Below, in pieces: positions 1-64,000 of a stretch of DNA of 64,000 bases. A model generated the notes under the pieces. The model did no database searches. It saw only the letters and a program-made list of their open reading frames with translations, and had not been told where the DNA came from. This DNA is from an uncultured Verrucomicrobiae bacterium (lineage in GTDB: Bacteria > Verrucomicrobiota > Verrucomicrobiia > Chthoniobacterales > JAFAMB01): assembly GCA_963762565.1 (NCBI GenBank), contig CAVXLD010000013.1, positions 32,001-96,000 on the forward strand, written 5' to 3'. The position numbers were made by a program, and so were the translations under genes. Position 1 is the stretch's first letter. Each line of letters begins with the position of its first letter.

Positions 1-714
1 GGTCGCAATTCCCCAAGCGATCACCAAACCCACAAGTATAGCGAGTCCGACGGATAGACCCACCAAATGACCAACACCCAAAAGAGCAAACGATAACGAG
101 CTTCCACAGCCGGTGGCGGCAGCTCCGATCCGAAAAAATGCGACCAATTGGTCGGCAAAAAGTCGCATGTTGACGATCAGGTAGAAACCGGCGGAGATCA
201 GGGAACCACTAATGACGGACATCAATCCGGCCCGGGTCTCTTTCTCATTCCCCGAGCGACTTCCCGCACCGACCTTAAGTACTTCAGCGGCAGCGACACC
301 TTCGGGATAGGGCAATGGCGAGTCCACGACCATCGCTCGGCGGAGCGGCACGGTGTACATCACTCCGAGGATGCCGCCGACCGCACAGATACCGAACGAG
401 GTCCAGAAAGGAAAACCTGTCCACCAGCCAACCATCACGAGACCCGGCAAAACAAAAATGATCGACGAGAGTGTTCCCGCGGCAGACGCAACCGTCTGAA
501 CGATGTTGTTTTCTTCGATCGTTGAGTTCTTGAAAAATCGAAGGACGGCCATGGAGATCACGGCCGCAGGAATCGATGAAGCGAATGTAAGCCCGACTTT
601 GAGACCCAGATAGACATTTGCGGCTGTGAACACAAGCGTGATAGCGCAGCCTAAAATCAGGCCGCGAATCGTGAGTTCGACCGGCCGGTCGTTCTGAGGG
701 ATGGTTTGGCCCAT
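1..714 (-). CDS. OPT-family oligopeptide transporter, N-terminal part (runs off window start)
   Basis: Manual translation from ATG at 714: MGQTIPQNDRPVELTIRGLILGCAITLVFTAANVYLGLKVGLTFASSIPAAVISMAVLRFFKNSTIEENNIVQTVASAAGTLS..., typical bacterial OPT N-terminus. Absent from the ORF track because its stop lies outside the window. Confidence 0.9.
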   Translation of the reverse strand, partial: MGQTIPQNDRPVELTIRGLILGCAITLVFTAANVYLGLKVGLTFASSIPAAVISMAVLRFFKNSTIEENNIVQTVASAAGTLSSIIFVLPGLVMVGWWTGFPFWTSFGICAVGGILGVMYTVPLRRAMVVDSPLPYPEGVAAAEVLKVGAGSRSGNEKETRAGLMSVISGSLISAGFYLIVNMRLFADQLVAFFRIGAAATGCGSSLSFALLGVGHLVGLSVGLAILVGLVIAWGIAT

Positions 715-781
715 CTGGCACAACTGCCGAAAATCAAGTGAGGAAGTAAAGGAAAATACGAGAGCAAATACCGAAATCGGT

Positions 782-1171
782 CTAGTCACCTGAACTGGCA
801 CCGGCGATATTAGTCCAACGGTAGCACGCGACCCAGGTAAGGAAGAGTTGCACGACTATGGGAAACTCCTCCGGGAGGTCGATAACCATCTGCGTAAAAT
901 CTAATCCGGGAGCTGCAACCAATAGGCTTTGCCAATGCCTGGTTGAACGGATAAAGCCGACGACGTTCTTGCCCTGATAAAGCCTGAATTCAATTTCGGA
1001 CCGGGACTTGGTACACTTCAATTTCCACTCACCACTAGCGTAGCTGAAAAGTCCCGCGTCGTTCCGAGGCCAGCAGAGTGTACCCGTCCCAAAGCTGCAA
1101 ATCGTGAACGAAAAATCCCTCCTTAGCGATACGGAATTCTTTATGCCCAAATGCAAAGGTCTGGGCGACAT
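782..1171 (-). CDS. Hypothetical protein
   Basis: 129-aa ORF co-oriented with and just upstream of the OPT gene; no recognised motif. Confidence 0.45.
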   Translation of the reverse strand: MSPRPLHLGIKNSVSLRRDFSFTICSFGTGTLCWPRNDAGLFSYASGEWKLKCTKSRSEIEFRLYQGKNVVGFIRSTRHWQSLLVAAPGLDFTQMVIDLPEEFPIVVQLFLTWVACYRWTNIAGASSGD

Positions 1172-1407
1172 TTTTTAGGACCGGGTCCGGAGCGGTGGCG
1201 AGACTCAGTTGTAAGCTGGAACGATCGCCTGTTGCGGCTATGGTGGCCATTCGTTTCGCTATTGAAATGGAAATCTCAGATTATCAGGAACTTCCGTAAC
1301 CGTACAGAAGTTCCTGGCGACCCATTCCAGGGAGTAAGCGGCAAGGAACGCCCCACAGTTGTCCGCTCTCCTTGAACTCCTCGAAGCCCAAAAGTATCAA
1401 TAGTCCT

Positions 1408-2592
1408 ATGCTTGACGGCTTCGAATCCCACCTGAATGAGCAAATCAGTTCAATTCGCACTCAAGGGCTTTATAAGAGAGAGCGATTCCTAAGTACTCCG
1501 CAACGCGCTCATATCGGGACGAGCGATGGGCGTGATGTTCTAAATCTCTGTGCGAACAATTACCTGGGGCTGGCGGATCATCCCGAGGTGATTCAGGCAG
1601 CCAAAGAAGCACTGGATCGTTGGGGGTTCGGCTTGGCTTCCGTCCGATTTATCTGTGGCACCCAGGAGATCCATAAGGAACTCGAGGCAGCGCTCTCTCG
1701 TTTTCACGGCACAGATGATACAATTCTCTACGGGAGCTGTTTTGACGCCAATGGTGGTCTTTTTGAAACGTTGCTTGGCGCTGAGGACGCGGTAATCAGC
1801 GACAAACTGAATCATGCTTCCATCATCGATGGTATCCGTCTCTGCAAAGCCCAGCGGTTTCGTTATGAGCACAACGACATGGCGGATCTGGAGGCCAAGC
1901 TGGTTGAGGCTAAGACAGCCCGTTTCCGGTTGATCGCGACAGACGGCGTATTTTCGATGGATGGCACCATCGCCAATCTCGGCGGTGTTTGCGATCTAGC
2001 GGAGCGATACCAGGCGTTAGTGATGGTTGATGAATGTCATGCCGCCGGCTTTTTGGGAAAGACCGGTCGCGGGACGCCTGAACACTGCGGGGTTGAAGGC
2101 AGAGTTGATATCATTACCGGGACTTTGGGAAAAGCTTTGGGGGGTGGCAGCGGCGGGTATACCACCGGGCGGAAAGCGATCGTGGAATTGCTGCGACAAC
2201 GTTCGAGGCCTTATCTGTTTTCCAACAGCATCACACCCAGTATCGTGGCGGCCTCTGTGAAGGCGATCGACATCGTTACTCGTTCGACGGAGCTGCGAGA
2301 TCGTTTGGAGAATAGCACCCAGTTTTTCCGGAATGGATTGACCGAACACGGGCTAACGATCCGCCCGGGGCAACATCCGATTGTGCCTGTGATGATCGGC
2401 GAAGCTGCGCTTGCCCAGAAGGTCGCCGATCGGTTGCTCGAACTTGGCCTGTACGTGATCGGATTCTTTTATCCGGTCGTACCGCAGGGTACCGCTCGGA
2501 TTCGGACCCAAGTCTCGGCTGCTCACACCAAGGATGATCTCCAGTTTGCCGTTGATTGTTTCGCCAAAGCGAAAGCGGAATTCGGGCTGTAG
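1408..2592 (+). CDS. kbl: Glycine C-acetyltransferase (2-amino-3-ketobutyrate CoA ligase)
   Basis: [39 protein letters not shown] (PLP Lys), [22 protein letters not shown]; start placed at ATG 1408. Confidence 0.93.
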
Positions 2593-2596
2593 GTAG

Positions 2597-2704
2597 TTGG
2601 TAGGGCGAGGCTCGGCAGCACTTAGGTGTTGCATCGCATAGACCAACGCGACGTCATTTGCTCTGATGCCCGCTCTCGGTCGTCCCGGAGCCTCGCCCTA
2701 CCAA
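2597..2704. repeat. REP/REPIN-like element, family A (collapsed copy)
   Basis: Perfect 17-bp inverted repeat TTGGTAGGGCGAGGCTC ... GAGCCTCGCCCTACCAA between convergent kbl and kefC. Confidence 0.85.
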
Positions 2705-2711
2705 TGTCTTT

Positions 2712-4595
2712 TCACTTTTCACCTTTCACCTTTTCCTTACCGTCTGGCATCTCTGCCGCCTTGGGCCGCTCCCAGGCCAAATCCTCAGGACGAGGCGTGG
2801 CCCGTTGTCGTTCTGTTTCGAACAATTCGTCGAGGGTCTTTACTCGCTTCCGCACCTCACCGATAAAATCCTTTTGGTCAGTACCAAAGTACTCCGCGAG
2901 TTGCTGAACCGTCTCTTCATCGTATTCCTTGAAAGTATGGGCGGCTCGATAAGCCCGGTAGGCGCCGAACCCGAGGACGCGCAGTGCCTGAGCACCCATC
3001 TCGAGCGACGATTCCAGCGTCTCGCGAAAGATATTCTTCACGCCCATCTTAATTAATCGGTAGGCATGCTCACGATCTTGTGCTCGCACTAACAGAGTCA
3101 AATTCGGGAAATGTTTTTGGGCCAGCTCCACTAAACGAAGCGAACCCTCGACATCGTTAATCGCGACCACCAATAACTTGGCTTGAGCAGCCCCGGCAGC
3201 GGCCAGCATCTCATGCCTGGTCGCGTCTCCGTAGAATACTTTGAACCCGATCTTTCGAATTAGATCAACTTGTTCCGGATCAAAATCGAGCACGGTGGTT
3301 TTGATGTTCTGGGTATTCAGTAGTCGGCCAACCACGACGCCGTAGCGGCCAACTCCAGCGATAATCACCGGATTCGTAGTCTCATCGATTTCGTCGGGTT
3401 GCCGCTGGCGTAACCGGCTGGAGAACCGAGGTTGGATCCAGAATTCGTTGATCGTGAAGAGGAACGGCGCCGCTACCATCGACAAAGCAACCACCGCAAT
3501 TAACCGGTCACCGATCGCTTGACCAAATACTTGGTTCTGTACCGCGAATGCGACTAACACGAAAGCGAATTCCCCTCCCTGAGCTAAGGCCAAGGAGAAG
3601 GTGAAGTTTTGGCTGTTCTCCAAACGAGAAATTTTTCCGATCCCGTATAACACGGCCGCTTTCACCAGTAGAAGCCCGATAACCAGGCCGGCCATCAAAA
3701 GCGGTTCCGATCGGAGTAACGAAAGGTCAATACTGGCGCCGACCGATACGAAGAACAAACCGAGCAGTAACCCTTTAAATGGCTCAATGTCGGCCTCGAG
3801 TTCATGACGGTACTCACTCTCGGCCAACACCACTCCCGCGAGAAAGGTGCCCAGCGCCGGCGAGAGTCCTACTACCTGCATGGCCAGAGCAATACCGACT
3901 ACTAAGAGTAGAGCGGCTGCGGTGAAGACTTCGTGGAGTCGGGTAAGCGCCAAAAAATGAAACGCAGGACGAACCAAGAAACGACCGCCGATGATAATCG
4001 CACCGACTGTAACCAGAACCAACAAGGCTTGAGACCAAGTGTTTGCATGGGTTGTCGCGCTCGCTGCTGGATGGGTGGCTGCCAAAAAAGGCATCACGGC
4101 GAGGATCGGTATTACTGCCAGGTCTTGGAATAACAGAACCGCAACCGAGCTCTGCCCACCCTTGGTGTTCAACCAACCCTTCTCGGAGAGAGATTGAACG
4201 GCGATGGCAGTGGACGAATCGGAAAGGATGAGTCCGACCGCGATGGCTGGACCAATCCCAAGATGGAAGCAGAGAGTAAGCGCTGCGCACACGAGTGCAG
4301 TCAAACCGACTTGCAAAGCTCCTGACCCAAAAATCGGCCCACGAAGGCGCCACAAAAGGCTAGGCCGTAATTCCAGCCCCACGAGAAAGAGCATCATTAC
4401 GACTCCGAACTGAGCCACGTTCATGACGCCGCCGCGAGCATCTCCGATAAATCCGAAAACGTGAGGCCCTATGATGACCCCGGCCAGCAAATAGCCCAGC
4501 ACGGATCCCAGGCCTAGCCTTTTTGCGATGGGAACCGACACGACGGCGGCTCCGAGATAGATGAACGCTTGAAAAAGAAAATCGGAAGACTCCAT
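2712..4595 (-). CDS. kefC: CPA2 K+/H+ antiporter, KefB/KefC type with KTN domain
   Basis: GLGSVLGYL, LFQDLAVIP, SEYRHELEADIEPFKGLLLGLFF, GVGRYG and YGDATR KTN motifs; kefB vs kefC not resolvable. Confidence 0.9.
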   Translation of the reverse strand: MESSDFLFQAFIYLGAAVVSVPIAKRLGLGSVLGYLLAGVIIGPHVFGFIGDARGGVMNVAQFGVVMMLFLVGLELRPSLLWRLRGPIFGSGALQVGLTALVCAALTLCFHLGIGPAIAVGLILSDSSTAIAVQSLSEKGWLNTKGGQSSVAVLLFQDLAVIPILAVMPFLAATHPAASATTHANTWSQALLVLVTVGAIIIGGRFLVRPAFHFLALTRLHEVFTAAALLLVVGIALAMQVVGLSPALGTFLAGVVLAESEYRHELEADIEPFKGLLLGLFFVSVGASIDLSLLRSEPLLMAGLVIGLLLVKAAVLYGIGKISRLENSQNFTFSLALAQGGEFAFVLVAFAVQNQVFGQAIGDRLIAVVALSMVAAPFLFTINEFWIQPRFSSRLRQRQPDEIDETTNPVIIAGVGRYGVVVGRLLNTQNIKTTVLDFDPEQVDLIRKIGFKVFYGDATRHEMLAAAGAAQAKLLVVAINDVEGSLRLVELAQKHFPNLTLLVRAQDREHAYRLIKMGVKNIFRETLESSLEMGAQALRVLGFGAYRAYRAAHTFKEYDEETVQQLAEYFGTDQKDFIGEVRKRVKTLDELFETERQRATPRPEDLAWERPKAAEMPDGKEKVKGEK

Positions 4596-4601
4596 TGAAA
4601 A

Positions 4602-5219
4602 TTAGGCTGTGGGTAGGAGAGCGACTGCTTTGTTTAGCGTGTCCAATTTCATGATCTCTGATAGATCTACCGTGTTATCGCGCAGGGCCTCGAGTGCCCG
4701 GCGGTAACTTGAGGCGTAGGCCGTGAGCTCGTTTTCGTCCTCCATCCAAAGCACGCCGGGTACCACAAAGGGTGGAAGGTAAGTCATGCCGCAAAGCCGG
4801 GCGGTTTGTTCAAAGGGCGCCAGCAGTTCACGCACGGTAAAATAGTTATACCCACTGCGTTGATAGGCACTAAACGGCCCGCCAGTTGAAATCGCGGTTA
4901 GGAATAGTTTTCCATGAAGCCGGGTACCGCTTTTTCCGTAAGCGAAGCCGTATTCAAGCACCAAATCCTGCCACTGCTTCAGAATTGCCGGAGAACTGTA
5001 CCAATAAAACGGGTGCTGAAAGATAATGACATCATGCTCAAGCAACAGCGCCTGTTCCCGCGCGATATTGATGTGGAATTTTGGATACCACTCATAGAGA
5101 TCGTTCACGGTTATTCCGGGCAGAGATCGAACGTACGACAATAAAACTTGGTTAACGCGTGACTTATGAATAGCGGGGTGGGCGAAGAGGATTAGGAGAC
5201 GACGTGAAGGCGGGGTCAT
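4602..5219 (-). CDS. kefF: NAD(P)H oxidoreductase, KefF/KefG ancillary protein
   Basis: AHP, DLYEWYP, QHPFYWYSSPAILKQWQD flavodoxin-2 motifs; directly upstream of the kef antiporter. Confidence 0.88.
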   Translation of the reverse strand: MTPPSRRLLILFAHPAIHKSRVNQVLLSYVRSLPGITVNDLYEWYPKFHINIAREQALLLEHDVIIFQHPFYWYSSPAILKQWQDLVLEYGFAYGKSGTRLHGKLFLTAISTGGPFSAYQRSGYNYFTVRELLAPFEQTARLCGMTYLPPFVVPGVLWMEDENELTAYASSYRRALEALRDNTVDLSEIMKLDTLNKAVALLPTA

Positions 5220-5543
5220 GGGAATGGCGTCAATGCCTATATTTTCCAGAAAAATTTAAACTTGTCATAAATCAAAACTTGCGTCAGTTAGCCGTAGAAA
5301 TTCGGTTAAAGCCGAATTAGATTGGTAGACCCTCATGGAGGTTATGAAAACGAAAACGTTATCGGATTATCCGCTGTTGATCGGTGAACTTTTGCGACGA
5401 TCGGAAGTTCGTCGACGGAAAAGAGAGCGTCGGAGGCATTTTTGGTCTTCGGTTAGGCTGACGAAGTAAGTGACTTATTTCAGGGTGTATGCTTTCGCGT
5501 TGTCCGGCGAAAGCAGTACACCGTCCTCCGCCACTCGGCGGTG

Positions 5544-5603
5544 CAGTACTCCAACCCTCCCACACTCCGCGTCGCCGGATTCGAGGACGAGGACGAGAAC
5601 GAA
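5544..5603 (+). repeat. Dispersed repeat family E (CAGTACTCCA...CACTCCGCG...GGATTCGAGGACGAGGACGAGAACGAA)
   Basis: Similar copies at 14292-14376 (reverse), 22439-22506 (partial), 37071-37138. Confidence 0.75.
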
Positions 5604-5646
5604 CCACCTGGTGAGCGCCTGCCCGCCCGCTGGAAGCACTCATTGG

Positions 5647-6816
5647 TTATCCGTCGTGCAAGGCGTTGATGGCTTCGCGAAGGTCCACAACATCTTGCAT
5701 CTGATGCGCCGCTGACAGCGTTACGCGGAGTCTGGCCGAACCCCTGGGCACGGTTGGGAACCGTACGGCTGGGACCAGGAAGCCTCGTTCTGCCAGCTGT
5801 TCTGAAAGAGAAAGGGCTTGTTCTTCCAAGCCCACAACTATGGGGACGATCGCTGATCGGGTAGCTTCCGGACTGGATTGGTTAAGGTTAGCCGTTAGCT
5901 CTGCGTGATTACGCCAGAGCGCCTTCCTTAATTGGTCGCCGTTCTCGGAAGCAATGATGCCTAACCCCACAATCGCGGCAGCAATAGCGGCCGGCGGAGG
6001 AGCTGTTGAATAAATAAAAGTCCGGGCGCGATTGATGAGGACATCAATTAAATCTGCGGGACCAGCAATGAATCCCCCGCTGGATCCAACCGCCTTGCTG
6101 AGTGTGCCGAGATGAATGTCGACGCGGCCGATCAAGCCACATGCGGCAGCTAAGCCAGCCCCATTTGGACCAATAACACCGGTTGCGTGTGCCTCATCGA
6201 GAAGCAGCCCAGCCCCGAATTCATCCTTCAGGTCGACGATCTCGGTTAGAGGGCAAGAGTCGCCATCCATGCTAAAAATGGACTCTGTGACAATGAGAAC
6301 TTTGGCCCCGCTTCTTTTCTGGCGAGCCCAGTTCAATAACTCCTCCAAGCGCTCCAGCCGGTTATGAGGATAGACGCGAATCTCCGCGCCGCTCAACCTG
6401 GCGCCGTCGATTAATGAGGCATGCGCCAGCTTGTCTAAGATGATCACATCGCCCTGGCCAAAAAGGGCGGGAATGGTACCCAACGCTGCGGCATATCCGC
6501 TTTCAAACGTAAGGGCCGCCGGGGTCTGTTTGAAGCTAGCCAGCCTTGTTTCCAGTTCTGAATGAATGGCCAGGGTGCCGGTGAGCAAACGTGATGCACC
6601 GGTGCCGGCGCCAAACCGTTGGGCGGCTTCGGCCGCCGCCATCTTGAGCTTCGGATGTTCAGTAAGTCCCAAATAATCGTTGGAGGCGAAGTTCACTAGC
6701 GACCTGCCTGCGCGACTAACGCGGGTCCCATCGACTTCGTCGATGGTCCGCAACCGCCTGTACAGCGCTCGTTGCTTCAGATCGGCGATGAGTTCTGAGT
6801 AAGAATAGGAGTTCAA
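5647..6816 (-). CDS. bioF: 8-amino-7-oxononanoate synthase
   Basis: FASNDYLGL, GASRLLTG, HASLIDG, ESIFSMDGD, DEAHA, GTLSKA, FIYSTA, RFPTVP; start set at TTG 6816 because the upstream ORF extension is a repeat. Confidence 0.9.
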   Translation of the reverse strand: MNSYSYSELIADLKQRALYRRLRTIDEVDGTRVSRAGRSLVNFASNDYLGLTEHPKLKMAAAEAAQRFGAGTGASRLLTGTLAIHSELETRLASFKQTPAALTFESGYAAALGTIPALFGQGDVIILDKLAHASLIDGARLSGAEIRVYPHNRLERLEELLNWARQKRSGAKVLIVTESIFSMDGDSCPLTEIVDLKDEFGAGLLLDEAHATGVIGPNGAGLAAACGLIGRVDIHLGTLSKAVGSSGGFIAGPADLIDVLINRARTFIYSTAPPPAAIAAAIVGLGIIASENGDQLRKALWRNHAELTANLNQSSPEATRSAIVPIVVGLEEQALSLSEQLAERGFLVPAVRFPTVPRGSARLRVTLSAAHQMQDVVDLREAINALHDG

Positions 6817-7027
6817 TTGGTAGGGCGAGGCTCCCGAATGACCCGAAATTTTCGCAGGTGATGGGATGTCGCACCAGAATAGCATACGTTACCCGACAGA
6901 GCGTGCCGAGCCGTGGTCCGCGCAAGGTGACGGCTCGGCACGTTCATTGGCGCAGCCAGGCGAAAGTTCGTCATAATCAATTCTCCCTGCGCCGAACGTA
7001 ACGTCGTTCGGGAGCCTCGCCCTGCCA
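6817..7027. repeat. REP/REPIN-like element, family A (complete doublet)
   Basis: TTGGTAGGGCGAGGCTCC-70nt-GCCGAGCC-19nt-GGCTCGGC-71nt-GGAGCCTCGCCCTGCCA. Confidence 0.85.
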
Positions 7028-7031
7028 TCAA

Positions 7032-7754
7032 CTACGGCGTAACTGGCGTCTGCTTCAAGAGGTGATCCATGTCTGGATCGGCGTGTGCGCCCAGTTGGAG
7101 GGCGCGATAGTAGTGGCGGCGAGCTAACTCGATGGCAGGAGGCTTGCGCTCGGTGTAGACCATTGCCAGATTAAAATGAGCCTCGGCATAATCCTCGTCC
7201 AGTTCAACGGCCTTACGGAGCTGGTCCTCAGCTGCATCTAACCACCCCCGCTTACGCGCCAATACTCCGAGATACATGTGAGCATGTGCGTTATCGGGTT
7301 CGAGATAGATCGCCTGGCTGAGTGCCGCCAGGCTGGCATCCAATTCGCCTTTTCGGAAGGCAATAATCCCGAGAGTCAGCCATGCCTGCGTCACGTCCGG
7401 ATCCAGGTGGACGGCTTTGCGCAAATGTTCTTCTGCTTTGTCAAGTTCATCCAGGCGATACTCAGCAGAGCCAAGATTAATCCAGCCTCCAGAATAATTG
7501 GGCAAAAGCTCGGTTACTCGAGCAAACGCTGTCTTTGCTTCTTGAAATTGGCCTGCCTGAAATTTGGCTAAACCGCTTTCGAAAGCCTGGTGTACTTCCG
7601 GCTCCATCACGGGGGCGTTGGTTTGGTCGCTTCGGCCAGCCAGAGGGCAAAGAAAAATGGCGGTTATTCCTGCCGCCAGCGAGAAGCGATAGCAGGAACG
7701 CTTTCTTCGGGGAAGGCCAGGCTGTTTTATGCTCATCGAGGTGAGGACACCCAT
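7032..7754 (-). CDS. Exported tetratricopeptide-repeat protein
   Basis: Signal-like N-terminus followed by several TPR units (WINLG, AWLTLG, AHMYLG, AHFNLA). Confidence 0.85.
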   Translation of the reverse strand: MGVLTSMSIKQPGLPRRKRSCYRFSLAAGITAIFLCPLAGRSDQTNAPVMEPEVHQAFESGLAKFQAGQFQEAKTAFARVTELLPNYSGGWINLGSAEYRLDELDKAEEHLRKAVHLDPDVTQAWLTLGIIAFRKGELDASLAALSQAIYLEPDNAHAHMYLGVLARKRGWLDAAEDQLRKAVELDEDYAEAHFNLAMVYTERKPPAIELARRHYYRALQLGAHADPDMDHLLKQTPVTP

Positions 7755-7803
7755 TTAGCGCCTAGTTTTGACACCCGTCCAGCAAAGTCGTTCATCTGGG
7801 GCG

Positions 7804-8092
7804 CCTGGAGGGGAGCCGCTTTGGCGCCCGGCATAGAAACCTCACAACCTTCCTCACAGCGCGGCTGCCGCCAAGATACTTCTTTAACAAGCGGCTCCCG
7901 CGAATCACCCATCGTATTTTTTTGCCCACGCCTCCGTCGTTAATGGACGTTGATAAGCGTATCGGCAATAGACCCTGCGACGCGCTGGGTCATTCCCGGG
8001 AGCCGCCTGTTTAGTACGATTTGAGAACGCACGCCCGCTGGAATGAATCGAGCGGGGCCCTTGGGTTTCGCGCCAAGCGGCTCCCCTCCAGG
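7804..8092. repeat. REP/REPIN-like element, family B
   Basis: Perfect 18-bp terminal IR CCTGGAGGGGAGCCGCTT/AAGCGGCTCCCCTCCAGG, inner IR 7889-7911/7986-8008; second copy at 60692-60901. Confidence 0.85.
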
Positions 8093-8114
8093 TTGTTCGG
8101 CGTTGTCGGCGTTC

Positions 8115-8915
8115 CTAATCTCTTCCCAACTCCCGGGCGCGTTCGGATGCCGCGCGTACCGCGGACATAATGGTGTGACGGAGTCCCCGGGCCTCTAAAA
8201 TCTCGATTGCTGCCATGGTTGTTCCACCTGGGCTGGCCACCATCTCCCGAAGTTCGGCCGGGTGTTTACCGGTTTCTCGGATCATCAGAGCGGACCCGAA
8301 CACGGTTTGTACCGCCAGCTCCAAAGCGACTTCTCGAGGGAGCCCCATCATTACGCCGCCGTCGGCCAACGCCTCTACGAAAGTGAAAACGTAAGCAGGT
8401 CCACTGCCGCTCAAGCCGGTCACCGCATCGAGTGCTGACTCGCGAACCCGATACACGATCCCGACGGAGGAAAACACCTTTTCGGCGACCTCCGCGTCGG
8501 CCATGGTCGCGTGATCGCCCAGGGCATAGGCGGTGGCGCCCTTGCCGATTAGCGAAGGCGTATTTGGCATCGCCCTGATCACCCGGGTCCGATGACCCGC
8601 AGCCTCTTGTAACCGGTCGATACTGATGCCGGCAGCAACCGAGATCAGCAATTTGCCATCGAGATATTGTCTCACGTCTTTCAGGAGCTGGAGCGAATCG
8701 GCCGGCTTAGTGCCCAAGATCACCGCCTCACACTGATCGACCAGGGCCCGAGGAGAGGTGCCATAGCGAATCCCAAGTGTTTTGACATCTTCAACGGCGG
8801 ATTCGGGGTGGCGATTAATGACAACGATGTCTTCTGGCCCTGAGCAACCCGCCTTTAACATGCCCTCTATCAGGGCTGAAGCCATTTTGCCAAATCCTAA
8901 GAATCCGAAGGTCAT
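8115..8915 (-). CDS. proC: Pyrroline-5-carboxylate reductase
   Basis: GFLGFGKMA, SVAAGI, RAMPNTP, TGLSGSGPAY, SPGGTT; start ATG 8915. Confidence 0.95.
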   Translation of the reverse strand: MTFGFLGFGKMASALIEGMLKAGCSGPEDIVVINRHPESAVEDVKTLGIRYGTSPRALVDQCEAVILGTKPADSLQLLKDVRQYLDGKLLISVAAGISIDRLQEAAGHRTRVIRAMPNTPSLIGKGATAYALGDHATMADAEVAEKVFSSVGIVYRVRESALDAVTGLSGSGPAYVFTFVEALADGGVMMGLPREVALELAVQTVFGSALMIRETGKHPAELREMVASPGGTTMAAIEILEARGLRHTIMSAVRAASERARELGRD

Positions 8916-8959
8916 GCGTGAGAGGGAAGTAATCAGGCTGGAGACGGGATGCAAGGGGA

Positions 8960-9172
8960 GCGTTTCGGCGTGTGGGCGTTTCGGCGTATGGGCGTGTCGG
9001 CGTGGTGGCGCATCGGCGTACGGGCGGTGTGGGGACGCATACTTCGCCGGGCGCTGCGATCAGATGGGACCAACATATAAGTCCTATCAGTCCCATAGGT
9101 CCTATTCGATCGCGGGGCCCAGCGCACTCCACTACGCCGACGCGCCGCTACGCCGACATGCCGACACGTCCG
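8960..9172. repeat. Composite repeat family D: inverted 8-mer arrays (GGCGTGTC/GACACGCC-like) around a 9-mer array (ATAGGTCCT-like)
   Basis: Same layout at about 15803-16053; 9-mer core also at about 12836-12857. Confidence 0.75.
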
Positions 9173-9325
9173 CATTTTTCCTGAAACCTTGAACGTTGTT
9201 GCCGTGTATATGTCACAGAGCAGGAGGGGGTACACACCGTATGGCAATTATGGTATTAGGATCGACTATGCCTGGTTCTGTGTCTACGTTATGGGCTCGT
9301 TCGTGCTGGCAGAGAGTTCGAAACT

Positions 9326-10642
9326 ATGCATAAACAGGTCGCGACGCCGCCCTTGGCGGCGATCAGAAGAAAGCGTCCGAAGTGGTGGCGCAGGCTGATT
9401 ATTGCTGGAGTCATTCTAGCAATGATCGCTGGCGGATTTGCGCTTTTTAACAAGGGGAACCAGGTTGCGATTCGGGTGCAGCCGGCGGCTATCAGAGATA
9501 TCACCCAGACGGTGTCTGCAACGGGAAAAATCCGGCCGGAGGTCGAGGTAAAAATATCACCGGAAGTCGCGGGTGAAATCATTGAGTTGCCCGTCATCGA
9601 CGGACAACACGTCAACAAAGGCGATTTGTTGGTAAAAATTCGGCCGGACAACTATATCGCCAGCGTCCGGCAAGCGGAAGCCGCACTCAGCTCAGCTCAA
9701 GCTGATTCCCTGATGCAGAAGTCGCAGATGCTGAATGATGAGCTCGATTATCATCGTTCACAGGACCTTTTCCAGAAGCGCTTGACATCAGACTCGGATT
9801 ACAAAGCCGCTCAAACCAAAAGCCTGGTTTCGGAGGCGTCTTATGAATCGTCTCTACATCGCATTGCGGCCCAACAGAGTGCGCTCGCACAGGCTAAGGT
9901 CCTCTTGGATAAGTGCGTGATCTACTCGCCTATCGACGGAACCATCAGCGCCCTAAATAGCGAGCTCGGTGAAAGAGTGGTGGCTACGGGTGACTTTGCG
10001 GGAACTGAAGTCATGCGAGTCGCGGACCTCGAGTCTCTGGAGGCCCGGGTTGACGTTAACGAGAACGACGTTGTGAACGTGAAGCTGGGTGATCCCGTGC
10101 GAGTCCACGTCGATGCGTACCCAGGCCACCCGTTTCAAGGAACGGTCAAACGAATAGCCAGTACGGCGACGATCCAGAATCAAGGCACTCAACAAGAGGT
10201 CACCAATTTCGAAGTACGCGTCCAGATTCTTCATCCGGATTTACAGATTCGCCCCGGTATGAGCACCACGGTTGAAATCGAAACCCAAACCGTGCACCAA
10301 GTGATTACGGTACCGATTCAATCCGTTACGGTGCGAGATAAAGAAACCGGTAAGACAGCGGACCAAATGAGAGACCAACAGCTCGCCGACCAAGGTGGTG
10401 TCACTACGACGGACTTGGAACGGAAGGAACGTAAGAAGCTTGAGCGGGTGGTGTTTGTGAAGGTGGGCGAGACGGTAAAGATGGACCGGGTCGAAACCGG
10501 GATCGCCGATGACAATTATCTGCAGATTTTATCTGGGGTAAAAGCAGGCGACCAGGTCGTCAGCGGTCCTTATACAGCGATTAGTAAGGATTTGAAGGAC
10601 GGCTCAAAGGTAGAGATCGAGAAACCGCAAGATGCAAAGTAG
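9326..10642 (+). CDS. Efflux periplasmic adaptor subunit (MacA-like)
   Basis: N-terminal TM, V-SATGKI, lipoyl halves ([25 protein letters not shown]), RPGMS. Confidence 0.9.
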
Positions 10643-11408
10643 TCCGGTGATGGCCAGGCCAGCAGCTGTGGTTCGACCTCAGGGCGAGGTTGTGATCCGG
10701 ATCGAAGGGATCACGAAAGAATATGTGATGGGTGAAACGGTGATCCGCGCGTTACGGGGGATCGATCTATTGATTCATCGAAACGAATATTTGGCGGTGA
10801 TGGGCCCGTCCGGAAGCGGGAAATCGACACTGATGAATATGCTGGGATGTCTCGATACGCCGAGCTCAGGCCGCTATGAGTTCAACGGGAAAGACGTCGC
10901 CAGCATGGAAGATGACGAGCTGGCTGAGATTCGGAACCGGGAGATTGGTTTTGTTTTCCAGACCTTCAATCTGTTACCTCGTTCTACGAGTCTAGAAAAC
11001 GTCGAGCTGCCGTTGATCTACGCTGGGCTCGGCACTCAGGAGCGTCAGCGAAGGGCAGAACAAGCGTTAATGGCGGTGGGTTTAGGTGAGCGAATGGATC
11101 ACAAGCCAAATGAATTGTCCGGCGGCCAGCGCCAACGGGTAGCGATCGCTCGAGCCCTGGTTAATCAACCGTCGATTATTCTGGCAGATGAACCTACCGG
11201 AAACCTCGACTCGCACACCGGTGAAGAAATTATGGGGCTTTTGGAGAGGCTGTACGAAGGCGGCAATACGATCGTGGTGGTGACGCACGAGGAAGAAGTC
11301 GCCGAACACGCGCGCCGCGTGGTCCGTTTAAGGGATGGAATTATCGAGAGCGACCAACGGCGGCTAGGCCATCGCTCGACAGCACCCGCCGGGGACGAGT
11401 TTTTGTAA
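10632..11408 (+). CDS. ABC transporter ATP-binding protein (MacB/LolD-like)
   Basis: [48 protein letters not shown]. Confidence 0.95.
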
Positions 11409-11571
11409 TTTTCCACCAAGCAGTTTAGTGAGTGAGCTGAGCCGCACAGAGCCAATGAATACGACCCGTTCAAAGCTTCGTATAAGGGCAGCGGCAAAAT
11501 ATTCCGCCCTATACGGAACATTTTGCCGCCATAGCCCGCATCGCTCAAAAATGGCTAACCATTTTTGAGCG

Positions 11572-12822
11572 ATGCGGGCTTGGATGGAGCTTTCAGAAAG
11601 CGCTAGGATCGCCGGACAACAAATCCGGGCGAACCGTACCCGCTCTTTTCTGACCGGCTTGGGGGTCATTATCGGGATCATCGCTGTTACCCTGATGGGG
11701 ATCGCCATCAAAGGCATCGATACCGGTTTTGATCAGAGCATGAATATGCTGGGCGAGGATGTTCTCTACGTTGAGCAATACCCTTGGACCGCGATCGACG
11801 ACTTTTGGATCTACAAGAATCGGCCGGACATCAGACCTTCCATGGCAGATAGTTTGAACGCGATCATCGCGGATACCCCCCATTCGCTGCTACAGCTTGC
11901 CGTCGCTGCTCCCAACATCTTCGCGACGGCGACCTATGGAAAGCGCCAACTAACTAACGTTTACCTGATGGGAACCACCGATCTTTACGCGGCGATTACT
12001 CCCGTCAACTGTCGCGAGGGCCGATTCATCGATGAAGTTGAGAGTCGAGGTGGCCGGAATGTCTGTGTGATTGGTACCGACGTGGCTCAAGGGTTGTTTG
12101 GGGGAGACGACCCGATCGGGAAGAAAATTCGTATTGCCGAGCAAGAATACGAGGTGGTCGGAGTGTTCGAGAAACAAGGTTCTTTTCTTGGGCTTTTCAG
12201 TTTCGATTCGCAGATCGTGATTCCGCTGGCCGCTTATGCCAAGTACTTCAAGACAGGCGCCGACAGCGCTTCTATCCGGGTAAAAGTCAAAGATAGGAAA
12301 CGGATGCAAGAAGCGCGGGAAGAACTGCGCAGCGACGTTCGACGCATTCGGGGGATATTGCCCGAGAAAGAAGATAACTTTACCATCAACGAGCAACAAG
12401 CCTTCCGCTCGACGCTTGGCCCGGTCAAAGCCGGTCTTGCTATTGCCGGTCTATTTATTACCGGGCTTGCGTTATTCGTAGGCGCAATTGGGATCATGAA
12501 CATCACCTTTGTCAGTGTGAAGGAACGAACCCGAGAGATCGGGACTCGCAAAGCTTTAGGCGCGCGCAGGCGCACCATTCTTCTCCAATTCCTGATCGAA
12601 GCAGTCTCCGTTTGTCTCTTAGCGGGAGTGATCGGGCTTGTCCTAGCCTTCTTGCTCTTCGGTCTGGTGACGTTGGCCTTTCCTTCTTTCCCCATCTCAT
12701 TCTCACCCGGACTAGTGGTGGTAGCCCTTGTGATTTCGGTAGTAACGGGTGTGATCTCCGGCTTCGCCCCCGCCTGGCAAGCGTCCCGCCTAAACCCCGT
12801 CGAAGCACTCAGGTACGAATGA
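11572..12822 (+). CDS. ABC transporter permease (MacB/FtsX-like)
   Basis: RSFLTGLGVIIG, GIMNITFVSVKERTREIGTRKALGA, PAWQASRLNPVEALRYE. Confidence 0.93.
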   Translation: MRAWMELSESARIAGQQIRANRTRSFLTGLGVIIGIIAVTLMGIAIKGIDTGFDQSMNMLGEDVLYVEQYPWTAIDDFWIYKNRPDIRPSMADSLNAIIADTPHSLLQLAVAAPNIFATATYGKRQLTNVYLMGTTDLYAAITPVNCREGRFIDEVESRGGRNVCVIGTDVAQGLFGGDDPIGKKIRIAEQEYEVVGVFEKQGSFLGLFSFDSQIVIPLAAYAKYFKTGADSASIRVKVKDRKRMQEAREELRSDVRRIRGILPEKEDNFTINEQQAFRSTLGPVKAGLAIAGLFITGLALFVGAIGIMNITFVSVKERTREIGTRKALGARRRTILLQFLIEAVSVCLLAGVIGLVLAFLLFGLVTLAFPSFPISFSPGLVVVALVISVVTGVISGFAPAWQASRLNPVEALRYE

Positions 12823-13024
12823 AGTCACAGGAAAATCCCATAGGTCCTATAGGTCGCAATAAGGCCGGCCGCGCCGTAGGCTTGGCGGAGGCGGGTCCTA
12901 TCCGTGATGCGTCCGTGTGGGTTGTTTCTGCTAGTCGCGTTTGGGTGCCTAGCCGCGATCAAGGACCTGCCCAACGCTCAATCGAGCACGAGGACGAACT
13001 GCTAACCGCTAACCCTGAACCCCG

Positions 13025-14254
13025 ATGCTGACCCTCGAAATCATCCAGATGGCGTGGAGATCGCTAGGTGCTAACAAATTGCGATCGGCGCTCACGATTT
13101 CCGGGATCACGGTCGGAATTTTCTCGGTGATCAGCGTGATGACCACCATTTCCGCGTTACAGAATTCCATTGAGACTGGGCTGAGCTTCCTTGGAGCTGA
13201 TGTGTTCCAATTCGGTAAGTATCCAGGAAGCATAAATATTTTGGGGGACGAACGTTTCAAGAACCGCCGGAACATTGACTATCAGACTTATCTTACCTTT
13301 AGCCGGTTGGTTGGGGATCGCGTTCAACTGATCACACCGAAGGTTTTCGATCAGAATGTGCAAGCCGTATTTGAGAATCGGAAAACCAATCCCAATCTAG
13401 AAGTCTGTGGTACGAATGAGGGGTTTATCACTACAAATAACTTTCCGATTGCCACCGGGCGAAATCTTACGGCGAATGACGTTGAGCTTTCGCGTAATGT
13501 CTGCGTGATCGGGAAAGAGGCGGTCGATCGGCTTTTTCCCCAAGGCGGCGCAGTGGGGAAGACGATTCGATTGGATGGGAGGAGCTACGAAGTGGTGGGA
13601 ACTTTTGCACCGAAAGGCGAAGCTTTTGGCGCTAACGAAGATAATGCGGTGATCATCCCCATTACCAAGTTCTTTGAGAACTACGGGTCCAAGAATCGGA
13701 CCGTGAACATCGCCGTCCAAGCTCGGAATCAGATCGTTTACGAAAAGACCATGGGTTACGCGATTGGGGCTTTTCGCAAAGCTCGTGAACTCAAACCGGA
13801 AGACCCGAACGACTTCGAGATCTATAGCAATGATTCGTTAGGGTCAGCTTTCCGTAATATTGCGGGCATGGTGCGAATTGGTGCTTTCGTCATTAGCACG
13901 ATCGCATTGATCGCCGCCGGTATCGGTATCATGAATATCATGCTGGTTAGCGTGACGGAACGAACCAAAGAGATCGGGGTCCGCAAATCGCTGGGAGCCA
14001 GACAACGGGATATTCGTCTACAGTTTCTTTTGGAAGCGCTATTTCTTTCGCTCCTGGGCGCATTGAGCGGAATCGTTCTTGGGGTTGCCGCCGGCAACGG
14101 ATTTGCCGCGTTCGTCAAAGCCCAATTGGTTTTCCCTTGGGGTTGGTCCATTGCCGGCGTCCTGGTTTGTTCCGCCATCGGTATCATCTTCGGCCTGTAT
14201 CCCGCGCATAAAGCGGCTTCGTTAGATCCCATTGAAGCGCTTAGGTATGAATAG
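13025..14254 (+). CDS. ABC transporter permease (MacB/FtsX-like), second copy
   Basis: NKLRSALT, GIMNIMLVSVTERTKEIGVRKSLGA, PAHKAASLDPIEALRYE. Confidence 0.93.
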   Translation: MLTLEIIQMAWRSLGANKLRSALTISGITVGIFSVISVMTTISALQNSIETGLSFLGADVFQFGKYPGSINILGDERFKNRRNIDYQTYLTFSRLVGDRVQLITPKVFDQNVQAVFENRKTNPNLEVCGTNEGFITTNNFPIATGRNLTANDVELSRNVCVIGKEAVDRLFPQGGAVGKTIRLDGRSYEVVGTFAPKGEAFGANEDNAVIIPITKFFENYGSKNRTVNIAVQARNQIVYEKTMGYAIGAFRKARELKPEDPNDFEIYSNDSLGSAFRNIAGMVRIGAFVISTIALIAAGIGIMNIMLVSVTERTKEIGVRKSLGARQRDIRLQFLLEALFLSLLGALSGIVLGVAAGNGFAAFVKAQLVFPWGWSIAGVLVCSAIGIIFGLYPAHKAASLDPIEALRYE

Positions 14255-14291
14255 GGCGCGAGAGGACCACTGCGCGTGCCACTCGCGATGC

Positions 14292-14376
14292 GCTTCGTTC
14301 TCGTCCTCGTCGTCGTCCTCGTCCTCGAATTCGGCTCCCGCGGAGTGATGGAGTAATGGAGCGTTGGAGTATTGTG
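14292..14376 (-). repeat. Dispersed repeat family E
   Basis: Reverse complement of 5544-5603 with extra (GAC)n units. Confidence 0.75.
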
Positions 14377-14442
14377 CTAGACCGAATCGCAGCCCCGCAA
14401 CCATTCGGGCGCCGCTTCCAGGGCGCAGATGGGGGTTCGGCT

Positions 14443-14490
14443 AACCCAGGGTTGAAACCCTGGGTTGTTCTCTTCGGCCATTTCATGGCC
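14443..14490. repeat. Palindromic repeat family C (CCCAGGGTT..AACCCTGGG)
   Basis: Palindrome also at 57737-57756; flanking GGCCATTTCATGGCC part matches 60634-60664 in reverse. Confidence 0.65.
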
Positions 14491-14704
14491 GGAAAATCGT
14501 CCTTATAGCGACCCCAGCATCGCCGTCAGGTCCACGATCGGTTGATTTTGCCGAATGCGATTGCCCCGCTCGGCCAGCAATCTAGCTTGAATCGGAGTCA
14601 AATTATTCAGGTCCAGCATCTTCTTAGCGACCGTGTAGATCAGAACTTCGCGGACCCCAACGATTTTGCCTTGCCGTACGTGGACAGAAATCCATCCTGC
14701 CGCC

Positions 14705-14875
14705 ATGTCACCGGAAGTTCATAGACTATTTTCGCAGGAAGTCCGCGACGAATGTTTCTCGAAGTTCGCAGTCAAAACTGCACGACTACTTTCTGATTGG
14801 CATGGATTCGCCTTCGACGCAAAGACTCCGGCTGGTCCATGTATCCTGAAGGTCACTCATTCGTCCCACCGTACC
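14705..14875 (+). pseudogene. N-terminal fragment of an APH/homoserine-kinase-like phosphotransferase
   Basis: ...LLSDWHGFAF...CILKVTHSSHRT resembles the N-lobe of this family; no HxD/DF motifs follow. Confidence 0.45.
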
Positions 14876-15346
14876 GACGGCCGGAAAACACCTCGCAAGG
14901 CCCAAATCGGGGAGGGCGCGCTGCCTGTCCGACATAGCCTGATGCATCCAATCGATTTTTCTCCCGCGTGGGCGACGTCGGATCCCCGCGCGCCGCGAAG
15001 ACGTGCCACAACCGGAGGGTGTATTTTTGTCCACGACTACAACACGCTCTCGGCTTTGCTAACAAAACGGATCGCGAGGACGCGATCCCTCCCGGGCGAT
15101 GCTCCGCGCGCAATCCACGACCGAAGCGCCATCACTTAATCACTGCGCTCAGCCGATTTATTACAAAACGCCACGATTGTGACAAAAAATTCACCTTCCC
15201 GGGCTTAGACTTAAGCCGGGTTTGCAAGGATTAATTCCGCGTAAGTCGCAGGCATTCACCTGGCAGGACGAGGGTGGTCTGATCAATGCGCAGTTTTTTC
15301 GGAATCGTCCGCGTTTTTCTCAGGAGGATCTCAGCGGCAAACAACC

Positions 15347-15788
15347 ATGACTATGAAACAATACCTCCTCTGTGGCGCTAGAATCGCCCACGTCAGTTGC
15401 CTCGCATTCCTGTTGCTGGGGTTCAGCCAAATAGTTAAGGCGCAGCCGACATCGACCAGTCCGGATTATTCGATCACGGTGTTCGCCAGCTGGCTCGTCT
15501 ACGGGGCTTTCGGCAACATTCCGGGTGTCGCGTACCGGGGATGTTTCTCTAGCGTTGCCAGTCTATCTGATGATCACGGATAGCTCGAAAGCATCATCTA
15601 CCACAACCGAGAAGACGGTCACGATCCCTGCTGGAGCATCTTCTGTAACGGTGTCTTTAGCGCTCGCGGCGAGCGATAGTTCAAAACAGAATGTCGTCGT
15701 CAGCGTCCAGCCCGACCCCAGCTACAACGTCCAACCGAATATCCTGAACACCGCAGTCCAAGTTCTATCACTTCCGTTGCCGAAGTGA
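15347..15788 (+). pseudogene. Broken exported protein (signal peptide plus Calx-beta/Ig-like tail in a different frame)
   Basis: 15347-15583 has a signal peptide and AQPTSTSPDYSITVFA; overlapping frame 15525-15788 has TVTIPAGASSVTV..VQPDPSYNV. Confidence 0.5.
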
Positions 15789-15802
15789 TGTTTGGCGACC
15801 GG

Positions 15803-16053
15803 CCGGGCGTGTGGGTGTGGTGCACGCGCCCGGGCGTGGAACCCGCGCGGTAGTTCAGCGGATAAGCTCCGCCTTCGCCAAGCCTACGGCGCGACAGGCT
15901 TTATGGGACTAATGGGACCGCCATATAAGTCCCATATGTCCTATAGGTCCCATCCAATCGCAGGGTCCAGCGCGTATGTGTCCTCACACCGCTGGATACG
16001 TCCTTCGCTCACACGCCGATACGCCGACACGCCCATACCCCCACACGCCCCCG
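15803..16053. repeat. Composite repeat family D
   Basis: ATGGGACC..ATATAAGTCC..ATAGGTCC core and ACGCCGAT/ACGCCGAC tail as at 8960-9172; includes CCGCCTTCGCCAAGCCTACGGCGCG, inverse of about 12870-12895. Confidence 0.7.
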
Positions 16054-16095
16054 TTCCGGCCTAGATTCTTAAACAACCCGGGCTAGATTGCCGTC

Positions 16096-18675
16096 ATGCG
16101 GATCGATCGTTTCACTGCGAAGATGCAAGAGGGTCTGCAAGAAAGCCAATCCTTGGCTTCTGAAATGCAGAACCAGGAACTGAGTCCCGAGCATCTCTTT
16201 CTTGCTTTGCTGCGGCAACCCGACGGGTTAGCTCGGCCGCTGCTCGAGAAACTTAACGTTCAGCCGAACGCGGTAGAAAAGCAGCTGGAGGACGAACTCC
16301 AGCGCAGACCCAAGGTCAGCGGTGGAAACGCGAGCCAAACCTTGGGAAGCGACCTTCGGAACGTCCTGGATCAGGCTGAGAAAGAGATGTCGAAGCTGAA
16401 AGACGAATATGTCAGCGTCGAACACTTTCTGTTGGCGTTGGTTGATTCGCCAAACGTCGCCGCTGGTAAAATCCTGCGATCGAGCGGGGTCACCCGAGAC
16501 CGGATGATGCAGGCGTTGCAGGCCGTACGCGGCGCCCAGCATGTGACCGACCAAAATCCGGAAGGAAAATATCAGACTCTGGAAAAGTATGGGCGCGACC
16601 TGACCGAAGCGGCGCGGAAGGGGAAGATCGACCCGGTGATCGGGCGGGATAAGGAAATCAGGCGAGTGATGCAGGTTCTTTCGCGGAGGACCAAGAACAA
16701 TCCGGTCCTGATTGGCGAACCGGGCGTTGGAAAGACCGCGATTGTGGAAGGGCTTGCCAGACGAATCGTCAGCGGTGACGTACCCGATTCGCTGAAAAAG
16801 AAACGAATCATCGCCATGGACCTCGGTTCGATGATCGCCGGGGCAAAGTTTCGGGGCGAATTCGAAGACCGCCTGAAAGCGTTTCTCAAGGAGGTAACGG
16901 AATCCCAGGGAGAAATCATTCTTTTCATCGACGAGCTGCATACCATCGTCGGAGCAGGGGCGGCTGAAGGCGCAGTCGATGCATCGAATTTACTTAAGCC
17001 GCAATTAGCGCGGGGCGAGTTGCATACCATCGGCGCTACCACGCTCGACGAATATCGCAAGCACATTGAAAAGGATGCCGCTCTCGAGCGCCGGTTTCAG
17101 CCCGTAATGGTGGATGAACCCAGTGTAGAAGACACGATCGCCATCCTTCGGGGTTTAAAGGAACGGTATGAAGTTCATCACGGTGTCCGCATTCAGGACG
17201 CAGCTTTGGTCGCCGCAGCCACTTTAAGTCACCGTTATATCTCGGACCGGTTTCTGCCCGACAAAGCGGTCGACTTGGTCGACGAGGCTGCTTCGCGCCT
17301 GAAAATCGAGCTCGATTCTCTGCCGACTGAGATCGACCAAATCGAACGCGAGGTCATGCAGCGCGAGATGGAGCGCCAGGCATTAAAAAACGAGAAAGAC
17401 GAAGCGAGCCGGCGAAGATTAGAGCGACTTGAAAAAGAGTTATCCGATTTGCGGGAGCAAAGCGCCCAGCTCAGAGCTCAATGGCAGAACGAAAAGCAGG
17501 TCATCGAGCAGTCGCGAAAGCTTCAGCAACAAATCGAGAACCTCAAAGAGGAATCGGAACAGGCGCAACGCCGGGGTGACTTGGGTAAAGCCAGCGAAAT
17601 TCAGTACGGACGATTACCCGAACTGAATAAACAGCTGGCCGACACCAATAAGCGTTTGAGCGAGCTACAGAAGTCGAAACAAATTCTCAAGGAAGAGGTC
17701 ACGGAAGAAGATATCGCAGAGGTAGTATCAAGTTGGACCGGGATCCCGGTTTCGCGGCTACAGGAAAGCCAAAGAGAGAAGCTGGTGCACATGGAGGACC
17801 GGCTCGGGGAACGCGTCATCGGACAGCGGGAAGCGATCAAAGCGGTTTCAAACGCGGTGCGGCGAGCCCGGGCGGGACTGCAAGATGAGAACCGGCCGAT
17901 TGGTTCTTTCATCTTCCTTGGGCCTACCGGCGTGGGAAAAACCGAGCTCGCTCGAGCGCTGGCTGAATTTCTCTTTGATGACGAGAACGCGATGATCCGG
18001 ATCGACATGAGCGAGTACATGGAGAAACACACCGTGGCTCGTCTGGTTGGCGCCCCTCCAGGCTATGTCGGGTACGAGGAAGGCGGCCAACTGAGTGAAG
18101 CCGTGCGCCGGAAACCTTACAGCGTTGTGCTCTTTGATGAGATCGAAAAAGCGCACCCGGACGTCTTTAATGTTCTGCTTCAGGTCTTGGATGACGGCCG
18201 GATCACCGATGGTCAAGGTCGCACCGTCGATTTCAAGAACACGGTCATTATCATGACCAGCAACATCGGCAGCCAATTCATCATGGATGCCACCGATAAA
18301 GACGTTCGTAACCGCCGGGTGATGGAAGCGCTGCGCAACCATTTCCGTCCCGAATTTTTGAATCGGGTCGATGAGATCATCATTTTCGATCGATTAACCG
18401 AAAGCGAACTGACCAAGATCGTCGATATCCAACTGGCGCGCGTGTTGAAGAGACTACAGCAACAAGGCCTGAAACTGACGCTCAAGGATAGCGCCAAACA
18501 TCTCTTGGCCAAGGAAGGTTACGATCCGGTCTATGGCGCTCGCCCGTTGAAGCGAGTGATCCAGCGCTTGTTGTTGGATCCACTGAGTCTCGCCGTCCTG
18601 GAAGGCAAATTCGCCGCCGGCGACACGATTGAGGCCGAAACCAAGGGCGACGAGCTCGACTTTAAAAAGGGGTAG
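16096..18675 (+). CDS. clpB: ATP-dependent chaperone ClpB
   Basis: Two AAA+ domains ([16 protein letters not shown]), long coiled-coil middle domain, [14 protein letters not shown]. Confidence 0.97.
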
Positions 18676-18695
18676 GGGATTTGGTCGGGACTAAC

Positions 18696-18899
18696 TTGGT
18701 GGGGCGAGGCTCCAAAACCTTATCAATCCCATATCGAATTGGCTTACTGGTGTGAATTGTCCGTAAAAGGTGGCAGCCTGGCCGAGCCGCTGCGTCGCGC
18801 CACCCGCGGCTCGGCCAAGCTGATCACGCGCTCTGATGGATCGGCCTTGTAGAACTAATTCGTCAGGAATCGGCCACATTTTTGGAGCCTCGCCCTACC
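18696..18899. repeat. REP/REPIN-like element, family A (complete doublet)
   Basis: TTGGTGGGGCGAGGCTCC-67nt-GCCGAGCC-19nt-GGCTCGGC-68nt-GGAGCCTCGCCCTACC. Confidence 0.85.
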
Positions 18900-19014
18900 G
18901 TCATTACCGCGTAGCGGTCCGCCTCGCCCTACGATTATGGGGCGTAGCCGCCGCCTCGCCCGATCAAACATTTCCCCTGTTGAAATTGCGGCTAGGTTTA
19001 GAGAAATTCCCGAC

Positions 19015-19290
19015 ATGAAATCGGCTTATGAGCTCGCCATGGAGCGCCTTCAAAAAGATGCACCGTCTACCCCCTTAAACGCCGAACAACGCGCCCAGAT
19101 TGCCGAGATTGATTCTCTTTACAAGGCGAAGATCGCGGAAAAGGAATTGTTGCTGAAGAGCGAAATCGCCCAGGAACAAGCCAAAGGGAAATTCGATCAA
19201 GTAGAACAACTCCAAAAACAATTGGCCTCAGAACTGCGCCGCCTGAACGAGGAACGCGAGGAGAAGAAAGAGAAAGTACGGCGGGGTTAG
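19015..19290 (+). CDS. Conserved hypothetical coiled-coil protein (MKSAYELAMERL...)
   Basis: ATG 19015; charged helical 91-aa ORF; N-terminus recalled from Verrucomicrobia proteins. Confidence 0.75.
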   Translation: MKSAYELAMERLQKDAPSTPLNAEQRAQIAEIDSLYKAKIAEKELLLKSEIAQEQAKGKFDQVEQLQKQLASELRRLNEEREEKKEKVRRG

Positions 19291-19324
19291 AAGTGATTGG
19301 TGATTAGTGATTGGTGGAAGAAAC

Positions 19325-19458
19325 TTGGTAGGGCGAGGCTCCCGATCGGCCGACAACGGTTCGCAACGCTTTTGGCTTTATCCGTCGGATTAGTGTGCTT
19401 CACCTTCTTGCTCGCCGAGGCGCTGACCCATCGCGTGCTACGCAGCCCCGTCCCCCAA
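19325..19458. repeat. REP-like element, family A (one arm plus degenerate partner)
   Basis: TTGGTAGGGCGAGGCTCC-71nt-GCCGAGG, then degenerate CAGCCCCGTCCCCCAA. Confidence 0.75.
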
Positions 19459-19514
19459 TTGCTTCTTGCACCGATTCCCTTTCGGCGCTAACTAGTCCGT
19501 CCAGCTTTTCAAGC

Positions 19515-19587
19515 GGGGGTATAGCTCAGTTGGTAGAGCGTCTCGTTCGCAATGAGAAGGCCAGGGGTTCGAATCCCCTTACCTCCA
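19515..19587 (+). tRNA. tRNA-Ala(CGC)
   Basis: Acceptor stem GGGGGTA/TACCTCC with G3:U70, D-arm AGCTCAGTTGGTAGAGC, anticodon loop TTCGCAA, GGTTCGAATCC T-arm; CCA not encoded. Confidence 0.97.
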
Positions 19588-20127
19588 AATAACTTAGGCC
19601 GAGTTACTTACGAAAATAATATTGCCTACTCTCAACACTAATCCTCAGTCTTTAGCACTAACCGGCGACATTCCCGGGCGATCGCCAAACCGCATGCCGC
19701 CGGCAGTATCTTTATCCGGCCGCATATCGACTTGGTGGCAGAGCATGGACCAGAAGCGATTATCCCGCTATCTGGATCTACCGCGGCGGCGGGTTGGGCT
19801 CTTTTACGATTCACTCCAACCCGGGCATTAATATCGGTGCAGGTGCCATGAGGCGGATCCGCCATAGATATTGCTCGGGTATCGGGGTATAAATCTTCGC
19901 TTTCGCCTTGTGTTGTGAGGCAAACTGTTTGAGTCTGAAAGCCCTGCTTCGTCCGACTTCCTCCTCCGATGCTGGTAGGGTTAAAAACTGGAGCTTTCGG
20001 TCCGGGGTTTAGCTCGATGTAGATAGTCACCGCCCCGCCTGCGCCTCAGCGCTGGTGAGGAGTTTTAAGCCCGGGCTTAAAGGCCGGCTACTGCGAGTTA
20101 ACAAAATCGAACAGGAAACACCCTACT

Positions 20128-21735
20128 ATGAACTCGTTTCCCGTATCTCACAAAGAACTGCATCGCTTTTCTCCCTCGCAAAACCCGGCTGAGGAGGCCC
20201 CTTTGGCGGGCCCGAAAGAAGAAGGGGGTTTGCTGCCGCACCCTGGGAGCACCCGAACGAACCCTAGCCGCTTAGGACTGGCTCAAAGAGGTGGCCTCGT
20301 GAGAAGAGGTTGGCTGAGTGTCTTTTCAATGCTCGCGATCGGCGGTGTCTGGCTGGCGCCACCATTGCGCGCCCAGTTTGCCTACGTGGCAAACGAGGGC
20401 GGCAACACCGTCTCGGCCTACAGCATCGGTGCCGGCGGGACCCTGACGCCGGTCCCAGGGTCGCCCTTCGCAACGGGGACCAAGCCCCTCGCAGTGGCCG
20501 TGGATCCAAAGGGCAAGTTCGCCTACGTGGCAAACTATGACGACAACACCGTCTCGGCCTACAGCATCGGTGCCACCGGCGCCCTGACGCCGGTCAAAAA
20601 TTCGCCCTTCACAGCGGGGACCCACCCCATCTCAGCGGCCGTGGATCCAAAGGGCAAGTTTGCCTACGTGGCAAACATTACCAACGACACCGTCTCGGCC
20701 TACAGCATCGGTGCTGACGGAGCCCTGACGCCGGTCCCGGGTTCGCCCTTTGGAGCGGGGGGCTCCCCCAACTCAGTGGTCGTGGATCCAACGGGTAAGT
20801 TCGCCTACGTGGCAAACGAGGGCGACAACACCGTTTCGGCCTACAACATCGGTGCCACCGGCGCCCTGACGCAGCTCTCAGGGTCGCCCTTCGCAGCGGG
20901 GAGCGGGCCCTACTCAGTTACCGTGGATCCAAAGGGTAAACTCGCCTACGTGGCAAACATCGGCGGCAACGTCTCGGCCTACAAAATCGGTGCTGACGGC
21001 GCCCTGACCCAGGTTACAGGTTCGCCCTTTGGAGCGGGGAACTTGCCCAAATCAGTGGCCGTGGATCCAACTGGCAAGTTCGCCTACGTGGCAAACTATG
21101 GCGGCGTCAACGTCTCGGCCTACAGCATCGGTGCTGACGGCGCCCTGACCCCGGTCCCGGGTTCGCCCTTTGGAGCGGGGAACTTGCCCAACTCGGTGGC
21201 CGTGGATCCAACTGGCAAGTTCGCCTACGTGGCAAACTATGACGACAACACCGTCTCGGCCTACAGCGTCGGTGCCAACGGAGCCTTGACGCAGCTCTCA
21301 GGGTCGCCCTTCGCAGCGGGCAGCGGGCCCTACTCAGTGGCTATTACGCCACTGGTGCCCTTCGCCTCGTCCTTGGCCAAGCTCGAAATCGAGTCAGAAC
21401 TTTCAACCTTCCATCTATCGGATTCCTTCACTCTGGGAGCGAATAGCAACGGAATTACTCCCACCACCCAAAAGCTGACCCTGCATATCGGCACCTACTC
21501 GGTAACGATTCCGTCTGGCTCATTCACAAAGACACCGACTGGAACCTTTATCTGCAAGAGGACCATCAACGGCGTAACCTTGAACCTAAAGATTGTGCCA
21601 CTTAGCGCCAACATGTTTACTTTCAATGTAAACGGTTCGGGTATTAATTTAGGCGGCCTTACCGACCCGGTCACCGTGGTTTTAACTATCGGGATTGATA
21701 GCGGCACTACCAAAGTGGCGCATTACACGCAATAA
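20128..21735 (+). CDS. Exported lactonase-like/YVTN-type 7-bladed beta-propeller with C-terminal beta-rich domain
   Basis: Seven ~47-aa repeats FAYVAN...VSAYSIG..GALT...GSPF..G..P.SVAVDP.GK after a signal-like segment; true start may be later. Confidence 0.88.
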   Translation: MNSFPVSHKELHRFSPSQNPAEEAPLAGPKEEGGLLPHPGSTRTNPSRLGLAQRGGLVRRGWLSVFSMLAIGGVWLAPPLRAQFAYVANEGGNTVSAYSIGAGGTLTPVPGSPFATGTKPLAVAVDPKGKFAYVANYDDNTVSAYSIGATGALTPVKNSPFTAGTHPISAAVDPKGKFAYVANITNDTVSAYSIGADGALTPVPGSPFGAGGSPNSVVVDPTGKFAYVANEGDNTVSAYNIGATGALTQLSGSPFAAGSGPYSVTVDPKGKLAYVANIGGNVSAYKIGADGALTQVTGSPFGAGNLPKSVAVDPTGKFAYVANYGGVNVSAYSIGADGALTPVPGSPFGAGNLPNSVAVDPTGKFAYVANYDDNTVSAYSVGANGALTQLSGSPFAAGSGPYSVAITPLVPFASSLAKLEIESELSTFHLSDSFTLGANSNGITPTTQKLTLHIGTYSVTIPSGSFTKTPTGTFICKRTINGVTLNLKIVPLSANMFTFNVNGSGINLGGLTDPVTVVLTIGIDSGTTKVAHYTQ

Positions 21736-21770
21736 TTGGGCATACGATTTGGTTGAGCGTCAAGCCGCGC

Positions 21771-22340
21771 TCACTTCACGACTTCGGGAACTTCCTTACC
21801 TTGATCAACGAAGATCAACGCGGCTGAATTCATGCAATAGCGTAACCCGGTCGGGGCTGGGCCATCGTCGAAAACGTGCCCGAGATGTGCGTCACAGCGC
21901 GCACACAGGATCTCGGTACGCTGCATCCCGAAACTGTCATCCTCCTTGGTCAGAACATTTTCTTTTGCAATCGGCTGGAAAAAGCTCGGCCATCCCGTTC
22001 CTGAATTAAACTTGGCTGAAGATGAAAAAAGCGGCAATTGGCAGCAAATGCAATGATAGATGCCTTCGCGGTGATTATCGAGGAGTGTGCCACAAAAGGC
22101 CGCTTCAGTGCCTTTGCCCCGCGCAATCGCATATTCCTCCGGAGTCAATTGCTGCCGCCATTCCGCATCGGTCTTGATGACTTTCGGAACGGAAACTGGC
22201 CCTCTGAGAGCGCCATCAGGTCCGATGAGACGGACCGTGACCATTTTGTTCGAGGCAGAATTTTCTGCTCTGACCGTCGGCAAAAGGCACGCGCCGGCGA
22301 AACCACCCAAAGCGAGACAGAATGATCTTCGAGATTTCAT
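21771..22340 (-). CDS. msrB: Peptide-methionine (R)-S-oxide reductase with Tat signal
   Basis: [34 protein letters not shown]-terminus MKSRRSFCL; start ATG 22340. Confidence 0.93.
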
Positions 22341-22438
22341 AGTCCAAAAAGTCGGAGGCAGCTTACTACTTACCCTCGCGTGTGATCTTCCGCGCCTGAA
22401 TTTTATTCCCGAGATGGCGTACAAATGGCCCTTCGTGG

Positions 22439-22506
22439 CACAGTACTCCAACACTCCAACCCGCAACGCTTCGCGTAGCGATGCGGGCGCGGCCATCACT
22501 CCGCGT
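22439..22506 (+). repeat. Dispersed repeat family E (5' part)
   Basis: CAGTACTCCAACACTCCA...GCGATGCGGGCG...CACTCCGCG. Confidence 0.6.
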
Positions 22507-22524
22507 GGTTGATGCATTCGCGGT

Positions 22525-23466
22525 TCACTTTAAGTACAAGGTGCGCCCGCCGATATCGAGGATTGCCTGGTGATCCCAAAGAAGGTCTTCTCCAATAATT
22601 CCCCCAAAAGGATGACTGAAGCCAAGATGGGAGACAGTGAGATTAGCGCCAGCGAGATCAGCGAATTGTGCGAATTTCCTACTAACATCCAGAGTTCCCA
22701 GTTTGAAATTTCGCAGGTCTCCAGTCGCCACCAGGCGCTGTTTATCGACCAATCCAAAATAGAGCATACCGCTAAGCCGGACCGGAATCTGATTTGCCTG
22801 CCCGACCTTCCAGTCGAACACCGATCGGCGCGAGCCGGTATCGAGCAGGAAACTGTAAAGTTGCGAGCCGATTAACCCGGACACCTCGATCCGTCCCGTG
22901 GTGGTAACTTGGATAGGCACCGTAGTAAAGCCTTCGACTGGGGTCGCTCCGGACAATCCGTTGCCAGCGGTGAGGAACAGGCGTTGGGCCGAAAAGTTGA
23001 ACCGTGCCCGATGTTGCACAAGGAAATTGAGTCCCAGGAGACCGCCGGTTTGAAACGGCTGCGCGAAACCAACTCGCGAGTTACGATTGGCATCGAGAGC
23101 GCCGAGCGAAGGATATTCGATGAAATCAAAAGGCCCCACGGATTGGCTGGCAATATTTATTCCGACGCTCCTGAGAACCGAGTGGGTTTTTCTGCCCATC
23201 GTGGCGCTTTGCTCTTTAATACCCGGATTAGAATGAGTGAGTTGTTTAGCTTGTTCCGCGTTGACCAGGGACAAAGGAGAACCCGTATCGACCAGCCACC
23301 AACTCGGTTGTGCCTGACCTTGCAGCGCTGCTTGGACGTAAAGACGGCCATGCAAGACCGTTAACGGACATTGGACCGTACCTGGTAAGCCCGCGCCCTC
23401 AGCGAGCCTCCAAGAAAACAATTCCAGGGCGAGAATTGTGCTGACGAGAATCGAGGCAGCTTTCAT
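22525..23466 (-). CDS. Exported retropepsin-like aspartyl protease with two domains
   Basis: LVDTGS and LLDTGS motifs, each followed by GLLG/GIIG; signal peptide. Confidence 0.85.
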
Positions 23467-23494
23467 ACCGCAGAGTGGTGAAAGTGAATACCTG

Positions 23495-23905
23495 CTATCT
23501 CAGTCCTGCCCATCCCGGTCCACCCCATCCGTTCCACGTGCCCCAATCCGATTCTTCGCCGAACCCGGCGGCTTCAAGACTTTCGTTTCTAAATTGAATC
23601 GCTGTACGAATCTGCTTGTAAGCTTGATACTGAGTTGGACCACCTACATAGGCCCGATTGTTAGCTACGTCCGGGAAAACGTAGTAGGTCTTCCCGTCTT
23701 TCTGGACCAACGTCAATCTATCAGATGGAAGTGCTCTAAGTCTTTGTTGCTGCGCGGCAGTACGGGGGACGATCACTTTGAAGCCTGCGGCGATTAGAAA
23801 CTTCTCTTTGTTCTGCGTCTCCCTCTGCGTCAGGGTGCAGCTAACTGCCAGTACCAAAAGCGCGATGGCGCCGATGAGATTGAATCCGGTGAATATAGGT
23901 TTCAT
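23495..23905 (-). CDS. Hypothetical lipoprotein
   Basis: Lipobox LAVSC, LIAAGF segment, Trp/Gly-rich tail. Confidence 0.75.
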   Translation of the reverse strand: MKPIFTGFNLIGAIALLVLAVSCTLTQRETQNKEKFLIAAGFKVIVPRTAAQQQRLRALPSDRLTLVQKDGKTYYVFPDVANNRAYVGGPTQYQAYKQIRTAIQFRNESLEAAGFGEESDWGTWNGWGGPGWAGLR

Positions 23906-24019
23906 GCTTTCCCCTGTCGGATATTCGAGGAAATCTTTGAAAATGCCAGTGGAACGCTACGGCCAACGCCAGTATCGTCGAACGAACCGAAAATATCCCG
24001 AGTATAGGGGTTCAGCACA

Positions 24020-24307
24020 ATGGCCGACTATCTTTACATGGTTGATCTCAGCGCAAGCGAAGAAACTGCGAGTAATCCTAAGTATGTAGACCGGCTTCTG
24101 GTCCAGTTAATGTGTGACGAGCACAAAAAGAGTAGCTCACCCGAAACCGATCGCGAAGCTTCAGCCTGCGAACTAGCGCTTAGCCGGTATGACCCGGAAA
24201 CTACACTCATCCAATACAGGCGGGCAAAGCGCTACGACGGTACTTTGCCGTCCGCCCTTGGGCACCCATATATCGAGCCTTGCGGGTGCAAAGTTTGGCG
24301 ATTGTGA
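24020..24307 (+). CDS. Hypothetical protein
   Basis: 95-aa ORF with ATG; no motif recognised. Confidence 0.4.
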   Translation: MADYLYMVDLSASEETASNPKYVDRLLVQLMCDEHKKSSSPETDREASACELALSRYDPETTLIQYRRAKRYDGTLPSALGHPYIEPCGCKVWRL

Positions 24308-24685
24308 ATTAGACGCAGCGAGGCACGTTCGAAAATCTCGCCGCCTTGCCCCACGCGAAAGTCGTAGCTAAAAACGAAACCAATTTGACCGAGGTCGGAA
24401 GAGTAATTGCCGCGCGGCTTTGCTTTCAAAGACCAGTATTTTCCCGATAAGCGAACCTTTGTTTCGCGCATTAAAGGGCAGCGACCACTCGTAAGAAAAG
24501 GTCACTCTGGCAGATGGAGATTTCGTACGGCGGATTATCGAAACGAGGCAGTGCCTGATGTCTCAAAAAAGATCCGCTCAAGCCTCAAGGCGCGAAGAGT
24601 TGTCGGGAGAGAGAGGCGGGCATAAAACTGGGCCAGCCTAAAACCGCTCGGCTTCTCTCAGCAAAAACGCTAAGGACATGGCGTT

Positions 24686-24720
24686 AGCCCAGCGAGTGTG
24701 GGTTCGCTGGGCTCTTTGCT
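24686..24720 (+). terminator. GC hairpin, possible intrinsic terminator
   Basis: AGCCCAGCGA/TCGCTGGGCT 10-bp stem followed by CTTTGCT. Confidence 0.35.
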
Positions 24721-24974
24721 TCCGGCGGAGTCCATCAAAACTTCGATCATCGCCCTGTTCCTAATTTTATTTGCTAAAATACATCCGGGTCACAAACGGA
24801 TCGAGATTCACCGCTCGAGAACGGTTAGGGAATAGTTCCAGAAAAGATTCGACTTCCTTGGGAGCATCCCCCTGCAGCCAGAAAAAATTGAGGTTGGCGA
24901 TCTTCGCTGCCGGTTGAAGCTCGTTGCACGAACAACCCGCGCGCGAAGCTCAACCGGGCGCGGCGACCGAATTC

Positions 24975-25415
24975 TTACGGCGTAGCCGTCGGGTTGGGAG
25001 TGGTTGCCGGATTTACTTCGGGGCTCGGGCTGGGAGAAGGTCGGGTAGCCGGATTGACCTCCGGGCTTGAAGACGGTTCCGGTGTCGGGCTTTCTTTATT
25101 TACTGGTGATTCCTTTGCAGTAGGCGAGGTGTGGGTAGTCCTATGCCGCGGATGTGACGGAGTTGCTCCGGCATTTCGGATGGTGTTCCCGGCTTTTTGG
25201 ATACCCTTGCCGACGGTCCGTTCCGTTGCTTTTGCTCCTTTCACGATCACGCTTCCGGTGGCCTTCGCGTCGTGTTTAATGGTTTGACCTGTCTCTTCGG
25301 CGGTTTTTTTGGTCGTATTTGCCGCTTTTTCGGCCGGTCCTTGTTCTTCATCCGCTGTTACCAACGCAAACGGGACCAGTGCTGTGATCGCCAGAATCGC
25401 ACCAAGCTTCTTCAT
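24975..25415 (-). CDS. Exported low-complexity protein with Pro/Ser/Thr-rich tail
   Basis: Signal peptide MKKLGAILAITALVPFALVTA; repeated SPEVNPAT. Confidence 0.75.
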   Translation of the reverse strand: MKKLGAILAITALVPFALVTADEEQGPAEKAANTTKKTAEETGQTIKHDAKATGSVIVKGAKATERTVGKGIQKAGNTIRNAGATPSHPRHRTTHTSPTAKESPVNKESPTPEPSSSPEVNPATRPSPSPSPEVNPATTPNPTATP

Positions 25416-25650
25416 ATTCGAGTCCTTACGCTAAAGATTCGAAGAAGGATTCGAAGTTGGATGTGTTAGGGATTTCAAAGAGGCACAGATAAATGTTTCC
25501 ACTGCCTACCGCGAGAGCAACTTTGAATCAGCCATCATTCCGCCAGCCGTTACTCCGTGGAGCTTATCTGCCACGAATTCGTTTCAACAAGATTAAGGAC
25601 AAGGTGTGAGCGAAATACGAACGTGATTAAATAAGGCCCGCTTATCTCTT

Positions 25651-25944
25651 ATGAGTATGGATGTCAGCCCCGTGGCTATCGTCGAAGACTGTCAGTTGGA
25701 TGCTTTTGGCAAAGTCACTCGAGATATTCAAGTCACCCTCTACAACGTCGAAGCGCGAATGCTGGTTCCCGCAGACGCGTACTCGGAAGGAATGTATTTG
25801 ATAAGGATTATTGAACCCGAAGGGATGGGACACTTGATGCCGGAGCGTGGAACCCCCATGGAGAACGGAAAATTTTCTTTCACCTCGACGGAAGAGGTGC
25901 CGAAAGGCACCCAGCTAGAATTAGAGATCACTCCGGTGGGCTAA
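25651..25944 (+). CDS. Hypothetical protein
   Basis: 97-aa ORF with beta-rich composition. Confidence 0.55.
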   Translation: MSMDVSPVAIVEDCQLDAFGKVTRDIQVTLYNVEARMLVPADAYSEGMYLIRIIEPEGMGHLMPERGTPMENGKFSFTSTEEVPKGTQLELEITPVG

Positions 25945-26044
25945 GTGCCGAACCCGCGCCCTCGAAGGTACGGAAAACGTTTACAGTAGTTTGACAATAT
26001 TTATTCTCGCATGCCGATTTCTGCTCAATCAGCCAGCTCCAAGA

Positions 26045-26380
26045 ATGTCTGACATTCCAATACCGAATCTTAGCAGTGGGGGGAACGCCGAAGGATTACT
26101 ACGCAGTCTTAGGTGGGCATACGAGGGTTTCCAAAAGGCTTTACCCAGCAATCGAAGGGCGGTAATTCGCGTTTCTTCTAACGGCCAAACCATTCGGGTG
26201 GACGGTGCTAAATGGATAAATCCTGCGACAATTATTTTTCTTCAACATCCGCAAAGCGAAGGCGAGGCACTCAAGGTTATGGTCCAGCACGTTTCCCAGC
26301 TAAACGTTTTCTTAGACTCTGAAGAGATCGTTAAAACTGAACAACCGAGACCGCCTATTGGTTTCGGGCCAGCAGAATAG
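26045..26380 (+). CDS. Hypothetical protein
   Basis: ORF ending RPPIGF; likely start ATG 26045. Confidence 0.55.
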   Translation: MSDIPIPNLSSGGNAEGLLRSLRWAYEGFQKALPSNRRAVIRVSSNGQTIRVDGAKWINPATIIFLQHPQSEGEALKVMVQHVSQLNVFLDSEEIVKTEQPRPPIGFGPAE

Positions 26381-26564
26381 GCTGGGGAGTTTGCGACCTT
26401 CCACCGAGCAGGATCAGCCCTAGCGAGCGCGGTAATCTTCTGAACAGGCCGCTCCTAAGTCGACGATTTACAGCACTATCCCAGGTCAGCCTTAATCTAA
26501 TACGTGTTTCCACGTATCGGCCTGCGGGCCCAACTGCTGAGCGTGGCGCCTTTCCCTCGCTAAT

Positions 26565-27962
26565 TCAGCCTGTTGTGGCGGCCATGGCCGTCGGCGTATT
26601 TGCTGGTTGAGACTCAACGGCGGGCTTAGGGTCTGCGACCGCGCCGATTAAAGACCCTTGTTTGAACCGATTGAGATAGTCCAGCAAATGTTCTTGGACA
26701 TGCGACTTAATCTGGAACGCGATGTCAGGATTCGGAGCACCCACGGTGATGCGAACAACCATGGAGGATTCACCTAACTCACTGATCATCACTTCCCATT
26801 TGCCGCCCTGCCAAAGCGGGTCCGCCTGGAGAATGGCATCGACCTGTCGACGGATGGAGGGAAGTGATGCGTCCAAGGCCAGGACTAGCGAGAACGAAGT
26901 CATTGATTCAGCCGATGTCCGCGTCCAATTGGTGAACGGCCTTTCCAGGAAATAGGTCACAGGCAAAATCAAGCGGCGGAGATCTCTTAAGCGAACGGAA
27001 ACAAAACTGAAAGTGATTTCCTCTATCGTACCGACAACATTCTCAACTTCCACGACGTCACCCAGCGCGATCGGCTGAGTGATTGCCAGTTGCAGACCGG
27101 CAAACACGTTCTGCAAGGTTCGCTGAGCCGCAATTCCGGCCACTAACCCGACGATTCCAGCCGAGGTTAGCAGGCTGGCGCCGAAGCTGCGGACTTGATC
27201 AAAAACCATGAAAGCCGCGCCGACAGTCGCTAAGATCACCAGCACATTTAATATTCGGTGCAAAACCGAATATTGGGTTTGAGCGGCTCGAATTTGGCGT
27301 TCTTCGCCATCATATTTTAGCTTCGCGCGATTTGCGATCTTTGCTTCGATCAAGCCCAAGATTCTTAAGGTGTTAATCCCGACCATGATGATAACGAGGA
27401 CCACGGTAAGGCGTTCAATGACCTCTTGAATATCACCGGGGAGCCCCAGCATTGGGATTACCAGAAAGACAAATAAGAGCGGTAACACCGCCTGCAGCGC
27501 CTGGGCGCCGGTCAGCAGCAGAATCGCGTGCGAGTGTTCGAGATCTTTCAGGGCCTCCTCTCGCAGTCTTCGGCTGTGGAGCCGGCCAAACGTAGTAACC
27601 AGATTGATCAAAATGCCGATCGCCAGCACAACCGGCAATCTCCACTCCCATCCCGGCCGGCTGAACCAATTCGCAAAAGTCGAGCGAAGCCCGAGGTCGT
27701 AAAGCAGAATGAGATAGATGCCGATGATCGCCGTAACCGGGATCAGACGCGAAACCGCTAATTGAATCGCTAGTCGCACCGCCACCCAGCCGCGAGGCGG
27801 CGCTTCATACTCTCCTTTGACCGCCAACTGAGTCGGACAATGGATATGACATTGAACCAGCGAGCGCGCCAGATAACGATGCGTCTGTCGTAAACCGAAC
27901 AGCACCAAAAAGAGAACCAGGAGATGACTGAGTGTGACCATCAAAATATGGCAAATGGACAA
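26565..27962 (-). CDS. Small-conductance mechanosensitive channel (MscS family)
   Basis: GIAAQRTLQNVFAGLQLAITQPIALGDVV, GTIEEIT, PFTNWT. Confidence 0.9.
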   Translation of the reverse strand: MSICHILMVTLSHLLVLFLVLFGLRQTHRYLARSLVQCHIHCPTQLAVKGEYEAPPRGWVAVRLAIQLAVSRLIPVTAIIGIYLILLYDLGLRSTFANWFSRPGWEWRLPVVLAIGILINLVTTFGRLHSRRLREEALKDLEHSHAILLLTGAQALQAVLPLLFVFLVIPMLGLPGDIQEVIERLTVVLVIIMVGINTLRILGLIEAKIANRAKLKYDGEERQIRAAQTQYSVLHRILNVLVILATVGAAFMVFDQVRSFGASLLTSAGIVGLVAGIAAQRTLQNVFAGLQLAITQPIALGDVVEVENVVGTIEEITFSFVSVRLRDLRRLILPVTYFLERPFTNWTRTSAESMTSFSLVLALDASLPSIRRQVDAILQADPLWQGGKWEVMISELGESSMVVRITVGAPNPDIAFQIKSHVQEHLLDYLNRFKQGSLIGAVADPKPAVESQPANTPTAMAATTG

Positions 27963-28347
27963 CCATTCCGCGCGGCTGCAAGCGGAAGCTTCGGATCTTC
28001 GGTGCGCTTCGAGTCTTGCGTATCGGCGTCCCGTAGGGACATATATTTTCCCTTTGAGAGCTAGGCAAACGGATAAATTCCTGAGCTAAAGGAAAAATGG
28101 GGTGATCGAGGTGTTTGCAGCAGCTGAACCTGAGGGTTCCTCAATGGCAACTTTCCGCTCAATGCTGCTCTGGAATTGCCATATTTTTTGAAATCCCCAT
28201 ATTCAAAAGCCATGGCAGCTCTTCTAAAACAATATAGCGGAAGTTCAAAGATCTGAACGAGCCTCCCGCGATAACCAAAGATAGTTCCCGCGTGCTCGTT
28301 TCGTACTTGAGCTAAGACGGGACGCTCCCCAGAGCGCGATAGCACAC

Positions 28348-29763
28348 ATGGCCACACTTCTTGCCAAGAACGCCGAAATCCTGGTGACCATGGACGGCCA
28401 ACGCCGGGAATTGAAGAACGCTGGGGTTTACGTCGAAGACGGTTTCATCAAGCAGGTCGGTCGGAACGAAGAGCTTCCTGGCACGGCCGAAATGGTGCTC
28501 GATCTTTCCGGGCAGATCGTTCTCCCAGGATTCGTCAATGCCCATCATCACCTGAATCAGACTCTCACGCGTAACCTGGTCGCTGCGCAGAACAACAATC
28601 TTTTCCCTTGGCTCCAGGCGCAATATCGGATTTGGGCCCGCACGACAGAGGAGGCCTCGCGCGCTAGTACGTTGATTGGACTGGCTGAACTCGCACTTTC
28701 CGGCTGTACGACGGTCTTCGATCACACTTATGTGTTCAAAAACGGGAACAACGTGGATTGCCAAATCCAGGCCGCGAAGGATCTCGGTGTACGTTTCCAC
28801 GCCAGCCGGGGCTCGATGTCCCTTGGCCAATCCCAAGGCGGGTTGCCACCGGATGATTGCGTAGAGGACGAGGGGTTTATCCTCAAGGACAGCCAGCGTG
28901 TCATCCAAGCTTATCATGACGCGTCCCCGGGTTCCATGACGCAGGTCGCGCTGGCGCCGTGCTCACCGTTTTCGGTTACCATCTCGCTACTGCGCGACTC
29001 CGCGGCGCTCGCTCGCCAATACAAAGTCAGACTCCACACTCACCTTTGCGAGACCCGCGACGAGGAACGCTACACACTCGAACGTCACCAGCTTCGTCCC
29101 GTGGATTGGATGGAGACGCATGGCTGGCTGGGTGACGACGTGTGGTTCGCCCATGCGATCCATGTCGATGACGATGAAATCAGGAAGTTCGCTCAGACCG
29201 GTTGTGGCGCGGCGCATTGTCCCTGCTCGAATATGCGTCTTGGATCCGGCATCGCGCCCATCAAGAAATATATGGCAGCCGGCGTGAAGGTCGGTATTGG
29301 CGTGGACGGATCGGCCAGCAACGACGCTTCGAACATGCTATTGGAAGCTCGCCAAGCGATGTTGCTAGCCCGGCTGCAAATCGGCCTGCTTCCACCGGAT
29401 GGTCCGCGCAAATATTTTCTGCTCTCGCAATCTCATCCGGTCCGGGCCAACGAATGGATGACGGCGCGCGAGGCGCTAGAGCTGGCCACGTTGGGTGGCG
29501 CCAGCGTGCTTGGACGCTCCGATATCGGTTCGCTCGAGCCGGGTAAATGCGCCGACTTTTTCTCACTGGATCTGCACAGCATCGGGTACGCCGGCGCGCT
29601 GCACGATCCGGTCGCTGCCACCCTTTTCTGCGCCCCGCAAAGCGCCAAATTTACCGTCGTTAACGGCAAGGTCATCGTGCGAGACGGTGAAGTTGTCACG
29701 ATGGACATGAAACCGGTTATCGAAACTCACAACCGCTGCGCCGCCGAAATGGCCAATGCCTAA
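28348..29763 (+). CDS. Amidohydrolase-family deaminase (8-oxoguanine/isoxanthopterin deaminase-like)
   Basis: PGFVNAHHH, APCSPFSV, HTHLCE, WFAH, HCPCSNMRLGSG, GVDGSASND. Confidence 0.9.
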   Translation: MATLLAKNAEILVTMDGQRRELKNAGVYVEDGFIKQVGRNEELPGTAEMVLDLSGQIVLPGFVNAHHHLNQTLTRNLVAAQNNNLFPWLQAQYRIWARTTEEASRASTLIGLAELALSGCTTVFDHTYVFKNGNNVDCQIQAAKDLGVRFHASRGSMSLGQSQGGLPPDDCVEDEGFILKDSQRVIQAYHDASPGSMTQVALAPCSPFSVTISLLRDSAALARQYKVRLHTHLCETRDEERYTLERHQLRPVDWMETHGWLGDDVWFAHAIHVDDDEIRKFAQTGCGAAHCPCSNMRLGSGIAPIKKYMAAGVKVGIGVDGSASNDASNMLLEARQAMLLARLQIGLLPPDGPRKYFLLSQSHPVRANEWMTAREALELATLGGASVLGRSDIGSLEPGKCADFFSLDLHSIGYAGALHDPVAATLFCAPQSAKFTVVNGKVIVRDGEVVTMDMKPVIETHNRCAAEMANA

Positions 29764-29781
29764 ATTTACACGCCTTTATTT

Positions 29782-30600
29782 ATGGACCTAAACACCATCA
29801 CCGAAGTCCTGCGGCCCGCCGATGCGAACGCCGTGAAAAAATGGGAAAGCGGGTATGCCTGGCTGGCTGGCGGGACCTGGCTATTCTCGGAGCCGCAAGT
29901 TGCGACCCACACGCTCATCGACCTGGAATCATTGAATTGGCCCTCTCTGACCTCCTCGCCAGAGGGACTGGAGATCGCCGCGACTTGCCGGGTAGTAGAA
30001 CTCGATCACTTCAAGGCTCCGCCCGATTGGAAGGCAGCACCGCTTTTCCCGCAATGCTGCCGGGCGTTTCTTGCTTCTTTCAAGATCTGGAATGAAGCGA
30101 CCGTCGGCGGAAACATCGTCATGTCTCTGCCGGCCGGACCGATGATTTCTCTTGCGGCGGCGCTGGAAGGTATCTGCACGCTCTGGCCGCGCAATGGGGC
30201 GCCCCGCAAAGTGCCGGTGGTCGACTTTGTTACCGGGGATCATGCAAATGTGCTCGCGCCGGGCGAACTATTGCGTTCGATCTTTCTGCCCGCCTCGGCG
30301 CTGAAGAAAAGCTATGCATTCCGCCGCTTCACTCTGACTCATTTAGGACGTTCGGAGACTTTGCTGATCGGCACCCTCTGCCCGGAAAGCGGAGAATTTC
30401 TTTTGACCGTCACCGCCTCCACACTGCGACCTGTGCAGCTGCACTTTGAGAACGTGCCGTCCGCCGAAACGTTGGAGAACGCCTTAGACGACGCGGCGCC
30501 TTTTGACCTCTACCTCGACGACGCCCATGGCTCGCCCCGTCATCGCCAACATCTCACCTACTATTTTGCCGAACAGATTCGGCAACAACTTTCTAACTGA
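29782..30600 (+). CDS. Xanthine-dehydrogenase-family FAD-binding subunit
   Basis: LAGGTWL, ATVGGNI, L.PGELL. Confidence 0.88.
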   Translation: MDLNTITEVLRPADANAVKKWESGYAWLAGGTWLFSEPQVATHTLIDLESLNWPSLTSSPEGLEIAATCRVVELDHFKAPPDWKAAPLFPQCCRAFLASFKIWNEATVGGNIVMSLPAGPMISLAAALEGICTLWPRNGAPRKVPVVDFVTGDHANVLAPGELLRSIFLPASALKKSYAFRRFTLTHLGRSETLLIGTLCPESGEFLLTVTASTLRPVQLHFENVPSAETLENALDDAAPFDLYLDDAHGSPRHRQHLTYYFAEQIRQQLSN

Positions 30601-30609
30601 AGCATTTTT

Positions 30610-33363
30610 ATGAGGTACAAAATCAACGGAAAACTCTTCGACGCCGAACCCCGGCCTGGCCAGTGTTTGAGAACTTTTGTCCGCGGCCTTGGTTGGTTAG
30701 GAGTCAAGAAAGGCTGCGATGCCGGCGATTGCGGCGCCTGCACGGTCTGGCTCGACGGGAAACCGGTGCATAGCTGCCTGCTTCCGGCTTTCCGCGCAGC
30801 AAATCGCGAGGTCACGACCATCGAAGGCCTCTCTAGCAATGGTGAGCTGCATCCCATACAGCAAGCATTTCTCGATGCGCAGGCGTTCCAATGCGGTTTT
30901 TGCAGCGCGGGCATGATCATGACATCCGCCAGCCTCTCTGAAGAGCAGAAACAAGACCTTCCATTTCACTTGAAGGGCAACCTTTGCCGCTGCACCGGGT
31001 ACCGCAGCATCGAAGATGCCCTTCATGGCATAAAGAACACAGAAGAGGATGTCGCCGGGAAAGCTTGTGGGGCGGGTCTCGGTAATCCGTTCGGCCCCAG
31101 CATCGTCACGGGCAAGGCTCGTTATACGATGGATTTGCCAGTGGACAACTTGCTGCACCTAAAGGTCCTGCGCTCACCACATGCCCACGCCCGCATCCGC
31201 GGCATTGACACCAAAGCGGCGCGAGCTGTCCCGGGAGTTGTTCAGGTTTTTACCTGGGAAGATGTTCCCCGTCGCCTTTTCAGTACGGCAATTCATGAGG
31301 ATCACCTGGTCGATCCTGACGATACTTATGTTCTCGACAACGTCGTTCGCTTCGTGGGCCAGCGGGTCGTTGCAGTGGTTGCCGAGAGCGAAGCCGCGGC
31401 AGAAGCCGCCTGTCGCGAAGTGCGGGTGGATTACGAAGTACTCCCCGCGGTTTTCGACCCGGAGCTGGCGATGGAGCCGAATGCCCCGATTCTTCACCAT
31501 AAAGAGGGCCAGGCGAAGGGTAATATTTTTTGTGAGATCCATGGCGAGGTCGGCAGCGTAAAGGATGGGTTCGCGGCAGCTGACGCTGTTCACGAGATGA
31601 CCTACTCGACTTCCCGGGTCCAGCATGTCCATCTGGAAACGCACGGTTCGATCGCATGGAAGGGCGACGACGGCCGGATTCATGTCCGCACCAGTTCGCA
31701 GGGGCCTTTCATCGTGCGCCAGAAGCTCTGCCATATCTTTGGCCTCAACGTGGCTAACGTCCACGTTTTCACCGAGCGAGTGGGCGGCGGCTTCGGCGGC
31801 AAACAGGAGATGGTAACCGAAGATCTCTGTGTCCTGGCGCTCCTTAAGATCGGCCGGCCGGTCAAATGGGAGTTCACGCGTGAGGAACAGTTCATCGGCG
31901 CAACCACACGCCATCAAATGACGACTCATGTAAAGTTAGGCGCAAAAACCGACGGAACACTGACGGCGATTCAGGTGAGGGTAGTTTCTAACACCGGCGG
32001 CTATGGCGGCCATGGAAGCGAGACGCTTGGGGCGGCTCTCGGAAGCCCGCTCTCCTCCTATCGCTGCGAGAACAAAAAGGCGGACGGTTTCGCGGTGTAC
32101 ACCAACGTTCTTCCTGGGGGCGGGTTTCGCGGCTATGGCGCTTCGCAAACCACTTTCGCGATCGAATGCGCGATCGACGAACTGGGCGAACTGCTCGGCA
32201 TGGACCCGTTTGCGATTCGTCGTCACAATATGATCCGGCCCACCGATTGGATCGAGTCGGTCTGGAAAGATCCGAGTGACGTCGGTTTTGGCAGCTACGG
32301 CCTCGATCAATGTCTCGACCTGGTCGAAACGGCCCTGGCCTCGGGTCGGGGTGATGCCAAACCCGATGGAGACGAGTGGGCCGTGGGCACCGGAGTCGCG
32401 CTCGCCATGCTCGATTGCGGTCCGCCGACTGAACACCGGTCTGGCGCCGTCATGGTCCTTCTCCCCGATGGACGCTATCATCTTGCGGTGGGCACGACCG
32501 AGATGGGCAATGGGTGCGTGACCTCGCACCGTCAGATGGCCGCCGAGGTGCTTGGTTCGCGCGCGGATAATATCGATATCATTAACGCGGATACCGATCT
32601 GACGCCGTATGACACCGGAACCTTCGCCAGTACTGGAACGGTCGTCGCCGGCAAAGCGGTGGCGCTGACCGCCGAGGCGCTCAGGGACAATATTCTCGAA
32701 TATGCCGGGCAACATACCGGGACTGACCCTTCGACGTGGCGGATCGAAGATTGCTTTGTGGTATCCGGCGCCAATCGGATTTCCCTAGTGGATCTGCACG
32801 CCGCCGGTGTCCAGGATGGCCATCGTTTCGAAGCGAAGCGAAAGGCTTACCTGTCGCCGCGGACCACTGCATTCAACGTTCACGGGATTCGCCTCGCCGT
32901 CCATACAGTTACCGGCGAAACCCGTATCCTCCATAGCGTCCACGCCGCTGATATCGGCAGGTTGATCAACCCAGTGCAGTGTCGCGGCCAGCTCGACGGC
33001 GCGATCGCCATGGGAATCGGTTGGGCGCTAACGGAAAACATGGTTCACAACGTAGAAGGCCGAATTGTGAACCCAGCTTTGCGCAATTATCGGATACCGG
33101 CCTTCGCCGATCTCCCGCGCAACGAGTTGTTCTTTGCTGATACCTACGACAAGATCGGACCGTTAGGAGCGAAATCGCAGGGCGAGTGTGCGATCAATCC
33201 TGTGGCTCCGGCGATCGCGAACGCGATTAAAAACGCGACCGGTGTACGCTGCACCAGTCTGCCTTTCACTGCGGCCCGCATCTTTTCACAGCTGATCAAC
33301 GGCGAGCCACCAGTCAAGAGAGTACAAATCGCCCAGGAACCCGTGCTAGTGGGATCCAAATGA
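30610..33363 (+). CDS. Xanthine-dehydrogenase-family fused 2x[2Fe-2S] plus molybdopterin subunit
   Basis: GCDAGDCGACTV, QCGFC, NLCRCTGY, GGGFGGK, FRGYG, GAKSQGE. Confidence 0.92.
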   Translation: MRYKINGKLFDAEPRPGQCLRTFVRGLGWLGVKKGCDAGDCGACTVWLDGKPVHSCLLPAFRAANREVTTIEGLSSNGELHPIQQAFLDAQAFQCGFCSAGMIMTSASLSEEQKQDLPFHLKGNLCRCTGYRSIEDALHGIKNTEEDVAGKACGAGLGNPFGPSIVTGKARYTMDLPVDNLLHLKVLRSPHAHARIRGIDTKAARAVPGVVQVFTWEDVPRRLFSTAIHEDHLVDPDDTYVLDNVVRFVGQRVVAVVAESEAAAEAACREVRVDYEVLPAVFDPELAMEPNAPILHHKEGQAKGNIFCEIHGEVGSVKDGFAAADAVHEMTYSTSRVQHVHLETHGSIAWKGDDGRIHVRTSSQGPFIVRQKLCHIFGLNVANVHVFTERVGGGFGGKQEMVTEDLCVLALLKIGRPVKWEFTREEQFIGATTRHQMTTHVKLGAKTDGTLTAIQVRVVSNTGGYGGHGSETLGAALGSPLSSYRCENKKADGFAVYTNVLPGGGFRGYGASQTTFAIECAIDELGELLGMDPFAIRRHNMIRPTDWIESVWKDPSDVGFGSYGLDQCLDLVETALASGRGDAKPDGDEWAVGTGVALAMLDCGPPTEHRSGAVMVLLPDGRYHLAVGTTEMGNGCVTSHRQMAAEVLGSRADNIDIINADTDLTPYDTGTFASTGTVVAGKAVALTAEALRDNILEYAGQHTGTDPSTWRIEDCFVVSGANRISLVDLHAAGVQDGHRFEAKRKAYLSPRTTAFNVHGIRLAVHTVTGETRILHSVHAADIGRLINPVQCRGQLDGAIAMGIGWALTENMVHNVEGRIVNPALRNYRIPAFADLPRNELFFADTYDKIGPLGAKSQGECAINPVAPAIANAIKNATGVRCTSLPFTAARIFSQLINGEPPVKRVQIAQEPVLVGSK

Positions 33364-34307
33364 GCGAGCCTGCGGTTCTCATTGCCAGCGCTAAACTTCG
33401 CCCCGGCGAAGACCGAGCTTTCTCCGCCTGGCAAGTGCGTCACAACGCCGCTATTGGCAAGTTTCCCGGTTTCATCAGCAGCGACGTGATGCCGCCCTCG
33501 CAGCCGGAGAGCAACGAATGGACGATCGTCCTGAATTTCCGTTCACAAGATGAACTCGCTGCCTGGCAACGCTCCAGCGAAAGAGCCGAACTTGTCGGCG
33601 ACGCCATTCCTTTGCTCGAGGGAGGTAGCCTCGGTGAAGTGGCGCCACTGGACCGTCCGGGAGAGTCACCCGGTCAAAATGTTACCGAAGTGATTTTCTC
33701 GAAGATCAAACCCGGGATGGACGACACTTATCGAGAATGGGCGGTGAGAATTCAGGCAGCGCAGGCAAAATACTCCGGCTATGGCGGAATGTATCTTCAG
33801 CCCCCCGCTGAAAAAGACGGTCCCTGGACCACGATCATCCGATTCGACACTGCCGAGCATCTCGAAGCCTGGATGGAGGCCCCGGAACGTAAGGAGTTAC
33901 TGGCGGAATCCAAGGCCTTCATCGACCAAGAGCAGCTCATGCGTCTGGCCACATCGTTCCCCGGCTGGGTGCCAATCAATCCGGTGACCGGCAAAGGACC
34001 GCCAAACTGGAAGACCGCGCTTCTGGTTGTTCTGGGACTGTTTCCGATTGTGATGCTCGAGATGCGTTTCCTGAGCCCGATTCTTGCCTGGATGGGTCTG
34101 CACGCCTCATTGGCTACCTTGATCGGAAACATCATTAGCGTGGCCGGAACGACTTTCTTGACGATGCCCCTTTGTATCCGCTGGTTTGGCTGGTGGCTTT
34201 TCACAGAAGAAAAGACGCCGTCCTGGATTACACCAGTCGGCCTCGGATTCCTGGCAGCCCTCTTTGCTGTCGAGGTCGGCGCGCTTTGGTATCTGCTGCC
34301 CTGGTGA
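33360..34307 (+). CDS. Tandem ABM-like domains plus C-terminal membrane helices
   Basis: Two repeats W..IL/IRF...EL.AW..S/P.ER; PPNWKTALL followed by TM segments. Confidence 0.8.
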   Translation: MSEPAVLIASAKLRPGEDRAFSAWQVRHNAAIGKFPGFISSDVMPPSQPESNEWTIVLNFRSQDELAAWQRSSERAELVGDAIPLLEGGSLGEVAPLDRPGESPGQNVTEVIFSKIKPGMDDTYREWAVRIQAAQAKYSGYGGMYLQPPAEKDGPWTTIIRFDTAEHLEAWMEAPERKELLAESKAFIDQEQLMRLATSFPGWVPINPVTGKGPPNWKTALLVVLGLFPIVMLEMRFLSPILAWMGLHASLATLIGNIISVAGTTFLTMPLCIRWFGWWLFTEEKTPSWITPVGLGFLAALFAVEVGALWYLLPW

Positions 34308-34313
34308 GAATCA

Positions 34314-35819
34314 ATGACCTTCGATCTCGCAACCCGGCACGACCGGTCTTTCCCGTTTGGCGTTTGGCGTTCGGTGTTTGGCGTTCGGCGGGAGCGGGGA
34401 ACTGTTAGAGCCGGTGGTTGCTTTTGGGTCACTATCCTTCCCCGGCGCGCGTGCTTTGTTGGTTGCTTTGCAACCTTGCTCCTGTGGATAGCTTCCTTTC
34501 TGCCGTCTGCTCGCGGCGCCGAAGCGCCAACGGAACCAGCGGTTTCGGCTTCCGACCAACTGGCCGGCAGACCTCCCGATTCGATTACCGGCAACCCGGC
34601 AGCCGAGAACGAACTTCCCGGTACCGGTCTGGCGGGGCGCTTGCTGCAGTTGCCGGAGGACACCGGACTGCGCCTCGGTGGTCTCTGGTTAGTGGATACT
34701 AACGGGCTGCTCTCGGGCGGTGCTCAGCCCGGGAAATGGAGCTGGAATAGTGCGCTCATCATTGGTGCGAACCTTGACGCCCAAAAGCTCTTAAACTGGC
34801 AAGGCGCATCCTTCGGCATTCAGTTTCTTCAGTTCGACGGGCAGAACACCAACGGCCAGGCTGGTAGCGTGCAAGGCTATAACAGCCTGCCTGGAGCCAA
34901 ACCACTTGATCGGTCCGAGCTTTACCAGCTTTGGTACCGGCAAACTCTGTTTGATGATAAGATTATCTTCCGAATCGGAAAGATAATTCCCTCGTACGAC
35001 TTCAACAACGTGGCGCGCCCGGTTCCCACTCAGGACGAGGCTTTGAGGATTCCGGCAGTGACCGGGCTGCTCTACACTCCGGTTTTCGTCAATCCAACCC
35101 TGCTCGGAGCGATCGGCGGCTATTATAACTCGGTTTACGGGATCACCCTGACGTTAGCTCCAACAAAAAACAGCTACGTTAACTACGGTGTCTACGATGG
35201 GAATATCGCTAATGGCGTGCAGACTGGCCTGACAGGTGCGCATTTCAATGGCTATTATTTCAATATCCTTGAAGCAGGCGTGGACTGGGTCGCCGGGGGA
35301 AAATACCCAGGGGAATTTGGCGCGGGATTATGGTATCAGACCGGCGTTTTGCAAGGCCCGCGGGGGATCTCCCAAAATGGTACCGGCGGATTCTACCTGT
35401 TCGGCGGCCAACGCATCTGGGGGCGCTCGGCGGGGAACCCGGCCCCGGCTGGCAAGGAAGAAATTGTTGTTCCGGCGCGCGAGCTGGAACAGAAGGCCTC
35501 TATTTCGACCTTCGTACAATTCGGTATCAACGATTCTGAAACCCTGCGGGTGAAGGAATATCTCGGTCTGGGTCTTACTGGGTTCGGCCTCGTGCCGCAT
35601 CGGCCCGGCGATTCTATCGGCGTCGGCATGGCCTGGTCATGGCTGAACCCGAATCTCGGCTACCGCTCAAGCGAACTGATGTTCCAGGGATACTACCAGA
35701 CGCGGATCGCCGAAGGAATCTATCTTCAACCTACTCTAACCTACATCCCGACACCCGGCGCATCGCCTAAGTATGACGGCGCTTGGGCTACCTCCTTGCG
35801 CTTGACTGTGCTCTTTTAA
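34314..35819 (+). CDS. Carbohydrate-selective porin (OprB family)
   Basis: LYQLWYRQTL, FRIGK, YLQPTLTYI, C-terminal Phe; start uncertain. Confidence 0.82.
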   Translation: MTFDLATRHDRSFPFGVWRSVFGVRRERGTVRAGGCFWVTILPRRACFVGCFATLLLWIASFLPSARGAEAPTEPAVSASDQLAGRPPDSITGNPAAENELPGTGLAGRLLQLPEDTGLRLGGLWLVDTNGLLSGGAQPGKWSWNSALIIGANLDAQKLLNWQGASFGIQFLQFDGQNTNGQAGSVQGYNSLPGAKPLDRSELYQLWYRQTLFDDKIIFRIGKIIPSYDFNNVARPVPTQDEALRIPAVTGLLYTPVFVNPTLLGAIGGYYNSVYGITLTLAPTKNSYVNYGVYDGNIANGVQTGLTGAHFNGYYFNILEAGVDWVAGGKYPGEFGAGLWYQTGVLQGPRGISQNGTGGFYLFGGQRIWGRSAGNPAPAGKEEIVVPARELEQKASISTFVQFGINDSETLRVKEYLGLGLTGFGLVPHRPGDSIGVGMAWSWLNPNLGYRSSELMFQGYYQTRIAEGIYLQPTLTYIPTPGASPKYDGAWATSLRLTVLF

Positions 35820-35880
35820 CTAACCTACCTCGATTCTGTTTATCGCCTCTCGCTTCAGAGTTGAATCAACCTGAGTTCGG

Positions 35881-36200
35881 CTAATCGGCTTGAGAGTGGG
35901 AAGCGAGCACGACCGCTTCAACATCGGTCAGCCAGACCGTGGGCTCTTTTTTTAAGGCTTCCAGAGTTCTTCTTAAGGCCGCCGCACCATCGGGTGTGCC
36001 CATGACAAAGGGGTGAATGCCGATGGCCACCACTGTCGCTTTACCGTCAGGATTTTTCCCTGCCTCTCCAGCCAGCTCGCCCACGTAGTCGATCCAGAGT
36101 CGCGCCATGTCTTCCGGCTGGTGATTGCGTCCGAGAAACTGGCCCATATCGACGGTGACTGTGGGGTAGGGAACCAAATCGAGCGGTTCAAATGTTAGCG
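35881..36200 (-). pseudogene. C-terminal remnant of a polysaccharide deacetylase/PuuE-like protein
   Basis: LVPY...D, IGIHPFVMG, VWLT; N-terminal catalytic half missing. Confidence 0.6.
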
Positions 36201-36467
36201 GTAGCTGACTTAGGGTTCCTCCTCGATGGCAATGATCGCTTGATGGATTATGAACTTCTCGGTTTTGGAGGACGCGCCGCCATCGAGTCTGAAATGGCGA
36301 AGGTAGGCCAGAAGGCAATTCTCCCGCCACTGGTCCCGTTCAACAGCACGGAATGGCCTTGGAAAACCGATCCCAGCCAAGGCACTGGCCCCAATTCCTT
36401 CGATGACCTGCATAAAGCGGGTCTGCTTTAGTGTCCTGTCCCATAAATAGCGTGGCTTTTCTATCGA

Positions 36468-36968
36468 ATGAAAATGAGGTCATTTATTTCTTGTCTCGGC
36501 GCGGTCTTCATTTGTATTCCCGCCTTCGCCATTGCGCAGCAGAGCCAGCAACCTTCGCTTTCCAGCGCAGAGGTTGATTCCATTGTGCGCAAATTCCAGT
36601 CGGCCTACGCTGATACCTTTGATCGCCGAGACGCTAAGGGTATGGCGGCTCTTTTCACCGACGACGCCACGTTCCAGAACGAGGGAGATGTTACTCAAGG
36701 CCGGGCCACAATTGAGGCAAATCTGATGGGTTTAATGGCCAAACTGCCACCTGGGACCAAACTCGAAGATAGGGCGACTTCTTCCCGGGTTATTGCTCCG
36801 GATGTTATCACCTGCCACGGCATCTCGCATCGAATCGCCTCGAACGGGATTTCCACGGAAATGTACTTTGTGCGGGTGCTGGTGCGACAGGGTGATCGCT
36901 GGCTGTTGGCCGCGACGCAAATTGCGCGCCCATCCACACTTCCTAAATCTTCCCCGCAGCCCAAGTGA
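36468..36968 (+). CDS. Exported NTF2/SnoaL-like (SgcJ/DUF4440-type) protein
   Basis: Signal peptide, F...DAKGMAALFTDDA, GRATIE, LVRQGDRWLL. Confidence 0.82.
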   Translation: MKMRSFISCLGAVFICIPAFAIAQQSQQPSLSSAEVDSIVRKFQSAYADTFDRRDAKGMAALFTDDATFQNEGDVTQGRATIEANLMGLMAKLPPGTKLEDRATSSRVIAPDVITCHGISHRIASNGISTEMYFVRVLVRQGDRWLLAATQIARPSTLPKSSPQPK

Positions 36969-38767
36969 CCTCATCTCGTCGTCTCGTCAGAGGTTACGAT
37001 AGAGTTTTAGTTGCGGCCGCTTTATCCGTGACGTTCGGGGTAACCGGCTTCGCAGCAACTTCAAGCGGGGACGATGCGGGCGGGCCAACACTCCCTCACT
37101 CCGCGCGGCCGGATTCGAGGACGAGGACGAGAACGAAGGACCCTGTGACGGCTGGGCCAATCGGGATACTCGGCATCCCGGAAGAAACCGCCCAGCTGCT
37201 AGCCTCGCTCAAAAATCCTGAAGAGCGCAGCTGGGGTGGCATACGCGTCATCCTGGGTAGACTGGCAAATCAACCAGTCGTTCTGTGCCAAGTTGGTTTT
37301 GGCAAAGTAAATGCGGGCATGGCCGCGGCATTGTTGATTCAAAAATTTTCACCGAGCGCTATTATTTTCACCGGCAACGCAGGCGCTCTAAACCCAGATT
37401 ACATCCAAGGTGACGTAGTCGTGGCGACCGATCTCGCGGAATATGATTTTGGAAAACTGTCGAACGGGTCTTTTGACCCCTGGCAAACCCGCAATCCGAT
37501 CAGTCGCATCAATAACCCGCTGTGGTTTCACCCCGCATCATGGTTGCTTTCCGCAGCCCGAAAATCTGTGCCGTCAGTCCACCTCATACGGGCAGATACT
37601 CGGCCAGACGTCCGTGATCCAAAAATTAGCGAAGGAGCAATTATTACTGGCGATACCTTCGTCAGTGACGCCTCCAAGGGACAAGAACTGCGGACTCACT
37701 TCAACGCCGATGGTGTTGAGATGGAGGGAGCGGCGGTCGCCCAAATCTGCTCCCAATATGGAACTCCATTGTTGGTTATTCGCAGCGTTACCGATCGCGC
37801 TGACGGCTCCTCGTACGCGGACTATCACAGTTTCGTTCGGATCGCTGCTCAGAATTCTTCTGCGTTCGTAATCGCCATACTCAACCAATTGCAGAGCCAA
37901 GGAGCTTTTCCTACTAACAATCCGAGAGAGGTAGACCACTGGTTACTTGCTTTCGAGTTAGCTTTTTCTGAAGGCTCTCCGTACGCCGTGGAATTCGGAG
38001 ATCTACACACCCTGCCTTACACCGTAAACGAGCAGATTTCGACTGTCGTTCTTCAAAAGGTCATTGCCATTTCGTTAGATGAACTGGCTGCGGCGAAAAT
38101 CGGATTTCACATCATGCCTGGAGCTTACCGGCACGATCCAATTGTCCCTTCGGGCCAACTAGAGATCGCCACTGACGAAGTCCGAGCGCGGGCTACATTA
38201 GATGTAATAGGGTATCTAGCTCAGCAAGGGCTCGTGATTGGCTCAAGCAAGGGCTCGGCAGGTAGTAGAATGGGCTTGGAAATTCTGGGTCCTAACGGCG
38301 ACCTATTAAAGGATGGAGCTCGACTTTCTGAGCTGTGGAATGCATTCTTAGGGGCTGAACCGAAGCTCCTCACCGGCTTCTCTGGCATCCGCGAGGGCGA
38401 CCAAGCGGGTATTCTGATAATTGATACGGGCGGAGCTTGGTTGGCTCGCCACGCATCTGATCTGTTAGTGAAATTCCCTGAGCTGGGCTCGACGTTACCC
38501 GTTAGCCTTTCGGGAACCCTATCCTTTTTCAGCTATATTGAAGCGGAGAACGATTGGACGAATCGTGCAGATGGCGCCGACTATATTGACGACCTGGTTT
38601 GGCTTGGCTTCAAAAAGGTGGCCCAAGACATTCCCAGGCACAAACGAGCGATCGAACAGACTATTCGCGATGCCATTGCCGAGTTTGCTCCCCTATTAAA
38701 GGGGAGATCGACGGGTACACCGGAACCGCTTTTCAGGCGTCAAGAATATCCAAATCTAAGCGAGTAG
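36965..38767 (+). CDS. mtnN: Exported 5'-methylthioadenosine/SAH nucleosidase with long unknown C-terminal domain
   Basis: GFGKVNA, FTGNAGAL, TGDTFV, VEMEGAAVAQ, IRSVTDRAD; GTG start overlaps the upstream TGA. Confidence 0.82.
   Translation: MTSSRRLVRGYDRVLVAAALSVTFGVTGFAATSSGDDAGGPTLPHSARPDSRTRTRTKDPVTAGPIGILGIPEETAQLLASLKNPEERSWGGIRVILGRLANQPVVLCQVGFGKVNAGMAAALLIQKFSPSAIIFTGNAGALNPDYIQGDVVVATDLAEYDFGKLSNGSFDPWQTRNPISRINNPLWFHPASWLLSAARKSVPSVHLIRADTRPDVRDPKISEGAIITGDTFVSDASKGQELRTHFNADGVEMEGAAVAQICSQYGTPLLVIRSVTDRADGSSYADYHSFVRIAAQNSSAFVIAILNQLQSQGAFPTNNPREVDHWLLAFELAFSEGSPYAVEFGDLHTLPYTVNEQISTVVLQKVIAISLDELAAAKIGFHIMPGAYRHDPIVPSGQLEIATDEVRARATLDVIGYLAQQGLVIGSSKGSAGSRMGLEILGPNGDLLKDGARLSELWNAFLGAEPKLLTGFSGIREGDQAGILIIDTGGAWLARHASDLLVKFPELGSTLPVSLSGTLSFFSYIEAENDWTNRADGADYIDDLVWLGFKKVAQDIPRHKRAIEQTIRDAIAEFAPLLKGRSTGTPEPLFRRQEYPNLSE
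37071..37138 (+). repeat. Dispersed repeat family E, inside the mtnN reading frame
   Basis: CACTCCGCG.GGCCGGATTCGAGGACGAGGACGAGAACGAA nearly identical to about 5563-5603. Confidence 0.8.
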
Positions 38768-39102
38768 ATTTCTGCCAACAGAAGCACAAACGCCTCTAAG
38801 TCCCTGGCGGTGATCAACCTGATCGATATCTGCGTAAATCTGCGTTCATTTCACCCCGGAGAATTTCGGGGCTGCGGTTGAGGTTTTTCGTTGTAACATG
38901 CGGCTGTTCACACGCAAGAGCGTAGCTAGTCAATGCGGTTGCACCGCGGTCGGCGCTGTTCACCACGGCATCGCAAGCGTCATTTCGGGGGAAGGTTTCT
39001 AGCAATCGGCAAGTGGCTAGTCTATTGGAATTTCTGACGCAAACGGCAGAGTTAGAAAGTCGATTGAGATCACACAAAACCTGTGTCGCAATAAAGCAAA
39101 CG

Positions 39103-39522
39103 CTATTGATCGGCCCTGATGAAACTTTCGGGCGTGCCGTCCTCCGGATTGACAAAGACAATGTCCTTCGGATCGCGGCGCGGCGTGTCGATGGCAAGGA
39201 AGACAACCGGCTCTTCCAGGATCTTCGGCTGCGCATGTACTGTTCCGCGTTTGAAAAAGAGCAGCTCGCCCGGGCCGAACTCAGCGCTGGTGCTTTCATC
39301 TTCCATCCAGAATGTGCCTCGGCCGGAGAACACGTAGAGGTATTCGTCACAGGTTGCGTGATAGTGCGGAGGGGTCGGCTTATACACGCGGAAGAGGCGT
39401 GCGCTGGCCGCCTCCCGATTAGTGAGGTAATGATCCACGAGCAGCGTGGTAGCAGTCTCAGGCAAGGCGGCCGCGATTTTGGCGACGTCGAATCGGCCTG
39501 CGTTAATGTTAGTTTGGTTCAT
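39103..39522 (-). CDS. Cupin-domain protein
   Basis: PHYHATCDEYLYVFSGRG and GELLFFKRGTVH cupin motifs. Confidence 0.88.
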   Translation of the reverse strand: MNQTNINAGRFDVAKIAAALPETATTLLVDHYLTNREAASARLFRVYKPTPPHYHATCDEYLYVFSGRGTFWMEDESTSAEFGPGELLFFKRGTVHAQPKILEEPVVFLAIDTPRRDPKDIVFVNPEDGTPESFIRADQ

Positions 39523-40372
39523 TTTCGTTTTGGTTAGACCAGGTAGTCGGCGTTTCTTTTTTGCTCAACGCCCGACGCAATTTCATCAAAGCGATATTTT
39601 GAACCTGGCGGATTCGCTCCCGCGTCACTCCAAGCTTTTTACCGACTTCTTCGAGGGTCCTCGGTCGGGCACCGTCCAATCCGTATCGCTGAAAGATGAT
39701 GGTGCGCTCGCGCGGGTCGAGGATGGCCAGGAGCTCAGGCAGTTCATCGCGCAGGTTTCTGTCTCTGAGAAATTCGAACGGGGTTCGCGCATCTTCATCC
39801 CCAACCAGGTCACCAAATTCCGTCGAATCATCCTCGTTGATAGGAGCGTTCAATGAAGCGGGCCGAATTGAGGCCGTTTTTAATTGCGAGACGCTCCGGG
39901 GAGAAAGACCAACCTCTTCCGCCAATTCGTCATCAGTCGGTTCACGGCCGAGTTCTTCACTCATCTGTGAGGCAACCCGATTCATTTTTGAAATCTTGTC
40001 TACCAAATGAACCGGAAGCCGAATAGTTTTACTCTGATTGGCCAAAGCCCGCTTGATCGATTGTTTGATCCACCAGGCCGCGTACGTACTCAGCTTTCCG
40101 CCCTTGGCTGGATCGAAGCGTTCGACTGCTTTCATCAATCCGATGTTGCCTTCCGATACTAGGTCCAACACCGGCAAAACTAAGTTCTTGTAATCGTGAG
40201 CAATCTTAACGACCAAACGGAGATTTGCCTTGATCATCAGCGCTCGCGCTTCCCGGTCGCCCTTCTTAATGCGCGCGGCCAGATCAATCTCCTCTTGCTG
40301 GGTTAGCAGCCGGATCTTTCCGATCTCGCGCAGATAAACTTTAATAGCAAGATCTGAATCTTCATTCGCCAT
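39509..40372 (-). CDS. RNA polymerase sigma-70 factor (RpoD/RpoS-like, lacks region 1.1)
   Basis: YLREIG, ANLRLVV, EGNIGLMKAVERFD, STYAAWWIKQ, TLEEVG, TRERIRQ. Confidence 0.93.
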   Translation of the reverse strand: MANEDSDLAIKVYLREIGKIRLLTQQEEIDLAARIKKGDREARALMIKANLRLVVKIAHDYKNLVLPVLDLVSEGNIGLMKAVERFDPAKGGKLSTYAAWWIKQSIKRALANQSKTIRLPVHLVDKISKMNRVASQMSEELGREPTDDELAEEVGLSPRSVSQLKTASIRPASLNAPINEDDSTEFGDLVGDEDARTPFEFLRDRNLRDELPELLAILDPRERTIIFQRYGLDGARPRTLEEVGKKLGVTRERIRQVQNIALMKLRRALSKKETPTTWSNQNENEPN

Positions 40373-40441
40373 AGCGAGGCTCCGGTAGGCGCTGACGCCC
40401 TAAAAGAATTAAGTTTTTCATATCTGCTATTTGCTATTCTC

Positions 40442-42700
40442 TCAGAGATCGTCTGCCGTAGATCTTGCCAGGCTTTGGGACGGGACCATCAATTTATCGA
40501 GCGTGATTGGAAAATCGCGCACCCGCTGTCCGGTCGCGTTATACACCGCGTTAGCAATGGCAGCGGGGATCCCGGTGACACCTATTTCGCCGGCTCCACG
40601 AGCTCCAATCGGGTTGAAAATCGTGTCCGGTTTACCGATAAAATTGACATCGATATAGGGGACATCGGCGTTAGTAGCGACCAAATAGTCCGCAAAATTA
40701 CCGTTGGCATAACGTCCAGTCGCCTCCTCTAGTTGGGAGCCTTCCAACAGCGCCATGCCAATACCGAAAACAATCCCGCCGATCACTTGACCACGTGCCG
40801 TCTTAGGATTTACCACCGTGCCAACATCCATGACCGTGGTCACTCGCTTGACTCGTATCTCGAAGGTCCACCGATTGACGGCGACTTCACAGAACTGCGC
40901 TCCAAACGAGTAAAACGCGTATTTTTCTTGCTCGTCGCCAGGAGCAGTCGTTTCCGTTGCTTCCACTGACCCACGCCCAATGGTATTCAAAACCGTACCA
41001 AAGTCTTCCCGCCTTCCTCCTCCAACAAGTTGCCCGTTCTCGTAAGAGACATCGGTCATTCCGCTGAAAGGCGATTTTTTGTCCCGAATCGCGAGCTGTA
41101 TCAGGTTGGCTTTAGCCGATTCGGCAGCTTTCTGGATGGCTGGACTAACACTAGCGGTGGACTGGGAACCGCCGGCAACCGGAGCGGGGGGAAGAGCCGA
41201 GTCACCGATAGCAGGTCGAACGCGCTCGATCGGCAAGCCCAGACTCTGCGCGCCGACAATCGCTACTACCGTCCACATCCCTGTCCCGAGGTCCTCGGTC
41301 GCCAAGGACACTTGTGCGGTTCCATCCGCTTGCAGCCTCACCTTGGCCGATGATCTATTACGGTGACCCGGATAAACTGCCGTTGCCATTCCCATTCCTA
41401 CCAGCCAATCACCGACTATGACTGAACCGGGCTTAGGGTTTCGCTTGGACCAGCCGAATCTGTCGGCTCCAAGCTGATAACATTCGGCGAGGGTTTTCGA
41501 TGAATACGGAACGTTCCTTCCTGGATAAACCTCGGCGTAATTTCTCATTCGCAGTTCGATCGGGTCGATGGCCAACTTTACCGCCAGCTCGTCCATGGCA
41601 CATTCCAAGGCAAACATGCCCGGGCTTTCGCCGGGTGCTCGCATCGAGGTAGGCGCGCCGACATTCAGTGGCACCAGTGTCTGGCTCACTCGGATGTTCG
41701 GCGACTTGTAGAGGAAACGTGAAGTGCGTTGGGCAGCGGCTTCGACGTACACACCAGCAAACCCCACGGTTGAATGCACATCATGTTTAACGGCTTTGAG
41801 AACCCCGTCCAGGTCGGCAGCCAGGCAAACCTTCTGAATTAGGGCGGGACGATGGCCGGTCAACGTGAACATCTGTTCGCGGGTCAGAATCGTCTTGAGC
41901 GGCCGTTTAAGCGCGCGCGCAGCTGCCGCGGTAAGTGGTGAATGCGTCCATACGGCCTGTTTACTACCAAACCCGCCGCCGATAAATGGACAGATAACGC
42001 GTACGTCATCCTCATTCACCCCCAGGATCGCCGCCACATTCCGTTGCTGCCCCGGCACAAATTGAGTCGCATCATAGGTCGTTAACCGATCACCATCCCA
42101 AACCGCGGTAGTCGCCTGAGTCTCCATCGGATTGTGATGATAGATTGGCTCGGTATAGGTTGCGTCCAGTACAACATCGGCTCCTACAATAACGTCATCG
42201 ATCGACGAGACCCCTTCGGCCAGAATTGCAACCGTGGGTGGCTGTCCGTCCACTGCCGCTGGAGGAAATGCGTGGGGCAGTCCGGCCTCCCAACTCGCCA
42301 CCGGTTGTTCCTCTTGGTACTCCACCTTTACGCGAGCCGCGGCATCGCGGGCTTGCTCGAATGAATCCGCAACTACCAAGGCAATGATCTGACCATAGTA
42401 ACAAATTTTGGCGTTCTGCAGTGGCGGATTAATTTCGCCACTGTTAGCTCCCTCCGCTTGAGTTAGACCATCATAGAGCTTTAGTGAATTAAATGGTGTG
42501 TACACTGCCACGACCCCAGGAGAATTCTCCGCCTCAGAAACGTCCATCGCCCGGATCTTCCCCCGCGCGATCGTGCTGGTTACCAGATAGCCATAGGCAA
42601 TGTTTTCGATCGGTTGATCGCCCGAATACCGCAGGGCTCCGGTAACCTTCAATCGACCTTCCAGCCGATCGTGCGGCTTACCTAATACGTCTGCATTCAT
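40442..42700 (-). CDS. paoC: Aldehyde oxidoreductase molybdopterin subunit (PaoC/YagR-like)
   Basis: KVTG, HHNPME, GGGFGSK, MRAPGE, GARGAGEIG. Confidence 0.88.
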   Translation of the reverse strand: MNADVLGKPHDRLEGRLKVTGALRYSGDQPIENIAYGYLVTSTIARGKIRAMDVSEAENSPGVVAVYTPFNSLKLYDGLTQAEGANSGEINPPLQNAKICYYGQIIALVVADSFEQARDAAARVKVEYQEEQPVASWEAGLPHAFPPAAVDGQPPTVAILAEGVSSIDDVIVGADVVLDATYTEPIYHHNPMETQATTAVWDGDRLTTYDATQFVPGQQRNVAAILGVNEDDVRVICPFIGGGFGSKQAVWTHSPLTAAAARALKRPLKTILTREQMFTLTGHRPALIQKVCLAADLDGVLKAVKHDVHSTVGFAGVYVEAAAQRTSRFLYKSPNIRVSQTLVPLNVGAPTSMRAPGESPGMFALECAMDELAVKLAIDPIELRMRNYAEVYPGRNVPYSSKTLAECYQLGADRFGWSKRNPKPGSVIVGDWLVGMGMATAVYPGHRNRSSAKVRLQADGTAQVSLATEDLGTGMWTVVAIVGAQSLGLPIERVRPAIGDSALPPAPVAGGSQSTASVSPAIQKAAESAKANLIQLAIRDKKSPFSGMTDVSYENGQLVGGGRREDFGTVLNTIGRGSVEATETTAPGDEQEKYAFYSFGAQFCEVAVNRWTFEIRVKRVTTVMDVGTVVNPKTARGQVIGGIVFGIGMALLEGSQLEEATGRYANGNFADYLVATNADVPYIDVNFIGKPDTIFNPIGARGAGEIGVTGIPAAIANAVYNATGQRVRDFPITLDKLMVPSQSLARSTADDL

Positions 42701-43674
42701 GCCAAGCTCTCCAAGTTGATCAGCGCGCGCACAATGGTCCTCTGAACCAACTCGACTTTAAATGCGTTGTGCCGCAACGGCTGGGCGCCCTCAGTCGCGA
42801 GCTTTGCCGCCGTTTCGAACGTTTGTTGGTTCATTGGCTTACCGATTAACGCGTCCCGGACCTGGGGAAGATTCCACGGTTTTGTTCCCACCCCGCCAAC
42901 GGCGACTCGGGCATCTCGAATATTGTCTCCGTCTACATCGAGGGCGGCAGCCACGGAAGCGAGCGCAAACTCGTACGATTCACGGTCGCGAATCTTCAAG
43001 TAGATCGACCTTTGTGCCCATGGCAATCTGGGGACTCGAATCTCCGTGATCAACTCGCCCGGGTTGAGTTGATTCTCTTTTTCCGGCGTCTCGCCGGGAA
43101 CGCGATAGAAATCATCCAGTTTCAGGACTCGATCGCCGTTCCGACTCTGTAGGAGAATGGATGCATCGAGAGCGACTAAGGCCACCGCTAAATCGCTCGG
43201 ATGCGTAGCGACACAGAATGAGCTCGTACCAAGGATCGCGTATGACCGGTTCCATCCGTCGATGGCGGGACAACCGCTTCCCGGCTGACGCTTATTACAG
43301 GGTGTACTCACATCCCGGAAATATCCGCATCGAGTCCGTTGCATGAGATTTCCTCCCATGCTTGCCATGTTGCGAATCTGGGCTGATGCGCTTTTAAGCA
43401 AGGCTTGAGAAATGACCGGATATTTGGCTATTACCTCCGGGTGTTCCGCCACATCGCTCATCTTTTCCAGCGCACCGATGCGAAGGCCATCTGCGGTTAA
43501 CCCGATTCCGGACATTGGCAGTCCATTGATGTCCATCAATTGTGAAGGCGTCATTACCTCGAGCTTCATCAGATCTATCAGCGTGGTGCCACCGGCAACA
43601 AACTCAGTATCCTGACTGAAATCAGAGTTAACTTTTCGGATGCTGGAAGGGACCTGGTAAATGAAAGGTCGCAT
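42697..43674 (-). CDS. paoB: Aldehyde oxidoreductase FAD subunit with [4Fe-4S] insert (PaoB/YagS-like)
   Basis: AGGTTLIDLMK, QRTRCGYFRD..CNKR.PGSGC, CVATHPSD. Confidence 0.9.
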   Translation of the reverse strand: MRPFIYQVPSSIRKVNSDFSQDTEFVAGGTTLIDLMKLEVMTPSQLMDINGLPMSGIGLTADGLRIGALEKMSDVAEHPEVIAKYPVISQALLKSASAQIRNMASMGGNLMQRTRCGYFRDVSTPCNKRQPGSGCPAIDGWNRSYAILGTSSFCVATHPSDLAVALVALDASILLQSRNGDRVLKLDDFYRVPGETPEKENQLNPGELITEIRVPRLPWAQRSIYLKIRDRESYEFALASVAAALDVDGDNIRDARVAVGGVGTKPWNLPQVRDALIGKPMNQQTFETAAKLATEGAQPLRHNAFKVELVQRTIVRALINLESLA

Positions 43675-43676
43675 GG

Positions 43677-44354
43677 TTATCCTCCCGACTGCATCTGCCG
43701 TGCTGCCATTTTGATCGCATCAATGATGTTTGGATAGGCACCACATCGGCATAGATTTCCTGACATAAATTCTTGAATCTCTGCGTCAGACCCGATGTGG
43801 CCTTCGTTAATACAGCCAACGGCGGACATGATTTGACCTGAGGTGCAATAGCCGCATTGAAAACCGTCACAACTGATAAACGCGGCTTGCACCGGATGTA
43901 ACTCATCGCCTTTGGCTAAGCCCTCAACCGTCGTCACCTCTTTGCCTTGCGCCATCACCGCCAGAGTCAAACAAGAGAGCACTCGTCTTCCGTTGATATG
44001 AACCGTACAAGCGCCGCAGGCGCCGCGATCACAACCTTTCTTTGTCCCGGTCAAATCCAAACGATCGCGGATGGCGTCCAGTAAGGTAACTCGCGGATCT
44101 ACCTTAAGCTCTTGGGGACGGCCATTCAGTCTGAGACTGATCTCTACCAAGCTCCCCTCCTGGTCCTGCCCTGGAGACTGTCCCTCGAAAGCAGTTCCCT
44201 CGGCAGTAGCGGAGCGTACCAGTGGTGCTGCTACGGTTATGCCGGCTGATAGGGCCGCAAGACGACTGATAAATTGCCTGCGAGATGAACCAGGCTGGCC
44301 TTCTGTCTCAGGGACCGGCCTTGCTTCTGACGCATCGTTAGAGTGTCGATTCAT
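43677..44354 (-). CDS. paoA: Aldehyde oxidoreductase 2Fe-2S subunit with Tat signal (PaoA/YagT-like)
   Basis: SSRRQFI Tat motif, GTKKGCDRGACGACTV, QCGYCT, GNLCRCGAY. Confidence 0.9.
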   Translation of the reverse strand: MNRHSNDASEARPVPETEGQPGSSRRQFISRLAALSAGITVAAPLVRSATAEGTAFEGQSPGQDQEGSLVEISLRLNGRPQELKVDPRVTLLDAIRDRLDLTGTKKGCDRGACGACTVHINGRRVLSCLTLAVMAQGKEVTTVEGLAKGDELHPVQAAFISCDGFQCGYCTSGQIMSAVGCINEGHIGSDAEIQEFMSGNLCRCGAYPNIIDAIKMAARQMQSGG

Positions 44355-44567
44355 GCGTTTGGTTCCGCCATAGCTCGCACATTGCTCTAACTGGTTCTAT
44401 CGCCAGAAAGGGCGCTTCTTGGTGACTCGAAAGAGTTAGGCAGAGGGTTGCCTCCTTTGTCCCAATGAGCAGTTACCGATCACCCTTGTGAGTACTTGTG
44501 GCAATTGGTGAGCAACCGAAAGTTTAGTTACAGCCCAAAGGCAAAAGAAAGAAACTGAAAAAGGATT

Positions 44568-44762
44568 ATGAATATGAACACGGACTATTCCGAACTAAAC
44601 GTCACCACCATTTCTTCTATGGAACTCCGGACCGCGCAAGGAGTCGACTTGGAACTTATCCCGCGCGGCACATTTGCGGGCACAATTTATAGCTTTGGTT
44701 TGCTCGATAATGGTCTACTGACGGCGGCTGATACCGGTGCACAGGGCGGCGGCCAGAACTGA
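44568..44762 (+). CDS. Small hypothetical protein (64 aa)
   Basis: AAGGA directly upstream of ATG, A-rich leader, divergent from paoA. Confidence 0.45.
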   Translation: MNMNTDYSELNVTTISSMELRTAQGVDLELIPRGTFAGTIYSFGLLDNGLLTAADTGAQGGGQN

Positions 44763-45321
44763 AAATCCGGGAATTATTAAACGAGTTAAAACGGTTCGCC
44801 GAATTGGACGTCCTGCGAGGGGTCTTGCTCATGATGATGAGGCTCAACGCGGCGCCATCAGCGTCGAACTCGGCGTTTGGGTCGGCAGCGGTGTACTCGC
44901 GATTCTGGGCCTAGTGCAGGCCGTTCACAGTACCCAACCCTTCCTTTGGCTGGCAGTTTGGCCAGCTCCGGTTGGGCTCGTCTGCACGATCTTTATCTTT
45001 TTGCGTCAGGGATTTCATTTCCGGAATGGGGTGCTGGTCCTCGGCCGGCGAACTGCTAACAAATAATCTCACGCAAAGACGCAAAGGCGCCAAGGAGGAA
45101 TCGTGAGAAGTGACACCTGAAGTCATGCGGCCGCGTGTGTGCGCCCGTGCCACGCCGTTGGAACGCGACTAAGTCCGACAATCGGCTTTCGCGAAGAAAG
45201 GCAAACTGATGAGATCTACCCGTCGATCGATTAGACGATCTACCAATGCGCTTTCATTGGAACATCGCTCGCTCGGGTAATTGATAAGCGCTCGTTCCGC
45301 TAATAGCGAAGCGGCCTAACT

Positions 45322-45339
45322 TGCAAGTAAGTACATGCA
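45322..45339. promoter_or_regulatory. Candidate TetR operator
   Basis: Imperfect palindrome TGCAAGTA-AG-TACATGCA touching the tetR start. Confidence 0.5.
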
Positions 45340-45986
45340 TGAGCTCGTTAGGGTTTAAATCGAAGCCCATGCAAATCGCAGGCGGACCCGCAGATTTAAC
45401 CAGAAAGCGGATTCTGGCAGCGGCTGAATTGGTTTTTTCAAGAGACGGTTTCCAGGGAGCCACGACTCGGGAAATTGCCAGACAGGCCGGCGTCAATGAG
45501 GTAACCCTTTTTCGTCATTTTCGCACCCGGGAAGAGCTGCTCCGGGCAACCTTGGATCAAGGATGCGCGACCTTCGAAGCGCTGGTTGGGCAGTCAGACG
45601 AAGTCTGGAAAGACCGGCTGCTTGAACGTCTAGAGCATTTTGTTCGTGAGATGTATTCTGTGGTCAGGCAACGAGAAGCTCTCGTGCGCGCCTTTGCTAG
45701 TGAAGCCCGAATCTTGCCTGCATCGATCCGCGGCGCACTCCAGGAATTCATGGAGCAGAGAAAGGCTCGCTTGGTTGCCAGGCTAAAGCAGGCCCAGGAG
45801 GTGGGCCTGGTTCGGAAGGATGTTGATCTCTCGGCGGCAAGTGATCTTATCCGCGACTCGATCCACAGCGCCATCCTTCGGCATACAGCATATAACACCG
45901 ATGCCGAAGCGGTCGACGCCCATTTGCGGGGTGTGACCGATATCTTTTACCACGGAATTAAAGCCAACCAAGGAAGGGATTACTAA
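45339..45986 (+). CDS. TetR/AcrR family transcriptional regulator
   Basis: RILAAA..F..DGF..ATTREIARQAGVNEVTLFRHF HTH; start 45339 or 45369. Confidence 0.92.
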   Translation: MSSLGFKSKPMQIAGGPADLTRKRILAAAELVFSRDGFQGATTREIARQAGVNEVTLFRHFRTREELLRATLDQGCATFEALVGQSDEVWKDRLLERLEHFVREMYSVVRQREALVRAFASEARILPASIRGALQEFMEQRKARLVARLKQAQEVGLVRKDVDLSAASDLIRDSIHSAILRHTAYNTDAEAVDAHLRGVTDIFYHGIKANQGRDY

Positions 45987-45988
45987 CC

Positions 45989-47254
45989 ATGGCACGCACA
46001 CTAGAGAGCGACTTACTGGAGAGGGGCCACCATGCGTCCGCAGATTGGCGAACCAGCAGGCGAAAAGCATCGCCACGTGAACGGCTGGGAAAACGCTTTG
46101 TCCCAACACTTGTCGGAATCGGTCTGGTTCCGGTTTTGGCTATCGCCGGACTTTATTTCTTTGCCCAGGCAATGAGCAATGAGTCAACCGACGACGCTTT
46201 CATTGATGCTCACACGGTCGATGTTGCGCCGAAGATCGCCGGAAGAATCGAGAAGGTGTTTATTGACGACAACTGGCGAGTGAAAAAAGGGGATCCGATC
46301 GTCGAGATTGACCCGCGGGATTATGACGCCCAGCTGAGACAGAAACAGGCGGCGTTGGACAGCACCAAGGCGCAGGCCAGTTCTGCTCAAGCGGCAGTGG
46401 AGCAGCAGATGGCAAACGTTCAGAGCTTACAAGCAACGCTCGATCAAGATAAAGCAGACCAGCAAGCCTATCAGGCTCAGGCAGACCAAACCGCGGACAA
46501 TCTGCACCGGCAACAGGACCTTTATAACACTCGCGTTGTCTCCGTCCAGGACTTGATTACGGCCAAGGACTCGGATCGTTCGGCCCAGGCAAATCTGGAT
46601 GCGGCAAAAATGAAGGTAGTCTCAGCCGAAGCACAGTTAGTCGAAGGACAGGCTGAGGTTCGTACCTATGAAGCGCTTTTGCAATACGTCCTCGCTCAGG
46701 TCAAAGCCAACCAAGCTAACACCGAAGCCGCTCAGCTAAACGATTCGTATACGAAAGTGTTTGCGCCCGAGTCTGGCCGGGTAACTAACAAGTCGGTCGA
46801 ACCTGGCGACTATGTTCAAGTCGGTCAAAACCTGCTAGCCCTGGTTCCTACAGACATTTGGGTTATAGCGAATTTCAAGGAGAACCAGATTCGGCTGATG
46901 CGGCCGGGTCAGCCTGTGGAAATCGAAGTGGATGCGCTTGGCGGAACCTTCAAGGGTCATGTCGACAGCATTCAAGCCGGTAGCGGTGCTGCCTTCAGCC
47001 TTTTGCCGCCAGAAAACGCCACCGGGAACTATGTGAAAGTGGTTCAGCGGGTCCCAGTGAAAATCCGCTTCAACTCGATTCCCGATGTGGGCCTGCCGCT
47101 CGGGCCAGGTGAGTCGATTGTTCCGACGGTCAAAGTGCAGGATTTTCATTATTCGGCAGCGCAATTGCTGATCGTAGCCGCATTGATCGGCGCGGCAATT
47201 CTCGGCGTACTTTGGTGGGGAACCAGGCCGCCCAAAGCCAAGAAGGGCGCTTAA
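45989..47254 (+). CDS. emrA: HlyD/EmrA-type efflux adaptor
   Basis: ESTDDAFI, WVIANFKE, FSLLPPENATGNYVKVVQRVPV. Confidence 0.9.
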   Translation: MARTLESDLLERGHHASADWRTSRRKASPRERLGKRFVPTLVGIGLVPVLAIAGLYFFAQAMSNESTDDAFIDAHTVDVAPKIAGRIEKVFIDDNWRVKKGDPIVEIDPRDYDAQLRQKQAALDSTKAQASSAQAAVEQQMANVQSLQATLDQDKADQQAYQAQADQTADNLHRQQDLYNTRVVSVQDLITAKDSDRSAQANLDAAKMKVVSAEAQLVEGQAEVRTYEALLQYVLAQVKANQANTEAAQLNDSYTKVFAPESGRVTNKSVEPGDYVQVGQNLLALVPTDIWVIANFKENQIRLMRPGQPVEIEVDALGGTFKGHVDSIQAGSGAAFSLLPPENATGNYVKVVQRVPVKIRFNSIPDVGLPLGPGESIVPTVKVQDFHYSAAQLLIVAALIGAAILGVLWWGTRPPKAKKGA

Positions 47255-47259
47255 ATAGA

Positions 47260-48834
47260 ATGGCCGGTCAAACTAAGACGGAGCAGCCATGGAAACCTGC
47301 TGTTAATCCCTGGTTGATAGCGGCGTCCGTGATGTTAGCCACCTTCATGGAGGTGCTTGATACCTCCGTAGCCAACGTCTCGTTAAATTACATCGCTGGA
47401 AGCCTCGCGGTAAGTAACGATGAAGCGACCTGGGTCCTTACCAGCTATCTGGTTTCTAACGCAGTCGTTTTGCCTGCTTCCGGCTGGCTCAGCCGGACCT
47501 TCGGCCGGAAACGTTTTCTGATCACTTGTATCGCGATCTTTACCGTGGCATCGGTGCTCTGCGGAGTGGCTAACAGCTTAGGGGCCCTGGTTCTAGCCCG
47601 AATTCTGCAAGGAGCCGGCGGAGGCGCTCTTCAACCCGTAGCTCAAGCGATCATGCTGGAAACGTTCCCGCGGGAGAAACGGGGAGTCGCGATGTCGGTT
47701 TACGCCATGGGGGTGGTGGTGGCTCCAATCCTGGGACCTACCCTCGGGGGATGGCTTACCGACAATTACTCTTGGCGTTGGGTTTTTTACATCAATCTTC
47801 CGATTGGTATTCTAGCGATCTTGATGTGTATTCGGTTCCTTGAGGACCCTCCCTACCTGAAGAACTTGAAAGCCGGAAGAATTGACTTCTGGGGAATCGG
47901 TTTCCTGGCCTTGTGGATTGGCTGCTTGCAAGTCATGCTCGACAAAGGTCAAGATGACGATTGGTTCTCGTCGCATTTTATTCGTTGGTTGGCGGTATTC
48001 GCAGTTGTTGGTTTCATCCTTTTCCTTGCGCGGGAACTACAAACTCCCAATCCGATAGTTAACTTGCGCGTTTTGAAAGACCGAAACCTGGCAATCGGCG
48101 TTATCTTGAACTTAAGCGTCGGCGCGGTCCTCTACGCTACCACCGCAGTAATTCCGCAGTTTTTACAACTTTTGCTTGGATATACCTCCTACGAAGCCGG
48201 CCTGGTGATGAGCCCGAGAGGCATCGGGGCCGTCATCGGGAGCATCGTTGCCGGTCGCGTGCTTTTGAAGCTGGACGGGCGGCTCTGGATGGCGCAAGGA
48301 GCAGTCGTGTTGGGTCTAACCATGTTCCTTTTGGGCGGGATCGATCTAGACATTTCTCCGGCCAACCTTATCTGGCCCATCATTATTAGCGGATTCGCTC
48401 TTACCTCGCTTTTTGTGCCGATGAGCACCTTTTCGGTGACAACCATGAAGCGTGAAAACATGGGGGACGCAGCCGGCCTAACGAGTCTGGCAAGGAACCT
48501 CGGTGGATCTGTAGGGATATCGTCGATCACGGCGCTGGTGACGCGCAGCACCCAAGTACACCAGGACCTGATGGTCGGACATTTCTCCCGGTTTGCCGCG
48601 CCGTTCCGGCATCAACTCGCTACCCTACAGACCTCACTCGCTGCGGAATCGGGTCAAGCTGCTCACTCGCAAGCTTACGGCGTTTTGTACCAAACTCTTC
48701 AACAGCAGGCAGGCTTGTGGGCCTACGTCGAACAGTTTCGCCTGCTGGCGCTGATCTGCTTAGCGCTCGTGCCGATTATCTTCCTGTTCAGGAAGGCGAA
48801 GGCGGTACCGGAGGCAGAGGCGATGGCGCACTGA
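47260..48834 (+). CDS. emrB: DHA2 (EmrB/QacA) MFS efflux pump
   Basis: FMEVLDTSVANV, WVLTSYL, GPTLGGWLTDNYSWRWVFYINLP, RNLGGS. Confidence 0.92.
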   Translation: MAGQTKTEQPWKPAVNPWLIAASVMLATFMEVLDTSVANVSLNYIAGSLAVSNDEATWVLTSYLVSNAVVLPASGWLSRTFGRKRFLITCIAIFTVASVLCGVANSLGALVLARILQGAGGGALQPVAQAIMLETFPREKRGVAMSVYAMGVVVAPILGPTLGGWLTDNYSWRWVFYINLPIGILAILMCIRFLEDPPYLKNLKAGRIDFWGIGFLALWIGCLQVMLDKGQDDDWFSSHFIRWLAVFAVVGFILFLARELQTPNPIVNLRVLKDRNLAIGVILNLSVGAVLYATTAVIPQFLQLLLGYTSYEAGLVMSPRGIGAVIGSIVAGRVLLKLDGRLWMAQGAVVLGLTMFLLGGIDLDISPANLIWPIIISGFALTSLFVPMSTFSVTTMKRENMGDAAGLTSLARNLGGSVGISSITALVTRSTQVHQDLMVGHFSRFAAPFRHQLATLQTSLAAESGQAAHSQAYGVLYQTLQQQAGLWAYVEQFRLLALICLALVPIIFLFRKAKAVPEAEAMAH

Positions 48835-48997
48835 TTTTCGAGGAGTTCAGGAGTGCAAGGAGTACAAGGAGTTCGAACGAGCGCGAGCCAATAAGAAATG
48901 ATCGGGCAAGCGTTTCTAGCATAGTGAGCGAGGCTGCGTCCTATATAGTCCGGTAGCTGCCCATAAGCCCCTTCGAAGCAAAGAAAAAAAGAGCAAG

Positions 48998-49340
48998 ATG
49001 GAAGGACAGAAGACTGCACTAGTGACCGGAGCAGCCTCAGGTATTGGGGCTGCTGTCGCTGAAAGATTCCTAAGCGCAGGCTATCAGGTGGCCTTTTTTG
49101 ACATTGATGGCCAAGCCGCTCGCGCCACCGCTTCCCGGATTACCTTCGCGGCGAGGAGGGTGGTATTGGAAGGCGATGTATCAAACGAGCAACAGGTGAA
49201 GGAGGCTGTGACTCGGACAGTGACTGATTAAGGGTCTTTCGAACGTTTTAATTAATAACGCCGGGATCGAGATTCACGGAACGGTGGTGGATTTGTCGAC
49301 GGAGCAGTGGGAACGCCAGGTAGCTGTCAATCTCAGAGTA
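48998..49340 (+). pseudogene. Short-chain dehydrogenase remnant
   Basis: TGAASGIG, in-frame TAA at 49229-49231, then shifted-frame VLINNAGIE...AVNL, truncated before YxxxK. Confidence 0.85.
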
Positions 49341-49352
49341 AACCCGGCGACT

Positions 49353-49595
49353 TCACCTTCCCCGACTGCCGCAACGATTCTCTGACCCAGGGCTGACGAA
49401 TCTGAATTTCCACCGTGGATGGTGGGGAAACTTGCCGATTGCTTCCTCAGCTGATTCTGCAGTGGAGACGCTGAAACCTGCTAAGGAGGAGAGCGAAATA
49501 AGTCCACCGGCGCCAGCAGCGCGCCGAAGCGCTTGGCGTCGCGAAACGCCGCCGGAAGAGTTGCTCATGCCTGAGGGTAGGCTGATTCTTTTCAT
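49353..49595 (-). pseudogene. N-terminal remnant of a Tat-exported sugar ABC binding protein
   Basis: SRRQAL Tat-like signal followed by FPHHPRWKF.FV, then breaks off. Confidence 0.55.
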
Positions 49596-49838
49596 ACGCG
49601 CTAAATCAACACCCGCTGCCAGGGTTAGGAAGTATTATCGTTCTCTTATTCAGAAGTTAATCGAGCAGTCGAAGCCTCCTGACCTAGTCGATTCACTAGC
49701 CAGACGATGGAAGAACCGGCCCTAATTCGAACGAGTAATCGAGAGCTACCCGTTCGATCAATAGCGTCAGATTGCTTATACAAATATAATATCGCTAGGT
49801 AGGAGCTTCTTAGTTCCTTTTTTGCAAAATTAGCTATT

Positions 49839-50063
49839 ATGAAAAATCCACTAGCGATCATGAAGAAAAGCTCAATGCGAGTAATGTTAACCGTGCCGGT
49901 GATTGGTTTCCTAGCATTTACTGGATGTTCCAGCATCGACGGTACCGCCACCCGCAATCAAGCCAGCAAAACCGGGCTGAACGCGGCGTTTGTCCAACCG
50001 GAAGCGCAGAAGGCTACTGCTCAGGATGATGATCAGAACCCGGGCTACGAATGGTTCTATTAA
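49839..50063 (+). CDS. Small lipoprotein
   Basis: Lipobox FTGC, C-terminus NPGYEWFY, hairpin downstream. Confidence 0.7.
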   Translation: MKNPLAIMKKSSMRVMLTVPVIGFLAFTGCSSIDGTATRNQASKTGLNAAFVQPEAQKATAQDDDQNPGYEWFY

Positions 50064-50070
50064 TTTCGAT

Positions 50071-50120
50071 CAGGTCGCGCTTTGGTCCGTTCGCCTACAA
50101 TGAAAAGCGCGGCCTGTTTC
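50071..50120 (+). terminator. Probable intrinsic terminator
   Basis: CAGGTCGCGCTTT/AAAGCGCGGCCTG stem followed by TTTC. Confidence 0.5.
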
Positions 50121-50373
50121 TGGATGGACTATCAAAAAGGAGATTTATCCATGAACGATACGGAAATTCAGGAAGTGCCATTCAAGCAAGAGCTATACTA
50201 GGAGCTGGAATTTAGGAGTGCTGGAGTTCAAAGAAATAATCCAAGCAGATAACTGCGACAACCGAGACGAGGACGGCGGGAATCCACCGGCGCCGCACAC
50301 CAAACGATCACCGTCATGTACAGGAGGCCTGCTAGCGCGCCCCGAACATTGAGCTGAAAGCAAACGAGGGTCA

Positions 50374-50583
50374 TTAAGGCCAGGCCAGCACTGCCATGTG
50401 CTGTGGAACACCGGGCGTCGTGTGCAAGGCAATCGCAGTCCAGACGATCTCGATATCGTGTTGAGCGATCCCATGGCGACGAAGCAAATTGCTAGCAGCA
50501 TTCGCACTACTATCAACTTCGAACGGCTCATGGAGGCTGCTGTGTTGACGGGTTAGGCCCATGTCGTGAAACATCGCGCCAGA
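50374..50583 (-). pseudogene. Internal fragment of an HD-domain protein
   Basis: GAMFHDMGL...FEVD.ANAA...VWTAIALHTTPG; no N- or C-terminus. Confidence 0.7.
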
Positions 50584-51699
50584 TCACCCTACAATTACCT
50601 CAATTGGAAGCAGGTGATTAATCACGTAGGTGTCGTAGTTCTCGTCATGCTTGTCAGGCTGAACGTGGCCATTGGCATCTTTGGCGCGGGAGAGCAATGT
50701 GTACTGCCCCGGCTTCTTCGGCGTAACCCAATCAAATTTCCAACGTCGCCACGCATAACGTTGAACAGAATCTATGAATTCTGCCTGGCCCCAGGTTTGG
50801 CCATTGTCAGTGCTTACCGAAACCTCTGTTACTTCGGTTTCACCGGTCCAGGCAGCGCCATACACTGTGTATGCCTGGTTCGGCGGAATCGTTTCATAAA
50901 CAGCTGGTCGAAAGATCTCGGACTTCAGCTTCATTTCCCCCAGCGGCCGTCGCACTGGTTTTTTATCCACATAATCCCAATACCCGTAATCTGATGTCTG
51001 CCAGTAACCCTGAAATGGTTCGCGTACAGCGTAAATCCTGGTCAACCACTTCACGGAAGCCATTGCATAATGACCCGGGACAATCGCGCGTACCGGGTAT
51101 CCATGATCCTGGGAGAGATCACGGCCGTTCATCTGGTAAGCGACCAGTACTTCTCGCTGAAGTGCTTTTGCTCTCGGCAAACTACGGGCATACGACACCT
51201 TTCCGGGAGGTAGCGCACCTTCCTTCGGTACTCCGCGATCAGCTCCTTCGAGCACGATCTCGCAAGCATCTTCTTCCAAACCGGCGCGCTCCAACAAAAC
51301 AGACAGAGGCACCCCGGTCCATGCTGCATTCCCGACTGCGCCGAGTTCCCACTGGGCGCCTTGAACCTGCGGAACGAGGAAGACCCGACTATTGCCGGCG
51401 CATTCCAAGATAGCGACGCGAGTCTCGGCCGGCATGTCTCGTAATTCCTGATAAGTTAGTGATAACTTACTCTTAACCGCGCCATCGATTTGCAGCCGGT
51501 AAGAAGCCACTTCTAGTCTCGGAGCCGCGGCGTGACTGCGCACGTAGAACAGCTCCGTCGGAATCAAAAACGAATCAACTTGGTCGACGGGAGTCTCCAG
51601 ATTGTTCGGCTCCTTCTGGCGAATGATAAGGCCGCTTGAAAAGGATTGCCGAGCTTTCTTGATTTCGTCTCTGGTGTAGTGCTTTTCGCTATTTTCCAT
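50584..51699 (-). CDS. Sulfite oxidase family molybdoenzyme
   Basis: FYVRSH, ILECAGNSR (Mo Cys), WTGVPL, HGYPVR, VKWL, dimerisation domain. Confidence 0.9.
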   Translation of the reverse strand: MENSEKHYTRDEIKKARQSFSSGLIIRQKEPNNLETPVDQVDSFLIPTELFYVRSHAAAPRLEVASYRLQIDGAVKSKLSLTYQELRDMPAETRVAILECAGNSRVFLVPQVQGAQWELGAVGNAAWTGVPLSVLLERAGLEEDACEIVLEGADRGVPKEGALPPGKVSYARSLPRAKALQREVLVAYQMNGRDLSQDHGYPVRAIVPGHYAMASVKWLTRIYAVREPFQGYWQTSDYGYWDYVDKKPVRRPLGEMKLKSEIFRPAVYETIPPNQAYTVYGAAWTGETEVTEVSVSTDNGQTWGQAEFIDSVQRYAWRRWKFDWVTPKKPGQYTLLSRAKDANGHVQPDKHDENYDTYVINHLLPIEVIVG

Positions 51700-52418
51700 A
51701 TCCTAATCCTCAATTGTTCACCCCGAATCGAAGCTGCTGTCTGATGGCTAAGGCCAAAGCAAATATGCTCATCTAAGAGGTGGGCTATCCGACAAGCGGC
51801 GGGAAGTTCTGGCGCGTCGCAAAGCTTTCGGCTTCAGCAGAACAAATCCGCGAACATGGCAAATTCTCCCGCTCTCGCGAATCAGTGTAGCCCGCTGGCT
51901 CGATATTGGATAGTAGGCTCGGACGGTTGCTGTTTGAATTATCATCAGGATAACCACTCCTTCCTTAGGAGTTTCGACAATTAGTAGTTTGGCATCGCGT
52001 GCGCTGGATTGCTATGGCTCAAAAGCAGGCTTATTGACTGCTCGGAAGGAGGATATGAGAGCGACCGAGCCGGAGCCGTCGAGGAGGAAAATGACAAATG
52101 ACAGATTTGAAAGCCGGCCGCGGCCGGCGCCTGCCAAAGGCATAATTCGGGAGGTCAACCCGCGCTTATCGGCAATGCTTGGAGTGTCCAGTTCGCGGAA
52201 ATTGAATCGGCGACAGAATCCCACGGAACGGCTAAAATCCGGCGCGAAAGTGTCGCTCCCAGATGGCAGATCCCGGGCGCGCCGAGCCGCCGTCGCTACG
52301 CTTTGGCGCGCCCTAACCTCTCGGCTTGACACACCATGAATCCAGCCGTGCCGAAGGTCTTGCGAAGTCGGGATTTTCGCCCTACCCGACGCGGCCCTCT
52401 CTTGCTCTGCGCACAGTC

Positions 52419-54749
52419 TTACTGGGACGGCGAAGGTTTGATCTCGACGACAAGGTGCTTCATCAGAGGCTGGTCGCTCTGAGCACTATAGTCGCCGATG
52501 GGACAAAGCACGTTCAGCTCCGGCATGTAACCCATCGCGCTACCCCGTGGTAGGTTATAGGGAATGGCGCGATATCCGCGCACATAGCGAGTGGAACCGT
52601 CCTTCGCAAAACTCGTCACGTCCACGAGGTCATATTTAATCAAGCCGCGGTCCTTCATGTCGTCCTTATTCATAAAAACCAACGTGCGCAGATTCTTGAC
52701 ACCCCGGTACCGATCGTCATCGGAATAAATGGTGGTATTCCATTGATCGTGCGAGCGCACGGTCCCGAGAAGCAGACGCCCCGGTTTAGGAGCGGCGTCG
52801 GCCAGCACGGGCGAGGAAAAGTTCGCGCGGCCCGTATCGGTCAGAAAAACTAGCTCGCGGGCTGGCTGCTTTAGCCGGAAACCGAGTGGTTGTCTCACCC
52901 GGCGATTGAAACATTCGAACCCCTCGAGCGCTTCGGCCATCTTGTCGCGAACACGATTGTAGTCGGCCGCGTAGTCTTTCCACGGGGTGGCGGTGTTGGG
53001 CAGAGACGCCTTTGCGATTCCGGCGATAATCGCCACTTCCGAACGCAGATGCGGCGAGCACGGCTGCTTCATGCCATATGACAGGTGCACCATGCTCATC
53101 GAGTCTTCGACAGTGATGCCTTGCAATCCCTCCTTGCCGTGGTCCTTTTCGGTCCGGCCAAGGCAGGGAAGGATCAATGCATCGCGTCCATGGATGAGAT
53201 GGCTGCGATTCAATTTCGTGCTGACTTGAATCGTGAGATCGCATTTCTGAACTGCCGCGAAGCTGTAGACAGTATCCGGCGTCGCCAGAACAAAGTTGCC
53301 GCCCATTCCGACGAAAACCTTCACATCGCCGCGCATCATCGCCGGAATGACCCGAACGGTGTCCAACCCATGCTCCCGGGGTGACTTGATGCCACACGCC
53401 TGGTCCAGACGGGCCAGCCAGCTCTCGTTAGGGCGGTGATCGATACCGCAGGTGCGATTGCCTTGCACATTCGAGTGGCCGCGTATCGGGCACGGCCCCG
53501 CGCCCTCGCGCCCAATATTGCCCCGCATCAGCAGCACGTTCAAGATTTCACGGACCGTGTCGACGGCATGCTCCTGCTGGCTGACCCCCAGACACCATGA
53601 AATGATGGCCGACCTGGATTGGCGATAGACTTCACCCAATGCATGGATCGGCGCGCGCTCCACTCCAGATTGGAGCTCGATGTCTTCCCACGAGGTATTC
53701 TTCAGCAACTTCTGATACGATTCGAAACCCGCCGTATGTCGCTCGATGAACCGCCAATCGACGGCGTTCGGATCCGTATCGGACGCTTCCAGAAGATGTT
53801 TCGCCACACCTCGCATAAGGGCCATGTCGCCGGCGATTCTGGGCTGGATGTTGAGCGTCCCAATCTTGGTCGGGTGGAAGAGCATCATGCTCGGGATCTC
53901 GTGCGGGACGATGGTGCTTCGCGATGCCGCCTCGATGAACGGGTTCACGTGCACGATCTGCGCGCCGCGGCGATATGCCTCCGCCAGCGAGGTCAGCATC
54001 CGCGGTGCGTTCGATGCGGCGTTGACTCCCATAACGATAAGGCAATCCGTCTTCTCCCAATCCACCAAGTCTACCGTCCCTTTTCCGGTGCCGATCCCAG
54101 CATTGAGTGCCCGGCCGCTTGCCTCGTGACACATGTTGGAGCAATCCGGAAGATTGTTGGTCCCCAACTCTCGAGCGAAAAGCTGATAAAGAAAGGTCGC
54201 CTCGTTACTTAGCCGCCCCGAGGTGTAGAAAGCAGCTTGGTTCGGATGATCAAGGCCGCGAATATGCCGCCCCGCGAGTTCGAAGGCTTCATCCCAACTA
54301 ACCGGCACATATTTGTCCGAAGCCGCGTCGTAGCGCATGGGCTCTGTTAGCCGTCCGGCCGCCTCGAGCGCATAATCTGTCCACCCCATCAACTCCTTCA
54401 CAGTGTGCGTTGCGAAAAAATCGCGTTCCACTAATTTGCGCGTCATTTCCCAGGTCGCATGCTTGATGCCGTTTTCGCAGATGTCCATGCGCAATCCCTT
54501 GCGGTCGTCCGGCCATGCGCATCCAGGGCAGTCGTATCCGCCGTTCTCGTGATTCATCTTAAAGACGGCACGAGTGCCGTCGATCAACTCGCCCTGGTTA
54601 ATGAGCACCTTCGAGACGCTAATGGCGGCGCCCCAACCGGCGGCGGGATGGTGATAATCTTCTTGCGAGAAGTCCCCTCCCCGATTGGGCCCAAAGCCGA
54701 TTGCTGGCCTGGTTCCGTTTGATTGATTGGATTCAGTATGTGTGGGCAT
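52419..54749 (-). CDS. FdhF/YdeP family oxidoreductase
   Basis: GYDCPGCAWPD, CENG, YTSGR, TNNLPDCSNMCHE, RGHSNVQG, RSHDQWNTTIY; start ATG 54749. Confidence 0.92.
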   Translation of the reverse strand: MPTHTESNQSNGTRPAIGFGPNRGGDFSQEDYHHPAAGWGAAISVSKVLINQGELIDGTRAVFKMNHENGGYDCPGCAWPDDRKGLRMDICENGIKHATWEMTRKLVERDFFATHTVKELMGWTDYALEAAGRLTEPMRYDAASDKYVPVSWDEAFELAGRHIRGLDHPNQAAFYTSGRLSNEATFLYQLFARELGTNNLPDCSNMCHEASGRALNAGIGTGKGTVDLVDWEKTDCLIVMGVNAASNAPRMLTSLAEAYRRGAQIVHVNPFIEAASRSTIVPHEIPSMMLFHPTKIGTLNIQPRIAGDMALMRGVAKHLLEASDTDPNAVDWRFIERHTAGFESYQKLLKNTSWEDIELQSGVERAPIHALGEVYRQSRSAIISWCLGVSQQEHAVDTVREILNVLLMRGNIGREGAGPCPIRGHSNVQGNRTCGIDHRPNESWLARLDQACGIKSPREHGLDTVRVIPAMMRGDVKVFVGMGGNFVLATPDTVYSFAAVQKCDLTIQVSTKLNRSHLIHGRDALILPCLGRTEKDHGKEGLQGITVEDSMSMVHLSYGMKQPCSPHLRSEVAIIAGIAKASLPNTATPWKDYAADYNRVRDKMAEALEGFECFNRRVRQPLGFRLKQPARELVFLTDTGRANFSSPVLADAAPKPGRLLLGTVRSHDQWNTTIYSDDDRYRGVKNLRTLVFMNKDDMKDRGLIKYDLVDVTSFAKDGSTRYVRGYRAIPYNLPRGSAMGYMPELNVLCPIGDYSAQSDQPLMKHLVVEIKPSPSQ

Positions 54750-54801
54750 GTACAGGTTGGGTTGGTTGGAGGTTTCGATCGGTTCGGCCGGCCTTGAGGC
54801 G

Positions 54802-55077
54802 TCAACGGTGTTCTTGGCCTTTGAAAATTTGAAAGAGGTAAAAAAGAGATGGCAGCAGGACGACCGCACCTGCTCCAAGGGCCAGCAATAGAAGCTTTAG
54901 GGTCGATTCTGGTGCAGCGGCGGCCGGATTCAGCATTGCAGTGATTGGATCAATATTGACTACCTGCCCTTTGACAACGTCAAACCCGGCCGGCGCGTTC
55001 ATCCAGGAGTTTGCTAACACGACGAAAACGGCGGAGAGAACACCGCTCACGGCAACCACAATTCCGGCCAGCCAATG
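54802..55077 (-). pseudogene. cydA-cydB deletion-fusion remnant (cytochrome bd oxidase)
   Basis: LSAVFVVLANSWMNAPAGF..DP..AMLNPAA (CydA) joined in frame to AAPESTL..LGAGAVVLLPSLFYLFQIFK (CydB C-terminus). Confidence 0.75.
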
Positions 55078-55555
55078 CTATTGCTTTCCATTCATAGTTT
55101 TCTCTGGTCGTGTTGCCGGGGCTTCATGAGAGGGGTGCCGGTTCTCGCATCCGACTCGGGCTATTATCCGCGCTCTGGCATGCTACCCCTCACGCGAAGC
55201 TCCTGCATCAAATTTGCGCCCTCAATTTGCCGAAATAGTGCACCCGATTCTATGGCTACAACAGATGATTATTCACTACTCGATTGAGCTGTGCCGAATT
55301 ACCTCAGGAGAATCAAAAAAAGGCTGCCGTCAGTTAGCATCCTCTTCGAATTTCCGATGAGCTATCCCCATTTCCACGACGGTAACCGTGACCGTCAGCA
55401 GGTTACAACTTGCGTAGACCTGGCCGTGCATGGCGAGTCCGGCGCAGACTTCGCCTCCCTAGCTAAGAAAGGGTGAAGTTGGCTTGAGACAAGTCAATTG
55501 GTCGAGCTTGCCAGTCACTTCAAGGTAAGAAACCGTGGCGGCTGAAACTCTTTCC

Positions 55556-55897
55556 TCACTTCGTTCGGAGAATATCTTCAACCCACGACATTGCTGCCAT
55601 GGTACTAGGAAAACCAATCGTCGTGATTGCCAGCACTCCCACGTGCCGTAGCTCATCGGGAGGACAGCCTACCTCCAACGCACGACGCGTATGACTATGC
55701 ACGGCCCCCTCTCGCAACGCGCCAACGGCGATTGCCAGCTTCACGAGCGCGCGGGTTTTGCTGTCCAACGGTCCAGCTGACTGGGTTGCTTCACCGAGCG
55801 CCTCGACGGCCTGCATCACGGTGGGATAACTCTTCTCGAAGTGCTGATACCGCGCTGGCTTCTGAGTCTTTGATTTTGCAGCGGAAGGCTTTTTCAT
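55556..55897 (-). CDS. Carboxymuconolactone decarboxylase (CMD) family protein
   Basis: GPLDSKTRALVKLAIA, EGAVHSHTRRA, TTIGFP. Confidence 0.85.
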   Translation of the reverse strand: MKKPSAAKSKTQKPARYQHFEKSYPTVMQAVEALGEATQSAGPLDSKTRALVKLAIAVGALREGAVHSHTRRALEVGCPPDELRHVGVLAITTIGFPSTMAAMSWVEDILRTK

Positions 55898-56209
55898 AGG
55901 TTAGTCGGTTACGTTTCAATCCTGCCCAAAAAGGGTATGGGAGCCAATTGGAATTGCAAAAAATGCGTGGTTCTTACGATTCGACTTGCTAACGCCGGCA
56001 TCGCTCAATTGGGTCACGGAGAAACGCTCTTGGGCGCAATGGTTTAACGGCGGGCGCCTGTATAGCTTTGCCTGCGAAGTCGAACCTGGTAGCGACCGAC
56101 AACGGTGGACCCACGACCAGCACCGCAGAGAGTCCGCTTACCTACGAAAAAAACGAAAGTCTTTTGTGACGACAAAACCAGTGCGATAAGTCTAGAAGGC
56201 TCATCACGG

Positions 56210-57667
56210 ATGAGAAGACGACGAATCATTTGCGTCGCGCTACTCGGTTTCAGCGGCGCCTTTGTAGGCATGGCCTTGCGATACGACTACGCCAGCGCGG
56301 ATGTATTGGGCGGGCCGCTTCCTCCTCCAGCGCTGCCGCGGGAAATCATCCGGCTGACCCCAGTGGAAAAACTCGGGCAGTTGATGCTCTACGACAGCAC
56401 GCTGTCGAATCCTCCGGGTTACTCCTGCGCCACCTGCCACGTCCCAGAGACTGGTTTTACCGGGCCCAACTCGGAAATCAACGCGTTCTCAGGCCCACAG
56501 CCAGGAGTCGTGCCCGGGCGCTTCAGCGATCGCAAACCGCAGAGCTATCTTTACGCAGCGTTCAGTCCCGAGGGGCCCTACTATGACCGCGGTCTACGGA
56601 CTTGGCTGGGCGGCAACTTCTGGGATGGCCGGGTGCCGGACTTGGCCGAGCAGGGGCTGCAACCACCCATCAATCCCAACGAGATGGCCAACACCCCTGA
56701 GGGACCTTACCCTCCCGCTATGGGAGGATACAGTCCGCTCCTCGTTCAGAAGCTCGCCAATCGGCCATATACCCCGCTATTCAAGCAGGTGTACGGTGAA
56801 AACGTCTTTCAAGTCGATACCCCGAAGCAGATCTACGAACTTTTCGGTGAAGCACTCGCCGCCTACCAATCCTCGGGAGAAGTCTGTGCGTTCAGTTCGA
56901 AGTACGACGCCTCTAAGTATGGCTCGCCACCGAGAAACCTGTACACACTCTCTGCGTCCGAGGAACGCGGAAGACAATTGTACTTCGGCCAGGCCCAATG
57001 CTTTCAGTGCCACTCCTCTGCAACGGTGCCTGGGATACAGGCCACTACGCAGGGGAAAGACACGTTTACCATGTACTGCTACGCGAATATCGGCGTCCCG
57101 AGGAATCCGGAGAACCCCTACTACCAACAGACCGACAAGCAGTCCAATCCACATGGGTACAACTCACTCGGGACCAAGTACATCGATTACGGTCTCGGAG
57201 CCAACCCCAATCCGGCTCCCGACGGGACCAGGTTCTACAAAGATGTTCCGGGTGACATTCCCGAGTTCCGTGGGCTCTTCAAGGCACCGAGTATGCGCGG
57301 CGAGGATAAGCGGCCGTCGCCGGATTTCGTAAAAGCCTACATGCACAATGGCATTTTCAAGAGTCTCAAAGATGTAATTCGCTTCTACAACAAGCGGAAC
57401 ATTGCCGCGGACGCCAGCGGCAAGGAGATCGCTTTTGATCTCCGGAAAGGCCCTCCGTCCGGCTACACGCCGCTCTTCCCGCCGCCCGAGGTCCTCGACA
57501 ACGTGCAAAACGTCATGGGAATGCCGCCTTCCCAGGCGACAGCCGCCATCGAGTCAAACGGTCAGGTCGGCAATCTCCAGCTCAGTGCCCAACAGGAGGA
57601 GGACCTCCTTAACTTCATCAGGATCCTCTCCGATGGCTATACCAAACCAACCCCCGTCTCCCCCTGA
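56210..57667 (+). CDS. Di-heme cytochrome c peroxidase (bCcP/MauG superfamily)
   Basis: CATCH and CFQCH, FWDGR, NPNEM, FKAPSMR, YMHNG; signal peptide; start ATG 56210. Confidence 0.9.
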   Translation: MRRRRIICVALLGFSGAFVGMALRYDYASADVLGGPLPPPALPREIIRLTPVEKLGQLMLYDSTLSNPPGYSCATCHVPETGFTGPNSEINAFSGPQPGVVPGRFSDRKPQSYLYAAFSPEGPYYDRGLRTWLGGNFWDGRVPDLAEQGLQPPINPNEMANTPEGPYPPAMGGYSPLLVQKLANRPYTPLFKQVYGENVFQVDTPKQIYELFGEALAAYQSSGEVCAFSSKYDASKYGSPPRNLYTLSASEERGRQLYFGQAQCFQCHSSATVPGIQATTQGKDTFTMYCYANIGVPRNPENPYYQQTDKQSNPHGYNSLGTKYIDYGLGANPNPAPDGTRFYKDVPGDIPEFRGLFKAPSMRGEDKRPSPDFVKAYMHNGIFKSLKDVIRFYNKRNIAADASGKEIAFDLRKGPPSGYTPLFPPPEVLDNVQNVMGMPPSQATAAIESNGQVGNLQLSAQQEEDLLNFIRILSDGYTKPTPVSP

Positions 57668-57736
57668 GGCCCTTGGTGACCTTGAAGCGCACCGGGCAAG
57701 TGTCGTGGGCTGCCCCGCAGTGGCACCAGAAGTTAG

Positions 57737-57756
57737 CCCAGGGTTTTAACCCTGGG
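57737..57756. repeat. Palindromic repeat family C
   Basis: CCCAGGGTTTTAACCCTGGG. Confidence 0.6.
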
Positions 57757-58232
57757 GTAAGTTCTATAGTCCCCTCGGGAAGTCCATCTTAACAAAGTTA
57801 GGTGCAGTGGGCAGAACCGAAGCGATTGCGATCGCTTTCGAACGAGGATTGGTCCGGCCTCGTTAGTTGGACTCGATCGGCAGACGCAGCAAAGAAGTTC
57901 TTCCGGGTTTTGCGTGGGATCTTGTGACCGCTGCTAAATGATTCTCCCGGGTCTAGCGCAAGAGTTATCAGGTGACTAGGAAAGAGAATTCTCGGCGCAT
58001 GCCAGCCAAGAAAAAGCCTGCTTTTTCAGGACGCCGCAGTAAGCAGAAAGCGTGAATCATCACGCGGGTCAAAGAAAAACCGCTAGCAGAGACGGCTGGT
58101 CGGGAGAGATTATTAGACATAGCGAGTGATAGCTGACCGTTTAGGCTGTTGGCCGAGCGGGGTTCGCTCTTAGAAAAGTAGAATGGTCGGCGACTATTTT
58201 TCATCTGCTTCCTCGAAGGTAAATTCCGAGGA

Positions 58233-59492
58233 CTACACGATTTCGAGTTTTCCGTCGGGAATCTTGGCCAAGGTCGCCTTATCGAAGCCAAGGTGCGCCC
58301 GGACCATTTGCGCAGGCAGTCGCCGCAGCCATTGGTTAAGTGAGACGTCCTCGAAAACGTCAGTGGCGAGCATCTCCAGGAATACCGCGTCCGTCTCCCC
58401 GGTGTTCTCAATATAATGCGGAGCGTTCGAGGGAACATAGCCGACGTCGTTTGCGTTGAAGTCAACTGTATGAGCGTTGTCGTAGGGGAAAAAGACCGTC
58501 ATCCGTCCCTTGCCGGCGATCCAGTACTGCCACTCCGAGGAGTTCGGATGCCAATGCAGCTCGCGCAACCCGCCGGGCTTGAGCGTAACCAAGGCTGCAG
58601 CGAGTTTGACGAGCGGGAAGTTGCGAGAATCGACGATCCGCACCTCGCCTTTTTCAGTGGCACTGGTCGGAGCCATGGATTTCATCTTGAAAGTGGCTTG
58701 AAAGGACGAGGCCACCGCGCTGCCGCCAATCTCCTCCTTGTCCTGAGCCACCGTGTTGGCTGGCACCGTACCAGGGAAGATATAAAGCGCGTCGGTCGGA
58801 AGCTTGGCCAGGGCCGCGCGATCGAGGCCGAAGTTTTTCATCAGCACCTCGGTTGGCGTGTGCGCCATCCATTCCGAGAGCAGCATGGTGCCGTTTTCCG
58901 AGAAGTCGCCCTGGTTGAACACAAGCAGGAACTCGGTGCCATCAGGCTCGAGTCCCTGAATTGAATGGGGATGTCCGGCTGGGAAAAGCCAGAGGTCACC
59001 TTCGCTAACGTCGCCGATGAACATCTTCCCGTCGGGATTCATCACCGTGACGCGGGCTTTTCCGTACAGCACGTAGGCCCATTCATCGGCAGTGTGCCAG
59101 TGGAGCTCGCGATAGCTTCCGGCAGTCAGGCGCATGTTGACGCCAGCAATATCCTTCGAGGAAGGTAGTACGCGCTCGGTCACCTCATGGGTCCAACCGC
59201 CTTCCTCCACACGCTTCTTGACCAAATCAAAGGAATACCATAACGGAACCACGTCACCATGATCTGTCGGCGGCGGCGTATTCGAATCAGGATTTTCGTC
59301 CAAGAGTGGTTCGTTTTCCGGACCTGGATCACTGGAAGAGTGGTCGTGTTCGGCTGCCCGCGTGCTAGGTCGCTCTTGCCCACGCACTACTGCGGCTCCC
59401 GCTAACGCCGTCATCGCCACGGCTGAGCCGGTCCTCAGAAAGTTCCGGCGCGAAAGCGCTTTCAAAATGATGTCATATTGCTTTGCATTCAT
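58233..59492 (-). CDS. oxdC: Oxalate decarboxylase family bicupin with Tat signal
   Basis: Two RELHWH..EW cupin sites, HSIQGL, FSENGT lid, HYIEN; SRRNFL; start ATG 59492. Confidence 0.88.
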   Translation of the reverse strand: MNAKQYDIILKALSRRNFLRTGSAVAMTALAGAAVVRGQERPSTRAAEHDHSSSDPGPENEPLLDENPDSNTPPPTDHGDVVPLWYSFDLVKKRVEEGGWTHEVTERVLPSSKDIAGVNMRLTAGSYRELHWHTADEWAYVLYGKARVTVMNPDGKMFIGDVSEGDLWLFPAGHPHSIQGLEPDGTEFLLVFNQGDFSENGTMLLSEWMAHTPTEVLMKNFGLDRAALAKLPTDALYIFPGTVPANTVAQDKEEIGGSAVASSFQATFKMKSMAPTSATEKGEVRIVDSRNFPLVKLAAALVTLKPGGLRELHWHPNSSEWQYWIAGKGRMTVFFPYDNAHTVDFNANDVGYVPSNAPHYIENTGETDAVFLEMLATDVFEDVSLNQWLRRLPAQMVRAHLGFDKATLAKIPDGKLEIV

Positions 59493-60691
59493 ACTGATTT
59501 CGTAATTTCCTGTATTCCAACTCAACCGCCTGCTTCTACCTAACCCGGCGACTGCTTTCTCGCGGAATGACTTAAGCTAGTCAGGCGTCGGCCCCAGCTT
59601 AGGCTCGAACCGTATCTCGGGGCAATGACTCGCACGAGTGGTTAGTATTAACTCCTAATGGTAAGTCCTATAAAGAGATCAAACTACTAACTTGGGCGAT
59701 TATCAACTAACGGGACCTTTACCAGCGATAGCCTTCAGACGACGCGTTAGATCAACGGATGCGTCTTAATTGAATGAGTAGCCCTTTGCCGACGCTCTTG
59801 ATTAGTTCGGCTGCAGCTCCCATGGTTCGGCGGCCATCTTTGCTGCAGAATTTGGGTATTAGCGAGAAGAACCCTGGCGCCTGTCCGCCTTTGGCGGAGA
59901 TCTTATCCAGACCTTTAGGAACGGCCCGCGCGAAACTAGGCCCAGCAATTCAGGCTCGATGTTCCCCAATACCTGGGTCAGCGAACCTGAGGAATCTCTT
60001 TCCCCGTCCGATTGATGACATCGATTAGGTGCTCCCCCGCTTCTGCATCGTGGCTGACTCCGTCGATAATTAATTTCACCATGTAAATAGCGTTTCCAAA
60101 CTCAGGTGCGATTAGTACTCATCCTCAGTTACTTATTTGAGGAGATGCTTGATAACTGTCCTATCTAGCCAATACTGACACCGCTACCCACCGATGCATC
60201 AATTGCGCCTCCGAGTCCTTTTTTTTAGCTCGAAGGCGTAGTCATTTTCGATTGATCGAATTTTCTCCGATAAGACTTTAGAGTCACGGCTGTTCATCCT
60301 CTTGGCGGATGGTGGAAGGGTTCGCGACTAGTAGATTCGTTAGTACTATGAAGATGTCTACAAACCGGTCGGCTGCCGTAATAGCCGAAATGAGTAAGTT
60401 CCTAGTTCTTTCCGGCGCGGTCCTGGCGTTGGTGCTTTGGCAATTTGCGGCGGCGCCAATTCCGAAAGGTTGATATCCGTTTTCGAGGTTTTTCAGGCGA
60501 GCGAAGCGGTTTTGCCTCGCTAGCCAAATCGAGGCTGTCAATGCGTGCGGCCGGGAGCCATAAAGCTCTCGGCCGCCCGCGCGCGGTTCTTCCAGGCTTG
60601 GTGTAGGACCAATCAGGGAGTCGGGCTGCTAAACCATGAAATGGTTAAACAGAACAGCCTAGGGAACACGGGCCGATCGTAAGCCCACGGA

Positions 60692-60901
60692 CCTGGAGGG
60701 GAGCCGCTTTACAAGATGGCAGCTCTATCGGTTGCTAGCAGGCGGCTCCCGGGAATGACCCAGCGCAATGTTTTGCACATCGCGTCTAATGCCCGCAGCG
60801 GATACAACGGCCCATAGAACTGCGACACCTCGAGACGTTCCCGGGAGCCGCCTGCTGCCAACCCATAGAGCTGCAATGCTACAAAGCGGCTCCCCTCCAG
60901 G
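60692..60901. repeat. REP/REPIN-like element, family B
   Basis: Same 18-bp terminal IR as 7804-8092; inner arm shares 27 identical nt with that copy. Confidence 0.85.
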
Positions 60902-60927
60902 CTCGGTGTGGGTGCAATATTTTCCGT

Positions 60928-63900
60928 TCACCCCGGTATCGGCACTGTCAGGATGATGCTGGTTCCACAACCGGCAGCAGTTTGGATATCTAATTTCGCG
61001 TTAATTTGCGCAGCTCTTGTCCGCATATTCCGCAGTCCGAAGCCTTCACTTCTCTCCAGGCTAGTATTGGAGATTCCTGATCCATTATCAGTTACTTTAA
61101 GAATGAGATCAGGCGGTTGCCAACTCAGCGTCACGTTTACCAAAGTAGGCTTGGCGTGCCGAACGGCGTTACTGATCGCCTCCTGGGCGAAACGCAGCAA
61201 CTCATGTTGGATGCCCGGCGGTAAAATTTCTTCGGGTACGACGTCGAACTGGAAAACACAGCGCAACCGACCGGCAACGTTTGAGTGTTCAACTAAACGT
61301 TGCAACGTGGTAGTTAATCCTGATTCCTCAATAGCGTTGGAACCTAAGCTAAGAATGGATCTGCGGGCTTCAGCTAATCCAAACTTTGCTATTTCGTCGG
61401 CCCGGCGAATTTGGTGGAGCGGATCGCCTTCGTTCGCAACTAATTGCTCCCCGGCAACTCCGAGCTGCATCGAGATACCGGTGAAGCTTTGAGCCAGCGA
61501 ATCATGAATCTCAGCAGCAAGCTGATTTCTCTCTTCCAGAATGGCAGATTGCCTGGCGCATTTCGCTAGTCGAGTTAGATGAATGGCCAAGCTGGCTTGA
61601 GTCGCTAAGGCTCTTGCGATCTCCAGCTCCTCCAGACGAAAATCACGCTCCTCGGTGAAACGAAACGTCAGCCGCCCGTTTGGCTGACCCCGGGAAATCA
61701 GAGGAACGATCAACAATGTCTTGACGCCGAGCTGATGCAGGTAAGACCTCTGATCATCAGGCATGGGGGAATCCGGATCAAGAGTATGAATGATCGCCGC
61801 CGGCGGGTTCAAAAAAGTGGCGACACGTTGTTCGTCTTTGGTTCGGGTAAGAGGAGAGTGATAGAGGAAATGAGGATCAAATTGCTCCACCGAGACCGAC
61901 TGCCAGCGTTCGGGATAATTCGCTTCGTCCGGAGTCATCACCCGGCCATCTTGAAAGACGAGCTCCAGAGGCAGCGTATTTTGCTCAAAATTGCGCACTC
62001 GTAGGGTAGAAGAAACCGCACCCAACTGCCGGGTAATCGCAGCCATCACTTGCCCGAGGAAATCATCCAGTTCAGGCACCGAGGCCAGCGCATCCAAGCA
62101 CTCTCGCAGAGCCTCGTTTGCTTTTGCCAACTCGGTGGCGCGCCGCTGCGCAAAGAGTTCGCGCTCGCGTGCCATGGCTGTTCGCATTTCTTCGGCGCGC
62201 TTCGAATCGGTCACGTCCATCGCTGTGCCGATAAACTCCAGAACGCCTGAGTCGCTAACGACCGGGTGGCCCACCGTGTGGACATATTTTATCGATCCAT
62301 CTGGCAGAACGATCCGGTACTCCTGTTCAAAATCACTTCCTTCGCGAACCGCCTGATCAATGGTCTGCTCCGCACGACCTCTGTCCGCCGGGTGGATTCG
62401 TTGGAGAAACATCTGAAATGAGGGCAGCGCCTTATCCGGGTCGAAACCAAAGATACGAAAATGTTCTTGCGACCAGTACGCAACGCCGGTTGTGAAATTC
62501 CAAGCCCAGCTCGCGGTGTGGCTTATTTTCTCCCCTTCGGCCAAGTAGGCCTCACTCCGTCTAAGCTCTGTATTCACCCGGTTGAGGTCAGCATAGAGTC
62601 GCGCATGATCTAAGGAGATCGCAGCCTGCGAAGTCAGGATCTCCAGCATGGCCAGCCGCTTTGCTGTGAACACGCGAGGCGCCAAATTGTTCTCCAAATA
62701 GAGGATACCCACTAAGTTGACCTGCTTGACCAGAGGCAAACAAAGCACGGAGCGAGGACCTCGATGACGAACGTATTCGTCCTGCGAAAACAGGTTCTGG
62801 GTCGAGGCGTCATCAAGAATCACGCTCTCCTGGGTTCGAATCACGTACTGAAGAAGCGAGTCGGGTAAGTCAGAGGGCCCTACCGGCACATCTTGCAGTT
62901 GCACAACGACCGCGTCGCGCCGGGTTTTGGCTTCCGCTGCGATTCGAAGTTCTTCGCCATGCGGCAGAATCAAAAAGCCACGCTCGGCGCCAGCGTGTTC
63001 AACCGCGATCGTCATGAGTGCTTTGATCAATTTCTCCAACACAATCTCGCTGGAGACGGCGTGCGATGCCTTCATTACCGTCTCCAACTCGAATTGCTCA
63101 ACCGACGTGCCGATTGTTATAGTGGGTTGGACAAAAGCACGCTCTTCGATTGCGGGGTAACGTTCGTCGAGCTGTTTTACCTTGCCCAGCGCGCCCCAAC
63201 GCAGAAAGCAGTGGCGGGCGTCACGGAGGTAGGAACGCGCGGCTTTTTCGATGCCACGTTTTAGGTAGAACTGGGCTGCCAGCTCGTTGGCGACGCCCTC
63301 GTTCTGCACAAACCCATTCTCGCGCGCCGCCCGGATCGCCTCCTCGTACAACCGCATGGCATCAAGGTCCCGCCCTTCGAGGCGAGCAAGCTCAGCTGAC
63401 ACCAATGTGTGTTTGTCGCCGAAAGTCGGTGGATAGTTTTCGGCCCACTCGAGCAGTTGTTCCCGGTGCGTCGTTAGCAGGGCGTGCCACTCAGTCTGTT
63501 CGTCAGCAGTAGCGTTCTCGTAGAGTGCCGCTACCGTCAGAGCGGTGTAGTAAAAGTAGTCGAGTAACTGGATCCAAACGGCCGACGCCCAAAGCAGCTC
63601 CTTCGCCTTGTCGGCTGCTGCCAGCGCCTCAGCGTAGTCTCCCGACAGGAACCGCGTCTTCAGTTTGACGATCCAATAGAGGGAGACCATCGTGGGAATC
63701 CGGTCCTCCGTTAGGCGCGCCTCGAAGGCTGCCTCGTCGAACTGCGCATCTCCGAAGGTGGAGAAGGTCGCGGTCCGTCCTTGCATCGTCGCGATGAAGC
63801 GTTGATAGCTCACTAGAGCATCCGCCATATCGCGGAACCCGCCCTTCCGGACGAAGTCCAGGCTCTTCTCGGACTCGAGCCACACCGCCTCGAGCGGATC

Positions 63901-63999
63901 GTTTCGTAATAGAAGCCAATGAACGGACTGGCACATGCTGTAGCAAGCGAAGGTCAGATCACCCGTCTCAATTGCGATGCGAATGGTCGCCCGATTAAA
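60928..63999 (-). CDS. Multi-domain sensor histidine kinase, C-terminal part (helical/TPR region, GAF, PAS, GAF, HisKA_3, HATPase)
   Basis: GILYLEN GAF, IHPAD PAS, EIHDSLAQ, QEAISNAVRHA, DNGSG, GFGL; frame stays open to the window end. Confidence 0.9.
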   Translation of the reverse strand, partial: FNRATIRIAIETGDLTFACYSMCQSVHWLLLRNDPLEAVWLESEKSLDFVRKGGFRDMADALVSYQRFIATMQGRTATFSTFGDAQFDEAAFEARLTEDRIPTMVSLYWIVKLKTRFLSGDYAEALAAADKAKELLWASAVWIQLLDYFYYTALTVAALYENATADEQTEWHALLTTHREQLLEWAENYPPTFGDKHTLVSAELARLEGRDLDAMRLYEEAIRAARENGFVQNEGVANELAAQFYLKRGIEKAARSYLRDARHCFLRWGALGKVKQLDERYPAIEERAFVQPTITIGTSVEQFELETVMKASHAVSSEIVLEKLIKALMTIAVEHAGAERGFLILPHGEELRIAAEAKTRRDAVVVQLQDVPVGPSDLPDSLLQYVIRTQESVILDDASTQNLFSQDEYVRHRGPRSVLCLPLVKQVNLVGILYLENNLAPRVFTAKRLAMLEILTSQAAISLDHARLYADLNRVNTELRRSEAYLAEGEKISHTASWAWNFTTGVAYWSQEHFRIFGFDPDKALPSFQMFLQRIHPADRGRAEQTIDQAVREGSDFEQEYRIVLPDGSIKYVHTVGHPVVSDSGVLEFIGTAMDVTDSKRAEEMRTAMARERELFAQRRATELAKANEALRECLDALASVPELDDFLGQVMAAITRQLGAVSSTLRVRNFEQNTLPLELVFQDGRVMTPDEANYPERWQSVSVEQFDPHFLYHSPLTRTKDEQRVATFLNPPAAIIHTLDPDSPMPDDQRSYLHQLGVKTLLIVPLISRGQPNGRLTFRFTEERDFRLEELEIARALATQASLAIHLTRLAKCARQSAILEERNQLAAEIHDSLAQSFTGISMQLGVAGEQLVANEGDPLHQIRRADEIAKFGLAEARRSILSLGSNAIEESGLTTTLQRLVEHSNVAGRLRCVFQFDVVPEEILPPGIQHELLRFAQEAISNAVRHAKPTLVNVTLSWQPPDLILKVTDNGSGISNTSLERSEGFGLRNMRTRAAQINAKLDIQTAAGCGTSIILTVPIPG

Positions 64000-64000
64000 A

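Follow-up and report, generated by a model that had tools for sequence, protein, structure and literature searches.

Long-loop REPIN elements with loops of held length, and a RAYT gene nested among them, in an uncultured soil verrucomicrobium

A repeat in the genome of an uncultured Verrucomicrobiae bacterium from soil, here called family A, is a gene-less mobile hairpin element of the REP/REPIN kind. It is very probable that family A is a non-autonomous REPIN population belonging to one transposase, RAYT-A, and that its short sequence blocks are kept while the loops between them drift at a held length. The repeat was noticed in a window of 64,000 nucleotides (G000:C13:32001-96000) from a 6.12-Mb assembly (G000; 15 contigs, 54% G+C); positions below are those of the window unless a contig is named. 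An earlier note, made from the letters of the window, had read the repeats as GTAG/GTGG-tagged REPs and REPIN doublets, substrates of an HUH transposase, with an over-long loop in which length and not sequence is constrained. That core reading stands: the gap between blocks is 69-73 nt in 400 of 470 cases, and a RAYT gene flanked by the blocks was found.

The four copies in the window lie where the note had placed them (2597-2704, 6815-7028, 18696-18899 and 19325 to ~19422). The six segments between their blocks, taken between GGCGAGGCTCC and GCCGAG(C/G) or the complements, are 70, 70, 71, 67, 68 and 71 nt long, exactly as given there. The centres of both complete doublets are equal, as claimed; their length, 19 nt in the note, varies with the choice of block end, being 17 nt if counted from GCCGAGCCG to CGGCTCGGC and 21 nt if counted from GCCGAGC to GCTCGGC. 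Allowing up to one mismatch, the window contains 9 matches to the core GGCGAGGCTCC, where 2.05 would be expected; in 100 shuffles this number was never reached. The features are as follows.

2597-2704, no strand: deletion derivative, in which the left outer block joins the right inner stem at GGCTC; a right loop of 70 nt and the right outer block follow
2617-2686: the 70-nt segment of the 2597 copy
6815-7028, no strand: complete family-A REPIN of two inverted long-loop REPs, one of 207 doublets in the genome
6815-6836, forward: left outer block TTGGTAGGGCGAGGCTCCCGAA, comprising the GTAG tag and the 5' REP-stem half GGCGAGGC (consensus of 654 oriented copies)
6835-6904, forward: left loop ('arm') and first segment, 70 nt, of free sequence and held length
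6903-6913, forward: left inner stem GTGCCGAGCCG, the 3' half of the left REP stem, which pairs also with 6931-6941
6914-6930, no strand: centre, 17 nt, the position taken by the transposase gene in the master copy on contig C10
6931-6941, reverse: right inner stem CGGCTCGGCAC
6940-7010, reverse: right loop ('arm') and second segment, 71 nt
7007-7028, reverse: right outer block TTCGGGAGCCTCGCCCTGCCAT, off consensus at 7024
18696-18899, no strand: second complete family-A REPIN, with loops of 67 and 68 nt (segments 18714-18780 and 18816-18883) and ends of the CCAAAA subtype
19325-19422, forward: left REP only, with outer block, 71-nt loop (segment 19343-19413) and GCCGAGG; the right half is missing

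In the 2597 copy the left outer block directly abuts the right inner stem (GGCGAGGCTC followed by GGCAGC), so that the left arm and the centre look deleted. The site (2593-2712) lies between two convergent genes; in four of five genomes of the genus (G002-G005) it holds an additional 1.7-2.5 kb, G000 has just the truncated family-A copy there, and in G001 the flanks are on separate contigs. At the site orthologous to the 18696 copy, G005 has the same end subtype and a different 106-nt interior. Just past that copy, at 18900-18960, the short pieces CGCCTCGCCCTACG and GCCGCCTCGCCCG share GCCTCGCCCTAC with the outer block and may be leftovers of other REP units. The 19325 copy is followed by a tRNA gene at 19515-19587.

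Genome-wide, the core has 656 matches at one mismatch or fewer, 494 of them exact. Adjacent plus/minus pairs, 211 in number, take up 422 of the 656, and 102 of the 234 unpaired cores carry a GT(A/G)GG tag; inverted pairs spaced 100-600 nt number 207 and form doublets able to fold back. Read 5' to 3', a unit consists of TTGGT(A/G)GGGCGAGGCTCC(C/G)GAA, an arm of ~70 nt, (c/g)GCCGAGCCG(T)GG, a centre, and the mirror image of the first three parts. Each REP accordingly comprises a GT(A/G)G tag, the stem half GGCGAGGC, a loop of ~74 nt and the stem half GCCGAGCC, and a REPIN is an inverted pair of them; the 5' GTAG-type tag stands beside the stem-loop, as in REPs generally, with the consensus TTGGT(A/G)GGGCGAGGCTCC. 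Both inner stems are present in 187 of the 207 pairs, and among these the arm measures 67-74 nt in 175 on the left and 157 on the right, while 81 of the centres span 17-21 nt and all others 24-157 nt.

Counted by half-units, 567 5' blocks were found, 470 of them with a 3' block no more than 200 nt away. The genome-wide gap distribution, which the note had seen as a way to probe its reading, is sharp, at the 69-73 nt already given, and the stem-to-stem loop of ~74 nt is this block gap plus 3. The length of the left loop does not predict that of the right one (r = 0.05, n = 161 elements; means 70.9 and 71.4 nt), and one sequence profile is common to both halves of the element. Along the arm, identity is raised at the first 9 positions, at positions 22-26 and at the last 14, and the loop ends retain a weak family consensus; the other ~40 of ~71 positions show a pairwise identity of 0.25-0.30 against 0.254 expected, like random DNA. 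Pairing of the left loop with the right one was considered and rejected, above-chance agreement being confined to ~10 nt from the blocks.

The two blocks described in the note do form a stem: GGCGAGGC pairs with GCCGAGCC along 8 bp, the middle two of which are G.A pairs. Across 428 halves in G000 the stem hardly varies, so all covariation comes from relatives, which were sought by a half-unit scan over 185,579 species genomes; 80 loci were examined among the matches listed. These matches include further long-arm doublets in several Verrucomicrobiota MAGs and, in other lineages, a form in which the blocks touch, GG(G/T)(A/G)GGGCGAGGC-TCC(C/T)-GCCGAGCCG. Among the matches listed, this short-loop form occurs in Fuerstiella, Phycisphaerales, Pirellulaceae, Gemmataceae, Chthonomonas, Fimbriimonadales and others (Planctomycetota and other lineages), often arrayed or in inverted pairs; it was present in one of 200 sampled genomes of the phylum. 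At 26 nt with a 4-nt loop it fits the description of a REP as a 20-40 bp unit with a loop of a few bases, outside which the family-A loop, ~74 nt from stem to stem, falls.

In 143 short-loop REPs among the matches listed, pair 6 is G-C in 118, A-T in 19 and C-G in 1, with 5 one-sided changes, and pair 7 is G-C in 137 and C-G in 5; these counts are of copies and not of independent events, the 19 A-T cases coming from 10 loci. Since the same stem closes a 4-nt loop in other lineages, the loop appears to have grown to ~74 nt in this genus. On its own, a stem of 8 bp with two mismatches would hold a 74-nt loop only weakly, and the pairing between the left and right halves of the doublet (22 and 11 bp) is far stronger. 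A single short-loop REP in G000 (C5:277230; GGCGAGGCTCC-T-GCCGAGCC), with flanks of the family-A type, is either the ancestral form or a copy after loop loss.

The RAYT gene flanked by family-A motifs, which the earlier note had thought worth looking for, lies outside the window at G000:C10:17375-17833 on the reverse strand (ORF L172:876-1334(-)). It encodes RAYT-A, of 152 aa, and sits between the two inner stems of the family-A copy C10:17252-18012, in its wide centre, so that a single-copy gene is flanked by inverted REPs of its own kind. RAYT-A matches the NCBIfam model NF047646 'REP-associated tyrosine transposase' with 84.5 bits (cut-off 80, E = 6.4e-24); the Pfam search came back empty, with no match to the Y1_Tnp model. 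Among proteins of solved structure E. coli TnpA-REP (4ER8, E = 6.2e-7) is its best match, and the alignment takes in the HUH and Y..NP motifs: PDHLHLF and RRYMFMNPV of RAYT-A lie against HmH and Y..NPV. Residues H65, H67 and Y122 are invariant in five of five homologs, and by this alignment Y122 would be the catalytic residue.

RAYT-A has no second copy in G000, its nearest paralog being 48% identical. Orthologs with 80-87% identity occur in G002, G003 and G004, nested alike as far as the contigs reach; in G002 the order is outer block (-168), inner (-86), gene, inner (+32) and outer (+109). The downstream flanking gene is common to all four loci, and the upstream one to G000 and G002. The best homologs, in one genome each of Gemmataceae, Fuerstiella and Phycisphaerales (42-46% identity, E ~1e-37 to 1e-39), have short-loop REP flanks in all three cases. 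A RAYT-A query of G044 and G045, both of which carry the short-loop REP, found no homolog.

Genes detected by Pfam Y1_Tnp were considered as the family-A partner and rejected: none of 12 matches in G000 is flanked by family A. Across 30 Y1 loci in five genomes with the short-loop REP, the motif lies within 1.5 kb at 2. Five of the Pfam-detected Y1 genes in G000 are small (C7:408676-409131, C3:712440-712943, C3:55401-55913, C9:102172-102684 and C1:119023-119463), and one of them has an in-frame TAG. Those at C7:408676, C3:712440 and C3:55401 are flanked by hairpins of the GTCCC..GGGAC and CCAGGCA..TGCCTGG types and those on C9 and C1 by other hairpins, all five being unrelated to families A-C.

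Two sister systems in the same genome combine a RAYT gene with repeats of other fixed loop sizes. RAYT-B, the 48% paralog (G000:C7:542253-542699, outside the window), falls short of the NF047646 cut-off with 69.2 bits. On either side of it lies family B, which consists of GGTAGGGCGAAAATCTCGGCGCG, a loop and CGCGCCGGATTTGAGCC; the loops are variable in sequence and measure 29-33 nt in 80 of 80 two-block units. RAYT-C (G000:C1:579811-580251; 33% identical to RAYT-A, NF047646 89.4 bits) is flanked by family C, made of GGAGGGGAGCCGC, a loop of variable sequence and GGCGGCTCCCGG, with gaps (n = 338) falling at 33-36 nt (128), 56-58 nt (21) and 67-72 nt (181). In both families the two blocks are plainly complementary, and stem-to-stem loops come to ~30 nt in B, 34, 57 and 70 nt in C, and ~74 nt in A. 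Sister species have B-like and C-like enzymes among B and C repeats; eight other RAYT paralogs in sister species have none of families A-C beside them. Helical phasing of the blocks was rejected, their start-to-start distances (~46, 50, 70, 82 and 83 bp) sharing no multiple of a helical repeat. The window itself holds two family-C REPINs with GGAGGGGAGCCGC outside and GGCGGCTCCCGG inside, at 7807-8089 (long class, right-half gap 69 nt) and 60695-60898 (33-nt gaps).

Loop length and blocks are held while the loop sequence drifts at about the neutral rate. Among 51,681 arm pairs only 95 are detectably alike. Pairs of elements that are 79-92% identical over their full length, with both loops shared, sit in unlike flanks, so whole doublets were copied together with their arms. 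Between orthologous copies the arms are 58-71% identical and the blocks 88-100%; in the alignment of the RAYT-A locus the arms carry 0-1 single-base gaps, and the adjoining non-repeat spacer longer ones. A contig from an unrelated soil study spans 6717-7686 of the window with 27 differences, 11 of them inside the element: 10 among 145 loop and centre bases, 1 among 66 block bases, and no indel. The left loop holds 5 of the 11, and at the sole block difference (7024) the related strain has the consensus A. Loops and centre thus differ by 6.9%, what neutral sites would give, against ~2% in the mostly coding flanks. Arms that change at a roughly unconstrained pace give no sign of hypermutation. 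The comparison of orthologs and strains, in which the note had hoped to see how the loops change, therefore reveals gradual divergence by substitution with the blocks intact and, at the handful of loci compared, hardly any indels in the loops.

Contigs of four soil runs yielded no excision or transposition event; the joints seen had sides of only 21-24 nt and came from other copies. At four family-A copies (G000 C1:65980-66508, C1:301171-301666, C11:82224-82805 and C12:257324-257823) the right outer block contains, at one and the same position, an element of ~290 nt that is almost identical between them and has the ends GTGGTCAAGACATAGGTAAC; it either targets that block or carries a copy of it. 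In 31 of the 207 family-A copies the two flanks complement one another at 11 positions or more out of 16, which happens in 1.2% of shuffled pairings; these copies sit at the tip of another hairpin repeat, often one with arms of 7-base tandem words. Complementary flanks in the window are found at the 19325 copy (GTGATTGGTGATTAGTGATTGG) and on the 2704 side (TTTTCACTTTTCACC).

As for mechanism, the tag and stem, in single-stranded DNA, are presumably what RAYT-A recognises. Through HUH/tyrosine cleavage and rejoining, the enzyme would on rare occasions copy or move a whole doublet, without leaving a target duplication; at each site the blocks would be kept intact, and the loops would drift about neutrally but have to keep their length. 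Catalysis by RAYT-A, a folded single-stranded form as its substrate and a role of loop length in recognition are what we infer. A benefit to the host, or gene conversion, would explain the kept blocks no less well than the needs of the transposase do.

A further idea, which we regard as an outside chance, is that the loops act as rulers for the sequence-blind single-strand binding protein (SSB). The E. coli protein has a 56-nt binding mode. As described in part of one preprint, the SSB tetramer has site sizes of 35 and 65 nt, and one tetramer fully wraps (dT)70 (bioRxiv 10.1101/2020.12.05.412478); the loop classes of families A-C (~30; 34, 57 and 70; 74 nt) lie near the tetramer site sizes. 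One wrapped SSB on the lagging-strand template would then join the stem halves and present the REP to the transposase. Such a ruler would explain the free sequence, the non-folding, the discrete lengths and the near absence of indels, and would make a host protein an architectural cofactor.

By crude ORF calls, family A is mostly intergenic: the midpoints of 171 of the 207 pairs lie outside ORFs, at a median of 21 nt past the neighbouring stop codon. Spacers between divergent genes are under-used (20 of 170). E. coli BIMEs have been reported in transcription termination, mRNA stabilisation and nucleoid-protein binding, and the blocks of family A could likewise be kept mainly for host use, with the transposase as their historical spreader and the spacing set by the geometry of a host protein or of RNA processing. 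The position after stop codons suits this, as do blocks that stay intact at orthologous sites while the loops drift, and a strong single-stranded fold of the whole element (6815-7028 folded as RNA, -120.3 kcal/mol, z = -10.3). Against it, the orthologous spacers of sister species hold other repeat families or none. Among 25 orthologous sites with family A in another species, G000 has family A at 4; one of the others is empty, one is a 1.1-kb stretch without A blocks, and the remainder carry B, C or tandem-word palindromes. No particular site thus needs family A. Moreover, both strands fold and the halves share one profile, which argues against a strand-specific RNA role. On balance we think it improbable that host use is the main reason for the blocks.

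In the spacer that holds the 6815 copy (loci L010, L011, L015, L016 and L018), four species have hairpins armed with (GGAGTTCA)n and a fifth has another type, and G000 has family A together with one kept AGGAGTTCAA unit at the left flank (6790-6816, 7029-7060). Elsewhere, sites with family A in one species have family B or C in G000. Across the wider group, all five other members of the genus carry the family-A 16-mer (31-291 copies), as do 8 of 19 further genomes of the bacterial family (1-15 copies); it is absent from all 16 genomes that represent other families of the order.

A structured non-coding RNA, with conserved helices and variable loops of fixed size, had been one of the note's suggestions and is very improbable. 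The strong predicted fold of the whole element and its conserved helices with variable linkers are what such an RNA would offer. The loops, however, fold no better than shuffles: a cloverleaf with one hairpin per loop, as drawn by the minimum-energy fold, was rejected, 322 loops set against dinucleotide shuffles having a mean z of +0.03, with 4% below -2. No Rfam family matches; searches of the whole window at the gathering threshold and of 6750-7100 at a permissive one returned only the tRNA and PtaRNA1, the latter with 16.9 bits, well short of its gathering score of 47. The mirror symmetry of the element leaves it without a defined strand, the element is present or absent among orthologous sites, and in the master copy a transposase gene fills its centre.

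The perfect 22-nt terminal inverted repeats, the size of 210-300 nt and the dispersed copies might also suggest a MITE whose 22-nt ends are recognised by a classical DDE transposase, a reading that is extremely improbable. At none of the seven boundary offsets tried do direct repeats of 2-5 nt border the element more often than in shuffles, so no target-site duplication is seen; 12 wide pairs examined contain no DDE gene, the larger ones holding the RAYT, nested repeats or host genes; and the ends bear the GT(A/G)G tag of REPs. MITE interiors are usually conserved, and those of family A are not.

The note had further proposed that the loops are actively diversified or capture DNA. Targeted hypermutation, or capture of foreign or local DNA, would account for the random-level identity of ~40 loop positions and for the rarity of alike loops, and is largely refuted: related copies inherit both loops, orthologous loops remain recognisably alike, strain divergence is at the neutral level, and the loop ends hold a family consensus. 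When the loops were aligned and searched, as the note had envisaged, the random-level middles matched nothing in phage or plasmid collections, and in the genome 8 of 322 middles match outside the listed elements, at what look like unlisted copies. With folding, capture and diversification having failed, the note's remaining suggestion, a spaced two-part recognition site, is still the best description of family A as a REPIN.

In the running text of the literature compared, REP loops of 30-74 nt that lack pairing were not described. On RAYTs in Verrucomicrobia or long-loop REPs, only Di Nocera et al. 2013 proved relevant, and a search of published full texts for the motif letters returned unrelated primer matches only. 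The present system amounts to a natural experiment on how RAYTs recognise and move REPINs: the same enzyme-repeat pair comes with a loop of 4 nt in some lineages and of 74 nt in this genus, and two sister families of other fixed loop sizes lie in the same genome. Its repeats could serve directly as substrates for testing the geometry that the enzyme requires and a possible role of a host protein, and it offers clean evidence of per-site selection, with blocks and loop length kept and ~40 loop bases per arm free. Surveys of REPs that drop odd loops, and the Pfam Y1_Tnp model, would both miss it, so similar systems may be under-counted in soil Verrucomicrobiota and Planctomycetota.

Elements of the IS200/IS605 group have an HUH/tyrosine enzyme, hairpins near their ends and asymmetric ends, and their gene multiplies along with them. 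With these elements and their gene-less palindromic derivatives, family A shares the type of enzyme, the near-end hairpins and the lack of a target duplication. IS200/IS605 elements, however, have distinct left and right ends and multiply with their own gene, whereas the family-A gene exists in one copy and multiplication is confined to the symmetric doublets.

E. coli TnpA-REP (Messing et al. 2012, PMC3479197; 4ER8) acts on a tagged hairpin substrate, as RAYT-A presumably does. RAYT-A, which is known from sequence, is ~25-30% similar to 4ER8 over 100 residues only. E. coli REPs are ~35 nt long with short loops, in contrast to the ~74-nt loop of family A.

The GTAG REPs of the verrucomicrobium Opitutus terrae and of Rhodopirellula baltica (Di Nocera et al. 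2013, PMC3733652) carry a 5' GTAG tag, as family A does, and in the part of the survey used here GTAG has become GTGG in most elements of one O. terrae family. According to the same text, their stems are 6-13 bp, some with an unpaired G and A, again like family A. Their loops are mostly 2-3 bp, the large ones 9-15 bp and the largest named 27 bp (PMC3733652); families A-C differ in having loops of ~30, 34, 57, 70 and 74 nt without internal pairing. The survey comprises 24 families, of which the short-loop REP may be one; repeats with loops of unusual length were dropped from it (PMC3733652), so the long-loop kind would have been missed.

Another parallel is the REPIN system of Pseudomonas fluorescens SBW25 (Bertels and Rainey 2011, PMC3116915). 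In the portions of that paper drawn on here, two inverted REPs likewise form one replicative unit with hundreds of extragenic copies, a single-copy transposase gene is flanked by its own REPs, and the ends are more conserved than the interior. A constraint on length and not sequence is noted there for the spacer between REPs, together with pairing that is kept by compensatory changes (PMC3116915). In SBW25 the free part is thus the inter-REP spacer, whereas in family A it is the loop inside each REP, and the left and right loops neither pair nor fold. Doublets of family A measure 210-300 nt, and the invariant 16-mers of the SBW25 GI doublet start 71 bp apart (PMC3116915, same portions). Family A is a REPIN-RAYT system in every tested respect but unit size.
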